Source of the DNA: Candidatus Dojkabacteria bacterium
GTDB lineage: Bacteria; Patescibacteriota; Dojkabacteria; J137
NCBI GenBank assembly: GCA_030834985.1
Contig: JAUQWV010000006.1
Location: 140,168 to 204,167, forward strand
Direction of reading: 5' to 3'
DNA: 64,000 bases
The position numbers and the translations under genes were made by a program. This document shows positions 1 to 64,000 of this stretch, piece after piece (position 1 is the stretch's first letter; each line of letters opens with the position of its first letter). The notes under the pieces were generated by a model. That model had not been told where the DNA came from, made no database searches, and saw nothing but the letters and a program-made list of their open reading frames with translations.

Positions 1-412
1 GAATAATAGATTCTCCATTCGAGAAAAACCCATACGGTACTACATCTGCATGAGCATCAATCAGCAGATTATTGATAAAAATCTGTTCTTTTCCTTTACT
101 AAATATTCTATCTGCTCCCGATTCTGGAGCACTTATCAGAAAAAATGGCTTTCTATTAACGTGCCTTATCTTAAGTTCAATAAATCCTTTTTGTACTAAA
201 GGAGCAAGAAGTGCACTGACCAACTTTTCTAAATTACCAAAGTCAGTACCCACATTGGTAACTAGATTTAAGAAATTAAGCTGAGAGAAAATATCTGTGA
301 TTAGTCTGTCGGTTATTGCTCTATCTGTTAAATCAGCTGTAATAAGTTCAGTAACTACATCTAACCCTGCAACCTCTAAATTTGTTTTGAACTTAAACTC
401 TGATGGATCCAT
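1..412 (-). CDS. Partial CDS (C-terminal part lies outside the window): putative M20-family metallopeptidase, N-terminal region
   Basis: Translating the minus strand from ATG at 412..410 gives MDPSEFKFKTNLEVAGLDV...FIELKIRHVNRKPFFLISAPESGADRIFSKGKEQIFINNLLIDAHADVVPYG. It contains the H-x-D-V-V-P motif typical of M20 (DapE/ArgE-type) peptidases. The reading frame stays open to the window edge. This ORF is not in the supplied track because it has no stop within the window. Confidence 0.45.
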   Translation of the reverse strand, partial: MDPSEFKFKTNLEVAGLDVVTELITADLTDRAITDRLITDIFSQLNFLNLVTNVGTDFGNLEKLVSALLAPLVQKGFIELKIRHVNRKPFFLISAPESGADRIFSKGKEQIFINNLLIDAHADVVPYGFFSNGESII

Positions 413-439
413 CGTAAGATAATAGCATATAGCTGAAAG

Positions 440-512
440 TATCCTTGGCAGGAGTCGAACCTGCAACCTTTCCCTTAGGACGGGACTGCTCTATCCATTG
501 AGCTACAAGGAC
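440..512 (-). tRNA. tRNA-Arg (anticodon CCU)
   Basis: The reverse complement GTCCTTGTAGCTCAATGGATAGAGCAGTCCCGTCCTAAGGGAAAGGTTGCAGGTTCGACTCCTGCCAAGGATA folds as a cloverleaf: 7-bp acceptor stem (G1:U72), D-arm GCTC/GAGC, anticodon loop GTCCTAA (CCT) and T-loop TTCGACT. Confidence 0.85.
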
Positions 513-541
513 ATAAATGCAGTGAAATTATACCAGCAAAA

Positions 542-1708
542 TTAGAATCCTACATAGTTAGTAGGGTCAACAGTAACACCGCCTGTTCGTAGAATAAAGT
601 GTAAATGAGTACCTGTACATAAGCCAGTACAGCCCATGTACATAACTGGATCTCCTCTAGAAACTGATTGACCAGCGGAAACCCATATATTTCCATCTCC
701 GTGATAGTACAGAGTATTAACTCCGCCTCCACAATCAATTCTAACTACATAACCTCCGCCGCCATCTTCCCATCCGGTTCTAGTTACAACACCATCACAC
801 ATTGCGCTAATTGGGCAACCGCCTCCTTTAGCTAAGTCTACACCATCGTGGTATAGCCAGCCGCCTTCACCCCAAATCAGACCTCGTGACCAGCTATAAC
901 CTGCACAAGATGGATGACACAATGGGTTTGATAATGAAATTCCATTAATCTCTCCACTTACACCGCAGTCACCCGGCCCCGGTCTAGGACGCGAAGGGAA
1001 ACTATAAGAATACACCGGTACCGGGGCCGGCAAGCTTCCATTAGGAACAAGAATAACCTTTCTGCCATTTATAGAGTTATCAAATGCAGCTAACTGATTA
1101 ACTTCAATTGTTGCAAATCTATCTCCATTTGTTTTTTCTAGAATAGTATCTAAGGTGTCTCCTTCTTGTATCGGCCACAAAACTCCTGAAACTTCAGGAA
1201 TAACTAGCTCTTCACCTGGGTTTACAGTTTCATCGTAATAAGTGCTGTATGTTCCGTATTTATCGGTATTAGACCACTTTATCGTCTCTTTAGAAACTCC
1301 AAATCTATCAGCTATATTTTGTAAAGAGTCGCCTTCAGCCACTTTATAGTAATTTATCTTAAAAGGTGTGAGCGGGCTAGAAGCAAGTACACTCTGTAAG
1401 CTGTTACCCTGTTGTAACAAGTCAACATTACCTACAGTAGTAAAATAATCTACACTAAGGCTTTCTGAAGATGCATTAAGTCCAAATATTCTATAAGATA
1501 GACCCGATAAAGCAACAACTAATGTTATTACTACCACTACTACATGGATTATCTGTTTATATGCGTTTCCCCTACCCCAAAAAGATCTATAAACAAAAAA
1601 ACGTTTTATTGAATCAAATGTAGAAATAACAATATCTGTGATATTTGTAGGCAACCATTTAACGTACTTAATTCTGGTGAATTTTATTTTCCGTCTGGAA
1701 GATTTCAA
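542..1708 (-). CDS. Cell-wall hydrolase with an N-terminal TM anchor, a LysM domain and a C-terminal M23 (LytM-type) metallopeptidase domain
   Basis: 388 aa. TM helix IIHVVVVVITLVVALSGL. LysM-like YKVAEGDSLQNIADRFGVS. M23 signature HGDGN...SRGDPVMYMGCTGLCTGTHLHFIL (HxxxD ... HxH). Confidence 0.8.
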   Translation of the reverse strand: MKSSRRKIKFTRIKYVKWLPTNITDIVISTFDSIKRFFVYRSFWGRGNAYKQIIHVVVVVITLVVALSGLSYRIFGLNASSESLSVDYFTTVGNVDLLQQGNSLQSVLASSPLTPFKINYYKVAEGDSLQNIADRFGVSKETIKWSNTDKYGTYSTYYDETVNPGEELVIPEVSGVLWPIQEGDTLDTILEKTNGDRFATIEVNQLAAFDNSINGRKVILVPNGSLPAPVPVYSYSFPSRPRPGPGDCGVSGEINGISLSNPLCHPSCAGYSWSRGLIWGEGGWLYHDGVDLAKGGGCPISAMCDGVVTRTGWEDGGGGYVVRIDCGGGVNTLYYHGDGNIWVSAGQSVSRGDPVMYMGCTGLCTGTHLHFILRTGGVTVDPTNYVGF

Positions 1709-1742
1709 ATTTATAACTGTAATACTTACAACCTCTATTTTA

Positions 1743-3056
1743 TCACATGCTTTCGTGCAAGGTTGCCAAGAATTCTTCGTTAGTTTTTGTCTTCTTTAAT
1801 CGTTCTAAAAGTACTTCTGTTGGGTTTGCATTAGTTTCGGACTGAATAGTATCTAACATTCTAATTACTCTCCATGTTTGTGCTAAAACTTCTGGAGAAA
1901 GCAACTTATCTTCATTTCTTGTATAAGACGAAGTTACATCTATTGCAGGGAAAATTCTTCTTTCGGTCAATCTTCTATCCAATTTAACTTCCATATTCCC
2001 TGTACCTTTAAATTCTTCAAAGATAACATCATCCATTTTACTTCCTGTATCTACTAATGCAGTTGCAATTATAGTTAATGAGCCGCCATTTTCCATATTT
2101 CTAGCAGCACCAAAGAACTTTTTTGGAGGAAAAATGGCCACTGGATCAAATCCTCCTGATAGTGTTCTGCCTGATGGTGGCGCAACAATGTTGTAAGCCC
2201 TGGCAAGCCTTGTAATACTATCCATCAAAATTACAACGTCTTTGCCATATTCAACTAGTCTTTTAGCTCTTTCTACTGCCATTTCTGCTATCTTTGTGTG
2301 AAATTCTGGAGGTTCATCAAAGTTTGCGGCAATAACCTCGCCTTTAACAAATCTTTGCATATCAGTTACCTCTTCAGGCCTTTCACCAACTAAAACAACC
2401 ATTAAGTGTATTTCGGGATGATTTTTGGCTATACCATCTGCAATGTCCTTCATTAACCAGGTTTTACCTGCTTTAGGAGGAGCTACAATCATACCTCTTT
2501 GACCTTTACCGATAGGACTAATCAAATCAATCAATCTTGTAGATAAGATGTGCTGTTCTGTAGCAAGTTTAATTTGTGAGTCTGGATAAACTGGGGTTAA
2601 TTTCTGGAATGTAGGTCTTGAGATGGCTTTTTCTGGACTTGTACCGTTTATAGCTTCAATTTTAAGAAGGCTAAGGTATCTTTCACCCTCTTTTGGAGGT
2701 CTGGCTTGTCCGGAGATAAAATCTCCTTGTCTTAAGTTAAATCTCTTAATTTGAGAACCTGACACATAAACATCGTTATCTGCAGGCAACATCGTTGCTG
2801 ATCTTAAAACACCATGTGTATCTTTTACTACTTCTAAAAAGCCTTCTGCAAAGATGTTTCCACCTCTTTTAGTTTGCTCAGCTAAAATTATTAATACGAG
2901 TTCATTCTTTTTCAATTCTTGATTATCTTTTATTTCTAACTCTGTAGCTATCTTTCGAAGCTCAGCTAATGTCATATCTTCCAAATCTTTAATGCTTGTT
3001 GATTTTGCTATAGAATCTTTTTTTTGTACCGTTTCTTTTTTTACCACTGTAGTCAT
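1743..3056 (-). CDS. rho: Transcription termination factor Rho
   Basis: 437 aa. Rho N-terminal domain LAELRKIATELEI. RNA-binding region. Walker A GQRGMIVAPPKAGKT. Rho-type RecA-like C-terminal domain (AANFDEPP... VDTGS...). Confidence 0.9.
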   Translation of the reverse strand: MTTVVKKETVQKKDSIAKSTSIKDLEDMTLAELRKIATELEIKDNQELKKNELVLIILAEQTKRGGNIFAEGFLEVVKDTHGVLRSATMLPADNDVYVSGSQIKRFNLRQGDFISGQARPPKEGERYLSLLKIEAINGTSPEKAISRPTFQKLTPVYPDSQIKLATEQHILSTRLIDLISPIGKGQRGMIVAPPKAGKTWLMKDIADGIAKNHPEIHLMVVLVGERPEEVTDMQRFVKGEVIAANFDEPPEFHTKIAEMAVERAKRLVEYGKDVVILMDSITRLARAYNIVAPPSGRTLSGGFDPVAIFPPKKFFGAARNMENGGSLTIIATALVDTGSKMDDVIFEEFKGTGNMEVKLDRRLTERRIFPAIDVTSSYTRNEDKLLSPEVLAQTWRVIRMLDTIQSETNANPTEVLLERLKKTKTNEEFLATLHESM

Positions 3057-3214
3057 AAATACTTAACTGTTAATAAATAACTTAAAATTTAAATTTTTTA
3101 GGGAATTTTGAATAATTCAATGAAATTGAAAAGCTATTGATAGAATCACTTTAATATTATACCAACTTTTTTTGAAAAACAAGAATACTCTGTAATTCAA
3201 GTATCGGGAATGAA

Positions 3215-3300
3215 GATTTCCGAGCTGGTCCTAGAGTCCAGTAAGTTCACTCTAAAAAATTAGAATGATGTACGCGAACCAGACTCTGGGACCAGCTAAC
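3215..3300 (-). promoter_or_regulatory. Long imperfect hairpin (~20-bp stem, ~38-nt loop) in the 430-nt rho 5' leader
   Basis: The arm ccgagctggtcctagagtccag (3215..) is complementary to ccagactctgggaccagct (..3300), including G-U pairs. It lies between the clpC terminator and the rho start. Rho leaders are known to be long and autoregulated. The function here is unproven. Confidence 0.3.
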
Positions 3301-3435
3301 AACTAGATAGTTATTAACGATTACTTATATTATATCCTATAACGAAAAAATGTCAATACCTATAGTATTTTCAGCTTGCTCCATAAAAAACAAGGATTTA
3401 GCCTGGTCTAGCTCAATAATACCAATATACAATAA

Positions 3436-3463
3436 AAAGGGCGGGCTTAAAAGCCCGCCCTTT
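3436..3463 (-). terminator. Intrinsic terminator downstream of clpC
   Basis: Perfect GC-rich hairpin aagggcgggctt-aaaa-gcccgccctt with an A/T run on both sides, 26 nt after the clpC stop codon. Confidence 0.75.
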
Positions 3464-3488
3464 ACAGTATAATCTCTTTACTAGCTCA

Positions 3489-6026
3489 TTACTTGATTTT
3501 ATTATCCGTTGGGGCAAATACCACTACACCCTCTTTATTTAAGGATGCCGAAACTTGTATTAAATTCTTTCGTTTTTTAGGCAGTTTTAACTTAAGTAAA
3601 TACTCGGCTAAACCATTTTCTAAAAGCTCTTGAACTTTTCGTCTAATATTTCTAGCTCCATACTCCTTACTATAACCATCTTCATTTATTTTGTTTACCA
3701 CTTCGTCCGAAACAGTTAATACTATTCCGGTAGGTAAAATACGCTTAATAAGTTCATCAGTTTCTATTCTAGCTATCTTTAGGCAATCATTTTTATTTAA
3801 TCCTCTAAAAATATCTATAAGATCGATTCTATTTAATAATTCTGGTGCCAAAGTATCTCTAAGATCTTCCATAACCCTGTCTTTCATCTCCTCGTATGCT
3901 TCCTCTACCTCATCATCTTTAATAGTCTTTATCTCAACATCAAATCCTAGTTTATTATCTTCAGAGATCTCATCTGCTCCAATATTTGAAGTCATAATTA
4001 CTATGCAGTTCTTAAAGCTTACCTTTCCACCTTTTCCATCAGTTAATTCACCTTCTTCAAGGATTTGAAGCAAGATATTGAGAACATCTAAATGTGCCTT
4101 TTCGACCTCATCAAATAGGATTACTGAGTAAGGTCGGCGTTTCACGAATGTAGTAAGTTGACCACCTTCTTGATAGCCTACATAACCTGGAGGTGAACCT
4201 ATTAATTTAGATATGCTGTGCATCTCCATAAATTCACTCATATTTATCTGATAGAGCAAGCTTTCAGAACCAAAAAGCTCTTTTGCCAAAGATTTTGCCA
4301 ATTGGGTCTTTCCTACACCGGTTGGTCCTAAGAACAAAAAAGAAGCTAATGGCCTATTTCCACCGTTTAAACCTAAATGAGATCTTTGTACAGCTAAAGA
4401 AACGTTATCAATTACTCTATCCTCTCCAACTATCCTTTTTTTTAAGTTCTCAGATAAATCTTTAAGCTTTTTATCCGAAATATCTGCTGCGGCAATCGGA
4501 ATTTTAGTCCATTCAACAATGATATCTTTTATAAGGTCTTCAGATACTGTTTTAGAGTATTTAATTCCAGTTTTCTTCTTGCCGTCAATTACATCCTGAA
4601 TCTCTTTCATGATATCCTCTTCCATATCTTTGTACTTTGCAGCATTCTTGAAGTCCTGATTTTTAAGAGCTTCGTTCTTTTTACTTTGACACTCAACGAG
4701 CTTCTCGCCAAGCTCATTAATTTGGGGCTCTAAGGCCTTTTCTCGACCTACTTTTATACTTGCAGCTGCCTCATCTAGTATATCGATAGCTTTATCTGGC
4801 AAATATCGGTCTCTAATAAACTTATTCGATAAATCTACTGCAATATTTACAGCATCTTGAGGGATTTTTACACGGTGATATTTCTCTAGCTCTGGAGCAA
4901 TCTTAGAAATCACCTGCTTTGCGCTTTCAACACTTAATTCTTCTACTGAAATGGGTTGAAAGCGCCTTGTTAGCGCCGAGTCAGTCTCGAAGTACTTTAC
5001 GTACTCATCCTGCGTTGTAGCGCCAATTATGCTTAAACTTGAATTTGTTAAATACGGTTTTAGCATATTAGCAATATCCATAGTATCTTTGCCGCCTGCA
5101 CTTCCAGCTCCAACAATATTATGAATCTCATCAATGAACAAAATTGTATTATCATCATTCATTGCCTCATTAATTACTGCACCAATTCTTTCCTCAACAT
5201 CTCCCCTTAGCTTAGCTCCTGCTAAAATTGCGCCAACATCTAGACTTAAAACCTTTGCATTCAAAAAAGATGCTGGAACTTTTTTTTGAATAACAGCATT
5301 AACAAAGCCTTCTACAATTGCTGTTTTACCTACACCTGCATCACCTACTAGTATAGGGTTATTTTTTGTTTTTCTAGCTAGAATATGGATTAAACGCTGA
5401 ATTTCAGCATCTCTACCACTTATATTCGGATAACCACCTTCTAATGCAATTTCATTCATATTTCTAGTAAAGTATGGCAGCGCAGATCTTGGTCCTATAT
5501 CTTGAAATTCTGGATTCTGCATCTGCATATCACCACTCTTTAATACTGCGTTTAAAGCGTTATAGTTACTTACATTGAGTAAAGTTTTTCTTATCTGCTC
5601 CGAATTTAGTCCTAATGTTTTTAACTCATCAATAAAAGCTACATCTTTTAGTTCAAACATACCCAACAAAATATGCTCTGTTCCTACATATAGATGATTT
5701 AAGTTATATGCAGCTATAAAACTTTGATTTATTAATTCCTTCATCTGCTCGCTAAATACAGTCTTAACTTCACCTCCTATAAATTTTGCTTCATTTTCCT
5801 CAAATTCCTTTAGAATACGTGCTGAGCTCGACTCTATATCTACACCTAATTTATTCAATATTTCAAAGACTATTCCTCCCTTGTCTAACAGCAATGTATA
5901 AAAAAGATGAATAGCTAGAAATTCCGAGTATTTATACTTTTTTGCATTCAAATATGCTTGCTCAATAACTCTTCTAGCGTTGGTGGTTAATCTGTTGATA
6001 CCTTTAGTTTCAATAGTGCTCTCCAT
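3489..6026 (-). CDS. clpC: ATP-dependent Clp protease ATP-binding subunit ClpC-like (Clp_N repeats, two AAA+ modules, short M-domain)
   Basis: 845 aa. Clp_N repeat ([17 protein letters not shown]). D1 Walker [15 protein letters not shown]2 Walker [16 protein letters not shown]. Short coiled-coil M-domain between D1 and D2, which is ClpC-like rather than ClpB-like. Confidence 0.85.
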
Positions 6027-6130
6027 TAAATAAAGTTAACAATTAGCAGTTAATAGTATAGCATGCTAAAAGTAAATTTAGGGTTTGAAGAAATAAATAT
6101 TTAAGAGATTGGAATAAGAGGAATAAATAA

Positions 6131-6154
6131 GGGGCGGCCTACAAGGCCGCCCCT
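6131..6154 (-). terminator. Intrinsic terminator downstream of rpsA
   Basis: Hairpin ggggcggcc-tacaa-ggccgcccc, 28 nt after the rpsA stop. Confidence 0.7.
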
Positions 6155-6181
6155 TTCGATAGCTTTGTTCAACTACTTAGA

Positions 6182-7402
6182 TTACTTAGCTTCCGTAGAT
6201 TCAGAGATAATTTTATCTAATTCCTCTAATTCTCTAGAAGGTTCGTCATCTGTAGTAGCAGATGTGTCTTTTTGAGCCCGCTTTAACGATAATCCTAAAT
6301 GCCTATCTTCATTAGAAATAGAGATTATCATCACTTTAATCTTGTCCCCTACATTTACTACCTGAGATGGATTCTTAACTAATTTGCTTGATAGTTCAGA
6401 GATGTGAACTAAGCCGTTTAAGCCATCTTCAATCTTAATAAATGCGCCGTAGTCAGCAATAGATTTAACTTCACCTTCCACGATTTGACCCACTTTATAT
6501 TTTTGTACAATACTTTTCCATGGATCTTCCTGTAGTCTTTTAATACTGTATGCCACTCTTTTACCGTTATCTTGTAAGCCGATAACTTGCACCTTAACAA
6601 TATCTCCTACATGGTAGAAGTCTGCAGGTGAAATTACTTTATCCCAAGATATTTCGGATAAGTGAACCAAACCTTCAAGTCCCTGAGCGTTAATGAATAA
6701 TCCAAATGGAGCAATGCCTGTTACAGCACCTTCCAACACATCTCCAACTTTAAGAGATGTTAGGGTTTCATTTCTTAACTTCAAGTCTGTTTCGGAATAT
6801 ACAGATTTTTCGGAAAGGATAACTTTATTCTTTTCTTTATCTATTTCCATAACTTTAACCTTCAAAACTTCACCTATCATCTCGGCTAATTTAGTTTGAA
6901 GAACCTTTGCAGAGTCTTCTTTTGAAGAGTACATATTAGGAGCATAGATTCTTTTGTTGTTTAGTTGTGAACTTGGAACAAAACCTCGAGTAGATTCGCT
7001 AATTTCAACAATAACACCTCCGGTATTAGCTTCAATAACCTTTACCTCTATTGGAGTTTCGTTTAATTTAGCCTGCTCTAGTTCGTGCCACTTTAGTTCA
7101 TTTCCTGTTCTTCTGATAGAAAGTTCAATCTGACCTTCCTCGTTCTCAGGATTAACTACGTAAACAAGTATTTTATCGCCAGCTTTTTTGCTGACTCTTT
7201 TGCCTTCTAGCTTCATCTCCCTACCGGAAATAACGCCTTCAGCTCTACCGCCTACATCAACTAGGATTTGACCGTCTTTAACATCAATAACGGTTCCTTC
7301 AATAATGTTTCCTTTCTTGTAAGTCTTTGGTGGGACAACTGAGTCTAAAAGTTCATCTGTTCGTTGAACTTTATTTTGCTTCTTTGCCATAAATTTCTTC
7401 AA
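6182..7402 (-). CDS. rpsA: 30S ribosomal protein S1 (four S1 domains, short form)
   Basis: 406 aa. Repeated S1 motifs (GTVIDVKDGQILVDVGGRAEGVISGREM; GEVLKVKVMEIDKEKNKVILS; GDIVKVQVIGLQDNGKRVAYSIK; GDKIKVMIISISNEDRHLGLSLK). Confidence 0.85.
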   Translation of the reverse strand: MKKFMAKKQNKVQRTDELLDSVVPPKTYKKGNIIEGTVIDVKDGQILVDVGGRAEGVISGREMKLEGKRVSKKAGDKILVYVVNPENEEGQIELSIRRTGNELKWHELEQAKLNETPIEVKVIEANTGGVIVEISESTRGFVPSSQLNNKRIYAPNMYSSKEDSAKVLQTKLAEMIGEVLKVKVMEIDKEKNKVILSEKSVYSETDLKLRNETLTSLKVGDVLEGAVTGIAPFGLFINAQGLEGLVHLSEISWDKVISPADFYHVGDIVKVQVIGLQDNGKRVAYSIKRLQEDPWKSIVQKYKVGQIVEGEVKSIADYGAFIKIEDGLNGLVHISELSSKLVKNPSQVVNVGDKIKVMIISISNEDRHLGLSLKRAQKDTSATTDDEPSRELEELDKIISESTEAK

Positions 7403-7470
7403 CTTAAGTTTTGGATTTTACCTTATGGTAAGACCTAAGTTCCTTTGAAGCATATGGATTTTACCATATT

Positions 7471-7498
7471 AAAAAGGCGCCCGACAAGCGGGCGCCTT
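7471..7498 (-). terminator. Intrinsic terminator (end of the rRNA-operon transcript / upstream of rpsA)
   Basis: Hairpin aggcgcccg-acaa-gcgggcgcct followed on the minus strand by TTTTT. Downstream of the 5S gene and upstream of the rpsA start. Confidence 0.65.
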
Positions 7499-7848
7499 AA
7501 TTTCTCCATTATATGACTATAATTCCCCTACAATTGAAGACAGGGAATATCAGCAATTCTGATTTGGAGTCAATCTATTGCCTTCAATCGAGATAGTCGC
7601 AGAAAATCCGCGCAGCATAGATTACCTCCTTTCATATTTAACAAGTAAAGAACTGCCCTTTTTACTTTGTATTATGAGCAGTACCCGCCTTTCAGCGGTA
7701 TGAATATTGCTATTCAGATAAGAGAATAAGAAATTTTGAGAAATTAGTCAATTATATTTTAGATAACTATTGCAATTACCATTAGCGGTCTTAGCTTTAG
7801 CTAAGCAATACAAAAAAGTATTTATTCTTTACGCACAAAGCAGATATT

Positions 7849-7886
7849 AAAAAAGAGCTCTTTATTGCTAAAAAGCTCTTTTTAAA
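7849..7886 (-). terminator. Tandem small hairpins with T-runs immediately 3' of the 5S rRNA
   Basis: The sequences aaagagctcttt (self-complementary) and aaagctcttttt directly abut the 5S 3' end. On the minus strand each is followed by a U-run. Confidence 0.45.
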
Positions 7887-8003
7887 ACCGGCAATTACCT
7901 ATTCTCCCAACAGGGTATCCCGTTAGTACCTTCGGCTCAACTTTGTTTCACTTCTGAGTTCGGGATGGGATCAGGTGGTTCCAAAGCGATACCATCACCG
8001 GAC
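7887..8003 (-). rRNA. rrf: 5S ribosomal RNA
   Basis: The reverse complement contains the canonical ...CCACCUGAUCCCAUCCCGAACUCAGAAGUGAAAC... 5S core. About 117 nt. Ends are approximate (+/-3 nt). Confidence 0.9.
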
Positions 8004-8174
8004 CTAAATTTAGAATTCTAAACTTAAGTCTAATGACGATCAATTGAACTTGTTAATGTTTTCTTTGTTCAAGAAAAACTGAATAGAAAGACGAGTTTCC
8101 AGTGCTCAGTCTCAAGCAACCAGTAAAGATTACTCTTAACTGATAACTGAAAGCTGAAATTTTAAGTCTGAAAA

Positions 8175-11213
<3,039 letters not shown>

Positions 11214-11321
11214 TTCTCGACTTAAAATCTATTTCTTTCTATTCAGTTTTTAATGAACAAAGTTTTAACCAACTTTGTTGGCTAATTTAAACCCTTTGGC
11301 TTAAATCAGACAACAAATAAA

Positions 11322-11396
11322 TGGAGCCTAAGGGATTCGAACCCTTGACCTCCTCATTGCAAATGAGGCGCAATAAACCAGCTATGCTAAGGCCCC
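11322..11396 (-). tRNA. tRNA-Ala (anticodon UGC) in the 16S-23S spacer
   Basis: Reverse complement GGGGCCTTAGCATAGCTGGTTTATTGCGCCTCATTTGCAATGAGGAGGTCAAGGGTTCGAATCCCTTAGGCTCCA. It has the G3:U70 alanine identity pair, anticodon loop TTTGCAA and T-loop TTCGAAT. Confidence 0.85.
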
Positions 11397-11420
11397 GATC
11401 TCAATATTCAAAACTAATAA

Positions 11421-11497
11421 TGGTAGGCCAACATGGACTCGAACCATGGACCTTTCCCTTATCAGAGGAATGCTCTAACCAGCTGAGCTATTGGCCT
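11421..11497 (-). tRNA. tRNA-Ile (anticodon GAU) in the 16S-23S spacer, CCA encoded
   Basis: Reverse complement AGGCCAATAGCTCAGCTGGTTAGAGCATTCCTCTGATAAGGGAAAGGTCCATGGTTCGAGTCCATGTTGGCCTACCA. Anticodon loop CTGATAA. Confidence 0.85.
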
Positions 11498-11642
11498 ATG
11501 TTTAGTCTAAGCACCAGCTTACTTGCTGGCTAAAATTTTAATTAACTTTGAATACTAAAAAGTGACAAGATCCTCTACGGAGATCTTTGAGTATCAAGAT
11601 CATGGGTTTGCAAAATCTATAACAGATTTTGACTAACTCCTT

Positions 11643-13152
11643 AGAAAGGAGGTAATCCAGCCGCAGATTCCCCTACGGCTACCTTGTTACGACTTAAGCC
11701 CAGTCGCCACCCATAACTTTCGGCCACGATAAACGTAGACTTCGAGTATGAGCAACTCCCATGCCCTGACGGGCGGTGTGTACAAGACCCGAGAACGTAT
11801 TCACCGGAACACGCTGATTTCCGATTACTAGCAATTCCAACTTCATACAGGCGAGTTGCAGCCTGCAATCTGAACTGAGACGATCTTTGATGGGATTAGC
11901 TCCGCCTTGCGGCTTGGCAACCCATTGTTATCGCCATTGTAGTGTCTGTGTAGCCCTGGACATAAGGGACATGATGACTGGACGTCATCCCCTCCTTCCT
12001 CCCCGTTTTGGCGGGGCAGTATCAGAAGTAATTGTAACATCTGAAAGGGGTTGCGCTCGTTGTGGGACTTAACCCGACATCTCACGACACGAGCTTACGA
12101 CAGCCATGCATCACCTCTGTGGCACCTTCGAAAGAGTCCTACTTTCATAGGATTAGCAGCCACAGTTCAAGCCCAGGTGAGGTTCTTCGTTGATCATCGA
12201 ATTAAACCAGGCACTCCACTGCTTGTGCGGGTCCCCGTCAATTCCTTTGTGTTTTAACCTTGCGGTCGTACTTCACAGGCGCCCTGTTTAACGCGTTAGC
12301 TGCGACACTCAAAAAGTGCTTATCCTTCTCCGAAGAGAAATTTCAGCAAATTTCGAACATCTAACAGGGATCGTTTACGGTGTGGACTACACGGGTATCT
12401 AATCCGTTTTGCTCCCCACACTTTCGAGCCTTAGCGTCAGTACATGTCCAAATAGGTGCTTTCGCCATTGGTGTTCCTCCTGATATCAACGCATTTAACC
12501 GCTCCACCAGGAATTCCCCTATTCTCTACATGACTCAATCCAGAGAGTTTTCTATGCGGTTCCAAGGGTGAGCCTTGGGATTTAACACAGAACTTTTCTA
12601 GACGCCTACGCATCTCTTTACGCCCAGTGAATCCGGGTAACGCTTGTGTCCCACGTATTACCGATGCTTCTGGCACGTGGTTGGCAGGCACTTATTCATC
12701 TACTACACTCAGAACTTGTTCGTAGATAAAAGGAGTTTACGATCCTAAGACCTTCATCCTCCACGCGACGTCGCAGCGTCAGCCTTTCGGCCATTGCGCA
12801 TAATTCCTAGTTGCTGCCTCCCGTAGGAGTCTGGGCCGTATCGCAGTCCCAGTCTGGCTGGCCATCCTCTCAGACCAGCTACCCGTCATAGGCTTGGTAG
12901 GCCATTACCCCACCAACAACCTGATAGGACGCGGGCTCATCCTTGAGCGAAAAATCTTTACTCTTGCGAGACTATCTGAGATTACCCCGCCTTTCGGCGA
13001 GCTATATCAGACTCAAGGGGAGATTCCCACGCGTTACTCAGCCGTTTGCCACTATGAACTTTCGGTATTACTACCAAAAGTTCACCGTTCGACTTGCATA
13101 CCTTAGGCACGTCGCTAGCGTTAACCCTGAGCCAGGATCAAACTCTCCATAA
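11643..13152 (-). rRNA. rrs: 16S ribosomal RNA
   Basis: 3' end: the reverse complement of aaaggaggtaatccagccgca is ...GCGGCUGGAUUACCUCCUUU, the anti-SD tail. 5' end: the reverse complement of ctgagccaggatcaaactct is AGAGUUUGAUCCUGGCUCAG. Internal universal stretches are present (GTGCCAGCAGCCGCGGTAATAC as reverse complement near 12640..12670; ...GTACACACCGCCCGTCA near 11765..11790). About 1510 nt. Confidence 0.95.
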
Positions 13153-13451
13153 AAATTGCTTCCACTTGACTTATGGAAGACCAACTAAATCAGTTACCTG
13201 AAGTGCTGGATTTTTGAGTCCCTCTATTATGAATAATAAAGGGGTTAAAATTGAGTTTAGATCTTGACTACAAAGAAATATATAAAGAAACCTTGTCACT
13301 TTTAAATATTCAAAGTGCTGCCCCTAAAATACAAAGAGCAAAGAAATCAATCTTTGTCTAAGATTTTAAAATATTGTTTTACCAATGAGGCAATCTGGTC
13401 TTCTTATTCGCTTGGATTAAGATTAGATCCAGAACTGAAAATTTGTATTGA

Positions 13452-13480
13452 GATTGTACACTTTTAGATATTTATTTGCA
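13452..13480 (-). promoter_or_regulatory. Candidate sigma70-type promoter upstream of the rRNA operon (TTGCAA-17-TACAAT on the minus strand)
   Basis: The minus strand reads ttgcaa ataaatatctaaaagtg tacaat, with a 17-nt spacer, about 300 nt upstream of the mature 16S 5' end. No experimental support. Several AT-rich hexamers in this region could serve as well. Confidence 0.3.
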
Positions 13481-13521
13481 AGAGTTTTTACAAAGTTTTT
13501 AAAGAAAATTCTAGAGGGCAA

Positions 13522-14106
13522 TTACATTACTTTATACACTGTATCGCGGGTTTTACCCTGTTGCCGTATAAAGCCCATAGATTCTAGCTTTTCCATGTCA
13601 CGTCGTAGTGTTCTTGGCGTGACTGTACTAAAGGCAGCACTAACATTAGACATCTTAGAATCTAGATTTGTTCTTAGATAATCAAGTAATTGCTGTTGTC
13701 TTAAATTTAAATTATTAACAGATAACGATTTATTGCTGCTTGACTCGTTTATAGCTCGAACTACTTTTTTTAAGACTTTTTTAGAAGGTCTTTTTAATTT
13801 CTTTGTAGTTTTTTTATAGTTTTTTTTAGCAGCTGGAAATGTTGAAGTTAAAGTTCCCATCGCAGACTCTAACTTATCCAAATCTACTCTTTCTTCAATC
13901 TCACGTTTTACTTCGTCTAGAAAATTATTTTGGCTAACACTCTGCTCAAGCTCTTCAGCTTTTTCAGAAACATTCTGAAAAAGCGCCTTAAATAGCCGTT
14001 TATTCTTTTTAATATAGATATAACCGACAATAAAAATCCCAATTACGGAGAAAATTGCTACTACTAATGAAACCAATCTAAAAGAATTTTTCATTAAATC
14101 GGACAA
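13522..14106 (-). CDS. Membrane-anchored protein with a C-terminal DeoR-type winged-HTH-like domain
   Basis: 194 aa. N-terminal TM FRLVSLVVAIFSVIGIFIVGYIYI. C-terminal segment LRQQQLLDYLRTN...MSNVSAAFSTVTPRTLRRDMEKLESMGFIRQQGKTRDTVYKV resembles DeoR N-terminal HTH domains. Confidence 0.5.
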   Translation of the reverse strand: MSDLMKNSFRLVSLVVAIFSVIGIFIVGYIYIKKNKRLFKALFQNVSEKAEELEQSVSQNNFLDEVKREIEERVDLDKLESAMGTLTSTFPAAKKNYKKTTKKLKRPSKKVLKKVVRAINESSSNKSLSVNNLNLRQQQLLDYLRTNLDSKMSNVSAAFSTVTPRTLRRDMEKLESMGFIRQQGKTRDTVYKVM

Positions 14107-14156
14107 AAAATTAACTCAAGTTAATAATAATACTACTTAAAGTTAAACTCAAGTTT

Positions 14157-16775
14157 TTACAACTCTCCCCAAATATTTCCGATATTAACTTCCACCTTAT
14201 ACTCTACACCTAAATCTAAAGCTGTCCTCATTGCATCTTTGATTTCAGTTATAAAAGCATTAAGGTTTTCATCTGATTTATCTGCTGCTTCAAATTCAAA
14301 TAAATATTCATCGTGTATTTGAAGAAGTAACTTTACATTATACTTTTCAATTATGCTTGGGAATTTAGACATTGCAGTCTTCATAATATCTGCTGCACTT
14401 CCTTGAATTACAAAATTGAATAATTCCCTTTCTGCCGCCTGTCTTAATGCTCTGTTATTAGATCTAATCATTTCATTTATTCTTCTTCTACCTAATATAG
14501 TTTCGCTATACCCAGTTTCTTTCGCAGAGTTAATCGTATTATCTAAAAACGCTTTTACCTTAGGGTAATTTGCAAAGTACTTTTTAATAAATGTATCAGC
14601 AATTGCACGGTTTAGGCCTAGCCTTTCGGACAGCCCAAAAGCTGAAATTCCGTAGATGACCGAAAAGTTGACTGTTTTTCCAATCTGTCTTTGTTTTATA
14701 TCTACCTCTTCAACAGCAACATCAAATAATTCACTTGCTGTTATCTTATGAATATCTACCCCATTATTAAAACTATCTACCATAACATCCTCTTTTGACA
14801 AGGCTGCCAAAATTCTAAGCTCTTGCTGAGAATAATCGAACGAAACAAATAAACTTTTAGAGCTCGAAACAAAAGCATTTCTAATATTAACTCCATAAGC
14901 TTCTGTAAACGGAATGTTTTGCAGGTTAGGGTTTTTGGAAGAATATCTACCACTAACTGCACCAAACTGATCAAAAATAGCTCTGATCTTTCCGTCGTTA
15001 TCCACATACTCTGGCAATGCATTTACGTAAGTATTCAATAATTTATCTACTTCGCGATAGCCAAGCAAGTTTTCGATGATAGGATCTAAGCCCACTAATG
15101 ACCGTAATGTAGATTCATTAGTACTTAATGCGCCGCCCTTTGTTTTCTTACCAGTAGGTAAGGCTTTTTCCTTAAATAGGACATCGGAAACTTGCTTAGG
15201 TGAATTTAAGTTAAATTCATGGCCAGCACTTAAATAAACATTTGTTTGAAACTCTTCAAGCTTCTCAGTAAGTATTCTGTTGAACTTAGCTAATTCTTGT
15301 CTGTCAACAGTGATACCATTTTGTTCCATTTCAACAGTTATGTATAAAACCGTGTCTTCTAGTTCAATAAGTTTAGATTTTTGGTTAATTTCTTTTTCCT
15401 TTGAAGCTAAAAAGTTGTCCAGCTCTACAAGTGAAGATATATTTGCAGTTACTGTGCCATCTGAATAAATACCAGCCCATCCAAATATACTCTTTAGCTC
15501 GAACTTTGCCCGTCCTTCTGCCACAATAAATGAATCAATACCTAAATCCTTTATTTTAATATCTCTAAGATTTTTAAATTCAAGGTTTAATAAACTGTGG
15601 AGCAAAATTTTTTTATCGAATGTTATAAATTCTATCTGGTTATGCACTTCAAAAAATTTTGCTATATCAGCCTCCTCTACCCTATAAACTTTATTACTCT
15701 TTAAATCTAATGCTAATAAATAGTTTAACTTCCAATGAACAGGGCTTAAGTTACCATTTTCTAAATCACTTAAAATATAAAGCTGTGTAGTATTTAGAAG
15801 TTTTCCATCCCAAGCTAACTCAGGATATGATTGAGTAGTTTTTGAACCATTTGTATTTCCAAAGAGATCCAATTCTGCAGGATCTTCAGCAATATTATAA
15901 ATTTCAAAAAACTTATCTAACCTAGACATTAACGATCTGAACTGCATTTCCTGAAAAAATTTTATAACCTTTTTACGATTTATTACAGAAAAATTAGTAT
16001 GCTCATAGTTAAAGCTTATAGGAATATCTTTATAGATTGTTGCTAACTGCTTTGATAAAAAAGCCTCTTCTTGTCCATCAATCAATTTTTTTTGATATCT
16101 AGGCTCTATTTGGTCGATTTTTGCATACATTTCTTCAATAGTACCGTATTTATTTATTAAATCAGCTGCACCCTTAGCACCAATTCCTGCTACACCTGGA
16201 ATATTATCGGATGTATCACCACTTAGACCTTTCAAATCAGTTATATATTTAGGAGCTACTCCCATTTTTTCTTTAACCATTTCTGCATCGTATAGTTTAG
16301 ATTCAGAGAACTTATGTCCCGCTAAATATACAAATGTATCTTCATCCACTAGCTGTAAAAGGTCCCTATCACCAGTAACAATAACTGTTCGCATTACATC
16401 GTTTGAATACTTATCATCAAGAGTACCAATTAAATCATCTGCTTCAATTCCATCTTGAATAACCATTGGGATATCAAACATTTGAATTAAGTCATACACC
16501 TTAGGAAATTGACTAATTAGTAACTCATCAGTTTCTGCTCTATTTGCTTTATACTGTGTAAATTCTGTACTACGGACAGTAGGACCATGCGAATCAAATA
16601 CAGCAACTACCCTTGTAGGCGTAAACTTTGACAATACATCTAAAAGTAGACCTGCAAAACCATAGACAGCATTAGTAGGTTCTCCTTTTGCATTACTTAA
16701 GGTTGGTGGAAATGCGTGGAAAGCTCTATGTATTAGCGCATGCGAATCAATTATTAAAAATGTTTTTTTGTCCAT
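14157..16775 (-). CDS. polA: DNA polymerase I (5'-3' exonuclease plus polymerase; 3'-5' exonuclease motifs appear degenerate)
   Basis: 872 aa. 5'-nuclease N-terminus (LIIDSHALIHRAFHAF...). Polymerase motif A DYSQQELRILA, motif B RQIGKTVNFSVIYGISAFG, motif C QIHDEYLFE. The Exo I-like position reads ALDLKSN (Glu missing), which suggests an inactive proofreading domain. This is inference from the motif only. Confidence 0.9.
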   Translation of the reverse strand: MDKKTFLIIDSHALIHRAFHAFPPTLSNAKGEPTNAVYGFAGLLLDVLSKFTPTRVVAVFDSHGPTVRSTEFTQYKANRAETDELLISQFPKVYDLIQMFDIPMVIQDGIEADDLIGTLDDKYSNDVMRTVIVTGDRDLLQLVDEDTFVYLAGHKFSESKLYDAEMVKEKMGVAPKYITDLKGLSGDTSDNIPGVAGIGAKGAADLINKYGTIEEMYAKIDQIEPRYQKKLIDGQEEAFLSKQLATIYKDIPISFNYEHTNFSVINRKKVIKFFQEMQFRSLMSRLDKFFEIYNIAEDPAELDLFGNTNGSKTTQSYPELAWDGKLLNTTQLYILSDLENGNLSPVHWKLNYLLALDLKSNKVYRVEEADIAKFFEVHNQIEFITFDKKILLHSLLNLEFKNLRDIKIKDLGIDSFIVAEGRAKFELKSIFGWAGIYSDGTVTANISSLVELDNFLASKEKEINQKSKLIELEDTVLYITVEMEQNGITVDRQELAKFNRILTEKLEEFQTNVYLSAGHEFNLNSPKQVSDVLFKEKALPTGKKTKGGALSTNESTLRSLVGLDPIIENLLGYREVDKLLNTYVNALPEYVDNDGKIRAIFDQFGAVSGRYSSKNPNLQNIPFTEAYGVNIRNAFVSSSKSLFVSFDYSQQELRILAALSKEDVMVDSFNNGVDIHKITASELFDVAVEEVDIKQRQIGKTVNFSVIYGISAFGLSERLGLNRAIADTFIKKYFANYPKVKAFLDNTINSAKETGYSETILGRRRINEMIRSNNRALRQAAERELFNFVIQGSAADIMKTAMSKFPSIIEKYNVKLLLQIHDEYLFEFEAADKSDENLNAFITEIKDAMRTALDLGVEYKVEVNIGNIWGEL

Positions 16776-16797
16776 TATTAAGCTTTAAGCTGTCTAA

Positions 16798-19161
16798 TCA
16801 AAAAAGCGCGTCAAATTCCTCTTTAGACAAAACTTCTTTATCAAGCAATACATTAGCTACTTTACCTAATTTTTCTCTATTATCTTCTAAGATTTTCTTT
16901 GCATTGGCGTATGCTTTTTCAATAATTGTTCGAACTTCAGTATCGATCTCTTCCGCAGTTTTTTCTGAATATTCTTTACTTGTACTATAGGCATATCCTA
17001 AATATTCATTTTCTTCAAAGTCTCCATATTGAACAAGACCTAGCTTACTGCTCATACCGAATTTTTGAACCATTCTGCGGGCAACTGCAGTTGCTTTCTC
17101 TATATCATTTGACGCTCCTGTAGAAACATCATCTAGAGCAATCTCTTCTGCTGCTCTACCGCCTAGTGTTACGGTAATATCTGCTAACAACTTACCTTTA
17201 GACATTATATACTCATCATTTTCCGGTAAGAACATCGTTACCCCTCCTGAAGATCCTCGCGATACAATAGAAATTCTATCAACTGGTGTAGCATTTGGAG
17301 TAAACTTTGCAACTACTGCATGACCTGCCTCGTGATAGGCAACAAGCTTCATCTCATTGTCTGTTCTTTTTCGCGAACGCTTAGCTGGCCCTAACATTAC
17401 TTTAGATACAGCTTCATCTATATCCTCGTTTGTTATTTCTTTACGATTAGCGTTCGCGGCAATGATGGCAGATTCATTTAAAATATTTTCTAAATCAGCC
17501 CCAGTAAAGCCAACTGTTCTTTTAGCAACTCTATAAAGATCCACATCTGCAGCAAAAGGCTTGTTCTGCCCATGTATTTCTAGGATTTTCTTTCTACCTT
17601 CTGCATCAGGAAGCTCAATCCTTACCTGTCGATCGAATCTTCCAGGTCTTAGAATAGCCGGATCAAGAACATCAGGTCTGTTTGTTGCAGCAAGAACTAT
17701 CACATTTGTATTCTTTTCAAAACCATCCATTTCAACCAGAATCTGGTTCAAAGTTTGCTCTGTGGCACCAGTTTGCACTTTTGTACCTCGTTTTCTTGCT
17801 ACTGCATCAATTTCATCGATAAAGATAAGGGCGGGTGCTGCCTTTTTAGCCTTATCGAATAAATCCCGAACTCTTGAAGCACCCGCCCCAACTAACATCT
17901 CTTCAAATTCAGAGCCTGAAGTATGGAAGAACGGGACTCTAGCTTCTCCTGCTATTGCACGAGCTAGCAAGGTTTTACCTGTACCTGGAGGGCCTACTAA
18001 TAGTATTCCCTTTGGGATTCTAGCGCCTAGCTTTCTATATTTATTAGGATTTTTTAAGAAGTCAACAATTTCGAATAGTTCGTTTCTAGCTTCATCAATA
18101 CCAGCTACATCATCAAAAGTAGTGTCAGTTTTTGATCCAAAAAAGATCTTAGCTCTGCTCTGCCCAAACTGCATAATACCCATACCAGAACCTTGAGCAC
18201 CTCTAAAGATAAAGAATATTAATACAACAAAGCCAACAAGAGTGATGATATTAATTATGTCAGAAAAGCCCACTCCTGTAGGAACGTTTACTGCTAATAT
18301 TTCAACATTGTCTAAGGATAAAGATATGCCTTCATTTTGAAGAAGATCTGTGAATGAATAAATATTTGGATTCCAGTCTACATAAACCTTCTGAACCATA
18401 TCCGGTTTTATCCTTGCAATAAATGAATTATTTATTGACCAGATATTAGAAAATTGATGGTCGTTCTTTCTATCTAAGAAAGATCTGGAATCTACCGATG
18501 ATGCAGCGCTGCGCAATCTAGTTACCGGTGTCGGAATTGATTCAATACTTAGGTTTTTATCTGCTAGTCTTTTTTGAAAATCACTTTCTGTAACATCCTT
18601 TACAATGATATCCTTCTGTCCTACAGGTCTAAGCCCGATAATAAAATTATCTGCTACAATTACTTCTTTGATAACTGAAGATTGATTATTTAAGATAGCC
18701 TTTAAAGCAGATAAAGCATCTACACTTTCAAAGTTAGCTACAAATTGATCCAATGTTTGAATTTCAAAACCATCATTAGTTTCGGTAGTTAATTTATAGT
18801 CAGAAGATGACTGTACATCGACATCTTTTGAATTGGCAATAACATAAGCTTTATCTGAAGCTAATATTTTGCCGTCGTTTTGAACATAAACCTGCCAAAA
18901 TCTATTATCTTTGATTCCTCTAACTACTGAATCCAGTGTAGTTAATGAAGCAGAATTATCTGATCTATTAAATATACTTACCCCTATTAAAAGAAGTACA
19001 AAAATAGCAATAATAGGAATCAAGGGATTTATTCTTAATATATTACTTCTGCTTGGACGTCTACCCTTTTTTTGAGCAGATTTAAGCTTATTAATAATCT
19101 CTTCGGAAATTCTATCGACCTCTTGCTGTGATTGCTGGTCTTTATTCTTTTGTTTGTCCAT
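16798..19161 (-). CDS. ftsH: ATP-dependent zinc metalloprotease FtsH with an unusually long (~230 aa) extracytoplasmic domain between TM1 and TM2
   Basis: 787 aa. TM1 PLIPIIAIFVLLLIGVSIF (~aa 47-66). TM2 IINIITLVGFVVLIFFIF (~aa 300). AAA+ Walker A GPPGTGKTLLARAIAGE. Second region of homology. Zn site HEAGHAV. Confidence 0.9.
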   Translation of the reverse strand: MDKQKNKDQQSQQEVDRISEEIINKLKSAQKKGRRPSRSNILRINPLIPIIAIFVLLLIGVSIFNRSDNSASLTTLDSVVRGIKDNRFWQVYVQNDGKILASDKAYVIANSKDVDVQSSSDYKLTTETNDGFEIQTLDQFVANFESVDALSALKAILNNQSSVIKEVIVADNFIIGLRPVGQKDIIVKDVTESDFQKRLADKNLSIESIPTPVTRLRSAASSVDSRSFLDRKNDHQFSNIWSINNSFIARIKPDMVQKVYVDWNPNIYSFTDLLQNEGISLSLDNVEILAVNVPTGVGFSDIINIITLVGFVVLIFFIFRGAQGSGMGIMQFGQSRAKIFFGSKTDTTFDDVAGIDEARNELFEIVDFLKNPNKYRKLGARIPKGILLVGPPGTGKTLLARAIAGEARVPFFHTSGSEFEEMLVGAGASRVRDLFDKAKKAAPALIFIDEIDAVARKRGTKVQTGATEQTLNQILVEMDGFEKNTNVIVLAATNRPDVLDPAILRPGRFDRQVRIELPDAEGRKKILEIHGQNKPFAADVDLYRVAKRTVGFTGADLENILNESAIIAANANRKEITNEDIDEAVSKVMLGPAKRSRKRTDNEMKLVAYHEAGHAVVAKFTPNATPVDRISIVSRGSSGGVTMFLPENDEYIMSKGKLLADITVTLGGRAAEEIALDDVSTGASNDIEKATAVARRMVQKFGMSSKLGLVQYGDFEENEYLGYAYSTSKEYSEKTAEEIDTEVRTIIEKAYANAKKILEDNREKLGKVANVLLDKEVLSKEEFDALF

Positions 19162-19219
19162 ATTTTTATCTATTAATCTGTTTATTATATCGTAAGTATA
19201 CCTTTTGGGAGCAAAAAAG

Positions 19220-19293
19220 TATCAGGGGGCGGAATCGAACCGCCGCTCTCGGGTTTATGAATCCCGTGCTTTAACCGACTAAGCTACCCTGAC
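19220..19293 (-). tRNA. tRNA with CAU anticodon, elongator-type (Met, or possibly lysidine-modified Ile2)
   Basis: Reverse complement GTCAGGGTAGCTTAGTCGGTTAAAGCACGGGATTCATAAACCCGAGAGCGGCGGTTCGATTCCGCCCCCTGATA. G1:U72 closes the acceptor stem (no C1xA72 mismatch). Anticodon loop TTCATAA. T-loop TTCGATT. Confidence 0.75.
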
Positions 19294-19350
19294 ATTAATG
19301 AACATAAGGATTTTATCAAAAATATCCATTTTATGTCTGAATAAAAATTC

Positions 19351-19380
19351 AAAAGCCCCTACAAACGTGTAGGGGCTTTT
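19351..19380. terminator. Symmetric hairpin between the two CAU tRNAs
   Basis: The sequence aaaagcccctaca-aacg-tgtaggggctttt has A/T runs on both sides and immediately follows the 3' CCA of the upstream initiator tRNA. Confidence 0.5.
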
Positions 19381-19454
19381 GGTTGCGGGGGTCCGATTCG
19401 AACGGACGACCTCCAGGTTATGAGCCTGACGAGCTGCCACTGCTCTACCCCGCG
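19380..19454 (-). tRNA. Initiator tRNA-fMet (CAU), CCA encoded
   Basis: Reverse complement CGCGGGGTAGAGCAGTGGCAGCTCGTCAGGCTCATAACCTGGAGGTCGTCCGTTCGAATCGGACCCCCGCAACCA. C1xA72 mismatch and a CGCGGGG start as in bacterial initiators. The anticodon stem has only two of the three canonical G:C pairs (29:41 is A:U). Confidence 0.8.
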
Positions 19455-19491
19455 ATCATTAATTTTAAATGCATTGGATTATACCAAAGAA

Positions 19492-19905
19492 TCACCAAGC
19501 TATCAATTTAGCCCACCAATCCGAAAACTCTGTTTTATCCTGAATATCTAAGTATTCAAGCTCTTCAAAGAAGAAACTTGCCTTATCTTTGGTACTGAAT
19601 AAGTTCTCTTCTGGCTTAGCCAAATTTTGAGCATCTCGAAGCAATAGAGCTTTATACTCATCAGAAGTCACATACTTATATTCTTCACTCAATACTTGAT
19701 TTTTCTCGAGCAGTTTTTCTAAGTCCGTCCCTTCTTCTAGATATGTTGCATAATTGCTTTGACCATTAGTAAAAATCCTAATGATATTACCGGCAATCAC
19801 CAATACTAAGAAGCCTAGAGCAATAGACAGTACAACACCGTCAAACTTGACTTCGCTTAAGTTACTTCTTGCTTTTTGTAGGGCTCTTTTAAATAGTCCT
19901 GGCAT
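19492..19905 (-). CDS. Hypothetical membrane protein
   Basis: 137 aa ORF with one TM helix (VVLSIALGFLVLVIAGNIIRIF). No recognisable motif. Confidence 0.45.
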   Translation of the reverse strand: MPGLFKRALQKARSNLSEVKFDGVVLSIALGFLVLVIAGNIIRIFTNGQSNYATYLEEGTDLEKLLEKNQVLSEEYKYVTSDEYKALLLRDAQNLAKPEENLFSTKDKASFFFEELEYLDIQDKTEFSDWWAKLIAW

Positions 19906-19980
19906 AAATTTTAAACCTCGTTGACCCTATAATATACCCATGTTAATATTTTGTCACTTATAAACCATATCCTATAATTT

Positions 19981-20850
19981 ATGGAAACTGAAAAATTGAT
20001 AAGTGACTTTATTAACTATCTTAGAAGAAGAGGAAAAGCGAAGTCAACATTAATTGCTTACCAAAATGATGTTACCCAGCTCTCTGAAAGTAATGTTAAT
20101 AAATCTCTTGTTGATTTTACAGAGGATGATATTAAGCATGGGCTTAATTTTTTACAAACTACCTACTCTCTTTCTCCTAAAACAATCTCAAGAAAGCTAA
20201 ATAGTATAAGGACTTTTTATAAATTCCTTGAAGAAAAAAAATATGTAAATAAAAATCCTACATTAAATATCTCTCATCCTAAATTTAGGATTAAAAAACA
20301 AAGATTTTTAACAAAACTTGAATACTTGGCATTAAAAGAAGAAAGCCGAGAAAATCCTAAAATATATATGCTTATTGAATTTCTATTACAAACAGGAGTA
20401 AGAATAGGTGAAGTATCTAGAATAAAAATCAAAGATGTATTTTTAGATGAGCCTAAGCCTTATGTTTACATCTCTGAGTTTGGAAGCAACAAAGAAAGAA
20501 CAGTCCCATTAAACTCTAAAATAGCAGTAGAACTTAGAGAATACCTAAATACTTATCCTTTTGCTAAAAAGCCAAACGCCCCTTTATTTTCTACAAAATC
20601 GGGGAAAAATATTGAAATCAGAAATATTAGAAGTGCTATTGATAGAGTCATCATTAGAGCAAAAATCAAAAATGCTTGTATAAACGATCTAAGAAACACT
20701 TTTATAGTAAATCAGTTGTCTTACGGGATCTCAATTTCTAAATTAGCTGAAATCGTTGGCCATAAGAATATTGGAACTACAACCAGATATTTAGAACTTC
20801 TAACAAAGAAATACCGAGCAACGGGCGATGATAAAGTTACAGAACTGTAA
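19981..20850 (+). CDS. Tyrosine site-specific recombinase (XerC/XerD/phage-integrase family)
   Basis: 289 aa. N-terminal SAM-like core-binding domain (ISDFINYLRRRGKAKSTLIAYQNDV; RTFYKFLEEKKYV). C-terminal catalytic region: R (GVRIGEVSRIK), K, then LRNTF...VGHKNIGTTTRYLEL with the nucleophile Tyr. Asn replaces the usual His of the HxxR box. Confidence 0.8.
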   Translation: METEKLISDFINYLRRRGKAKSTLIAYQNDVTQLSESNVNKSLVDFTEDDIKHGLNFLQTTYSLSPKTISRKLNSIRTFYKFLEEKKYVNKNPTLNISHPKFRIKKQRFLTKLEYLALKEESRENPKIYMLIEFLLQTGVRIGEVSRIKIKDVFLDEPKPYVYISEFGSNKERTVPLNSKIAVELREYLNTYPFAKKPNAPLFSTKSGKNIEIRNIRSAIDRVIIRAKIKNACINDLRNTFIVNQLSYGISISKLAEIVGHKNIGTTTRYLELLTKKYRATGDDKVTEL

Positions 20851-20859
20851 TTTACAGTA

Positions 20860-21681
20860 TTAAGGAATAAACTCTTCCGGTAAAGTAGCTACCGAGAAAT
20901 CTGTTGAATCAAATTCTTGTGTCCAAACATCAGTAAATTGAACTAATATACTCTTTATTGATTTAAGTGGAGTTTCTGGATTATCAACTTTAGTAACAAG
21001 AAATTGCTTCTTCTTTATTATATTGCAGCTACCATCTGGAAATGTGATAACTTCTTCTACATTACCATCTTCATCTAGCCTTCCACAGACTACTGACACT
21101 AAAGGATCAGTGGAGTTAATTCTTGACGGCTCATAAAGGCTTGTATGTTCATTACCCTCGCTATCTAACCACGTCACTGTAAGCTTGACGTTAAGCATGT
21201 CAAAATCATTACCATTATAGAAACTTATTGTATCCCCCGTAACACCTGCATAAGCAAAGAAGAAATTATCTACTATCTCTCCATTAACAGTAGTTACTTT
21301 TCCTTTATCTAAAACGAACTTATAAATATAGTTATTATGGCAGCCTTCTGTACATGGATTTTCAAGCTTTTTATTGTTTACAAGGGGCTCATGGTTTGCA
21401 ACTTGTGCTCCAGGAAACCTAAATGGTCTTTGGCTTAAGTTTCTAATTTGGCCAGAACGTTGTGGAAATAAGTCTAAAAGAACTCGCTGACGAGACTTAG
21501 AAACACCTGGATTATTTGTAGTTTGAACACCTAACACGTCAGAACCTAAATGATTTGCTCTTGCTGCAGCTACTGCTTCGTCAAAGATATCTTTATATAC
21601 TGATAATACGCTTGGGACTGCCAAACTTACCATAAGGAATATTAAAACTTTCGTTAAATTTTTGGTACTAAACATACACAA
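20860..21681 (-). CDS. Hypothetical secreted protein (N-terminal signal peptide)
   Basis: 273 aa. N-terminus MCMFSTKNLTKVLIFLMVSLAVPSVLS is signal-peptide-like. Four Cys. No known motif recognised. Confidence 0.5.
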   Translation of the reverse strand: MCMFSTKNLTKVLIFLMVSLAVPSVLSVYKDIFDEAVAAARANHLGSDVLGVQTTNNPGVSKSRQRVLLDLFPQRSGQIRNLSQRPFRFPGAQVANHEPLVNNKKLENPCTEGCHNNYIYKFVLDKGKVTTVNGEIVDNFFFAYAGVTGDTISFYNGNDFDMLNVKLTVTWLDSEGNEHTSLYEPSRINSTDPLVSVVCGRLDEDGNVEEVITFPDGSCNIIKKKQFLVTKVDNPETPLKSIKSILVQFTDVWTQEFDSTDFSVATLPEEFIP

Positions 21682-21758
21682 TAATTACTCTTGCTATAGT
21701 TTAGATGACATTCAGGAATGTTGCAATGATTGAAGTATGTTTAAATAGTATGCACAGT

Positions 21759-21795
21759 AGGCCTGCGCAGACTTGAACTGCGGACCCCGGCTTTA
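21759..21795 (-). repeat. Exact 37-nt copy of the 3' half (anticodon-loop to 3' end) of tRNA-Ile(UAU)
   Basis: The sequence aggcctgcgcagacttgaactgcggaccccggcttta is identical to 21846..21882. It diverges at tRNA position ~36. Confidence 0.85.
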
Positions 21796-21844
21796 AAGAG
21801 AAATTTGCAACATGGATAGTTTATGGGTAGATTCTTGTCCCGAC

Positions 21845-21918
21845 TAGGCCTGCGCAGACTTGAACTGCGGACCCCGGCTTTATAAGAACCGTGCTCTAAC
21901 CAGCTGAGCTACAGGCCT
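21845..21918 (-). tRNA. tRNA-Ile with UAU anticodon (reads AUA), complete
   Basis: Reverse complement AGGCCTGTAGCTCAGCTGGTTAGAGCACGGTTCTTATAAAGCCGGGGTCCGCAGTTCAAGTCTGCGCAGGCCTA. 7-bp perfect acceptor stem. D-arm GCTC/GAGC. Anticodon stem CGGTT/AGCCG. Loop CTTATAA (34-36 = TAT). T-arm CGCAG-TTCAAGT-CTGCG. Confidence 0.8.
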
Positions 21919-21968
21919 AGTCGAAATAAGACAGTTGCCCCCATAAACCCAAATTATTCGCAAATTTA

Positions 21969-22003
21969 AAGAACCGTGCTCTAACCAGCTGAGCTACAGG
22001 CCT
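21969..22003 (-). repeat. Exact 35-nt copy of the 5' half (position 1 to anticodon) of tRNA-Ile(UAU)
   Basis: The sequence aagaaccgtgctctaaccagctgagctacaggcct is identical to 21884..21918. It diverges after anticodon position 34. Confidence 0.85.
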
Positions 22004-22067
22004 ACTGTGCATACTTAATGTAAACGCTGGTAAAGTAAGGAAAGTATAGCAAAAAGCTTTCAAATTT

Positions 22068-22271
22068 TCACTTTCGTTTATAGATAACTTTATTATAGTA
22101 TAAGAATAAGAGCATTATAGAAATCGTAGATACGTAATGAAGTACGGCTCTGCCATTTAATAAATTTGAAGAATCACAAATGACGCCGTATAAATCTAAA
22201 TTTCTGGCAATAATACCTTTAATCGCTTTTTCACAATATTCTATAGTTGGGGTATCAAATAAAGATCTCAT
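22068..22271 (-). CDS. Small hypothetical protein, translationally coupled to the upstream ATPase gene
   Basis: 67 aa ORF starting 3 nt after the stop of 22275..24740. Hydrophobic C-terminus. No motif. Confidence 0.3.
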   Translation of the reverse strand: MRSLFDTPTIEYCEKAIKGIIARNLDLYGVICDSSNLLNGRAVLHYVSTISIMLLFLYYNKVIYKRK

Positions 22272-22274
22272 TAT

Positions 22275-24740
22275 TTAGAAACCGCCTAAACCACCGCCAA
22301 ATAATGAAGCTGGCTTCTTTTCTTCCTCAGTTTTTTCTTTAATAAAGGTTCCTCTGAGCTTAATTTCATTTTCAATAATATTCCTATCTTTACCATATTT
22401 AAGTCTGGAAATCTGTTTAGCAACATCTGCTATTTGTGGATTTGACTGTCCAATCATATCGTATGGAGAATCACCATAAAATGATCTAGTAGTAAATGCA
22501 GGTGTTGGTTTACCGTCTGCTAGCATTCTAAAATAAAAATTGAAGTTTTCAATCTGTTGAAGATCTGATTCATCTACAGTTTCACCCATCTCTTTAGATA
22601 GGAATACTGAATCATCGGCCCCCACTCTAAATACGGCTTTATTGCCAACATTACCGAAAACAGCATCTTTTATACTTGTATTATTGCCTTCTCTCACTAA
22701 TTGGCCTACGTATTGATGACCTAAAGTTAAAGCAAGTCTATACTTTCTAGCCTCAGATAGAATAACTTTGATTCCGTCGGTCAAGTAGTTTTGAAACTCA
22801 TCAATGTATAAATAGAATGGATTTCTAGATTTTTCATCGGTCCCTTCCCTTTCAAGAGCTGCAACAAGAAACTTACCAACTATTATCATACCAAGCAATG
22901 CTGCATTTAACTCACCTATCTTACCTTTGGTTAATTTAACAATAAGGATCTTGCCTTCATCCATTATTTTTCTAAAGTTTATTGTTGATTCCTGCTGAGC
23001 AATAATCGGCCTTACATACTGGTTAGTCAAAAATGGAGCTAATTTAGAAACAACGTATGGAGTAACATTCTTTAATCCAACATCTCCTGTAGCCTGCTCT
23101 GCCTGTTTTCGCCAGAAGTCAATCACCTCTTGGTCTGTGCATTTTGACAGCTTGTAGTTTCGATAGCCGTCATCTGCAAATATTTTTGGGATCTCCATTA
23201 AAGTAGAGCCCGATTCAATATCATCTGTTAAAAGCATAATTGCATATCTGAAGTACTGTTCAAACATTGGGCCTCCGGTAACTTTCAGATTGTACAATGT
23301 ATCAAAAATATTCAACATTTCGTTGGTAACAAGTGTACGTTGTGCCGGATTGCTAAACTCAAGCATATTCAAACCTACTGGGCGCTCTAAATCTGAAGGA
23401 TCAAAGATTACAACATCTTCCACTCTTTCAGGAGGGATCTGTTGTAATAATTTTTCAGCATCTGTTCCGTGTGGGTCAATATATCCGCATCCGTGACCCA
23501 ACTTCATATCTCTAATCATCATTCCCGACATAAATGCAGATTTACCTGTACCAGTTTGACCAATAACATAAAAGTGCCTTAAGCGGTCTTCAGGTTTAAT
23601 AAAGATCTCTTTAAATTGTCCTCTAAACGAGTTACGGCCTACGTACATATAGTCTTTTTGATAAGTGCTTGCCACAAAATCTGGAGCAGGAGCTTTTTTT
23701 GCTAGAAGCCACTTTATGTGAGGCGCTTCTACATTTTTATTTGGGAAGTGAAATAAAGTGGCTAGTTCAGCTGTATTTAAAATCATAGACTGCCTTGGTA
23801 TTCGGTATATTACATCTTCAGCAATAGTGCCTACTTCTTTATCTTTCATCTTTTTAAATTTATTTCCACCTTCTTTTAAGAACTGATCAAAAAGACTTAA
23901 AGAGTTAGCAAGGCTGGAGTCTGCACTAAATTTAGTATCCGAAATACAAACGATTCGTACATCTGTATAAAAGCCAGATTTATCTGCTTTTTTATCCATC
24001 AATGAAATCGTATCGTCGTCAAATTTAGGCTTTGATGCTTTTTCGCCTTCTTTAGCGGGCTCTCTGAGCTTTTTAACAAAATCTTTTGCTTCGTTACGCC
24101 ATTTAGAGCCCGCTGGGGAAATTATCATTTGAAAAACTGCCCCTTCGTTATCACGAAGCTTACTGAAAATATCTGTTAGCGCACCAACTGAATCAACTGC
24201 AAGCTCTTCATAGGTCTGAAATGGTATTCTAGTATCTTTATCAAGTTTTAAAGCAGCATATGAAGCGTATGCTGCATCAGGAAATAAGTTGTATTCTTTA
24301 ACCTGATTAATTTCAGCCTGAGGGTATGTACTGTTAATTTGTCTATCAACAATATTTGCAATACTTTTAGGACACACCACATAAAATTTAATAGACTCTT
24401 TAAATGCTACTATTTCAAAACTTACAAACTTTCTTGCGCCAATAAAGCTCTTAAATCCTTTAAGTTCCTCTCCTATACCTAACAACCCTGTATACATCTG
24501 CTCTGCTGCTCTAATTTCAACATCATTTGAATTAGGCAGTTTTACTTCAAAGAAAACTAAACCTAACCCTTTACGTTTTAAAACTGCCTGTTTAAAGCCC
24601 TGAAGATATTTAACTAGAAGAAAGCCACCTATAACTGCGAGTGCTAATAAAACAAAAATTATAACTGCAGCGCTTTGTACAGCACTCGCAGAAACAATTT
24701 CTTGTGTATTAAGATTTGATACGGATTGAGTTCCAAACAT
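22275..24740 (-). CDS. VirB4/VirD4-superfamily type-IV-secretion ATPase (VirB4/TrbE-like by size and motif positions)
   Basis: 821 aa. N-terminal TM AVIIFVLLALAVIGGFLLVKY. Walker A HFYVIGQTGTGKSAFMSG at ~aa 395. DPxGE-like motif YIDPHGTDAEKL. Walker B LYIDEFQNY at ~aa 645. This architecture is typical of VirB4/TrbE/CagE or TraG-like conjugation ATPases. Confidence 0.65.
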   Translation of the reverse strand: MFGTQSVSNLNTQEIVSASAVQSAAVIIFVLLALAVIGGFLLVKYLQGFKQAVLKRKGLGLVFFEVKLPNSNDVEIRAAEQMYTGLLGIGEELKGFKSFIGARKFVSFEIVAFKESIKFYVVCPKSIANIVDRQINSTYPQAEINQVKEYNLFPDAAYASYAALKLDKDTRIPFQTYEELAVDSVGALTDIFSKLRDNEGAVFQMIISPAGSKWRNEAKDFVKKLREPAKEGEKASKPKFDDDTISLMDKKADKSGFYTDVRIVCISDTKFSADSSLANSLSLFDQFLKEGGNKFKKMKDKEVGTIAEDVIYRIPRQSMILNTAELATLFHFPNKNVEAPHIKWLLAKKAPAPDFVASTYQKDYMYVGRNSFRGQFKEIFIKPEDRLRHFYVIGQTGTGKSAFMSGMMIRDMKLGHGCGYIDPHGTDAEKLLQQIPPERVEDVVIFDPSDLERPVGLNMLEFSNPAQRTLVTNEMLNIFDTLYNLKVTGGPMFEQYFRYAIMLLTDDIESGSTLMEIPKIFADDGYRNYKLSKCTDQEVIDFWRKQAEQATGDVGLKNVTPYVVSKLAPFLTNQYVRPIIAQQESTINFRKIMDEGKILIVKLTKGKIGELNAALLGMIIVGKFLVAALEREGTDEKSRNPFYLYIDEFQNYLTDGIKVILSEARKYRLALTLGHQYVGQLVREGNNTSIKDAVFGNVGNKAVFRVGADDSVFLSKEMGETVDESDLQQIENFNFYFRMLADGKPTPAFTTRSFYGDSPYDMIGQSNPQIADVAKQISRLKYGKDRNIIENEIKLRGTFIKEKTEEEKKPASLFGGGLGGF

Positions 24741-24806
24741 TTATATACTGCTAATTCGATTTATTATAGATTATTTTACCAGTTGAGGTAAGAGGATTTA
24801 TGCGAC

Positions 24807-25361
24807 TTACTTTTTTGACAAGCCCTGTTCTTCTATAAATTTTTGAAACTGAACAGAAAGCCACTTAGAAGTTGAGCTTAAAGATTTTTTGCTGTTCCGC
24901 TTAATATATTCAATTGCTTTATTAATATAAACAGGATTTATTGGAGGCTTAAAGCCATCTCCGTAAGGAGATTCTGCTTCTTCCGACTTAGCGGCAACTT
25001 GTATTGTAGCTGGTGTTGGGGCAGGTTGTGCTTGTTGGATAGCTGCCTCTTGTTGTTTTTCAACAGACTTTTCTATTGAGCTTTCTTTTTCAACTGTGGT
25101 TTCTATATTAGAATCTATCACTTGAGGCACTGCAGGCATATTAGGCATAGATTCCATTCCTCCATTAGACCCGCTAGCCTGAGAATTAGCAATTTGAGTT
25201 TTTACAAAATCATATGCAACACTTAAAAGCACAACCTGCCCATTTGGCGCAACTACTAAGGTCAGTCCGCTTTCGTCATAACCAAAGAACTTAAAACCAA
25301 ACTTTTCTACCAGTTTTAGTACTTCTATATCATTATTTTGAGCAACTGTCTGATTATTCAT
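24807..25361 (-). CDS. Hypothetical protein (Ala/Gln/Pro-rich linker)
   Basis: 184 aa ORF with no recognisable motif. Tightly packed between smpB and the ATPase gene. Confidence 0.45.
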   Translation of the reverse strand: MNNQTVAQNNDIEVLKLVEKFGFKFFGYDESGLTLVVAPNGQVVLLSVAYDFVKTQIANSQASGSNGGMESMPNMPAVPQVIDSNIETTVEKESSIEKSVEKQQEAAIQQAQPAPTPATIQVAAKSEEAESPYGDGFKPPINPVYINKAIEYIKRNSKKSLSSTSKWLSVQFQKFIEEQGLSKK

Positions 25362-25363
25362 AT

Positions 25364-25819
25364 TTATATATTATATTTTTTTCTATCTCTTTCGATTCCT
25401 CTTTTTATATCTTTTTCCTTAATAACATTTCTTTTATCAAATTTTTTTCGTCCTTTTACTAATGCAACATTTAATTTTACTAAACCTCTATCATCCTGTA
25501 TTACTTCTAAAGGAACAATTGTAATACCAGGCTGTTTTACTGAAGCTGCTAGCACAGTAATTTGTCTTTTAGTTAATAATAGCTTTCTTCTGCGCTTCTC
25601 ATCTACTTTAGATGAGCTACTTGCAAACTTCCACATTGGAATATTTGCACCCTCTAAAAACATTTCATTGTTTACATTTTTGATATATGCCCCAGCAAGG
25701 CTGATTTTACCAGCTTTAACAGACTTTACTTCCCATCCGAGCAAATTGATTCCAGCTGTAACGGTATCTAAAACGTCGAAGTCAAAATATGCCTTTTTAT
25801 TACTTGCTAGAACTTTCAT
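25364..25819 (-). CDS. smpB: SsrA-binding protein SmpB
   Basis: 151 aa. MKVLASNKKAYFDFDVLDTVTAGINLLGWEVKSVKAGKISLAGAYIK matches the SmpB N-terminal consensus (K-x-A-x-N-K-K-A-x-x-D-Y ... G-x-E-V-K-S). Basic C-terminal tail. Confidence 0.9.
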   Translation of the reverse strand: MKVLASNKKAYFDFDVLDTVTAGINLLGWEVKSVKAGKISLAGAYIKNVNNEMFLEGANIPMWKFASSSSKVDEKRRRKLLLTKRQITVLAASVKQPGITIVPLEVIQDDRGLVKLNVALVKGRKKFDKRNVIKEKDIKRGIERDRKKYNI

Positions 25820-25825
25820 CTACAA

Positions 25826-28411
25826 TTAAATATCCAACCTTATTATTGTGGTACCATCCAGTACATAGATTGCTCTACTTGCCTCGTTTACAACTACTTC
25901 TTTAATATTTTTAAATATATTTGAATCACTGCCTCTATAAATATATGAAGTATTATAGATTAAGTTTTTAGCATCTGAGTCCTCGATTGTAAAAAGCATA
26001 ACCCTTCGGTTATTTGGATCGGCAACCGCTAAAAGTTTACCATCAATGTCAATGGCAGTAGCATTAGAAATAGAATCTATATCTTTCTGTATTGTATTAA
26101 CAAAACTATCGGCAGTAATTGTATTTTCGCCTCCTGCTAAGTATCTGCGCAATCCTTTACCTCTAATTAATGTATAGATTTCGTAAGGAACTGTAATATC
26201 AATTGCACTTCCAAATTCTGGATCAGTTTTCCAATTAGGAGGATTCTGAACATTATATACTGCGCCTCCACCTACATAACCGTCAGCATCTTTATCTCTT
26301 TTAAATATCTGTTGGTGATTTTGATGTATTTCGTATAAGGCATCATTACCACTAAAGACAGCTGCTTTAGTAACATTTCCAATAACAGATTGAGAGAGAC
26401 CAGGAATCCTTTGAACACTTCCATCTCCAGATAGATTAATCTTGCCAACTGCACTTGTTGAATCGGTATCAAAGAATATAACGTCACCCGCTACATTCTT
26501 TGTTAGTGTGTATGGGGCACTCAGATTCGTTGCTATTTGATTTATCTGGGAATTCTCCTGAGTGCCCACTTGATAAATCGTATTTCTTCCTTTATCTGAA
26601 ACATATAGACCACCTGCTGCAAATACCATATCAGTCACATTCGCGTCTGAATATAACTTCCCGATATCTGCAATTACCAAAGGTTCACTAAATCCTACAA
26701 TTCCTAAAATATCATCCTTATTAGTTTGGATCTTTGTCTGTGCAGCATCAATTTCATCCAAGAATAGCTCTTCTTTTTTCTGAGCTTCAAATTTATTATT
26801 TAAACTATCTAATTGATTAACTAATTCTGTTTTTTGATCATCTGAAGTTGCAGATGGAATTCTTCTGATTATAGAATTAAGATCAGAAGTATAGGTATCG
26901 ATATTCGATCTTACCTGCTCCACCCTAGATTCTTCCTGTAATTGGATATTTCTATTGTTTATTGAATTAATGATAACCACACCTAAAACGATCACAAGAA
27001 TTATCAATATAATTCTGTTTCGTTTTCTACGTCTTGCTTTAGCAAACATATCTCGTCTATCATCCACACCTCCACCTATAAATTCTTTTTTAAACCAGCC
27101 TAAGAAACGAACAATCAAATCTTTTATCTTTATTACGATATCACGTAAATATTTAATATAAGTTTTATTACTTTTTTGCAAAAAAGGCATTAATTTTGTT
27201 TGAGAAAATGTTTTCAATCTCTCTGCAGCAGGGCCTGATGCTGCACCAAATTTGGATGTACTCCCATACAGTACATCTTCATCTTCAAATTGATCTTCTT
27301 GAAATTGACTGAACCTTTTTTCTCCTGAAGGTCTAAGTTCATCATCGTCTTCAAAGTCAACTTCAATCGGCACAGGTCTTGCGCTTTGAGCACCAGTCTG
27401 TGTACGCAGGTTATCTAGACTAGATCTACCAGCTGCAATAGAACGTGTTAAACCGCCTCTTAATCGACTCATTAACAATTTACCTCTTGGAATTTCTGCT
27501 TCAACATCTGCTAATGATCGAACATTTATCTCCTCTTCATCTTCTATACGTACATCATCTAATTCTACGGATTCAGCAGATACATTAGCCAAAGCATCAA
27601 TTGAATCTTCTGCTTCAAAATCCTCATCTTGAATTGGAATGTATTTAGCAGAGCCAGCAGAACCATCGATATACTCACCTTCTTCGTCTTCAACTTGAGC
27701 AGCAACTTCTGCTGGCTCTGCTAAATCAGCTAAAGGTTCATTTAAAACTTCATCCGGATCAGCATCTGCGGTTTTCCACTCATCATTTTCATCTGCTAAA
27801 AGCAATACTGCGGCACCTTGTTTAGATGCTAATGGTGATAAAGCTTTTATTCTTAAATTACTTACAGCTTCTTGAATAATATTTGAATCAATATCATTTG
27901 CAGTAGATGTAGAAAGAGCTAACCTATCCCCTTCTTCCAGTTCTAAACTTCCGGTTTTTAAGAAGCCCATCATACTTCCATCTGTTAGGCCTTGAGATAA
28001 GTCTGCATAGCGGTCACCTCTCTTAATAAATACCTTTGTTTCTCCGATTACTCCCAAATACAAAAAGTTCTTTTCAAAAAGTGCTAACCCAAGCTCAATA
28101 TCTAAACCATTTTGAGCGTATCTTTCATCTGAAGAAAGCAAAGTTTCCATTTTGGATTTCATTTTCCATACAGCATTTTCAAGTCTAATGTTGTAATCAC
28201 CTTCTTTTCCTTCCTCGAATAAATAATTCTGAAGCTCATCCAAAAACATTTTTGCTAATGCTTCCAAACGAGTTTCATTATTTGCTGTTTCAAGTTTAAT
28301 AATTGCAAAAAGCTCTAGAGGTTCAATGGAATTTTCAGGTTTAAAGTAATAAACTCCAGCCCACGAGTTAGAAGATTGAGTGCCGACTAAAAAATCTGCT
28401 CTTAATTGCAT
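25826..28411 (-). CDS. Large membrane protein: N-terminal cytoplasmic domain (possibly PP2C/SpoIIE-like), acidic linker, one TM helix, and a C-terminal extracellular repeat (beta-propeller-like) domain
   Basis: 861 aa. TM ILIILVIVLGVVIINSI at ~aa 480. Acidic stretch DEDFEAEDSIDAL...EDEEEINV. C-terminal repeats with NHL-like patterns (DIDGKLLAVADPNNRRVMLF). The N-terminal fold assignment is tentative. Confidence 0.5.
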   Translation of the reverse strand: MQLRADFLVGTQSSNSWAGVYYFKPENSIEPLELFAIIKLETANNETRLEALAKMFLDELQNYLFEEGKEGDYNIRLENAVWKMKSKMETLLSSDERYAQNGLDIELGLALFEKNFLYLGVIGETKVFIKRGDRYADLSQGLTDGSMMGFLKTGSLELEEGDRLALSTSTANDIDSNIIQEAVSNLRIKALSPLASKQGAAVLLLADENDEWKTADADPDEVLNEPLADLAEPAEVAAQVEDEEGEYIDGSAGSAKYIPIQDEDFEAEDSIDALANVSAESVELDDVRIEDEEEINVRSLADVEAEIPRGKLLMSRLRGGLTRSIAAGRSSLDNLRTQTGAQSARPVPIEVDFEDDDELRPSGEKRFSQFQEDQFEDEDVLYGSTSKFGAASGPAAERLKTFSQTKLMPFLQKSNKTYIKYLRDIVIKIKDLIVRFLGWFKKEFIGGGVDDRRDMFAKARRRKRNRIILIILVIVLGVVIINSINNRNIQLQEESRVEQVRSNIDTYTSDLNSIIRRIPSATSDDQKTELVNQLDSLNNKFEAQKKEELFLDEIDAAQTKIQTNKDDILGIVGFSEPLVIADIGKLYSDANVTDMVFAAGGLYVSDKGRNTIYQVGTQENSQINQIATNLSAPYTLTKNVAGDVIFFDTDSTSAVGKINLSGDGSVQRIPGLSQSVIGNVTKAAVFSGNDALYEIHQNHQQIFKRDKDADGYVGGGAVYNVQNPPNWKTDPEFGSAIDITVPYEIYTLIRGKGLRRYLAGGENTITADSFVNTIQKDIDSISNATAIDIDGKLLAVADPNNRRVMLFTIEDSDAKNLIYNTSYIYRGSDSNIFKNIKEVVVNEASRAIYVLDGTTIIRLDI

Positions 28412-28468
28412 ATACTTAAGTAACTTAACAATGTCTTTTAACAGTATATCAAAAAGAAATTTGTAAAG

Positions 28469-28690
28469 TTATGCAGACAAAATCAAAATTAGAGTTCCAA
28501 TTAAAATCGCTATATATGCGACTGATATTAAATCGAAGATTGGTCCATTACTTGTTTTGATAATTCTATTCATCTTTAAAGTTTGGAACACAAGAATAAA
28601 TCCTGCAAACATGTGAATAACACCAACAATGATTGCAATAATTTTTATAAATTCAATTATTTCTGGTGTTAATAAATCAGAGATTATCAT
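28469..28690 (-). CDS. Small two-TM membrane protein
   Basis: 73 aa, almost entirely hydrophobic. Overlaps the upstream gene by 14 nt, which suggests coupling. Confidence 0.4.
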   Translation of the reverse strand: MIISDLLTPEIIEFIKIIAIIVGVIHMFAGFILVFQTLKMNRIIKTSNGPIFDLISVAYIAILIGTLILILSA

Positions 28691-29435
28691 ATCTATAAGT
28701 TTTTGCTACATTAGATAAATCGGTAATTATATCTCTTACTTTTGTAGGAGAAGGTACCTTTAAACAAACCATTTCAGTTCTATCACTTGCACTGTAAACC
28801 AAAACATTACCATAATTAAAAATATCGCCGATAATTCCTGCAGAACGCTCTTTAACTTCCTGAATATCCTGCAGATTAACTTCAGAAACCGAGTAGCTTG
28901 AAAAAGGCCGGTAGTCATAATCCATAATTCGCTGATCAGTTACAATAAACGGATCAAAATACCAGTCAATAAAATGAGATACAATATCTGTAAAAATAAA
29001 AGAATAATAAACAAGCGCTAAAATAGTTGCTGCCTTGCTGCTTAAAAAGGAGATATCCATCTGTGCATTAAAAGCTACAAGAATTGAAGAAACTATAAAA
29101 GGTAAAATTATCAGAAAGAGGTTTTTTATAACCCAGCTTAGGTTAGTTAGCCAATGAGCTCTTACCAGTACATATACTTTTTCATCCGGATTTTGAGTTT
29201 CAAATACCAAATTAGGCTTTAAAATCATTGAGCCCCAAGTTAGGCCTATTTTCTTAGGTACGATTTTATCAGCTTCCTTTTCACGCATCCTCATTACATA
29301 TTCACGATTAGTTTGAGGCGGCTGCATATTTGTGGGATAGTAGTAGTAACCATTAAAAGGATTAGCCATGCCATTAGAGTGCAGTGGCCGTGGTTCTTTA
29401 TTTAGTTTCTGCTCGCTTTGATTGAATTTATCCAT
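28677..29435 (-). CDS. Membrane protein with a membrane-flanked PH-like (YdbS/YdbT bPH_2-type) architecture
   Basis: 252 aa. Two adjacent TM helices (IKNLFLIILPFIVSSILVAF; AATILALVYYSFIFTDIVSHF) followed by a soluble domain (IVTDQRIMDYDYRPFS...). Assignment by architecture only. Confidence 0.45.
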   Translation of the reverse strand: MDKFNQSEQKLNKEPRPLHSNGMANPFNGYYYYPTNMQPPQTNREYVMRMREKEADKIVPKKIGLTWGSMILKPNLVFETQNPDEKVYVLVRAHWLTNLSWVIKNLFLIILPFIVSSILVAFNAQMDISFLSSKAATILALVYYSFIFTDIVSHFIDWYFDPFIVTDQRIMDYDYRPFSSYSVSEVNLQDIQEVKERSAGIIGDIFNYGNVLVYSASDRTEMVCLKVPSPTKVRDIITDLSNVAKTYRYDNL

Positions 29436-29448
29436 ACCTGATTATAAC

Positions 29449-30912
29449 TTATTTAGGATTTACTAATATAATCTGGTTACTAATCTGCGGCACACTTGCT
29501 GCATCTATCAAAAATACTGGGAAAAACTGGCTTACTTGGGTGGCTAACTCTATTTTCTTTGAGATTGCCTGAATTTCTTGGTCAAGAAGTGAGGATTTCT
29601 GCAATGATTCCGAATTTCCTTTAAAGCCAAATTCAATATTCTCTTTTTCTATCTTTAAGATATCGACCTCTCTTCTTTTTTTATAGTATTCATCCGAGGT
29701 AATAGATTTACTACTTAACTCTTCTATTTCAGTATTTTTTTGAGCTAATTTACTAGAAATATCTTTTAGATCTGCTTGTAAAGTCTCGTATGATTTACCA
29801 TTCAAGTTTTTTTCAATATTTCGACCTAATAAATCAATCTCTAATTTCAATGCATTAAGTAAAGCTGAATTTATAAAAAGCTGAGAGTTCGGATCTGAAT
29901 AATTCCTAACATTGTCAACCTGAGCTACGGGAGCTACATTGGGGACCATCTGTGCGCTTAAAGCTAAGTCATCTTCACTTGCAGGTAAACCTTCCAGCGC
30001 ATCTTTATAGAATCGGGAAATTATATACAGTAAGCTTAAAATCACAGAGAATATCATTCCAGCCAATAAGACAGAAAAGCTGTATGAATAGAGAAATCCG
30101 ATAATCGTAATAACAATATTAAGTATTGCTAGAACCACTGTCGGATTAACCTCAAATATCCGTTGTCTTTTATTTTCATCTTCTTCTGAGTTTATGATTG
30201 GTGCGTTTCTTTTAGAAGATAGATTCGTATTTGTAAACTCAATCTTTTTACTTTTTAGATCTGTAACCTCTTCTTTAGAAGGTGCAGCTGAATTAAAAGA
30301 ATCTATTTTACTTTGTAGCTCGTTTTTCTTTGTAATAATCAACTCTACCGACTTTAGCATTTGAGATATTGTATCCTGCTCTGTTTTCAACGACTTTATT
30401 TCCTTATTTATTTCATCCTTTAATTTCTTTTCATTTTGGTAAAAATCAACCTGTTCCTGTACAGATTTAATTCTAGATTCAACTTCCTGAAGTCTAGCAA
30501 ACTTTTGTTTTTCCTCTTCTGATAGTGATTGCTGCAGCTGCCCCGATAGCGATGTCTTTTGTTGCTTTTTTGCTTCAAGTTCAGATTGTAAGGATGGGTC
30601 AATAGTTAATACTAATCTTTTTATATTATTTACAAATTCATCGGATTGTATGGCAGCTGCATTAATAACTCTACTTTGTAATGCTTGTTCAGAAAGGATT
30701 ATGCCAGCTTGAGCTTTAAGAATCTCAAAAAAACTTTGTTCCGATGGTACTGTGTATTCGGTATTATCAGCCACTTGAAAGCTCAAGCTGGCGTCCTGTA
30801 CAACTTGGTTACTCAAAATCTGCAAAACTTTATTCATTTCGTCTAAAGAAATTGATTCATTCTCTAGATTAATTACTCTATCTGCATTTTTGAATATTTT
30901 TAGTTTAAACAT
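29449..30912 (-). CDS. Coiled-coil protein with a central pair of TM helices
   Basis: 487 aa. Long heptad-like Gln/Glu/Lys-rich stretches. Central hydrophobic hairpin VVLAILNIVITIIGFLYSYSFSVLLAGMIFSVILSLLYII. Confidence 0.5.
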   Translation of the reverse strand: MFKLKIFKNADRVINLENESISLDEMNKVLQILSNQVVQDASLSFQVADNTEYTVPSEQSFFEILKAQAGIILSEQALQSRVINAAAIQSDEFVNNIKRLVLTIDPSLQSELEAKKQQKTSLSGQLQQSLSEEEKQKFARLQEVESRIKSVQEQVDFYQNEKKLKDEINKEIKSLKTEQDTISQMLKSVELIITKKNELQSKIDSFNSAAPSKEEVTDLKSKKIEFTNTNLSSKRNAPIINSEEDENKRQRIFEVNPTVVLAILNIVITIIGFLYSYSFSVLLAGMIFSVILSLLYIISRFYKDALEGLPASEDDLALSAQMVPNVAPVAQVDNVRNYSDPNSQLFINSALLNALKLEIDLLGRNIEKNLNGKSYETLQADLKDISSKLAQKNTEIEELSSKSITSDEYYKKRREVDILKIEKENIEFGFKGNSESLQKSSLLDQEIQAISKKIELATQVSQFFPVFLIDAASVPQISNQIILVNPK

Positions 30913-30923
30913 CTGACAGAAAG

Positions 30924-31826
30924 CTAATTAGTACATGCAGACGGATCACAACTCGATCTACAAAATAGAGTCAGTGCATTATCTCCAGTACCAATCATTA
31001 CACGTTCTCTCCTACACCAGGTAGGAGCTCCTGGGCTGTCACCCTCTTGAACTCTGCACAATAAATCAACCCTATTCAATCCAAGAAAACCTGTAGGACA
31101 ATCGTTAGAATCCATCCCTTCTCTGCCCTGGCACAAAATACCTTCAGGCTGTAAACCTTCTTGAAGAGCTACACAAGGAGCTGCTAAAAACCTTGCAGCA
31201 ATTACACCTTTAGGATCTGTACATAAACTTCCATAAAAGAACTGAAAGCCTGGCATATTTACGTTGTAACATTGTGCCGATTCATTTATTCCAAGTAACC
31301 TAAATACTGTAGTCAGAATCGGCACTGCCAAGAATACTAATGCAAATCCGATTAAATAATTGATAATACGTTTCCTAACTTCTGTGATTTTAGTAGGATC
31401 ACCTCGTGAAATCAGATAATCAAAACCCATTTTTACAACAAGCAAGAATGATAATGAAGCAACTAATCCCCAAATTGCATATAAGATTCTTACAAACCAT
31501 ACTTCTATTTGCTGTAGTGCAGGAGGCTTTAATTGAGCAATAATTTTATCTGTAGGGTTTGAACAATCGTTGCCGGCTGCGTTAATGCTATTGTTTGGAC
31601 AACAGAAGTAATTTCCAAAACTATCTGGCCCAGCTACAGTCAATTTTACTGTACCTTGATTGTCACTTAATACTTCACCTGATTGTTTATCAAAACATTG
31701 ATAGCTATCTGGATTGTTACCCGAAAAATCAAAAGATTGTAACTGTGCATCTACACTTGAAGTTAAAAAATTCCCAAACAATAAATTAGCAAAAATAAAT
31801 ATGTACAGAAGTGTTTTTTTCTTCAT
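30924..31826 (-). CDS. VirB2/TrbC-like two-helix pilin-like protein with Cys-rich N- and C-terminal extracellular extensions (paralog 1 of 6)
   Basis: 300 aa. Signal peptide. Core motif hydrophobic helix - ISRGDPTKITEVRKRI - hydrophobic helix, shared with the five genes upstream. 20 Cys outside the core. Confidence 0.5.
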   Translation of the reverse strand: MKKKTLLYIFIFANLLFGNFLTSSVDAQLQSFDFSGNNPDSYQCFDKQSGEVLSDNQGTVKLTVAGPDSFGNYFCCPNNSINAAGNDCSNPTDKIIAQLKPPALQQIEVWFVRILYAIWGLVASLSFLLVVKMGFDYLISRGDPTKITEVRKRIINYLIGFALVFLAVPILTTVFRLLGINESAQCYNVNMPGFQFFYGSLCTDPKGVIAARFLAAPCVALQEGLQPEGILCQGREGMDSNDCPTGFLGLNRVDLLCRVQEGDSPGAPTWCRRERVMIGTGDNALTLFCRSSCDPSACTN

Positions 31827-31884
31827 TAGACTTAATATTAATAATCTACTACTATAATAGATTAAAGAGATTTGCTAAGCAACT

Positions 31885-31915
31885 AAAAGCCCCCCGATTA
31901 ACGGGGGGGGGCTTT
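31885..31915 (-). terminator. Intrinsic terminator inside the pilin-like gene array (after paralog 2)
   Basis: Hairpin gcccccc-gattaa-cgggggggc with flanking A/T runs, between 31948..32436 and 30924..31826. Confidence 0.65.
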
Positions 31916-31947
31916 TCATAATCTCTATTAAAATTATTCTCTTATGC

Positions 31948-32436
31948 TTAAGGTTGCAAAATCGAATTTAATAACGGACTTGTCTGGTTGTTAATTGTAT
32001 TATTTGTATCTAATGCTCCACCAGCACCAAAGAATGCAATTACAATAATAATACCGATTAAGCCAACAAACAATGCTGCAATACCTATGAATACAGATTT
32101 TATAGCTTTCTGTGCTTCTTCGATTTTTCCAGGATCACCTTCACTTCTAATATATTTAATAGCAGCTTTAATAATTACATAAATCGAGAAGATGATTATT
32201 GCAACAAAGATTAAAGATACTATTAGATTGAATGTACTTCTAATTGTACTTCCAGTTGTATCGTCAGTAATTCCTGTACATAAAGTATTAATTCCGAATG
32301 CACTTACACTATTAATGAACGGGAACACTGTACAAATAAGATTTTGAGCTCGTACAGTTAATAACGGTGATAACACAGGGGCAGCTAGCAAGAATGCTCC
32401 TACCATCATTGTTATCAAAGCTTTATTTTTGAACAT
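31948..32436 (-). CDS. VirB2/TrbC-like two-helix pilin-like protein (paralog 2; candidate major subunit)
   Basis: 162 aa. Signal peptide. Core LIVSLIFVAIIIFSIYVIIKAAIKYIRSEGDPGKIEEAQKAIKSVFIGIAALFVGLIGIIIVIAFFGAGG. Followed directly by a strong terminator. Confidence 0.55.
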   Translation of the reverse strand: MFKNKALITMMVGAFLLAAPVLSPLLTVRAQNLICTVFPFINSVSAFGINTLCTGITDDTTGSTIRSTFNLIVSLIFVAIIIFSIYVIIKAAIKYIRSEGDPGKIEEAQKAIKSVFIGIAALFVGLIGIIIVIAFFGAGGALDTNNTINNQTSPLLNSILQP

Positions 32437-32453
32437 AAAGTTTTTTTAATAAA

Positions 32454-32888
32454 TTAATTTGTAATTAAAGGTATTTGCGTACCCTCCGGCGCATTTAATG
32501 TTACATTTAGAATACCACCAGCACCAAAGAATGCAAGTACTATTATTAATCCTATCAAACCTACAAAAATAATTCCAATGCCAATGTATACTCCTCTCAT
32601 CATCCCAACTCCTGCCTCTATCTGGCTTGGATCTCCGTTACTTCTTATTATAGTAACAGCCGCTTTAATAATCAAGAAAACACCATAAAGCATTATTGCT
32701 ATAAAAATAAAAGCAAGTAAAGCCTTTATTAAGTTTGTTACCTGAGAATTTACATCACCGCATGCATCAAATACAGATGTATTATACTGATCACACGGCA
32801 AAACATCTGCAGCAGTTTGGGCTAATACATTAACCTTTAATAATAAAGTTAATGCTATAAAAGCTGTAATTTTAAAAAGATTTTTCAT
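32454..32888 (-). CDS. VirB2/TrbC-like two-helix pilin-like protein (paralog 3)
   Basis: 144 aa. Signal peptide. Core ...AVTIIRSNGDPSQIEAGVGMMRGVYIGIGIIFVGLIGLIIVLAFFGAGG, near-identical in its C-terminal helix to paralog 2. Confidence 0.55.
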   Translation of the reverse strand: MKNLFKITAFIALTLLLKVNVLAQTAADVLPCDQYNTSVFDACGDVNSQVTNLIKALLAFIFIAIMLYGVFLIIKAAVTIIRSNGDPSQIEAGVGMMRGVYIGIGIIFVGLIGLIIVLAFFGAGGILNVTLNAPEGTQIPLITN

Positions 32889-32897
32889 AGTTTTTTG

Positions 32898-33473
32898 TTA
32901 ATTTCCTAAAGGTTGACAAGCAGCTTCTGCAGCTGCAGCATCAGTATTTTGAGTTTTATCTAAAAGCGCCTGATAGTAAAATTCGTAATTAGTGGTATCG
33001 CTACAAAATTGAAACATCTTTGGCCAGCTGAATATTGTTCCTACTCCTAACAACAAACCTACTACACTTAAAACTACTGGGAAAAACAAAGTTATTGCAG
33101 CACCCAGAAGTACTGATTGTACTTGTTTAAATGCCACTGCTAAGTTTTCCGCATTGCCTTGACTCTGCAAGCCTTTAACTCCAGCTTTAACAAGTAAAAA
33201 TACCCAGAATACAACTAAACCTATAGTAGCTAAAGCTCCTACAAAAGAAAGCCAGCTTAAAATACTCGCATTATTAGTATCAAAATCAATAAAGCTGGCG
33301 AATATTGGTATTCTAATTTCTCCTAATGCCAGTTCGTCATCAATATTACAATTTACACAAGAAGTAGTTGAATTAATAAGGCCACCAGGTCTATCTTGCG
33401 CAAGAACTGGAAGAACCATTAAGCTAACGCTTATAGCAAATGTAGTTATTGAGTAAATTAAATATTTCTTCAT
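32898..33473 (-). CDS. VirB2/TrbC-like two-helix pilin-like protein (paralog 4, divergent)
   Basis: 191 aa. Signal peptide. Core LATIGLVVFWVFLLVKAGVKGLQSQGNAENLAVAFKQVQSVLLGAAITLFFPVVLSVVGLLLG. Confidence 0.45.
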   Translation of the reverse strand: MKKYLIYSITTFAISVSLMVLPVLAQDRPGGLINSTTSCVNCNIDDELALGEIRIPIFASFIDFDTNNASILSWLSFVGALATIGLVVFWVFLLVKAGVKGLQSQGNAENLAVAFKQVQSVLLGAAITLFFPVVLSVVGLLLGVGTIFSWPKMFQFCSDTTNYEFYYQALLDKTQNTDAAAAEAACQPLGN

Positions 33474-33474
33474 A

Positions 33475-34116
33475 TTATTTTATAGTTATAACTACTCCGC
33501 CTGTATCTCCTCCACTAATATCCAGGTTGCTTAATTGCCCAACACCTATTAGGTTGGCAATAACCTGTATTATTATTATAAAGCCCCAGCAAATAATTGC
33601 TCCAAGTACAAGATTTGTCAGCTCTTGATTAATTGCAGCAATCTCATCGGGAGTTGAAACCATCGTCCGCTTTACACCTGTTACATAGATTCCTCTAACA
33701 ATTGCATATAACGAAACAAATCCTAAGACAGTTGTAAATAATATATTTATAATAGTACCGATATTATCTGGATTCACCCTTATTGTAGTATTAAAAACTT
33801 CAAAGCTTCTAAATAGCTCTGGATTACCTTCTCCCGGCAATGTACCTGACTGTCTAGATCCGTCAGCATTGACGCATATATTAGGACAGCATCTTGTTCC
33901 AGGACTAGTAATTCTTTGAAGCTGGCAGTTCAAGTCTGCTGTGTATCCGCCAGATATTCCAGGCCTATAAGGCGCAGGGCAAGCATTAGGAATATAATAT
34001 GGAGCTTGGCAGTTTGCTCCACCGATTTCGTTCTCTGGATCGCCACCATTTGCGCTCACACTATCAAAGCTTAAGAAGCTTAAGATTAAAACTCCAAATA
34101 TTAATATTTTTTTCAT
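33475..34116 (-). CDS. VirB2/TrbC-like two-helix pilin-like protein with a Cys/Pro/Gly-rich N-terminal extracellular domain (paralog 5, divergent)
   Basis: 213 aa. Signal peptide. N-domain with 10 Cys (NCQAPYYIPNACPAPY...CCPNICVNADG). C-terminal two-helix core LYAIVRGIYVTGVKRTMVSTPDEIAAINQELTNLVLGAIICWGFIIIIQVIANLIG. Confidence 0.45.
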   Translation of the reverse strand: MKKILIFGVLILSFLSFDSVSANGGDPENEIGGANCQAPYYIPNACPAPYRPGISGGYTADLNCQLQRITSPGTRCCPNICVNADGSRQSGTLPGEGNPELFRSFEVFNTTIRVNPDNIGTIINILFTTVLGFVSLYAIVRGIYVTGVKRTMVSTPDEIAAINQELTNLVLGAIICWGFIIIIQVIANLIGVGQLSNLDISGGDTGGVVITIK

Positions 34117-34125
34117 TCTGATATA

Positions 34126-34506
34126 TTAATTCTGAATTAAGCCGCCCTGGATACCTAAAAGTCTTCCGGCAAAATCTACTATTGTTGGCGCAAAAACAGC
34201 AATTGCAAAACCTACAATCGCAGCTACTATTATTTGACTGCTTGATTTAACTTTATCCGGATTACCTTGCGAAGTTAATCTTATCCAACCTCCGTATAAA
34301 ACCATTGCTCCAAAAGCAATAATAAATACTGGTCTAATTAAAGTTGTTACAGCATTAATAATATCTTCAAGACTGCCATATCTAGTTGGGTTAGGAATTT
34401 GAAAATTTTGATTTACATTAGTTAGTCCGCCAGCAAGAACAGGTACTGAGAAAATTACTAATTGAGTTATTACAACCGCAAATGTTAAAAACTTTTTTTT
34501 ACTCAT
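34126..34506 (-). CDS. VirB2/TrbC-like two-helix pilin-like protein (paralog 6)
   Basis: 126 aa. Signal peptide. Core FIIAFGAMVLYGGWIRLTSQGNPDKVKSSSQIIVAAIVGFAIAVFAPTIV. Confidence 0.5.
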   Translation of the reverse strand: MSKKKFLTFAVVITQLVIFSVPVLAGGLTNVNQNFQIPNPTRYGSLEDIINAVTTLIRPVFIIAFGAMVLYGGWIRLTSQGNPDKVKSSSQIIVAAIVGFAIAVFAPTIVDFAGRLLGIQGGLIQN

Positions 34507-34524
34507 AATTAAATATGTCTTAAA

Positions 34525-37104
34525 TTAATTTACAATATCTCTAACAGTTAGTCCATCAAATACAGCTTCCATACCACTTCTGAGCTTACCCTGAATTATT
34601 AAATCTGCTAACTTGTCTTCAATATTTTCTTGTATTATTCTTTTTAATTCTCGCGCACCGTATGTTGGGCTAAAACCACGTTCAGATAATTCAGATAAGG
34701 TTCTCTCATTCCATAAAAAACTTATTCCTCGCTGCATCAAGTTATCATTTATTTTCTTTAGCATTAATGTAACAATCTGCTCAATTTCTATTTTAGACAA
34801 AGGTTTGAACATTATCAACTTATCAAATCTGTTTAAGAATTCTATTCTAAAAGATTCCTGTAATTTACTACCTACTAATTTTTCAACTTCATGATATTTT
34901 TGCCCTTTTAAAATCTCATTTGCAATAAGATTAGAGCCGATATTTGATGTCATAATTATGATTGTGTTTGTAAAATCAATCTTTCGGCCCATTCCATCTT
35001 TTAAGGTGCCTTCATCTAGAACTTGCAAGAATAAATCCAGTACCTTTTTATTTGCCTTTTCAATTTCATCTAATAAGATTAAAGAGAATGGTCTTGTACG
35101 AACAGCCTCTGTTAAGTACCCGCCAATAAAGTTGCCTTTATCATCGGTATATCCGATTATCCTATTTAAATTCAGTTCCTCTTGATATTCCGACATATCA
35201 AGCCTGATCATTAAGTTCTCACTACCGTAATATATATCAGCTAATGTTCGGGCTACCTCTGTTTTTCCAACTCCGGTTGGTCCATAAAATAAGAAAGATG
35301 CAATCGGTTTTTTACCGGCAGACAGACCTGATCGTGATCTTTTTATTGCAGATGCTACAGCATCAATTGCTTCTTGCTGACCTACAACCCGTTCATGCAT
35401 TTGAATAGATAGATTCATCAAGGTCTGGCTTTCTGATTCAGACAAATTTCCAACTTTAACGCCAACTCTATCGGATAAAACTTCATCAACTGTAGCAACG
35501 TCTAAGAAAGCCAGACCTTGATTCTTTGCTGCAAGACAGGCTTCTTCCAAAAGATCAATACCCTTATCTGGCATTACTCTATCTTGGTCAAATTTAGGAG
35601 CAAATTCTACAATTCTTTTTAGAGCGTTTACTCTAACACTTGTCTTATATTTCTTTTCAATTCTTGGAACTTCATCGATCAAAATTTGAAGAGCAACATT
35701 AGAAGCTGGTTCCTTTAAATGTACTACATCAAAACTTGCTGCCAATGTTTTAATGGGCTTAACATATTTGGAATAATTTGCATTATTTGTTGTTGCAATA
35801 ATCTTTAAATTCAATGCATCGATTGCATTTGTAATTAAATTTACAACCTCTAGTTTTGAGTCTTCACGTATATTTAGTATTTGTGTAAATTCTTCTAAAA
35901 CCAGAATTATATTTCCGGAATATCTGACCTCTTCAAACATTTTCTGTAAAGTCTGTTTAAAGATATCAACTGAACCAACCTGAGTCAGCACTTTATTTAA
36001 ATCAACAACTAAAAGTCTATGATCGTATAAAGAATTCGGAATATCTTCTACAACCATTCTAGTAGCTAAATGTCTAATAAACCTAGTTTTGCCAACACCC
36101 GGATCTCCTAAAACCATACATGCAGTTGCACGTCCTCGCTCCATTGATTGTAAAAGTCTAGCCATTTCCTGTTCTTTACCTATTGTTAACATAAAATAGC
36201 CAGTCGCTGCTTCTTTAGTAAAATCTTCAGAATATTCATCAAGTACTGGAGTAACTCTAGAGGTATATGCTCTATTTACATCGCCCTTTGGTTTTAACTT
36301 CGATAACTTTTCCCATCTTTCGTAATATTCCTTTTGTTTAGTTTCATTTTTAAACCAAACTCTTAACCCTTCAAGTTCTAACTCTGAAACACCTAAATCA
36401 AAATATATTGGTTTTAAAAAATACTTATTAAGAACAAAAAATAGTATGAACTTATTAATGCTGTTTGACTCTATTTTTATTGCTTCATCAAATAAGTATA
36501 GAAAAAGTGTTTTATGAGCATCACTGAATTTATATGATTGACTATTTTCATTCTGTTTTAATAACTCAATAAATTTATCTACATTTACTCCTAGCCTATT
36601 TTTTAAAAAGTATTGAATCTCTTTATGTTCAATAAGCAAACGAGTAAGGTTTACAATAAATGGATAGTTGTTATCTACTAACGTCTTATCAATAATTACT
36701 AAAGTTTCAAAATCCATGAACTCATCTATATAAAGTTCTATCTGTTTTCCGCTTTCAATTTGTTTAACCTTTTTAAGTAGATCAAATTTTTTAATAGATG
36801 TATCGAATTTATCGCGGTTTCTGCGTAAAAATAATGCAATGATGAAAGTATAAATACCTAAAAATGGTAAGTAGGTTAACAAAGATGTTGGATTTAGGAA
36901 CATATCTAAACCAAGATTACCTTGTAATACTAATAATCCTACAGGTACTGCTATAAGAATAAGCGTAAAAAGATCAAGCAGCCTCGAAGCACTTTTTTCA
37001 GTTCTATATACCGATAGTCTATCGCCTCTAAAATAAGATAGAGAATGCAGATCAACTACAATTTTTGCATTTTTATACTTTGCTAAAACTACATTTCCTT
37101 TCAT
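34525..37104 (-). CDS. Membrane-anchored double-AAA+ ATPase of the Clp/Hsp100 (ClpA/B/C) family: N-terminal TM domain replaces the Clp_N domain
   Basis: 859 aa. Residues ~40-95 hold two hydrophobic helices (LLDLFTLILIAVPVGLLVLQG; LLTYLPFLGIYTFIIALFL). D1 Walker A GDPGVGKTRFIRHLA. D2 Walker [16 protein letters not shown] plus sensor/arginine-finger region. C-terminal ClpB_D2-small-like domain (TYGARELKRIIQ). No Clp_N repeats. Confidence 0.7.
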   Translation of the reverse strand: MKGNVVLAKYKNAKIVVDLHSLSYFRGDRLSVYRTEKSASRLLDLFTLILIAVPVGLLVLQGNLGLDMFLNPTSLLTYLPFLGIYTFIIALFLRRNRDKFDTSIKKFDLLKKVKQIESGKQIELYIDEFMDFETLVIIDKTLVDNNYPFIVNLTRLLIEHKEIQYFLKNRLGVNVDKFIELLKQNENSQSYKFSDAHKTLFLYLFDEAIKIESNSINKFILFFVLNKYFLKPIYFDLGVSELELEGLRVWFKNETKQKEYYERWEKLSKLKPKGDVNRAYTSRVTPVLDEYSEDFTKEAATGYFMLTIGKEQEMARLLQSMERGRATACMVLGDPGVGKTRFIRHLATRMVVEDIPNSLYDHRLLVVDLNKVLTQVGSVDIFKQTLQKMFEEVRYSGNIILVLEEFTQILNIREDSKLEVVNLITNAIDALNLKIIATTNNANYSKYVKPIKTLAASFDVVHLKEPASNVALQILIDEVPRIEKKYKTSVRVNALKRIVEFAPKFDQDRVMPDKGIDLLEEACLAAKNQGLAFLDVATVDEVLSDRVGVKVGNLSESESQTLMNLSIQMHERVVGQQEAIDAVASAIKRSRSGLSAGKKPIASFLFYGPTGVGKTEVARTLADIYYGSENLMIRLDMSEYQEELNLNRIIGYTDDKGNFIGGYLTEAVRTRPFSLILLDEIEKANKKVLDLFLQVLDEGTLKDGMGRKIDFTNTIIIMTSNIGSNLIANEILKGQKYHEVEKLVGSKLQESFRIEFLNRFDKLIMFKPLSKIEIEQIVTLMLKKINDNLMQRGISFLWNERTLSELSERGFSPTYGARELKRIIQENIEDKLADLIIQGKLRSGMEAVFDGLTVRDIVN

Positions 37105-37427
37105 AAACTAAGTACTATATACCTTATTAACTGAATAATTGGTAAAAACGGTAATACTGCTAATGAAATTCCAAAAAGTAAGAATGGAATTGTAACAACC
37201 AAGCTTATACACGATCCCACTCCAATCCACATAAATCTAATAATAAAGCTTACAAATTTACCAATTCCTGAATTATCTTGAAATAATGGCTGTGAAATAT
37301 TCTTTGCCATCGGCAAAGTATTAGTCAAATTAAGGTTATAAACAAATCTACCTAATACGTAGTCTTCCCAAAAATCTTTAACTAGCGATAAATACCACCA
37401 GGAAAAAACAAAAAATAAATTCGCCAT
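37101..37427 (-). CDS. Small polytopic membrane protein, first gene of the locus (4-nt ATGA overlap with the AAA+ gene)
   Basis: 108 aa with 2-3 predicted TM helices. Its stop overlaps the downstream start, which suggests co-translation. Confidence 0.45.
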   Translation of the reverse strand: MANLFFVFSWWYLSLVKDFWEDYVLGRFVYNLNLTNTLPMAKNISQPLFQDNSGIGKFVSFIIRFMWIGVGSCISLVVTIPFLLFGISLAVLPFLPIIQLIRYIVLSL

Positions 37428-37487
37428 AAAAATACTTACTTACTTTCAACAGTATATATTATTAGGGTTTTGAAATTAAGGGATAAA

Positions 37488-37514
37488 AAAGCGCCGGCGT
37501 TAACGCCGGCGCTT
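37488..37514 (-). terminator. Intrinsic terminator downstream of groEL
   Basis: Hairpin gcgccggcg-ttaa-cgccggcgc with flanking A/T runs, 24 nt after the groEL stop. Confidence 0.75.
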
Positions 37515-37537
37515 TAAACACGATCTATTTATACCTA

Positions 37538-39187
<1,650 letters not shown>

Positions 39188-39190
39188 TTA

Positions 39191-39490
39191 TTAATTAATT
39201 ACTGCTAAAATATCTGATTCCTTCATAAGAAGGTAAGATTTTCCATCTAATTCGATGTCTTCTGGAGCATACTTTTTAAATAGTACTTCTTGGCCTACTT
39301 CAACATTAAAATCTATCAACTTACCGCTATCATCTCTTTTTCCTGTACCCAATGCAGCTATTTTACCACGCTGAGGTCTTTCACCTTTACCTGAACTTTG
39401 GATTAATAGTCCTGAAGCAGTCTTCTCTTCCTCTTCTAGAGGCTCTACTAAGATATATTCGCCTATCGGCTTTATATTGATCTTAGACAT
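39191..39490 (-). CDS. groES: Co-chaperonin GroES
   Basis: 99 aa. IKPIGEYILVEPLEEEEKTASGLLI... mobile-loop pattern. Immediately upstream of groEL. Confidence 0.9.
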   Translation of the reverse strand: MSKINIKPIGEYILVEPLEEEEKTASGLLIQSSGKGERPQRGKIAALGTGKRDDSGKLIDFNVEVGQEVLFKKYAPEDIELDGKSYLLMKESDILAVIN

Positions 39491-39527
39491 AAGTAAAACT
39501 TAAAAAATAATTTAATTTATAATACCG

Positions 39528-39554
39528 TTAGCACCTGACTAAAGATATTGCTAA
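39528..39554. promoter_or_regulatory. CIRCE-like inverted repeat (HrcA-operator-like) upstream of groES
   Basis: The sequence TTAGCACCT-GACTAAAGA-TATTGCTAA has the same 9-9-9 spacing as the CIRCE consensus TTAGCACTC-N9-GAGTGCTAA. The outer TTAGCA/TGCTAA hexamers are perfect and the inner triplets diverge. It lies 38 nt upstream of the groES start. Confidence 0.4.
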
Positions 39555-39727
39555 TAATATCAGAGGTTGGTGAATATGGTCAATATTGGTATTCTTTTAT
39601 ACCCACTACATTCTTACTAAATTTTTCACTAATTTGTAGTATAGTACAAGGATAATTATTCTCCTTTCCTTTAATATTTCACTAACCTGTGCATAAGCCA
39701 GGTTTAGTAATACGGAGGTATTACACA

Positions 39728-39970
39728 ATGGCTGATCCTGGATTCTATACGTATGATAAAGACGGAAATGCCGTATCGTACCATACAGGAGAAGGGTCAA
39801 AGTGGGACGGGCCTGATGTGGAAGGCTTTCACAGCTACTCAGAGGGCGATCATCATCACAATACCGGATGGTGGGATGGAGGACATCATTCCTTCGACAG
39901 TGATAACGCCGGTAACACATATGATGCTCACACCACCGACCACTCTGACGGCAGCATTACGCAAAACTAG
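39728..39970 (+). CDS. Small His/Asp/Gly-rich hypothetical protein encoded in a locally GC-rich island
   Basis: ATG at 39728 is preceded by GGAGG at -12..-8. The 80 aa product is MADPGFYTYDKDGNAVSYHTGEGSKWDGPDVEGFHSYSEGDHHHNTGWWDGGHHSFDSDNAGNTYDAHTTDHSDGSITQN. The track ORF starts at 39689. The region is visibly more GC-rich than its flanks. Confidence 0.35.
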   Translation: MADPGFYTYDKDGNAVSYHTGEGSKWDGPDVEGFHSYSEGDHHHNTGWWDGGHHSFDSDNAGNTYDAHTTDHSDGSITQN

Positions 39971-39990
39971 CAGTTAGCTAGTGAGAACAA

Positions 39991-40383
39991 GTGCTGGGGC
40001 ATATCATTGCTCCAGCACATACTTCCTTTTATAATATATTTATGGAGAAAAAAAGAATCAAAGATATTGATGAGGCTATTAGCTATCTTCAAAAGATAGG
40101 TTATTACGAAAATAAAACAGAAGACAACGTTCGTAATATCTTTAAAGAGGCCATCCAAAACTTTTTAGACAAAAAGATAACAATTTCTTTCTTAGCAGCA
40201 TTATGTACTGAACTATTATATTTTAAAGATAATATAGGTTCTTTTACGGACACTAGATTGCGAAATACTTTGTTGGCAGGCGAAGAACTTTCTCATTTAA
40301 TAACTTTTAATATAGAAAATAAAGCAAAATATAGTTATCTAGTCGATAAAATTATGAACTTTCGTAATGGTAAAACTTTATAA
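39991..40383 (+). CDS. Hypothetical protein (start probably at the internal Met, MEKKRIKDIDEAISYLQ, ~40042)
   Basis: 130 aa ORF with no recognised motif. The first 17 codons overlap the GC-rich island. Confidence 0.4.
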   Translation: MLGHIIAPAHTSFYNIFMEKKRIKDIDEAISYLQKIGYYENKTEDNVRNIFKEAIQNFLDKKITISFLAALCTELLYFKDNIGSFTDTRLRNTLLAGEELSHLITFNIENKAKYSYLVDKIMNFRNGKTL

Positions 40384-40402
40384 GACGGACATGAAGTCCA
40401 TA

Positions 40403-42598
40403 TTATCTAGTACGTATATTAATCCTTGAGATCTCAGCAGGAACTCTTCTTAAAGATTCAGGAACAAACCCTGGACTAAAATCAATTCTATATTCTTCAA
40501 TATAGTCGATTAATCTAAAGTAGTCGTTAGCCTGTGATACTGATAGACCAGAAATATCTTTTTTCATTTGGTCTTGAGTTATTTGTGTGGTTACTGATCC
40601 TTTTGACGAAACAGTAAGCCTGTACGATACGTTATCTTCACTGTCAGTCTCAATTTTCTCAACATTGTCGATCTGAGGCTCTTTAACTTCCGCAACTTCC
40701 AGTTCATTGTCGGTATCAGTTTCAGCGTTTTCTTTTAATACTGCTTTAATAGCTTCTGTTAAATCTTCTGTTTTTACTGCCAAGCCTTTAATTCCTAACT
40801 GGATCGTAAGATTAAAAGTATTATCTATTGCCTCTTCTCCTACTTTTGGCAAAGCTTCTGCTTCTTGGGATTCATCATAAATCACTGTTTGCTCTATAAG
40901 CATGTAACCCGCCTCCAGAGAATTTTTTAGTCTATCAAGCCCTTGTTTTTTAAGCTCTGGAAGCATTGTGTCTTTTAATGCTTTAAAGTTCTCCTCTGAT
41001 ACAGACACAAAATCCTCCGATGTCCCTCCTTCAAAAGATTGAAATGCGGTTGCACTCAATTCTTCCTCCTGGCTGTATCCTTCAATGCTAAATCTTGTTT
41101 TATCTGATACTACAATATTAAAATCAGAGCCAAATGTTTCAGCTTCTAAAGCAATATTATCCTTTGAAGATGGAGTTTTTATATTTGACGCAACTGTTGC
41201 AGGATCCAAGGTAACTGCCGAAACTAATAAGTAAACCTTGTTATTAGTTACGTTTGTAAACTTAGTCTTTGCAGGTAATGTAATACCCTGTGTTTCTAGA
41301 TTATAGATTGTAACAACACCCTTTGCCTTATTACCTCTTTTACCTGCTCCATCTGCAGTACCAGTTTTAGACATACTTAAGTTTTCAGATTTGATTTCAA
41401 ATTGTTTTGCTGGTAATTCAATAGGATCTTCAAAGCTTGCTTCCTCTACGGTTGTACCTATTAATACAGCTGCAGATGTACTTACATCCTGAGATCTGAT
41501 TTTTATATTTACATCAACCGAAGAAAACTGGAATGCAAGTAGATATCCTCCACTAGCAAATAAGAGTAAAAAGACAATAAAAGTAACTAAGAGGATCTTT
41601 CTTCTATTCTTTTTTTTTATAAAGTCGGTAGTTTCGTCTCTAAAATCAGAATTTCGTCTTTTCAGACTTAATTTGGATAATAAAGAAGTGAGCCCTCCTT
41701 TGGTTGAAACTTGCCTTGTAAAATCTTTTCCGGTAAAAGATGATGATCCTACTCTCTTTATCTTTCTATTTACATTAAAATCGTCTGCCATATCATTTAA
41801 AGGTTTAACATCTGCCATTTTATCATCTTCTTCACTATCAATGAAAGATTTAATGTCGCCGCCAGAAATTAGCTTAATACCCCCAAGGTCAACAACTTTA
41901 GCTTCACGTCTTGGTTTTTCATATTTTTTTAATGATGATTCTAGCTCTGCTTCTTCATCAGACTGAGCTTCCGTTTTTTCTAAAGGATTTACAAGTCCGC
42001 TTAATCCTACTAATGCCTTTTCTTCAGAAAGTTCTTCTGCTTCAGATTCTATTGATTCTTCAACTGCATCCTCATACTGCTCTTCAGCTTCTTCTTCCAT
42101 AGCTTCATCTTGCATTTCTTCATTAATTTCTTCAGCTTTTTGATCAAGCTCCTCCTCAGTTACTGAAAAGTCTTCATCTGGAGTTCCGGGAACTTCAGGT
42201 AATTCCTCTACTTCTTCTTTTACACTTTTATTATTACCAATATTTTCAAGTAAAGCTTGTTTACGTTTTTCTAAAACCTCAGTTACATCTAGCTTTTTAC
42301 TGTAAGAAAGATTCCATTGCTCACTTGTGATTTGGCTTACTTTATCAACCACAACAAAGCCGGCTTTAGCGGCAATTGTTTTTCCATATTCATCTTCTGT
42401 AACAATAACTGCTAACTTCTTAGTTTTCAAAAGCTTCCTGAATAAAATATCTATACTTACAATACTGCTCAGCAGCAAAGAGTTTTGAGGAACAACTAAA
42501 ATTATTCTATCTTTTTCTGCTTTTAAAAGACGTTCAACTACAAAGGTTATTTCATCCTTTGGGTCAACGAATACTTTTTCTGATGATGATATCGACAT
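40403..42598 (-). CDS. Large bitopic membrane protein: acidic cytoplasmic N-domain, one TM helix, extracytoplasmic C-domain
   Basis: 731 aa. Glu/Asp-rich repeats (EEVEELPEVPGTPDEDF...; EEAEEQYEDAVEES). TM ILLVTFIVFLLLFASGGYLLAF at ~aa 325. Its stop is 1 nt before the start of the upstream actin-like ATPase gene, so they are probably co-transcribed. Confidence 0.5.
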   Translation of the reverse strand: MSISSSEKVFVDPKDEITFVVERLLKAEKDRIILVVPQNSLLLSSIVSIDILFRKLLKTKKLAVIVTEDEYGKTIAAKAGFVVVDKVSQITSEQWNLSYSKKLDVTEVLEKRKQALLENIGNNKSVKEEVEELPEVPGTPDEDFSVTEEELDQKAEEINEEMQDEAMEEEAEEQYEDAVEESIESEAEELSEEKALVGLSGLVNPLEKTEAQSDEEAELESSLKKYEKPRREAKVVDLGGIKLISGGDIKSFIDSEEDDKMADVKPLNDMADDFNVNRKIKRVGSSSFTGKDFTRQVSTKGGLTSLLSKLSLKRRNSDFRDETTDFIKKKNRRKILLVTFIVFLLLFASGGYLLAFQFSSVDVNIKIRSQDVSTSAAVLIGTTVEEASFEDPIELPAKQFEIKSENLSMSKTGTADGAGKRGNKAKGVVTIYNLETQGITLPAKTKFTNVTNNKVYLLVSAVTLDPATVASNIKTPSSKDNIALEAETFGSDFNIVVSDKTRFSIEGYSQEEELSATAFQSFEGGTSEDFVSVSEENFKALKDTMLPELKKQGLDRLKNSLEAGYMLIEQTVIYDESQEAEALPKVGEEAIDNTFNLTIQLGIKGLAVKTEDLTEAIKAVLKENAETDTDNELEVAEVKEPQIDNVEKIETDSEDNVSYRLTVSSKGSVTTQITQDQMKKDISGLSVSQANDYFRLIDYIEEYRIDFSPGFVPESLRRVPAEISRINIRTR

Positions 42599-42599
42599 A

Positions 42600-43820
42600 T
42601 TATTTTTCTAAATACATTCTTGCTAGCGCCAGTGGAGTAACATCCATCGGCAACGTAGCAGATTTAGTTTTATCTATTATATTACTTACGCTATTTGGGA
42701 ATATAAAATTTACTTTCGGAAACTTTTTAAAGTTTAATGTTTGCAACCAAGGGTAAGTTAAAAGCCCTTCCTGGATTTCCGGCAATAATGCTCCTCCACC
42801 GCAAAGGTATATTTGAGTAGGATATTCTTTGACATCTTGGAAGCTTTCTAAAGCTATTTCAACACCGGTCAACCAGGTTGAAATATCCATTTCAAAAGCT
42901 TTAGAAAGCTTCAAATCAACATCTTTGGCTGCTGCCCCATTAGAATAATCAATCTTTATTTTTTCAGCTTCTTCATAATCCACCCCTAACTCTTTTTGAA
43001 CTCTTTTTGTAAATACTTTTCCACCTACAGCAAACATTTTAGTACCTATAATATCGCCATTATTTACTAAAGCTACGTCTGTTGTGCCACCTCCTACATC
43101 AATAATTATTGCATTAGCATTTGGCTCTTTCATATTCTTCAAACCAACAGCTAGTGCATAAGGCTCAACTACAATTTTTGTTGATTTTAAATTAAGCGCA
43201 TTAGTTACCTGATGAATTGAATCCAAGTGAATCTTAGGTGCAAAAGTAGAAAACACTTTATACACGAGCTCAGCACCTGAATAGCCCACAGGATTGGTCA
43301 CCTTTACATTATCGATGTATACACTGTTTATTACAGTACTTACTTCTACAACCTGGCTTGCTTTAAGCCCCATCTCTCGTGAGATTTCATCAATCGTACT
43401 TGAAAAGGTGTATCTTTTAACTTTATCTACAAATTTTTCAATCTCTTTTTCTGTTATCTTGCTTCCCTGGTTATCTCGCTCTACATTCACCATAATCGTT
43501 ACACCGTGTACTAATTCTCCGGCAATTCCAATAATCACATCTGTAGGGATCTCAAAATTAGGACCTTCCTGTTCCATAGCTTGAGTTACTGCTTCTCCAA
43601 TACTTTTATCACAACTCTCTATTACAGATTGCAAATTGATAATAAAAGCAGCATACATAGAGGATTCTTTCTGCTTTATACGACTGTAGCCTAGAATAAC
43701 GACATCGCCATCTTCAACTTTAAAAACTGCAGACTTTATATATTCAGTTCCTATGTCTACTGATAGATGATAATTCGACTGTCTAGGCGCAGATTTTTTA
43801 TTCTTATTTAATCCAAACAT
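42600..43820 (-). CDS. Actin-like ATPase of the FtsA/PilM/MreB superfamily (FtsA-like or PilM-like)
   Basis: 406 aa. N-terminal phosphate-1 motif HLSVDIGTEYIKSAVF. Motif IIIDVGGGTTDVALV. Motif LCGGGALLPEI. No ftsZ follows. The partner gene encodes a bitopic membrane protein. Confidence 0.6.
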   Translation of the reverse strand: MFGLNKNKKSAPRQSNYHLSVDIGTEYIKSAVFKVEDGDVVILGYSRIKQKESSMYAAFIINLQSVIESCDKSIGEAVTQAMEQEGPNFEIPTDVIIGIAGELVHGVTIMVNVERDNQGSKITEKEIEKFVDKVKRYTFSSTIDEISREMGLKASQVVEVSTVINSVYIDNVKVTNPVGYSGAELVYKVFSTFAPKIHLDSIHQVTNALNLKSTKIVVEPYALAVGLKNMKEPNANAIIIDVGGGTTDVALVNNGDIIGTKMFAVGGKVFTKRVQKELGVDYEEAEKIKIDYSNGAAAKDVDLKLSKAFEMDISTWLTGVEIALESFQDVKEYPTQIYLCGGGALLPEIQEGLLTYPWLQTLNFKKFPKVNFIFPNSVSNIIDKTKSATLPMDVTPLALARMYLEK

Positions 43821-43969
43821 CCGTTAAGAAAATCTAATGATACTATACAATATACCAGAAATTCCTTTAATGTTGAAAGGTCCGTATCGGCTACATATTA
43901 TTATATAATTACTTATTACTGTTTACTTTCTTGGCTGCACAGTGATATAATTCCTATATATAAAATTTA

Positions 43970-44551
43970 ATGATTTGCGGAATGAAAATTTATGTATCAT
44001 TGCCTTTGAACTTTGAAGAAAAGGATATTAAGGCTTTCACAGAAGGTGTCTCTTACTTAAAAAAATTAGGACACAACGTAGTAGACACTTCAGGACAAAA
44101 TGCAAAAACAAAAGAAAATGCTGCTAAACTTTTAGCTCACTCAGATAGAGCTTTAAAAGATACAGATATTGTAATTGCTGAAGTTTCTAAATCTGACAGC
44201 AAAGTTGGATACGAAATTGCTAAAGCTTTTAGTGAAAAAAAGTTTGTTATTGCCCTTGAGCACGAAGAATCTGGTACTAATGTAGATCCTATTATCCACG
44301 GCAATAAGTCAAAGAGTCTTTTGCATTTAAGATATAACAATAAAAATGTTACATCTATAATCGAAAAAGCTATAAAAGAAGCCGCTAAAAGATTAGATTC
44401 TAAGTTCATTTTGATAATTTCTCCAGAAATTGATAGATATTTGGACTGGGCAGCATCAACTAAAAGAATGCATAAAGCTCAAATTGTAAGAAATGCATTA
44501 GAACAAACAATGAAAAAAGATAAAGACTATAAGAACTATTTGAGTGCTTAA
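43970..44551 (+). CDS. Hypothetical protein: N-terminal Rossmann-like domain (nucleoside 2-deoxyribosyltransferase-like KIYVSLPL motif) plus a C-terminal ribbon-helix-helix-like tail
   Basis: 193 aa. MKIYVSLPLNF...IVIAEVSKSD resembles the Nuc_deoxyrib_tr-like fold. The C-terminal KRMHKAQIVRNALEQTMKK is RHH-like. Both are weak assignments. Confidence 0.4.
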   Translation: MICGMKIYVSLPLNFEEKDIKAFTEGVSYLKKLGHNVVDTSGQNAKTKENAAKLLAHSDRALKDTDIVIAEVSKSDSKVGYEIAKAFSEKKFVIALEHEESGTNVDPIIHGNKSKSLLHLRYNNKNVTSIIEKAIKEAAKRLDSKFILIISPEIDRYLDWAASTKRMHKAQIVRNALEQTMKKDKDYKNYLSA

Positions 44552-44572
44552 ATCTATAAGTAATTAAGTGAG

Positions 44573-44601
44573 AATATAAAAATCCCCCTGAGTGGGGATT
44601 T
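44573..44601. terminator. Bidirectional hairpin terminator between convergent genes
   Basis: The sequence aaaaatccccctgagtggggattttttat is a 6-bp GC stem with A-run and T-run flanks. Confidence 0.6.
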
Positions 44602-44602
44602 T

Positions 44603-45838
44603 TTATGAGTAAACTCCAATATCTTCTGGAATAAATTGTCTAAAGTTATCTTTTGTTATCTGAACGCTTTTAACTGTTCCTCTGACAATCTGAAGTGCCA
44701 CTTTGCGGGCGAGTTCAGTTAAGGTTCTTTCCAGCTGCCTTACGCCCGCATCAAAGCCAAGCGGTCTTATTACCATTGGCCAAACATCATCGGCAAAAGA
44801 TAATTGATCTTCACCTAAACCAGTTGCTTCTCTGACCTTTGGCAAAAGATAGTTTTTAGCAATCATTACTTTATCGCTGTCAGTGTAGCTGCCAAATCGT
44901 ATAACTTCTAAGCGGTCAAGCAATGCAGCTGTAATACCGCCAAGATTATTGGCTGTACAAATAAAGATGCATTGCGATAAATCAAGCGGATAGTCTAAAT
45001 ATTTGTCCATAAAAGTTGAATTCTGCTCTGGGTCTAAAATTTCTAAAAGCGCAGCCATCACATCTGTTCTTACACCACTTTGTGCACTTGTTTTATCAAT
45101 CTCGTCTAAAAGGATTAAAGGATTCATTACACCAGTTCTTATTAGTGATTTTACGATCTGACCTGGCTCAGCATCCATATTTCCTCTAGGAATACCTCTG
45201 ATTTCTGTAACATTTCCCATACCACCAAGCGAAATTCTCATAAATTTTCTATCTAAAGCATTAGCAATAGCTTTAGCCATAGAAGTTTTACCAACTCCTT
45301 GTATTCCTACAAAACACAAAATCGGAGCATGTGATGAATTTCCTTGCAACCTCATCATTTCAGCAGAAACATCAATAGTTGTGCCATCAGAGGCTTCTGG
45401 CAGTTTATTTTGTAGCTTCAAAACAGCTAAATACTCTAATATTCTACTTTTCACAGGTTCTAAGCCGTAGTTGAATTTATCCAAAGTAGCCTTTACCTGG
45501 TCAATTTCAATGTTGTCAGTTGTATATTCTCCAAAAGGAATCTTTGTAATCCAGTTAATATATTCAGATACAGGTTCAAATTCTGATGAGAAGTTACCTT
45601 TTTGCGACATTTTAATAAGTCGCAGTATCATTCCCTGCGCTTTTTCTTTTAACTGCTGCGGTAATTTTGCTTCCTCTACTTTATTCTTTAAAACTGTAAT
45701 CTCATCAAAAACATCTATATCGTAGCCGGAATTTGAGGATGGCTGAGATGTAGCACTCTGTGCTTGTGTGTCGCCATCGGACGAAGCTGCAACGTTTGGC
45801 TGTGTATCTGTATTTTGCAAAGGTAAAATATCGCTCAT
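44603..45838 (-). CDS. Lon-family AAA+ ATPase module without the N-terminal LAN domain and without the S16 peptidase domain
   Basis: 411 aa. Collinear with the Lon AAA+ module: ...GLEPVKSRILEYLAV...APILCFVGIQGVGKTSMAKAIANAL (Walker A), LILLDEIDK (Walker B), EILDPEQNSTFMDKYLDYPLDLSQCIFICTAN, LLDRLEVIRFGSYTDSDKVMIAKNYLLPK (Lon sensor-2 region). The ORF stops where the Lon protease domain would begin. A terminator follows immediately. Confidence 0.75.
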   Translation of the reverse strand: MSDILPLQNTDTQPNVAASSDGDTQAQSATSQPSSNSGYDIDVFDEITVLKNKVEEAKLPQQLKEKAQGMILRLIKMSQKGNFSSEFEPVSEYINWITKIPFGEYTTDNIEIDQVKATLDKFNYGLEPVKSRILEYLAVLKLQNKLPEASDGTTIDVSAEMMRLQGNSSHAPILCFVGIQGVGKTSMAKAIANALDRKFMRISLGGMGNVTEIRGIPRGNMDAEPGQIVKSLIRTGVMNPLILLDEIDKTSAQSGVRTDVMAALLEILDPEQNSTFMDKYLDYPLDLSQCIFICTANNLGGITAALLDRLEVIRFGSYTDSDKVMIAKNYLLPKVREATGLGEDQLSFADDVWPMVIRPLGFDAGVRQLERTLTELARKVALQIVRGTVKSVQITKDNFRQFIPEDIGVYS

Positions 45839-45887
45839 TTAGTAATGATATTGAATACTTACCTATTATTGCATAGCAAAATGTAAA

Positions 45888-45925
45888 GAAAAAGCCCTTT
45901 GGGTGTTAACACCCAAAGGGCTTTC
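45888..45925 (-). terminator. Intrinsic terminator downstream of rplY
   Basis: A 14-bp stem aaagccctttgggtg-ttaac-acccaaagggcttt. Confidence 0.75.
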
Positions 45926-45946
45926 TAAATCTTTCTTTGAAAACTT

Positions 45947-46615
45947 TTATTCAGCTTTCTCTTCAGTTGGAGCTGCAGTACCTTCTACTGTTGCAGCGGC
46001 TCCTTCAGCGCCTTCTGTACCTTCAGCAGCTTCTTCAGTTGTTGGTTCAACCACTTCCTCTTTTTGAGGGGCAGCAATAAATACAATAGCACTTGTGGGG
46101 TCCATACCGCTATCTAACTCTACTCCTTCAGATAGCTGAATATCCCCTACTGTTATGGCATCTCCAATATTTTCTAGTTTAGTAATATCAATTTCAAATC
46201 CACTTGGCAGATCTTTAGGTAAACAGTAAACAGCAATCGAACTCATATTATGAATAATAAAGCCCAAGTTTAATTTTACAGCAGGAGCTTCTCCGATAAA
46301 TGTAACTGGAACTTCTACCGTAATCTTTCTATTTTCATCAACTTGATAAAGACCGATACTTATTAAACTATCGTTTACAGGATGTTTCTGAATCTCTTTT
46401 ACCAGTACTTTCGCTGGTGCAGAGTCACCTACAACTAAATCAAAAAATTTGTTGTAGCCTACTTTTCGGAATAATTTTATAAATTCCTTTTTATCTACCT
46501 GAATATTAGCAGATGGTTTTTTAGGGCCGAAAACTGTACCTGGGACAATACCTTCGCTTCTTAGGTTTTTCACCTTTTTTCCGGTTATCTCCCTTTTTTG
46601 AGCTTCTAGCTTCAT
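45947..46615 (-). CDS. rplY: 50S ribosomal protein L25 / general stress protein Ctc
   Basis: 222 aa. MKLEAQKREITGKKVKNLRSEGIVPGTVFG matches the L25 N-terminal consensus. Acidic Ala/Glu/Thr-rich C-terminal extension. Confidence 0.85.
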   Translation of the reverse strand: MKLEAQKREITGKKVKNLRSEGIVPGTVFGPKKPSANIQVDKKEFIKLFRKVGYNKFFDLVVGDSAPAKVLVKEIQKHPVNDSLISIGLYQVDENRKITVEVPVTFIGEAPAVKLNLGFIIHNMSSIAVYCLPKDLPSGFEIDITKLENIGDAITVGDIQLSEGVELDSGMDPTSAIVFIAAPQKEEVVEPTTEEAAEGTEGAEGAAATVEGTAAPTEEKAE

Positions 46616-46632
46616 AAGTTAAAAATAATGAA

Positions 46633-47499
46633 TTAATTTGCGTTTACTTCTACTGCTGGTTCCTGAGCTTTCGAAATCCTTCGTCTTTCAAGCCAGACAA
46701 TAAAAAGCTGTTGAATTATAACAAAGCCACTCTGGATAATCCAGTACAAGCTAAGACCAGCGCGGAACTGGTAAGATAAGAAGGTATACAAAATCGGAAA
46801 TAACACCATTGTCTGCTGAGTAGATTTTTGCATAATCTCTGAAAAGTCTTCTGTAGCAGGATTATCCTTACCTAATTTTTTATTTTTGTTCTTCTTTTTA
46901 GGCTCTTCTAATTTTGGATTATTCTGCTTATTTGCATTCATTGAAATCTTCATTGAGTAATATTGCGTTACGCCTACTAATACCATCAGAATTATGTACG
47001 GAAGGAACGATAAAAAGTCCCCACTCGCAAAGTCAGCGGGATGCTTGCTAAGGTCAAATCCTAAGAATGAATAATTAAGCTGATAACCTTCATTAAAAGC
47101 TGGAATAAATGAATAAGCCATTTCGTTAAAAGCGGTTGCGCCTCTTTCAACTAAATTGATTATTACCTGATAGATATTAATGAAGAAGATTAATTGTAAA
47201 ATTATCGGCAAGCATCCCGCCAATTGACTTGGTAAATACTCTGATTGTAAGGCCATTAATTCTTTGTCTTGCTGTTCTTTATTATTCTTATGCTTTTCTT
47301 TAATAGTCTTCATCTTGTCAGAAAACTCTCTGCTTCGTACCATTGTCTGTCTTTGCCTAATCATAATTGGCAATGTTATTAGCCTAGAAAAGATACCGAT
47401 AGCAATTATTGCTAACCCTAGGTTTTCACCGAATAATCTATAAAAAACTATAATGAGGTTAAAAATTGGCTGATAAAGAAGTGTTATTGTTATGTCCAT
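46633..47499 (-). CDS. yidC: Membrane protein insertase YidC/Oxa1 (short form)
   Basis: 288 aa. Five TM segments. LGLAIIAIGIFSRLITLPIMIRQ in TM1-2. Conserved C-terminal TM helices. Basic tail (KKKNKNKKLGK). Confidence 0.85.
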   Translation of the reverse strand: MDITITLLYQPIFNLIIVFYRLFGENLGLAIIAIGIFSRLITLPIMIRQRQTMVRSREFSDKMKTIKEKHKNNKEQQDKELMALQSEYLPSQLAGCLPIILQLIFFINIYQVIINLVERGATAFNEMAYSFIPAFNEGYQLNYSFLGFDLSKHPADFASGDFLSFLPYIILMVLVGVTQYYSMKISMNANKQNNPKLEEPKKKNKNKKLGKDNPATEDFSEIMQKSTQQTMVLFPILYTFLSYQFRAGLSLYWIIQSGFVIIQQLFIVWLERRRISKAQEPAVEVNAN

Positions 47500-47569
47500 A
47501 AATTACTATTTGTTGCGTCTTTATATATTGCTCACTAATGATAGCAAACTTTTACTTTATACATAATTA

Positions 47570-47612
47570 AAAAGGGCACCTTCAACAGAAGTTGAAGATG
47601 CCCTTTTGGTGG
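47570..47612 (-). terminator. Intrinsic terminator immediately after the tmRNA 3' CCA
   Basis: The sequence aaaagggcaccttcaac-agaa-gttgaagatgccctttt is a 13-bp stem with one mismatch and U-runs on both sides. Confidence 0.7.
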
Positions 47613-48067
47613 AGATGAGGGGTTTTCCCCTGTCCAAAAAAACTCAAATTAAAAAATTGTTACAAGCTTATTAAGTTTATATAGATAAAGATAACTAACT
47701 AAAAACTCACAAAACATTAATTATCTTAGCTTACGTTAAGCTTAGAATGTGCTCGTAAACTAAAAACACATTTTGCATTCCGGCTAAGTGGCGCCTAAGA
47801 GTTTTCACCGGAAGAAAATCTCAAAGACGGCTAACCTACTTGTTTTTTCGGTTAGCTACTGATGCTAAATTAAGCAAAAGCTAGAGCGTAAGAAGGAGCA
47901 AAAGCTGCCTTTACACCTGCAACTGCATTAGCAACAGTATTTTTAATTTGATTGACGCTTATGTCAAAGAACCTTTATTCAAGGTGACTATTTATTTATA
48001 AGGAACAAATAATCTAAATTCCTGCTTGTTTTTTAAGATGCAATTCTTCTGTCTAAAAAGCATCCCC
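47607..48067 (-). ncRNA. ssrA: Transfer-messenger RNA (tmRNA, ssrA) candidate, ~460 nt
   Basis: The minus strand starts GGGGAUG... and ends ...GGACAGGGGAAAACCCCUCAUCUCCACCA. The 7-bp acceptor stem GGGGAUG/CAUCUCC has the G3:U70 alanine identity pair, discriminator A and an encoded CCA. The 3' end resembles Bacillus tmRNA (...UCUCCACCA). The internal frame GCU AAU GCA ... GCU UAA (47932..47870) encodes ANAVAGVKAAFAPSYALAFA*, a typical AN...YALA-type degradation tag. The T-arm is AGGGG-AAAA-CCCCU, a 4-nt loop instead of the usual 7-nt T-loop. Confidence 0.65.
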
Positions 48068-48127
48068 TAACAAGATAATCGCATTACCTTATTAGCGAAT
48101 GCCTATAAACATTATACCACAAAACCG

Positions 48128-48907
48128 TTATTTTAACCCATCTGCAAATGAATAATTAAGTGACTTTGCAAAGGTTAAACCCCATACTTTTGGGCAGCCG
48201 GCAGCTTTTAAAACCTTTGCACATTCGTTTAAAGTTGCCCCAGTAGTATGAACGTCATCTACAATAATTATAACTTTATTCAATAAATCCTCTGATAAGC
48301 TCCCTTGTGAAATCTTAAAACTATTACGTAGATTTATATTCCTAAGTTCCTTTGAACTGCCTGCCTGTTTTTTATTATTTATAACTTTCTTTAAGATAGT
48401 TTCAAATTTTATTCCAGTAAGTAACGAAACTTCTATTGCTAAAAGTTCAGATTGATTAAACCCTCTTTCATTTCTTTTAAATGTATGTGATGGCACAAAT
48501 GTAATTACAAAGTCATTTTTATTATTCCATAAGCACTTGAACTCCAAATATTTAGCCAAGTGAAAACCTAAATCATACCCTAATACTCTGCTATGCCTAT
48601 ACTTAAATGTTTCTATCAATTTTTTTGATTGGTCACTATATTCACAAAAAAACAATAGCCGATCCAAATTTGTACTATCTTCACACTCAGTGTGTATAAA
48701 GGAAGTAAAACAGCTCTGCCCACATACATGGCAAATATTTTTAAAATTTACATTAAGCTTAGTCCGTATACATTTGTAACATAAATAACTACTAGATCTG
48801 TTACACAAAATACAATATTTTGGGAAAAACAATTCAAGCATAAAGCTAATCACCGAAAGGTCCAAAAGAGTATTTGTGTTATATTTAAGATAAAATGAAT
48901 ATATCAT
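48128..48907 (-). CDS. comFC: ComF-family protein (ComFC-type phosphoribosyltransferase with an N-terminal Cys4 zinc finger)
   Basis: 259 aa. N-terminal CILCNRSSSYLCYKC...CHVCGQ. C-terminal PRTase motif VIIIVDDVHTTGATLNECAKVL. Confidence 0.8.
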   Translation of the reverse strand: MIYSFYLKYNTNTLLDLSVISFMLELFFPKYCILCNRSSSYLCYKCIRTKLNVNFKNICHVCGQSCFTSFIHTECEDSTNLDRLLFFCEYSDQSKKLIETFKYRHSRVLGYDLGFHLAKYLEFKCLWNNKNDFVITFVPSHTFKRNERGFNQSELLAIEVSLLTGIKFETILKKVINNKKQAGSSKELRNINLRNSFKISQGSLSEDLLNKVIIIVDDVHTTGATLNECAKVLKAAGCPKVWGLTFAKSLNYSFADGLK

Positions 48908-48929
48908 TTAAACTTTACAAACTTTTTAC

Positions 48930-49325
48930 ATGGTAATTTCTATTGATTATGGTACAAAACGTGCAGGTATTGCCTTTTCCGATGAAAGTGAATCTATTGC
49001 GCTTGCCGATAAAGCTTGCCTGTTTAAAAAAGAATCTGAATTACTAGATTATGTAGATAACCTTGTCCAGAAACACAATCCAAGAGAATTTGTTGTAGGA
49101 CTACCCTTAGGATTAGAAGGTAAGCCAACGAAGATATCAGCTAAGGTCCAAGAATTCGGGAAAAAACTCGAGGAAACTTTTAATTTAACAGTTGTTTATT
49201 GGAATGAAACTATGACAAGTATAATGGCATCAAAGGCTGTTCGGAAGGACAAAAAAGGCAGTTTAGATAGTGAATCTGCTAGAATAATACTTCAGGAATA
49301 TTTAGATTTTAAGAAAGGACAATGA
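48930..49325 (+). CDS. ruvX: Putative pre-16S rRNA nuclease / Holliday-junction resolvase-like YqgF (RuvX)
   Basis: 131 aa. MVISIDYGTKRAGIAFSD matches the YqgF N-terminal consensus (LGLDLGTKRIGVAVSD). Confidence 0.8.
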   Translation: MVISIDYGTKRAGIAFSDESESIALADKACLFKKESELLDYVDNLVQKHNPREFVVGLPLGLEGKPTKISAKVQEFGKKLEETFNLTVVYWNETMTSIMASKAVRKDKKGSLDSESARIILQEYLDFKKGQ

Positions 49326-50413
49326 GAGCAAGACAACAAAAAAACAGCACTGTAAATGGTTGTGCAGCATTATTTCTATTTATAATAATAGTATTACTGA
49401 TTATTGGATTCGTAGGATTCAACTGGTATACGGCAGCTGCAAATAACCCTAATTCTACAAATGAAGAGATTGTTACTTTTAAAGTAGAAGAAGGTGATAA
49501 CTTAACCAGCATTGCACCAAGACTAGAAAAAGCAGGGTTAATTCAGAGCGAATTGGCTTTGAAAATCTATTTAAGGTTAAATAATTTATCGCCAAGTATT
49601 AAAGCTGGCGATTACTCTATCTCTAAAAATCTTACTTTAGCCGAACTAATCGGCCAGCTTGAAACTGGCGTCTTTAAAAAATCTATTTGGGTAACATTAA
49701 GAGAAGCGTTACGACCAGACCAAGCAGCAATAATTATTGATGAAGAATTCGATGATGTAGGAGACCTAAAGAAATTCTCGGCTAGTGAGTATATTGCAAT
49801 AAACGATAATCCTGCAGCTTATCAATTTGAAGCTGATGTGCAGGCATTCTTAGATACATACAAGCCGGCTAGTGCGCCGTTGATCGGCTTTCTTTATCCA
49901 GACACCTACAACTTGAATGCCGATTCAACGGCGCTCCAAGTAATTAATAAGCAAATTCAAACTTTTATTTCTAGACTTAGCGAAAATGGAATTGATCCAG
50001 CTAACTACAATCCAAGTGGAGACTTTAATAGCTTTTATGAAGCGCTTATTTTAGCCTCAATAATTGATAAAGAAGCTGCTGGAGCCGATGACAGACAATT
50101 AATTTCAAGCGTTTTTCATAACAGATTAGAAAACTCTTGGCCACTACAGTCAGATGCAACAATTAATTTCTATACTAAACGTGACGACCCTAGATCAACG
50201 CTTGAAGAAACCCAAATGGATCATCCGTATAACTCATACCTATACGCAGGCTTAGTGCCAACACCAATTAATAGTCCTGGGGTTGTATCAATTTACGCAT
50301 CTATAAATCCAAAAGAATCGAACTACTTTTTCTTTAGACACGATAAAGACGCAAATATTTACTTTTCAGAAACATTAAGCGAACATAACCAAAGTATATA
50401 TCTATATCCTTAA
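49322..50413 (+). CDS. mltG: Endolytic murein transglycosylase MltG (YceG family)
   Basis: 363 aa. N-terminal TM. YceG core with ...FLYPDTYNL... and ...YAGLVPTPINSPG... motifs. ATGA start overlaps the ruvX stop. Confidence 0.8.
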   Translation: MRARQQKNSTVNGCAALFLFIIIVLLIIGFVGFNWYTAAANNPNSTNEEIVTFKVEEGDNLTSIAPRLEKAGLIQSELALKIYLRLNNLSPSIKAGDYSISKNLTLAELIGQLETGVFKKSIWVTLREALRPDQAAIIIDEEFDDVGDLKKFSASEYIAINDNPAAYQFEADVQAFLDTYKPASAPLIGFLYPDTYNLNADSTALQVINKQIQTFISRLSENGIDPANYNPSGDFNSFYEALILASIIDKEAAGADDRQLISSVFHNRLENSWPLQSDATINFYTKRDDPRSTLEETQMDHPYNSYLYAGLVPTPINSPGVVSIYASINPKESNYFFFRHDKDANIYFSETLSEHNQSIYLYP

Positions 50414-50416
50414 TCA

Positions 50417-50791
50417 ATGGAGGAAGACGTTTACAGTAGATTACCGAAAAAAATTAAGTTTGAGCTCAATTTACCTACATTAGTAGGCGGGATTCTAACA
50501 ATTATGTTTGCATTTGTTTTACCTATTGCACTAATTACATCTTACGAGGCTACACCTAATACACAGAACTCAATACAAACAACAAATAACCTACCAAGTG
50601 GAGGGCAAGTAGCAGGTGTAAGTACACAGAAAGATGAAAATATAATCCGCTTACCAATAATTAACGAATTTGTTTCATTGGAAGGTCAAAGCGGAAGCTT
50701 AATAATTATTGGATTATTACTTTTAGGGATATCTTTAATTGTTATTCTTTTTTTAATTTTTGACTCGTTAAAACGAAATTCTAAATCTTAA
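50417..50791 (+). CDS. Hypothetical membrane protein (two TM helices)
   Basis: 124 aa. TM LVGGILTIMFAFVLPIALI and LIIIGLLLLGISLIVILFLIF. Confidence 0.45.
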   Translation: MEEDVYSRLPKKIKFELNLPTLVGGILTIMFAFVLPIALITSYEATPNTQNSIQTTNNLPSGGQVAGVSTQKDENIIRLPIINEFVSLEGQSGSLIIIGLLLLGISLIVILFLIFDSLKRNSKS

Positions 50792-50800
50792 ACTTAATTT

Positions 50801-51256
50801 ATGCTTACAAAAATCCAAGATCTATCAAATAAATATTATCTGCACGTGATTTTTCTATTCAGCTTTACTTCTGTAATTGGAAGTTTGTATTTTAGTAACG
50901 TATTAATGATAGAGCCTTGTTATTTATGCTGGTGGCAAAGGATTTTTATGTATCCTCTATTTTTTTTGAGTGCTGTTAGCCTGATTTTTAAAATCAGATT
51001 ACAAAAATTGCACGTTTTAGCTTTAACTATTCCAGGTTTATTATTTGCTTTATACCATTATCTAATGCAAACATTTGGTTTATTTAAGGAATTTTCTACC
51101 TGTACAGCAACATCCAAACCTTGCGATGCTGTTGATGTTGTGTACTTAGGCTTTATAACAATTCCGTTTTTATCGTTAATGGCATTTATTGTAATAAACT
51201 TGATAGTTATAAGTTCTGTTAACTTTCCAACTTTACAAGAAAGATTAAAAAAGTAA
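50801..51256 (+). CDS. Disulfide bond formation protein B (DsbB/BdbC family)
   Basis: 151 aa. Four TM helices. First periplasmic loop EPCYLCWWQRIFMYP (CxxC). Second Cys pair TCTATSKPCD. Confidence 0.75.
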   Translation: MLTKIQDLSNKYYLHVIFLFSFTSVIGSLYFSNVLMIEPCYLCWWQRIFMYPLFFLSAVSLIFKIRLQKLHVLALTIPGLLFALYHYLMQTFGLFKEFSTCTATSKPCDAVDVVYLGFITIPFLSLMAFIVINLIVISSVNFPTLQERLKK

Positions 51257-51259
51257 AAA

Positions 51260-51281
51260 ATCCCGGCCTCTTGGGCCGGGA
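51260..51281. terminator. Hairpin terminator between convergent dsbB-like and lexA genes
   Basis: The sequence tcccggcc-tcttg-ggccggga has an A-run upstream. On the minus strand it is followed by TTTTTT, so it probably terminates lexA. Confidence 0.6.
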
Positions 51282-51453
51282 AAGCAGTAAATACAATTTA
51301 AAACACAAGTCAAACTAGTTAAGCATATTGAACTCCGAATAGTCTTGCTGTGAAGATAGCAACCTGTTCTTTTATTGATTTCTTTCTTAAATCAACTGCC
51401 CTTTTGTAGTCTACGTTTGTCATAAATAAAATAGTTAAAAAGTAAAGTGCTTG

Positions 51454-52128
51454 TTAATAAACAGGATTTTCTAAAACTGCAATCACTTTGCCATTTATAA
51501 AACCTGCTACATCATCCTTTAAATAAATTGGTGAATGTATTGGATTATTACTTTCAGGATATAAAATTACTGAATTCTGACTTCGCTTAAATGTTTTAAT
51601 CGTTGCTGCATTATCAACAACAGCCAAAACAACATCTCCATCGTTAATGTTGGTATTTTTTTCTATAACTACATAGTTACGATCAAGAATTGGAACTTTA
51701 TTGACTTCCCGTAAATTCATAGAGTCACCTTTAACAATAAGTGCAAATGTATTTTTAGAATCTTTAATAAGATCGCGGTCAATTTTTATTGATCCTATAA
51801 TATCCTCTTCTGCAAATACTAATGGAGCACCAGCATTAGCATATCCTAATATAGGTACACTGAAGGTATCCGAAATACTGCCACTACCATTCGTTAAAAT
51901 AATGCCTCTTGGCTTACTGGTTCGATACAAATAGCCTTTTTTCTCTAATGCGTCTAAATGCTTTACTACCCCCCTTTTTGTTTTTATGCCAAGTAACTCG
52001 CTAAGCTCTGATAGTGTTGGCGGTTGGTCATTTTCATTTATATAAGATTGAATTGCATTTAATACTAATTGTTGCTTTTGAGTTAACATGATATACCAAG
52101 TTAAATTTAATATACTTATATGGTACAC
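51454..52128 (-). CDS. lexA: LexA repressor (start may be the internal Met at 52089)
   Basis: 224 aa. N-terminal wHTH LTQKQQLVLNAIQSYINENDQPPTLSELSELLGIKTKRGVVKHLDALEKKGYL. Autocleavage-site region. S24 peptidase with Ser (GDSMNL) and Lys (VIEKNT... AVVDNAATIKTFKR). Confidence 0.85.
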   Translation of the reverse strand: MYHISILNLTWYIMLTQKQQLVLNAIQSYINENDQPPTLSELSELLGIKTKRGVVKHLDALEKKGYLYRTSKPRGIILTNGSGSISDTFSVPILGYANAGAPLVFAEEDIIGSIKIDRDLIKDSKNTFALIVKGDSMNLREVNKVPILDRNYVVIEKNTNINDGDVVLAVVDNAATIKTFKRSQNSVILYPESNNPIHSPIYLKDDVAGFINGKVIAVLENPVY

Positions 52129-52136
52129 TTGGTATA
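52092..52136. promoter_or_regulatory. 10-bp perfect inverted repeat pair TATACCAAGT ... ACTTGGTATA (25-bp spacing) overlapping the annotated lexA 5' end; candidate operator/promoter element
   Basis: Left arm 52092..52101 and right arm 52127..52136 are perfect reverse complements. A TTAAATTTAA palindrome sits between them. If lexA starts at Met14 (52089), both arms lie upstream of the gene. Confidence 0.3.
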
Positions 52137-52205
52137 CTAAATAATGTCAAGAGTTTTTTATAAGAAATTTTTGAAATTAAGCAAAAACACTAGTAGAATA
52201 ATATT

Positions 52206-52556
52206 ATGAGTAATAATTTTTTATTAAAAACAGCTCTTATTTTAGGAACTCTTACTGCTGCTGCAAGTGCTGCCGCAGTTGCCCTATCAAATGACGAAAA
52301 TAAAGTAAAAGTTAAGAAAGCGGCATCTGAATTTAAAGATAAGACTGGAGAAGTAATTAAAGATCTGGAACGTGATTATAAAGAATTTGATAAAGGAGTA
52401 AATAAATTTTCAAAAACAAAAGAATATAAAGATAAAGTGGACGAAATAAGCGCAGCAACAAAGAATATCTTAAAGCAACTTCAAGTTATTAGAACCAACT
52501 CTTCTGAAATCCTTTCTGAAGTAGGTTCAGAAGCTAAAAGAGCTTTTACCAAATAA
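52206..52556 (+). CDS. Hypothetical secreted Lys-rich protein
   Basis: 116 aa. Signal-peptide-like N-terminus LLKTALILGTLTAAASAAAVA. Lys/Glu-rich helical remainder. Confidence 0.45.
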   Translation: MSNNFLLKTALILGTLTAAASAAAVALSNDENKVKVKKAASEFKDKTGEVIKDLERDYKEFDKGVNKFSKTKEYKDKVDEISAATKNILKQLQVIRTNSSEILSEVGSEAKRAFTK

Positions 52557-52616
52557 TACTCCGGTAGACAGTAGCATCCTTTTAGAATATAATTCGGAGC
52601 AAAAATAAACCTACAT

Positions 52617-52688
52617 TCCGCCTTAGCTCAGCGGTAGAGCGCTCGCCTGTTAAGCGATTGGTCGCTGGTTCGAATCCAGCAGGCGGAG
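52617..52688 (+). tRNA. tRNA-Asn (anticodon GUU)
   Basis: The sequence TCCGCCTTAGCTCAGCGGTAGAGCGCTCGCCTGTTAAGCGATTGGTCGCTGGTTCGAATCCAGCAGGCGGAG has a perfect 7-bp acceptor stem, anticodon loop CTGTTAA and T-loop TTCGAAT. Confidence 0.85.
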
Positions 52689-52751
52689 ATTTTAATAAAA
52701 ACTCTGATAAAAATTCTTAATACTATTCCCGGAAGATAATCGATAGGTTTC

Positions 52752-52783
52752 AAAGAGGGTGCGGGCTTGCCCGCACCCTCTTT
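52752..52783 (+). terminator. Intrinsic terminator downstream of tRNA-Asn
   Basis: A 15-bp stem aaagagggtgcgggc-tt-gcccgcaccctcttt followed by a T-rich tail. Confidence 0.75.
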
Positions 52784-53000
52784 GTTTCAGAATTTGGGAA
52801 AAGGTTGCTCCTGTAGATACCGGTTATCATCCAGCTCTACAGTCAACCATTTCCCAACTGCGATGATATAACGGATGGTTCTTTTTACTACGTTCATAAC
52901 CAATCCCCCATATATATCGTTATATAATTATAACATTTAATATCCTTTACTAACCACTCTGCTTGCTTTATCATTAAGTCAATATTGTTATAATCTTTGC

Positions 53001-54101
53001 ATGAAAAAGACCATTCAAAACTTAGAAATTCCAAGTATTTTCTTTTTAATTTCTTTGGTGCTGTTAGGTTTGGTTGTATTTAGACTATTCTCTCCTTACT
53101 TAAATATAATTATCATTTCTTTAGTAATTACTCAGATATTTCATCCTCTTTACAGATTTTTATATAGAAAAACCAGAAGTGCTGGCTTAAGTACACTAAT
53201 ATCAGTATTAACAACATTAATTAGTGTTATTGTTCCATTAATAATTATCCTAATCTTAACCATAAATGAAATTAGGACTCTTACTGAATCAGGTAATTTG
53301 CTAAATATTGTTGGAAATCTTGAAGGCTCAATAAATAATTCAATTAACAATATTAATAACGGTATATTAAGCACTACCGGATTTCAACTATCGCAACTTG
53401 AACTAAGAGCACTATTAATTGAACTTTTAGGCAATTTAAGAGACCAGCTTTTGCCAGTTGCTTCACAGATATTGTCACTAAGCGGCGAAATTTTGTTTAA
53501 TCTATTCTTACTAGTGTTATCCCTAGGCTACTTTTTCCCAATGTTCGATAAATTACCTCAGATACTTAGAAAAATTTCGCCGTTGGACGATAAAGTAGAT
53601 CAGATCGCATTTGAAAAGTTAAGACAAACAACAAAAGGAGTTCTTAAAGGTACTTTGGTTGTAGCAGTATTACAAGCTACTGCTGTATTAATTCCAATGA
53701 TGTTAATGGGAGTTGGTGCACCAATATTACTTTGGTTAATTATGGTATTTTTATCAATAATACCTGTAGGATCGGGACTTGTATGGGGGCCAGTAGGAGC
53801 AGCTTTTATACTGGGAGGACTTTCTACTGGAAATTCAACTCAAGTAATCTTAGGCGTACTGTTAATTATTTATAGTGCAATTATTATTAATGTAATTGAC
53901 ACTACATTCAGACCTAAATTAATGCGTGGAGCTGTTAACATACATCCATTAGCTGCAGTATTCAGTGTATTAGGAGGACTTTCAATGTTTGGCTTCTTGG
54001 GTATTCTTTATGGGCCAATGCTTTTAGTTGTATTCTTATCATTTGCAGAGATTTACAATAAAAATTTTCTAAAAACGGATGGGCATGAAATTTCTACATG
54101 A
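53001..54101 (+). CDS. AI-2E family transporter (PerM/YhhT-like, UPF0118)
   Basis: 366 aa. 7-8 TM helices. Conserved central glycine-rich helix (VVAVLQATAVLIPMMLMGVGAP) and C-terminal GxxxG-rich TM. Confidence 0.65.
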   Translation: MKKTIQNLEIPSIFFLISLVLLGLVVFRLFSPYLNIIIISLVITQIFHPLYRFLYRKTRSAGLSTLISVLTTLISVIVPLIIILILTINEIRTLTESGNLLNIVGNLEGSINNSINNINNGILSTTGFQLSQLELRALLIELLGNLRDQLLPVASQILSLSGEILFNLFLLVLSLGYFFPMFDKLPQILRKISPLDDKVDQIAFEKLRQTTKGVLKGTLVVAVLQATAVLIPMMLMGVGAPILLWLIMVFLSIIPVGSGLVWGPVGAAFILGGLSTGNSTQVILGVLLIIYSAIIINVIDTTFRPKLMRGAVNIHPLAAVFSVLGGLSMFGFLGILYGPMLLVVFLSFAEIYNKNFLKTDGHEIST

Positions 54102-54330
54102 TAAGCAATTTTACTATTCACTCTTAATTGCAGTATTTACAGGATTAGCATTCATTATATATATGCTAACTATTGGCATACCTAAAACTGCATCCGCTAA
54201 TTATTATCATTTAGCTAAGCAGCAAGAAGGACTTGGAGATTTAGATCTAGCAAAGAAATATTTAGAACTTTCAATCAATGCTTATCCAGAAGAACCTGTT
54301 CTTGAAGATTACGAAAGATTGGCCAAATAA
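54079..54330 (+). CDS. Small membrane protein with a TPR-like tail
   Basis: 83 aa. Overlaps the previous gene by 23 nt. One TM (LLIAVFTGLAFIIYMLTI). Confidence 0.35.
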   Translation: MGMKFLHDKQFYYSLLIAVFTGLAFIIYMLTIGIPKTASANYYHLAKQQEGLGDLDLAKKYLELSINAYPEEPVLEDYERLAK

Positions 54331-55235
54331 AAGTAATTCTTAAACTCATCACGTTTTTTACCTTCCTCTTGAAGCTCTAAAACTTCTAAGCATCCATTCT
54401 CTAAACAAAGCAACAGTTTCTTATCTTTTTTTATAAACTTTAATCCTTCACTGCTTTCTACATGTTCAGAAACTATCGCTTTAAAAATTTTTATCATTTT
54501 GCTATTTACACTCACCCAAGCAACAGGCCATGGATTAAATGCTCTAATCATTCTTTCTGCTAATTTAATATCAGTATCAAATTTTATTTCAGCTTTTTCT
54601 TTTGAGATATCATCTTTGTAGCAATAAGTAGCTTTTGTTTCCTCTTGCGGGTGCTCTTCTACTTCGCCAGCTATCCATGCTGGAAGAATTTCTTCAAGAA
54701 GCTCGGCTCCATCTTGTGCAAGTTCATACATTAAAATATCTGTAGTTTCTGTTCCATTTAGAAGTTTCTCTTTTGTTCCAATTAAAGGGCCAGCATCCAT
54801 TTGATAAACCATTCGCTGAATTGATACTCCTATTTTTTCTAACCCATTGAGAATAGACATTTGAACAGGAACAGCTCCACGTAGTTGAGGTAGAATCGAT
54901 CCATGAATGTTCAAAGTTTTGTACTTAGGATAATTCAAGAGCTCTTCAGGCAAGATTTGTCCGTAAGAAGCTACAATTATTAATTCTGGTTGATATTTAT
55001 CCAGTAGGATCTGGGATTCTAAGCGAATTTTTGCAGGTTTTTCGATAGGTATATTAATGCTACTTTGCTGCAAAAATTCGCCCACAGGCGTAGCTGTAAG
55101 TATTTGCTTCCTACCTACCGGCTTATCCGGCTGAGTGATAACTGCGGTTAATTCAATTAAATCGCTATGCAAAAGTTTGTCTAAAATCGGGACTGCAAAC
55201 TCTCCACTCCCAATAAAAATTGTCCTTATCTTCAT
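54309..55235 (-). CDS. fmt: Methionyl-tRNA formyltransferase
   Basis: 308 aa. MKIRTIFIGSGEFAVPIL. Formyl-transferase core NIHGSILPQLRGAVPVQMSILNG (HxSLLPxxRG motif). C-terminal Fmt domain. Confidence 0.85.
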   Translation of the reverse strand: MKIRTIFIGSGEFAVPILDKLLHSDLIELTAVITQPDKPVGRKQILTATPVGEFLQQSSINIPIEKPAKIRLESQILLDKYQPELIIVASYGQILPEELLNYPKYKTLNIHGSILPQLRGAVPVQMSILNGLEKIGVSIQRMVYQMDAGPLIGTKEKLLNGTETTDILMYELAQDGAELLEEILPAWIAGEVEEHPQEETKATYCYKDDISKEKAEIKFDTDIKLAERMIRAFNPWPVAWVSVNSKMIKIFKAIVSEHVESSEGLKFIKKDKKLLLCLENGCLEVLELQEEGKKRDEFKNYFYLANLS

Positions 55236-55328
55236 AAACTTAATTTTATCATAGCTAGCGCTGAATATATTTGCCTGACTTTATCTTTAAGGTTAAAATT
55301 AATCGCTTAAGTATTTATTCATTCAATT

Positions 55329-58304
55329 ATGTTCAACAAGCCAAACCCAAAGCAAAAGTTCTTTGAACTGGAGCAAGAAATACTAAAGTTATGGAAAGCA
55401 AAAGACATTTTGAATAAATCAATTGATTCTAGACCTGAAGATAAATCTAAAACCTTTTATGATGGGCCTATCACCGCAAATGGCGCTCCACATATGGGTC
55501 ATGCTCTCACATTTTCAATGAAAGATATAATTCCACGATATTGGACAATGAAAGGATATAAAGTAAATAGAAGCTTGGGCTGGGATTGCCAAGGTTTACC
55601 TGTTGAGTATGAAGTTGAAAAAAGCTTAGGTTTTAAAGAGAAAAAAGATATAGAAGCATTCGGAATTGCTAAATTTAATGAGCTTTGTCGCAATCTCGTT
55701 TTAGAAAAAAGAGACAAGATAATTGAATTGGAAGAGATGATGGGTAGGCTTACAAATTCAGAGGAAGAATACGCAACAATGGATGCCACTTATATTGAAT
55801 CAATTTGGTGGTCTTTAAAAGAGCTATATACTAAAGGTTTACTGTACGAAGGATTCAAAGTTGTGCCATATTCTACAAGAGCTGGCACAACACTATCTAA
55901 TGCAGAAGTTGCGCTGGGCGGATACAAGAATTTTGTAGATCCTGCAATTACGGTTGAATTTCCATTAGAGGAAGATCCTATGGTTGTTATACTTGCTTGG
56001 ACAACTACTCCATGGACAATTCCAGGTAACCTTGGATTGGCTGTAGGTAAAGACATTACTTACATAAAAGTGCAGAAAGAAGGAAGTAATAAAAAATATA
56101 TTGTTGCAAAAGATTTAGCTGAATCTGTGTTTAAAGATCAGTCTTACAACGTAATTGAAGAATTAAATGCAAAAGATTTAGTTGGTAAAAAATATATCCC
56201 TCCATTTCAATTCTATAAAGGTAGGCCAAATGCACATCAAGTGTACGAAGGCTTTCATGTAACTACTGAATCTGGAACAGGAATTGTGCATTTGGCCCCT
56301 TATGGAGCTGAAGATAATGAAATATTCCAACAAGTTGGAATTGAAAGCTTTGACTACTTAGATGAACAAGGAGATTTTAAAGCAGAAATTGCACCTTACG
56401 CTGGAATGAATTATCGAGATGCAAATCCAAAGATTGTTGAAGATTTAAAAGAATTAGGTAATTTATTCAAGCACGAAGAGTATGAGCACGAAATGCCTAT
56501 GTGCTGGAGAACAAATACTCCATTAATCTACAAGCCCATAACATCATGGTATATAGCAATGAGCGGTCTTAGAAAAGAATTAGTTGCAAATAACGAAAAA
56601 ATTAATTGGAACCCTAAGCATGTAAAACATGGTAGATTCGGCAATTGGCTAGCAGAAATTAAAGATTGGGGAATCTCTAGAAGCCGATACTGGGGAACCC
56701 CTATTCCAGTTTGGAAAAGTGAATCTGGAAAAGTTATTGTAATTGGATCTTATGAAGAATTAAAAAATTACTCCGGTGTAGAAGTTACAGATCCACACAG
56801 ACCATTTATTGACGATGTAACTTTTGAACATGATGGCGAAACATATAAAAGAATTCCTGATGTATTGGACGTTTGGTACGACTCTGGAGCAATGCCATTT
56901 GCAAGATTTCACTATCCATTTGAAAACCAAGAGAAATTTGAAAATAAGTTCCCTGCAGAATACATTGCAGAAGGTGTAGATCAAACAAGAGGCTGGTTCT
57001 ACTCTCTTTTAGCTGAATCTACAGCACTTTTTGGTAAAGAAGCTTACAAAAATGTATTAATCAATGGAACAATAGTTGCTGATGATGGCGCCAAATTGAG
57101 TAAGAGTAAAAAGAATTATGTCGAGCCCGACATCTTGATCCAAGAATTTGGCGCCGACGTAATCCGTGTAAATTTCTTCAGTTCACCAATAGCATCTGGG
57201 GAAGACGCAGCAGTTAGTCCTAAAACTTTAAAGATTCAAACGCAAGAATTTATTCTTCCATTATGGAATATATTTACATACTTGATTACCTATGCAAATA
57301 TTCATAACTGGGAACCTAGTGAAAAATTAGCATACAATCAGCGAAAAGTTATAACTGACACTCATCCATGGGATCATATTCCATTTGACGATGTTGAAAA
57401 TGAACTTAATGCATGGATAATTTACAGATTGCAAGAAACAATTCATAACACAACAATTGCGCTTGATGCTTACGAAATCCAAAAATCGATTAAAAATATT
57501 AAAGATCTAATTGATGATATTTCAAAATGGTTTATTAGAAGTTCTCGTGATCAATTTGCAGAAGGAAATCAGGATTCTTTAGATACACTTTACTATGTAC
57601 TGGTAGAAACATTAAAGCTGCTTTCGCCATTTACTCCATTTATTACGGATCATATGTATCAAGAGCTTGTATTTAATAAGCTAGAAGGAGCTCAAGAGTC
57701 AATTCACTTAACAGACTATCCAGAAGCTGACCGGGCATATATTGAACAATACTCTCATTTAGCAAAAGAAATGGAGATAGTCCGAAAAATCTGTGAACTT
57801 GGACACACTTTAAGAGTTGCCAACCAGATTAAAGTAAGGCAGCCTTTGGGCCAACTACACATTAAAAGTACAAATGAATTGGTTCCAGTGTTGAGTCCAT
57901 GGATGACAAGAATTATTAAAAACGAATTAAATATAAAAGAAGTTTTAGATAAGCCAAGCATAACTGAAAGCGACACCCTAAAGGCTGCCGAAGATACATC
58001 ATTAAATATCATTGTCGGATTAGATATAAACATTTCAGATGAATTAAAAGATGAAGGTTTAGTACGAGAATTAACAAGAGGTCTTCAAGCTGGCAGAAAG
58101 AAAAAGGGTCTACAACAAGGAGATATGGTAACCGTATTATTAAATACAGATAATTCAGGTTTGAAATCAACTATTGAACGTAATATTGAACAAATCCAAA
58201 AAGCCGTTAACGCAAGCCTTATACAATTTAAAGAAGAGCTAAACGAGCCATTCGAAATTCAAATAGAAGGCGTTACATTAAAGGCTGAAATATCAGTAAA
58301 TTAA
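55329..58304 (+). CDS. ileS: Isoleucyl-tRNA synthetase (type-2-like, no C-terminal zinc finger)
   Basis: 991 aa. HIGH motif PITANGAPHMGHAL. WDCQGLPVE. KMSKS motif KLSKSKKNY. CP1 editing-domain insertion. Confidence 0.85.
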   Translation: MFNKPNPKQKFFELEQEILKLWKAKDILNKSIDSRPEDKSKTFYDGPITANGAPHMGHALTFSMKDIIPRYWTMKGYKVNRSLGWDCQGLPVEYEVEKSLGFKEKKDIEAFGIAKFNELCRNLVLEKRDKIIELEEMMGRLTNSEEEYATMDATYIESIWWSLKELYTKGLLYEGFKVVPYSTRAGTTLSNAEVALGGYKNFVDPAITVEFPLEEDPMVVILAWTTTPWTIPGNLGLAVGKDITYIKVQKEGSNKKYIVAKDLAESVFKDQSYNVIEELNAKDLVGKKYIPPFQFYKGRPNAHQVYEGFHVTTESGTGIVHLAPYGAEDNEIFQQVGIESFDYLDEQGDFKAEIAPYAGMNYRDANPKIVEDLKELGNLFKHEEYEHEMPMCWRTNTPLIYKPITSWYIAMSGLRKELVANNEKINWNPKHVKHGRFGNWLAEIKDWGISRSRYWGTPIPVWKSESGKVIVIGSYEELKNYSGVEVTDPHRPFIDDVTFEHDGETYKRIPDVLDVWYDSGAMPFARFHYPFENQEKFENKFPAEYIAEGVDQTRGWFYSLLAESTALFGKEAYKNVLINGTIVADDGAKLSKSKKNYVEPDILIQEFGADVIRVNFFSSPIASGEDAAVSPKTLKIQTQEFILPLWNIFTYLITYANIHNWEPSEKLAYNQRKVITDTHPWDHIPFDDVENELNAWIIYRLQETIHNTTIALDAYEIQKSIKNIKDLIDDISKWFIRSSRDQFAEGNQDSLDTLYYVLVETLKLLSPFTPFITDHMYQELVFNKLEGAQESIHLTDYPEADRAYIEQYSHLAKEMEIVRKICELGHTLRVANQIKVRQPLGQLHIKSTNELVPVLSPWMTRIIKNELNIKEVLDKPSITESDTLKAAEDTSLNIIVGLDINISDELKDEGLVRELTRGLQAGRKKKGLQQGDMVTVLLNTDNSGLKSTIERNIEQIQKAVNASLIQFKEELNEPFEIQIEGVTLKAEISVN

Positions 58305-58927
58305 TGGATGAGGAAATATTACAAGAGAATTTAACCGTCCCTGTTCTCGGATTTAATGTGCCGATAGAAGTTTACGACTTCTTTAGAACTGCGGGTATTG
58401 TTCTTGTACTCTGTATACTTGTTTACATATTTATTGCTACACCAAATCAAGTTGAAGGAGATTCGATGATTCCAACTTTAAGCAATAAAGATTTAATAAT
58501 TACAGATCGAGTCAGTCAATGGATGGGAAATATTCTTAAGGATAGTACATTTAGTTACGAAAGAGGCGATATCATTGTCTTTCAAAAACCTGGATTTAAA
58601 GACTTTGTAAAAAGGATTGTAGGTTTGCCAGGCGAAAGAATCTCTATTCATAATGGCCGAGTCTTTATTAACGAAGTTGAGCTTACCGAAGACTATATTT
58701 ATCAAGATTCAACAATGGGAGGTAACTTTATTACTAACGACGGACAAGAGATTCTTGTTCCAGAAAATCGATATTTTGTTTTAGGTGATAACCGCATTGA
58801 CAGCCTGGACTCACGATACGAAGATATTGGATTAATAAACCGTGACTGGATTAAAGGGAAAGTACTATTAAGATACTGGCCGCTCACAGTGTTCAATGTG
58901 TTCGAAAACCCCATGTATAATATTTAA
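58304..58927 (+). CDS. lepB: Signal peptidase I
   Basis: 207 aa. TM anchor. Catalytic Ser box GDSMIPTL. Lys box. GDNRIDSLDSRY motif. ATGA overlap with the ileS stop. Confidence 0.85.
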   Translation: MDEEILQENLTVPVLGFNVPIEVYDFFRTAGIVLVLCILVYIFIATPNQVEGDSMIPTLSNKDLIITDRVSQWMGNILKDSTFSYERGDIIVFQKPGFKDFVKRIVGLPGERISIHNGRVFINEVELTEDYIYQDSTMGGNFITNDGQEILVPENRYFVLGDNRIDSLDSRYEDIGLINRDWIKGKVLLRYWPLTVFNVFENPMYNI

Positions 58928-58964
58928 TCTTGCCTAAAATCAATTAATCTTGTAACGTATAGGT

Positions 58965-59768
58965 ATGATATTTGCAATTACAAATCAAAAAGGTGGAGTT
59001 GGAAAAACCACTACTGTTTTAAATTTAGGAGTTTTCTTAGCAATAAAAGGTAAAAGAGTTTTGTTAGTTGATATTGATCCTCAATCGAACTTATCTTCAG
59101 GTTTAGGAATTACCAGAAGTGGTGATCAGGAATTCAAAACAATCTACGAATTACTTGTTAATAGAATTCCATCCAAAGAAGTAGTCAAACAAACAAGAAT
59201 CGAAAATTTAAGCATTATTCCATCTGGTATTGAATTAGCAGGTGCTGAAGTTGAACTTGTAGGTGCACTATCACGCGAAAATATTTTAAAAAAAGCATTA
59301 GAAGAAGTTAAAGATAACTTTGACTACATTTTAATTGACTGCCCTCCTTCACTGGGATTACTTACAATTAATAGTCTTGTTGCTGCAGATCAAGTTGTAA
59401 TACCTGTTCAATCAGAATATTTTGCATTAGAAGGTTTAGGTCAACTTATCAACACAATTACACTCATTCGAGGATCATTAAATCCAACAATGGATATTGG
59501 AGGTGTCATCTTAACTATGTACGATAACAGAACAAATCTAAGTCGTGATGTAGCGGGTGAAATTGAAAAACACTTTGAAACAAAATTGTTTAAAACCGTT
59601 ATTCCAAGGAATATCCGACTGTCAGAAGCGCCATCTCACGGGCTTTCTATCTACGAATATGCAAGAACATCAGCTGGCGGACTAGCCTACGAAAATCTAA
59701 CTGATGAAATTATCGAACGCTTTGATAAATCGATAATGAGACGTCCTAATTTATTGAAATCGTCTTGA
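58965..59768 (+). CDS. parA: Chromosome partitioning ATPase ParA/Soj
   Basis: 267 aa. Deviant Walker A ITNQKGGVGKTTT. Confidence 0.9.
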   Translation: MIFAITNQKGGVGKTTTVLNLGVFLAIKGKRVLLVDIDPQSNLSSGLGITRSGDQEFKTIYELLVNRIPSKEVVKQTRIENLSIIPSGIELAGAEVELVGALSRENILKKALEEVKDNFDYILIDCPPSLGLLTINSLVAADQVVIPVQSEYFALEGLGQLINTITLIRGSLNPTMDIGGVILTMYDNRTNLSRDVAGEIEKHFETKLFKTVIPRNIRLSEAPSHGLSIYEYARTSAGGLAYENLTDEIIERFDKSIMRRPNLLKSS

Positions 59769-59816
59769 AGTAGCAAGTCATTTGTGACAAGATAGTTAAT
59801 AGTTTAATTATTCTTT

Positions 59817-60674
59817 ATGGCAGAAAAAAAATCTGGTTTAGGAAAAGGTTTGTCGGCACTAATCAATGCAAGTGCTATTCCAGATCTATCACAAGGTTTT
59901 ATCCCTAACCTGCCAATCAATTTAATCGTTCCAAATCCCTACCAACCAAGAATTGAGATGAATCCAGAGCACCTGGTTGAGCTGGCAGATTCTATTCGTG
60001 AGCATGGAGTAATCGAACCACTTTTAGTAACTAAAAAAGATGCTAATAGATACGAGTTGATTGCGGGAGAACGAAGGTGGCGAGCTGCAAAGCTAGCCGG
60101 TATGGAGACAGTTCCAGTTGTAAACAAAGAGGCTTCGCCTCAAGAGATGTTGGAACTGGCTATTGTAGAGAATGTGCAGCGAGCTGACTTAAATCCGTTA
60201 GAAGAAGCTTTAGCTTTTCAGCAACTTGTAACAACTTTCAGTATGACTCATGAACAAATCTCAAAGAAAGTTGGACTTTCCAGACCTGCAATTGCTAATA
60301 AAATTAGACTTTTAAGTTTACCAGAAGAGATTAAACGAGGACTTCTAGAAACTAAAATCTCAGAAGGTCATGCAAGAGCACTTTTAGGCTTACATAATCC
60401 AGAAACATTAATTGCTGCATACAAAATAACTATTAGAGATAATTTGTCAGTTAGAGCTGTTGAAGAATTAGTTAGAAGATTAAATATGGGTAAAAAGATA
60501 AAACAGCGAAAAGATATGAGAATTATTGACGAAAAAACTACAGAGATAGAGTCTTCACTAAAAGATAAATTTGGCGGACAAGTTACCTTATCCCGATCGC
60601 AAAAAGGCGGAAAGATTGTTATTCCTTTTAAAAGCGACTCAGAGCTCGATAAAATCATCTCAAAACTTCTTTAA
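59817..60674 (+). CDS. parB: Chromosome partitioning protein ParB/Spo0J
   Basis: 285 aa. ParB box GERRWRAAKLAG. HTH region. C-terminal dimerisation domain. Confidence 0.9.
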   Translation: MAEKKSGLGKGLSALINASAIPDLSQGFIPNLPINLIVPNPYQPRIEMNPEHLVELADSIREHGVIEPLLVTKKDANRYELIAGERRWRAAKLAGMETVPVVNKEASPQEMLELAIVENVQRADLNPLEEALAFQQLVTTFSMTHEQISKKVGLSRPAIANKIRLLSLPEEIKRGLLETKISEGHARALLGLHNPETLIAAYKITIRDNLSVRAVEELVRRLNMGKKIKQRKDMRIIDEKTTEIESSLKDKFGGQVTLSRSQKGGKIVIPFKSDSELDKIISKLL

Positions 60675-60718
60675 AAGCTCGTTTAGTAGTAAAATTTCCC
60701 TGTTTATACTAATTTGAT

Positions 60719-61942
60719 ATGCCAAGAGTTTTAATATCTGCCGCACACACTCTAGAAAATCCAGGCGAGGTTTTTGGAGATCTTCGAGAAGCAGATCTAA
60801 CAAGAAAAATACTAAAAAAAACTATTCCCTATCTTGAAGCACATAAAATTGAATTTCAGGCTGTGCCATTAGACTTACAGCTGCTTAAACGAATTGATTG
60901 GATTGCTCAAACCGGTTACTCCAGAGAGCAAGGAGATATTTTTGTTGAAATTCATGTTAATGACGGTGGCAAACGCGGTGTTGAAGGCTGGTTTGAAGGC
61001 AAAGGCTCCCCAGATAACAATTCTCAAAAGCTAGCTGAAACTATAGTAAACGGTATCTGTAAACAAACAGGATACGCTAACAATGGTATTAGAAGTGAGT
61101 TCGAGCATGAGCTTGGATCACTTATTATTCTAGATCAAATCAATCCTATTGGAACATTAGTTGAATGCTTGTATATAGATAATCCTGAAGATATTGTAAT
61201 TTTAAAAGATGAAACAAAGCTTGACGATCTGGCCAAAGCAATTGCAGATGCAATAAATGATTACATTAAAAATGTAGCTCCCACACTTAAATATGCAGAA
61301 AAAGCTAGGCCGAAAGGCATGCCATTTCCAGGCGGATTTTCTTCGCCTATAGCCAAAAATGTAGCGCCTTTAAATCCGCCTGCAAGCCCATTCATACAGT
61401 CACACCAAGCAGCTTCTTCCCCTTTTAATCCAGCAGGCGCACAAAAGCCTGTTTTAATGGATCGTGAGGAACGAAAAGAAATGATCAAAAAAATCTACCA
61501 AAAAGTTTTGAATAAAGAACCTAGTCAAAATGACTTAAATTACCACTTAAACACTGGTGTAACAGAAGCTGAGTTAATTAAAAAGCTTGTTGAAGGTCCA
61601 GATCACGAAAAAATCTTACAAGATGCAAAAGAATTTAAGGAATTAAGCATCAAAGTTCAAAAACTTGAAATAGAAGCTAGTCAATTAAGGGCGAGCCAGT
61701 CTGATGCCCAAGTAATGCAGGAAAGTATGAACCGCCTTTTAGAATACAAAAATATGCTGATATCTCGGCTCGCCCAGGAACTTGCTAATCACGGCATAGT
61801 AGTTCATGGGGCACATATTGATTCTATAGAAGCCCAAAAAAGTAAAAACTCTTCTCCACTCCAAATCGCCACCGAGCGCCCTGAGAGCAAAAAAGTAAAA
61901 AAAGGTATAGTAGATACCATAATGGACATCTTCAAGCTATAA
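60719..61942 (+). CDS. N-acetylmuramoyl-L-alanine amidase-like protein (Amidase_3/CwlD-like N-domain plus Pro-rich linker and coiled-coil C-domain)
   Basis: 407 aa. The N-terminal ~200 aa follow the Amidase_3 pattern (VLISAAHTLENPG...EIHVNDGG...LVECLYIDNPED), but the canonical AGHGG is AAH here. The C-terminal half is Pro-rich then coiled-coil. Confidence 0.55.
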   Translation: MPRVLISAAHTLENPGEVFGDLREADLTRKILKKTIPYLEAHKIEFQAVPLDLQLLKRIDWIAQTGYSREQGDIFVEIHVNDGGKRGVEGWFEGKGSPDNNSQKLAETIVNGICKQTGYANNGIRSEFEHELGSLIILDQINPIGTLVECLYIDNPEDIVILKDETKLDDLAKAIADAINDYIKNVAPTLKYAEKARPKGMPFPGGFSSPIAKNVAPLNPPASPFIQSHQAASSPFNPAGAQKPVLMDREERKEMIKKIYQKVLNKEPSQNDLNYHLNTGVTEAELIKKLVEGPDHEKILQDAKEFKELSIKVQKLEIEASQLRASQSDAQVMQESMNRLLEYKNMLISRLAQELANHGIVVHGAHIDSIEAQKSKNSSPLQIATERPESKKVKKGIVDTIMDIFKL

Positions 61943-62155
61943 GCCCCCAAATATCTCAAAATTAGGGTATAATTACACTTAGTAGTTCAAAAAATTACTG
62001 AAAGTTTGCTTAATGAACCATTTTATTTACAAATGTACAAATTACTTAAGTTGAAATATATAACTTCCTTGTATATTAGCGTTTCTAGCAATCGCTTAAG
62101 TCCGCATACTTTCAGATAATCTTTACTACAAAGATTAATTTTAATTTATACATTT

Positions 62156-63733
62156 ATGGACACAGCATTATTGCTTGTTTTTGCAATATTGTTAGTGCTA
62201 GCTACCCTATTCGGTGCTGTTGCCGTTTACTTCTTTACGCAAGTTAAAAAAGTAAAAGAGGACGCAAAAAAACAAGTAGAAGAAGCCATTCAAAAAGGAA
62301 AAGCAATGGCTGATTTAACTGAAGAACAGGCAATCGAAAAAGCTAGTCAAATTGCAAAAAACAAACTGTTAGAAGCAGAAAAAAGGGCCCTAGAGCTAGA
62401 AGGTCAAGCTCAAGCTACTGCTCGTGATGTCAGAGAAAAACTGAAAGAGCAAGAAAGGATCTTAGATGATCGTGAAAGAAATCTTTTAAGCCGATCTAAA
62501 AGTATCGATGAACGTGCAAACGCAATCGAACAAAAAGAAAGAAGTCTTGAACAAGCTAAAAGAGATGTAACAAAAGTTCGGGAAGAACTAGGCGTTAAAC
62601 TTCAGCAGATTGCAGGATTAACAAAACAAGAAGCAGAAGCACAGCTAAAAAGCCAGGTCGAAAAAGATATGCAAGACTGGTATGCCAAACGAATCAGAGA
62701 GGCAGAAGATCAGGTAAAAATGAGTTCCGACGAAATCTCTAAAGAGATCTTAGTTGAAACTATGGTTAATAGTGCAACTGACTATGTTGTAGAAACTACA
62801 ACTACAACCTTTACAATTGACGATGAAGCAATGAAAGGTAAGATTATTGGTAAAGATGGAAGAAATATTCGAACTTTCGAAAAACTAACTGGGGTTGATT
62901 TAATTGTTGACGAAGCACCTAACCAAGTTACCCTATCCTGCTTTGATCCAATCAGAAGAGAAGTTGGCGCGTTAGCACTTAAAAAGCTGCTTGAAGATGG
63001 AAGAGTTCACCCAGGTTCTATTGAAGAAACTGTAGAAAAAGTTAAAAAAGATGTTCTAAAAGTTATAAAAAAGACCGGAGAAGATATCGCTTACGAAACT
63101 GGATTTAACAATTTACCTAGCGAAATCATTATGCTTTTAGGTAGATTTAAATACAGATTCAGTTTTGGCCAGAACTTAGTAAAGCATACCCTTGAGATGG
63201 TTAAAATCGGTGAATCTTTAGCTATTGAAATGGGAGCTGATGTAGAAACTACCAAACTAGCCTGCTTACTACACGATATCGGGAAAGTAGCACCTGAAGA
63301 AGGCAAGCAACATCACCATATATCTGGCGAAATCGCTCGAAAATACTTTAAGAATAACGATAGACTTTTCAATGCCATTGAAGCTCATCACTACGATATT
63401 GAATCTAAATATATTGAAGCTGAACTTGTAAGAATTGCAGATGCAATTAGTGGAGCAAGACCAGGTGCACGAAGAGACTCGTATGAAGAATATATTAAAA
63501 GAGTTAGAGCCTTAGAAGATATTGCAAGAAAACATGGTGGTGTTAAAGAAGCTTACGCTATACATGCAGGCCGTGAGGTTAGAGTTATTGTAAAACCTGA
63601 AGAAGTAAATGACGAAGATACTAAAGTAATGGCACACAAAATTGCAAAAGAGATCGAAGAAACCCAAAATTACCCTGGTGTAATCAAGGTAAATGTAATT
63701 CGAGAACTAAGAGCTACTGAGGAAGCTAAGTAA
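62156..63733 (+). CDS. rny: Ribonuclease Y
   Basis: 525 aa. N-terminal TM. Coiled-coil. KH domain GKIIGKDGRNIRTFEKLTGVDLIVD. HD domain LLHDIGK...HH. Confidence 0.9.
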   Translation: MDTALLLVFAILLVLATLFGAVAVYFFTQVKKVKEDAKKQVEEAIQKGKAMADLTEEQAIEKASQIAKNKLLEAEKRALELEGQAQATARDVREKLKEQERILDDRERNLLSRSKSIDERANAIEQKERSLEQAKRDVTKVREELGVKLQQIAGLTKQEAEAQLKSQVEKDMQDWYAKRIREAEDQVKMSSDEISKEILVETMVNSATDYVVETTTTTFTIDDEAMKGKIIGKDGRNIRTFEKLTGVDLIVDEAPNQVTLSCFDPIRREVGALALKKLLEDGRVHPGSIEETVEKVKKDVLKVIKKTGEDIAYETGFNNLPSEIIMLLGRFKYRFSFGQNLVKHTLEMVKIGESLAIEMGADVETTKLACLLHDIGKVAPEEGKQHHHISGEIARKYFKNNDRLFNAIEAHHYDIESKYIEAELVRIADAISGARPGARRDSYEEYIKRVRALEDIARKHGGVKEAYAIHAGREVRVIVKPEEVNDEDTKVMAHKIAKEIEETQNYPGVIKVNVIRELRATEEAK

Positions 63734-63782
63734 GATAAACAGAAGACCTTAGATCTTTGCAGTTTAATAGATCTAAATCAAT

Positions 63783-63808
63783 AAAGGGCGGCTTTTAAGC
63801 CGCCCTTT
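63783..63808. terminator. Bidirectional hairpin terminator after rny
   Basis: The sequence aaagggcggctt-ttaa-gccgcccttt. Nearly the same stem sequence as the clpC terminator at 3436. Confidence 0.7.
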
Positions 63809-63857
63809 ATTAAATGGTTCTAATGAAACTGAAACTATTCATTCATTAGAGCATTTA

Positions 63858-64000
63858 TTATTCAACATCAAACGTAACAGTTCCTTCTGTTGAATTAATA
63901 TTAGACTCCGGGTTGATTGTAATAGAATTTAATGCCCAAGCATAACCTGGCCCATTAGTATTAAAGTTGGAGCATACCATATTTCCAGTAGTAGGTGATG
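63858..64000 (-). CDS. Partial CDS (3' end only; the gene starts beyond the window), hypothetical
   Basis: The minus-strand frame is open to the window edge and ends ...NFNTNGPGYAWALNSITINPESNINSTEGTVTFDVE* with TAA at 63860..63858. Not in the supplied track. Convergent with rny. Confidence 0.35.
   Translation of the reverse strand, partial: SPTTGNMVCSNFNTNGPGYAWALNSITINPESNINSTEGTVTFDVE

Follow-up and report, generated by a model that had tools for sequence, protein, structure and literature searches.

The closest known counterpart of the RNA reported here is the standard one-piece tmRNA, typified by E. coli SsrA, and within tmRNA no part is better conserved than the 3' tRNA-like segment. 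The elbow of the tRNA-like domain has so far been treated as essential to tmRNA function, and tmRNA-finding software relies on it. Reduction of tmRNA in organelles and endosymbionts takes the mRNA-like domain or the pseudoknots. Among tRNAs, nematode and mammalian mitochondrial molecules with truncated T- or D-arms have lost the lock between D-loop and T-loop and are still charged and delivered, in dependence on co-evolved EF-Tu variants and mitoribosomes. Furthermore, it is well established that minihelices with G3·U70 can be alanylated, and an acceptor–TΨC minihelix of tRNA(Ala), about 12 bp long with G3·U70 and a small loop cap, suffices for this reaction.

For tmRNA itself, work in E. coli has found that SmpB binding and function depend on contacts between D-loop and T-loop. 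In ribosome complexes of this species, a pocket of A15, U17 and A334 takes up Trp122 of SmpB, A334 being in contact with the protein, and G19 is packed on a hydrophobic patch of the same protein, while EF-Tu contacts the acceptor and T arms and the tmRNA T-arm touches uL16, H38 and H89 (PMC8363625). In the mitochondrial tmRNA of Reclinomonas americana, the UU of the T-loop is replaced by GG, a substitution (PMC1168896). We found no description of a shortened tmRNA T-loop in the searchable literature, including the 2025 tmRNA database paper, where the TΨC loop comes up only as a place for introns.

The window analyzed here, by which we mean the whole 64-kb stretch of DNA, contains between yidC and comFC a gap with no ORF of at least 40 aa, as the original prediction of an ORF-free gap had it. 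On the minus strand of this gap, the Rfam tmRNA model RF00023 is matched over its full length (50.2 bits; E = 7.8e-17 in a search of the 64-kb window), with a score that exceeds the gathering score of 47 by a small margin, and the same alignment was obtained when the region was searched alone. The ssrA gene predicted for this strand is therefore genuine, and the covariance search for an ssrA elsewhere returned only this match (47607..48067, minus strand) in the 64-kb window. Infernal and ARAGORN had both been proposed as checks; the Rfam model recovers the gene, but ARAGORN, run on the window, called seven tRNAs and no tmRNA. The features of the locus, and the smpB gene found elsewhere in the window, are listed below.

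48128-48907: comFC (ComF-type phosphoribosyltransferase), flanking gene
48111..48121, minus strand: putative extended −10 element TGTGGTATAAT, from sequence reading and conservation
48068..48110, minus strand: 5' leader of about 37-43 nt with the conserved motif AGGCAUUCGCU, from alignment and upstream comparison
47607..48067, minus strand: mature tmRNA (ssrA), 461 nt, aligned to RF00023 model positions 1-374 of 374
48061..48067, minus strand: 5' strand of the acceptor stem, GGGGAUG, including G3 of G3·U70
48054..48060, minus strand: reduced D-loop CUUUUUA, 7 nt without guanine (Rfam consensus AucuGGaUUC, 10 nt)
48051..48053, minus strand: GAC, 5' half of the GAC/GGAC junction at the base of helix 2a
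47870..47956, minus strand: tag frame VNQIKNTVANAVAGVKAAFAPSYALAFA, 28 aa, with putative resume codon GUC at 47956 and stop codon UAA at 47872-47870
47632..47635, minus strand: GGAC, 3' half of the junction (invariant columns G6, G7, A8 and C9), including the equivalent of E. coli A334
47618..47631, minus strand: T-arm with 5-bp stem AGGGG/CCCCU and tetraloop AAAA (loop at 47626-47623)
47607..47617, minus strand: 3' strand of the acceptor stem, CAUCUCC (47617-47611, with U70), discriminator A and encoded CCA (47610-47607)
47569..47606, minus strand: intrinsic terminator, a 17-bp hairpin followed by UUUUU (−27 kcal/mol, z = −8.57)
46633-47499: yidC, flanking gene
25364..25819, minus strand: smpB, 151 aa with C-terminal tail (Pfam PF01668, 154.4 bits)

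In most respects this RNA resembles E. coli SsrA. In the sequence itself, GGGGAUG pairs as predicted with CAUCUCC, and A and CCA come next, so that the alanine identity set of a 7-bp acceptor stem, G3·U70, discriminator A and 3' CCA is complete; the acceptor stem, G3·U70, ACCA, GAC and GGAC show no variation in any of the 15 clade members described below. The GAC/GGAC junction, which in standard tmRNA has sheared G·A pairs, and the long helix 2 are likewise shared with E. coli SsrA, as are an internal tag ORF with a hydrophobic end of the A-L-A-x-A type followed by UAA, an encoded SmpB and, putatively, a pseudoknot-rich body. Helix 2 is aligned to RF00023 with high posterior probability. Rfam also places the first pseudoknot (PK1) and the later helices, but in the window many of their pairs are non-canonical and the posterior probability is low; PK1 is better aligned in L002, one of the relatives, than in the window. 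The SmpB expected to accompany this RNA is present at full length, covering profile positions 2-142 of 143 and matching SmpB structures in the PDB down to E = 1.2e-32.

In contrast with E. coli SsrA, the elbow of the tRNA-like domain is reduced on both of its sides. The RF00023 alignment sets CAGGGG-[4]-CCCCU of the window against CGcGGG-[7]-CCCgC of the model, and four nucleotides, AAAA, stand in the place of the conserved 7-nt TΨC loop (UUCRAnU). The tetraloop that had been predicted is thus confirmed by both sequence and alignment. The structurally reduced tRNA-like domain postulated from it is borne out and reaches further, because the D-loop GG (G13 G14 in E. coli, the partners of the T-loop) is also gone, here and in all 15 clade members. 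The seven tRNAs of the window all have T-loops of the form GTTCRANTC and retain the D-loop GG; the reduction is therefore specific to the tmRNA. Helix 1 and helix 2a are joined by a linker of 9 nt in the window and of 8-10 nt in the clade, versus the 10-13 nt reported for tmRNAs (PMC1168896). The RNA as a whole is larger in the clade (432-475 nt) than in E. coli (363 nt), and the clade tag, with Val (GUC) as the putative resume codon, is long at approximately 26-33 aa compared to that of standard tmRNA.

We compared the window with 14 further tmRNAs from independent assemblies (NCBI, ENA, JGI and Logan), for a total of 15 sequences. Ten of the 14 were chosen by comFC–ssrA–yidC synteny alone, blind to T-arm length, at YidC identities of 43-60%; three (L001, L002 and L022) were obtained through the first yidC genome scan or a DNA pattern for short arms, and the more distant L034 through the short-arm pattern. 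At all ten synteny-sampled loci, the tmRNA model is matched over its full length in the interval that separates comFC from yidC. Synteny with a full-length match holds for 13 relatives, and the L034 tmRNA adjoins comFC. Among the species-representative genomes scanned with YidC, L001 (YidC identity 71%) and L002 (65%) have the tmRNA in the same syntenic position. No tmRNA lies near the distant YidC loci L003-L009 and L055. RF00023 scores of the relatives range from 31.4 to 93.7 bits, with two of the 13 syntenic relatives, L048 (46.8 bits) and L056 (31.4 bits), falling below the gathering score. Representative T-arms read as follows.

L001: AGGGG-AUAA-CCCCU
L002: AGGG(A)-UUA-(U)CCCU
L046: AGGGG-GAAA-CCCCU
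L047: AUGGGC-UAAA-GCCCAU
L048: ACGG(G)-AAA-(U)CCGU
L049: ACGGA-UUGCU-UCCGU
L050: AGGG-GUUA-CCCU
L051: AGGG-GUUU-CCCU
L052: AGGGG-GGAA-CCCCU
L053: AGGG-GUCA-CCCU
L054: AGGGG-GAUA-CCCCU
L056: AGGGG-GAAA-CUCCU

All 15 tmRNAs have a T-stem of 4-6 bp capped by a loop of 3-5 nt, variable in sequence and often of GNRA type, compared to the 7-nt loop of E. coli SsrA, and a D-loop of 6-8 nt that lacks GG and, in the ten synteny-sampled loci, typically reads UUUAUUC. The comparison with the ssrA genes of relatives proposed originally thus finds the short loop in 14/14 cases, with differing loop sequences and a compensated stem. Covariation in the T-stem was computed on the 15 sequences (the ten syntenic loci, the window, L001, L002, L022 and L034). 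Over the five pairs, 97.1% of cells are paired, compared to at most 75.7% when the partners are slid. Two of the five pairs show two-sided changes (GC/CG/UA in pair 2 and GC/AU/GU in pair 5), and the covariation score of 0.303, against a shuffled mean of 0.132, was reached by none of 500 shuffles. An alternative fold, in which the T-stem is opened to regain a loop of 7-8 nt, was rejected: the 12-nt arms of L050, L051 and L053 forbid it, and no positions resembling U54 or A58 are conserved.

The names attached to the encoded proteins identify the carriers of this trait. The 90%-identity cluster of the window SmpB includes NCBI proteins named Candidatus Dojkabacteria and 'Patescibacteria group bacterium', and YidC homologues at 47-50% identity are named Candidatus Dojkabacteria. 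Judged by these protein sequences, the host is a Dojkabacteria-type (WS6) CPR bacterium, and the short-capped T-arm is, on the aligned tmRNAs, a trait of the whole Dojkabacteria group as sampled.

The sequences flanking the mature RNA are in keeping with a functional gene. An extended −10 box had been predicted at approximately 48090-48100; the box is present, but at 48121..48111, so that the transcript would begin with a leader of about 40 nt, which has to be trimmed off. By analogy with known tmRNA maturation (PMC3968760), the leader would be removed by RNase P. The corresponding region reads tGtGGTATAAT, tatGGTATAAT or tatGATATAAT in L001, L002 and L022, and a simple sigma-70 scan does not list the box because there is no −35 match. 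At the other end, the strong terminator predicted directly after CCA was found as described, and none of 200 shuffles folds as well. Compensatory changes among relatives are seen in its hairpin, which is absent from the list of a simple terminator scanner.

The tag reading frame is conserved across the clade tmRNAs at both its start, '…(I/L)(N/S)|VN…', and its hydrophobic end, of the form A-L/F-A-x-A (…YALAFA, …NYALA, …LALAA). The sequence around the start is …AUAAGC|GUC AAU… in the window and …UAAAC|GUC AAU… in relatives, with nucleotides in this region being more conserved than the amino acids encoded upstream, and the resume codon of RF00023 is aligned onto GUC at 47956. Because of this nucleotide conservation and of the placement of the model resume codon, translation probably resumes at GUC. 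The original prediction had the frame begin with Ala-Asn and end in ALAFA-UAA. The end holds, the window tag closing with …YALAFA-UAA, but the start does not, since the conserved start lies eight codons upstream and Ala-Asn, eight codons downstream of GUC, corresponds in L001 and L002 to a Ser-Asn whose codons differ synonymously (UCU/UCA and AAU/AAC). On this comparison, Ala-Asn is a pair of codons internal to the tag. The predicted tag peptides contain …AAFAPSYALAFA, and the predicted C-terminal extension is …VKAAFAPSYALAFA.

The E. coli D-loop reads …G13 G14 A15 U16 U17 C18 G19 A20 C21. Compared to it, most Dojkabacteria tmRNAs keep AUUCGAC and GGAC exactly and have the G13-G14 segment deleted, and the nucleotides that contact SmpB in E. 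coli (A15, U17, G19 and A334) fall within these two retained modules. The subclade of the window has UUUAGAC for AUUCGAC, a change of two nucleotides in the SmpB-contact module. In the SmpB proteins of the same subclade, the Glu of the EAG motif, which we take to correspond to E. coli E31, has given way to T, V, I, M, S or L. Contigs tie the D-loop change to the SmpB change in three genomes (the window, L001/P0003 and L002/P0009), and the next relative, L046/P0015, keeps both ancestral states. Compensation of the D-loop change by the SmpB change is, on these sequences, a weak lead, because it would represent a single evolutionary event and the position is variable in distant bacteria.

Taken together, these data make it likely that the locus is a functional Dojkabacteria ssrA, with predicted activity, whose tRNA-like domain has been reduced across the whole lineage. 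The sequence facts are solid, and from them we infer the function. Most hallmarks of a standard one-piece tmRNA are present and the RNA is predicted to function as one, even though two features that usually define it are missing; what appears to be new is the lineage-wide loss of the 7-nt T-loop and of the D-loop GG in tmRNA. What remains is a 'minihelix', predicted to accept alanine, in which the 7-bp acceptor stem with G3·U70, discriminator A and CCA is stacked on the T-stem of 4-6 bp; the GAC/GGAC junction ties it to helix 2 and, beyond that, to the tag template and the putative pseudoknots. AlaRS and EF-Tu would require the acceptor and T helices only, and SmpB would keep binding the retained 3' part of the D-loop and the junction. 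Elbow geometry would then be set by SmpB alone, with the D-loop/T-loop lock dispensable: SmpB binding and EF-Tu delivery would survive, and the lock alone would have been given up. Alanine would be transferred, translation would resume at GUC and a 28-residue tag ending in ALAFA would be added. The charging of a tetraloop tmRNA is plausible, since the alanylation of minihelices is established. Conversely, given the requirement for D-loop/T-loop contacts in E. coli, the domain should be impaired by that standard. The two altered nucleotides in the SmpB-contact module of the window subclade and the narrow margin of the Rfam score also speak against a functional reading. Either this requirement would be lineage-specific, or a compensating contact would exist here.

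Three other explanations were weighed against this reading. The loop is flanked by runs of G and C in a window that is a single assembly, and a 3-nt deletion in the homopolymer-rich GGGGTTTTCCCC could have turned a 7-nt loop into one of 4 nt through an assembly or sequencing artefact. We regard the chance of this as negligible: the 14 independent assemblies carry loops of 3-5 nt with differing, non-homopolymer sequences and differing stem lengths, the D-loop is shortened in the same genomes, beyond the reach of any local indel, and the tRNAs of the same window are canonical. The indel hiding a 7-nt T-loop that had been envisaged at the outset is thus not upheld. It is also very improbable that the gene is a relic, either of a trans-translation system being lost or beside a second, functional ssrA elsewhere. 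In favour of a relic, genome reduction is a feature of CPR bacteria, the copies score only 31-94 bits with the covariance model, ARAGORN rejects every copy and the tmRNA search spanned the 64-kb window and loci of approximately 7 kb. In a relic, however, one would not expect identity elements that are invariant down to 43% YidC identity, compensatory substitutions in the T-stem, an open tag frame whose start is conserved and whose end is hydrophobic, a conserved −10 box with a strong terminator, or an smpB gene that is intact including its C-terminal tail. Furthermore, decay would not give one neat stem-plus-cap architecture in every member.

The remaining explanation, that the elbow has been replaced, with the tetraloop or the U-rich D-loop making a new contact to SmpB, helix 2 or H38 of the 23S rRNA, we consider unlikely, though less so than the other two. 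In its favour, several members have loops of GNRA type, namely GAAA (L046 and L056), GGAA (L052) and GAUA (L054), and the change of the SmpB EAG Glu accompanies the D-loop change in the three contig-linked genomes. However, the loops of other members are AAAA, AUAA, UAAA, GUUA, GUUU, GUCA, UUGCU or 3-nt variants on stems of 4-6 bp, and this lack of conservation in both sequence and length argues against a specific docking contact. Moreover, the SmpB substitution is a single phylogenetic event at a position that varies in distant lineages.

Like the tmRNAs of organelles and endosymbionts, such as those of jakobid mitochondria, the Dojkabacteria tmRNA shows lineage-specific reductive evolution. 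In contrast with them, it has lost the elbow and has kept its mRNA-like domain and its large body, which have if anything grown; its T-loop, unlike that of R. americana, has been shortened and not merely substituted. The nearest functional analogy is with the truncated mitochondrial tRNAs. Compared to these, the host of the Dojkabacteria tmRNA keeps canonical tRNAs, and therefore one EF-Tu and one ribosome must handle both kinds of molecule. In the Dojkabacteria, the tRNA-like domain amounts to a natural minihelix tethered to the remaining tmRNA, and, unlike artificial minihelices, it must bind SmpB and travel through the ribosome. If the whole class does run trans-translation with such an RNA, nature has no need of the elbow for SmpB to bind, for EF-Tu to deliver the RNA, for its 5' end to be processed or for it to pass through the ribosome. 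A lineage-wide elbow-less variant offers a natural test of the role of the elbow, including its parts in the loading of SmpB, in processing by RNase P, in modification of the T-loop and in the contacts made with uL16, H38 and H89, and suggests a design for a minimal tRNA-like domain.

The reduced elbow also bears on the annotation of tmRNA. Across the window and 29 loci, ARAGORN called none of the 23 short-loop tmRNAs and did call those with canonical loops. We interpret these misses as a limit of the tool, since the gene is supported both by Rfam and by the comparison of relatives. The main pipeline of the 2025 tmRNA database combines ARAGORN and BLASTN, and the database holds 5275 tmRNAs for 6765 Patescibacteria genomes; short-loop tmRNAs may already be catalogued there without comment. 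Because ARAGORN misses 23/23 short-loop tmRNAs and the Rfam threshold misses 2/13 syntenic relatives, genome annotations are probably biased, as are estimates of how often CPR bacteria have lost trans-translation, and some 'missing' CPR tmRNAs would, if the present reading is true, be detection failures.

Short T-loops were also found beyond the Dojkabacteria. A metagenome scan, using a pattern built on near-universal tmRNA motifs and accepting only short T-arms, revealed further short-loop lineages with full-length tmRNAs scoring 90-113 bits in Rfam, as follows.

Large group: T-arm UCGGC-UCACA-GCCGA, D-loop UAUAGUCUC
Pair related to this group: T-arm AGGGC-UCAAU/UCACU-GCCCU
Single contig: T-arm CCGGG-CUAAA-CCCGG
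One lineage with a 6-nt loop: T-arm GAGGA-CUCACC-UCCUC

The SmpB adjoining one tmRNA of the AGGGC-…-GCCCU pair falls in a cluster named Candidatus Daviesbacteria. The D-loop GG is absent from all these further short-loop lineages; as every short-loop lineage lacks it, the loss of GG and the shortening of the T-loop occur together in the sequences compared. Also likely, though a little less so than the function of the Dojkabacteria gene, is a graded picture in which the entire class Dojkabacteria would run trans-translation with an elbow-less tmRNA, whose alanine minihelix would be kept in shape by SmpB alone, and Daviesbacteria-like Microgenomates and a possible code-25 lineage would represent milder forms.

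Other hits of the pattern were set aside (L010, L013-L016, L018, L020, L021, L023, L025, L028, L029, L031, L035-L037, L039 and L040), as they either retain the canonical loop of 7 nt, with a stem that is irregular or has 4 bp, or represent off-target matches. Some of those with canonical loops served as controls only, and in two such controls from the same scan, L039 and L040, the D-loop reads ACACGGUUUC.

Residues 17-23 of the SmpB encoded in the window (25364-25819, minus strand) read DTVTAGI. The conserved EAG motif of SmpB has T, V, I, M, S or L in place of its glutamate solely in the subclade to which the window belongs (P0001-P0014 and P0016, sharing at least about 63% identity), and it is in this same subclade that the tmRNA D-loop reads UUUAGAC, not AUUCGAC. 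The sister lineages retain both the glutamate of EAG and the D-loop AUUCGAC.

The comFC gene adjoins ssrA in both Dojkabacteria-type and Daviesbacteria-type contigs, as seen in the loci of close relatives (L001, L002, L022), those sampled by YidC synteny (L046-L054, L056), a more distant relative (L034) and loci L011, L012, L026, L030, L032, L033 and L041-L045. In Daviesbacteria-type contigs smpB is adjacent as well, and in Dojkabacteria-type genomes the order ruvX, comFC, ssrA, yidC, (khpB), rplY and a lon-like AAA gene is kept. Some of these loci (L053, L056 and L048) are likely mis-annotated or unannotated in public records, because a called 71-aa "gene" (2444-2659) overlaps the L053 tmRNA (2473-2904), and two tmRNAs do not reach the gathering score of the Rfam tmRNA model RF00023, with 31.4 bits for L056 and 46.8 bits for L048.

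Comparison of the sequence upstream of the tmRNA revealed a motif, (A/G)(G/A)CAUUCGC, in the tmRNA leader (window 48068-48110, minus strand), only a short distance downstream (a few nucleotides) from the extended −10 box. It is kept in the window, L001, L002 and L022, and is seen again in L051 and L054. This motif is similar to the canonical D-loop string GGAUUCGAC, a likeness that may be coincidental. Many relatives, including L046, L048, L050, L051, L054 and L056, also present a strong leader hairpin, in the 25-40 nt preceding the tmRNA, that abuts the mature tmRNA 5' end, as in the following two loci:

L051: gagaaagacat…atgtctttctc, followed by GGGG (mature 5' end)
L048: gtacctgattt…aaatcaggtac, then ctg, then GGGG (mature 5' end)

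This hairpin may be relevant to the processing of the elbow-less tmRNA. Hairpins located directly at the mature 5' end are uncommon in RNase P substrates.

A 6-nt T-loop was found in the tmRNAs of L038 and L019, in which the T-arm reads GAGGA-CUCACC-UCCUC, the junction is AGAC and GAU stands where others have GAC. The smpB gene adjoining the L038 tmRNA (minus strand) contains an in-frame TGA that aligns with a conserved glycine, which suggests that this lineage uses genetic code 25 (Gracilibacteria/Absconditabacteria).

The canonical-T-loop control contigs L039 and L040, both high-GC and from one soil sample, each carry two oppositely oriented full-length tmRNA genes, about 1.5 kb or less apart, with the tag ANNNLALAA:

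L039: 2089-2438 (plus strand) and 2633-2983 (minus strand)
L040: 2203-2555 (plus strand) and 3621-3964 (minus strand)

Those tmRNAs whose T-arm was read have a 4-bp T-stem and a normal 7-nt loop. The pairing may reflect duplication or an assembly artefact.

The window also harbors a complete rRNA operon:

7886-13153, minus strand: 16S, tRNA-Ile, tRNA-Ala, 23S and 5S

Its 23S gene spans 3051 nt and contains insertions relative to the model, such as 75 nt versus the model's 14 near model position 278.
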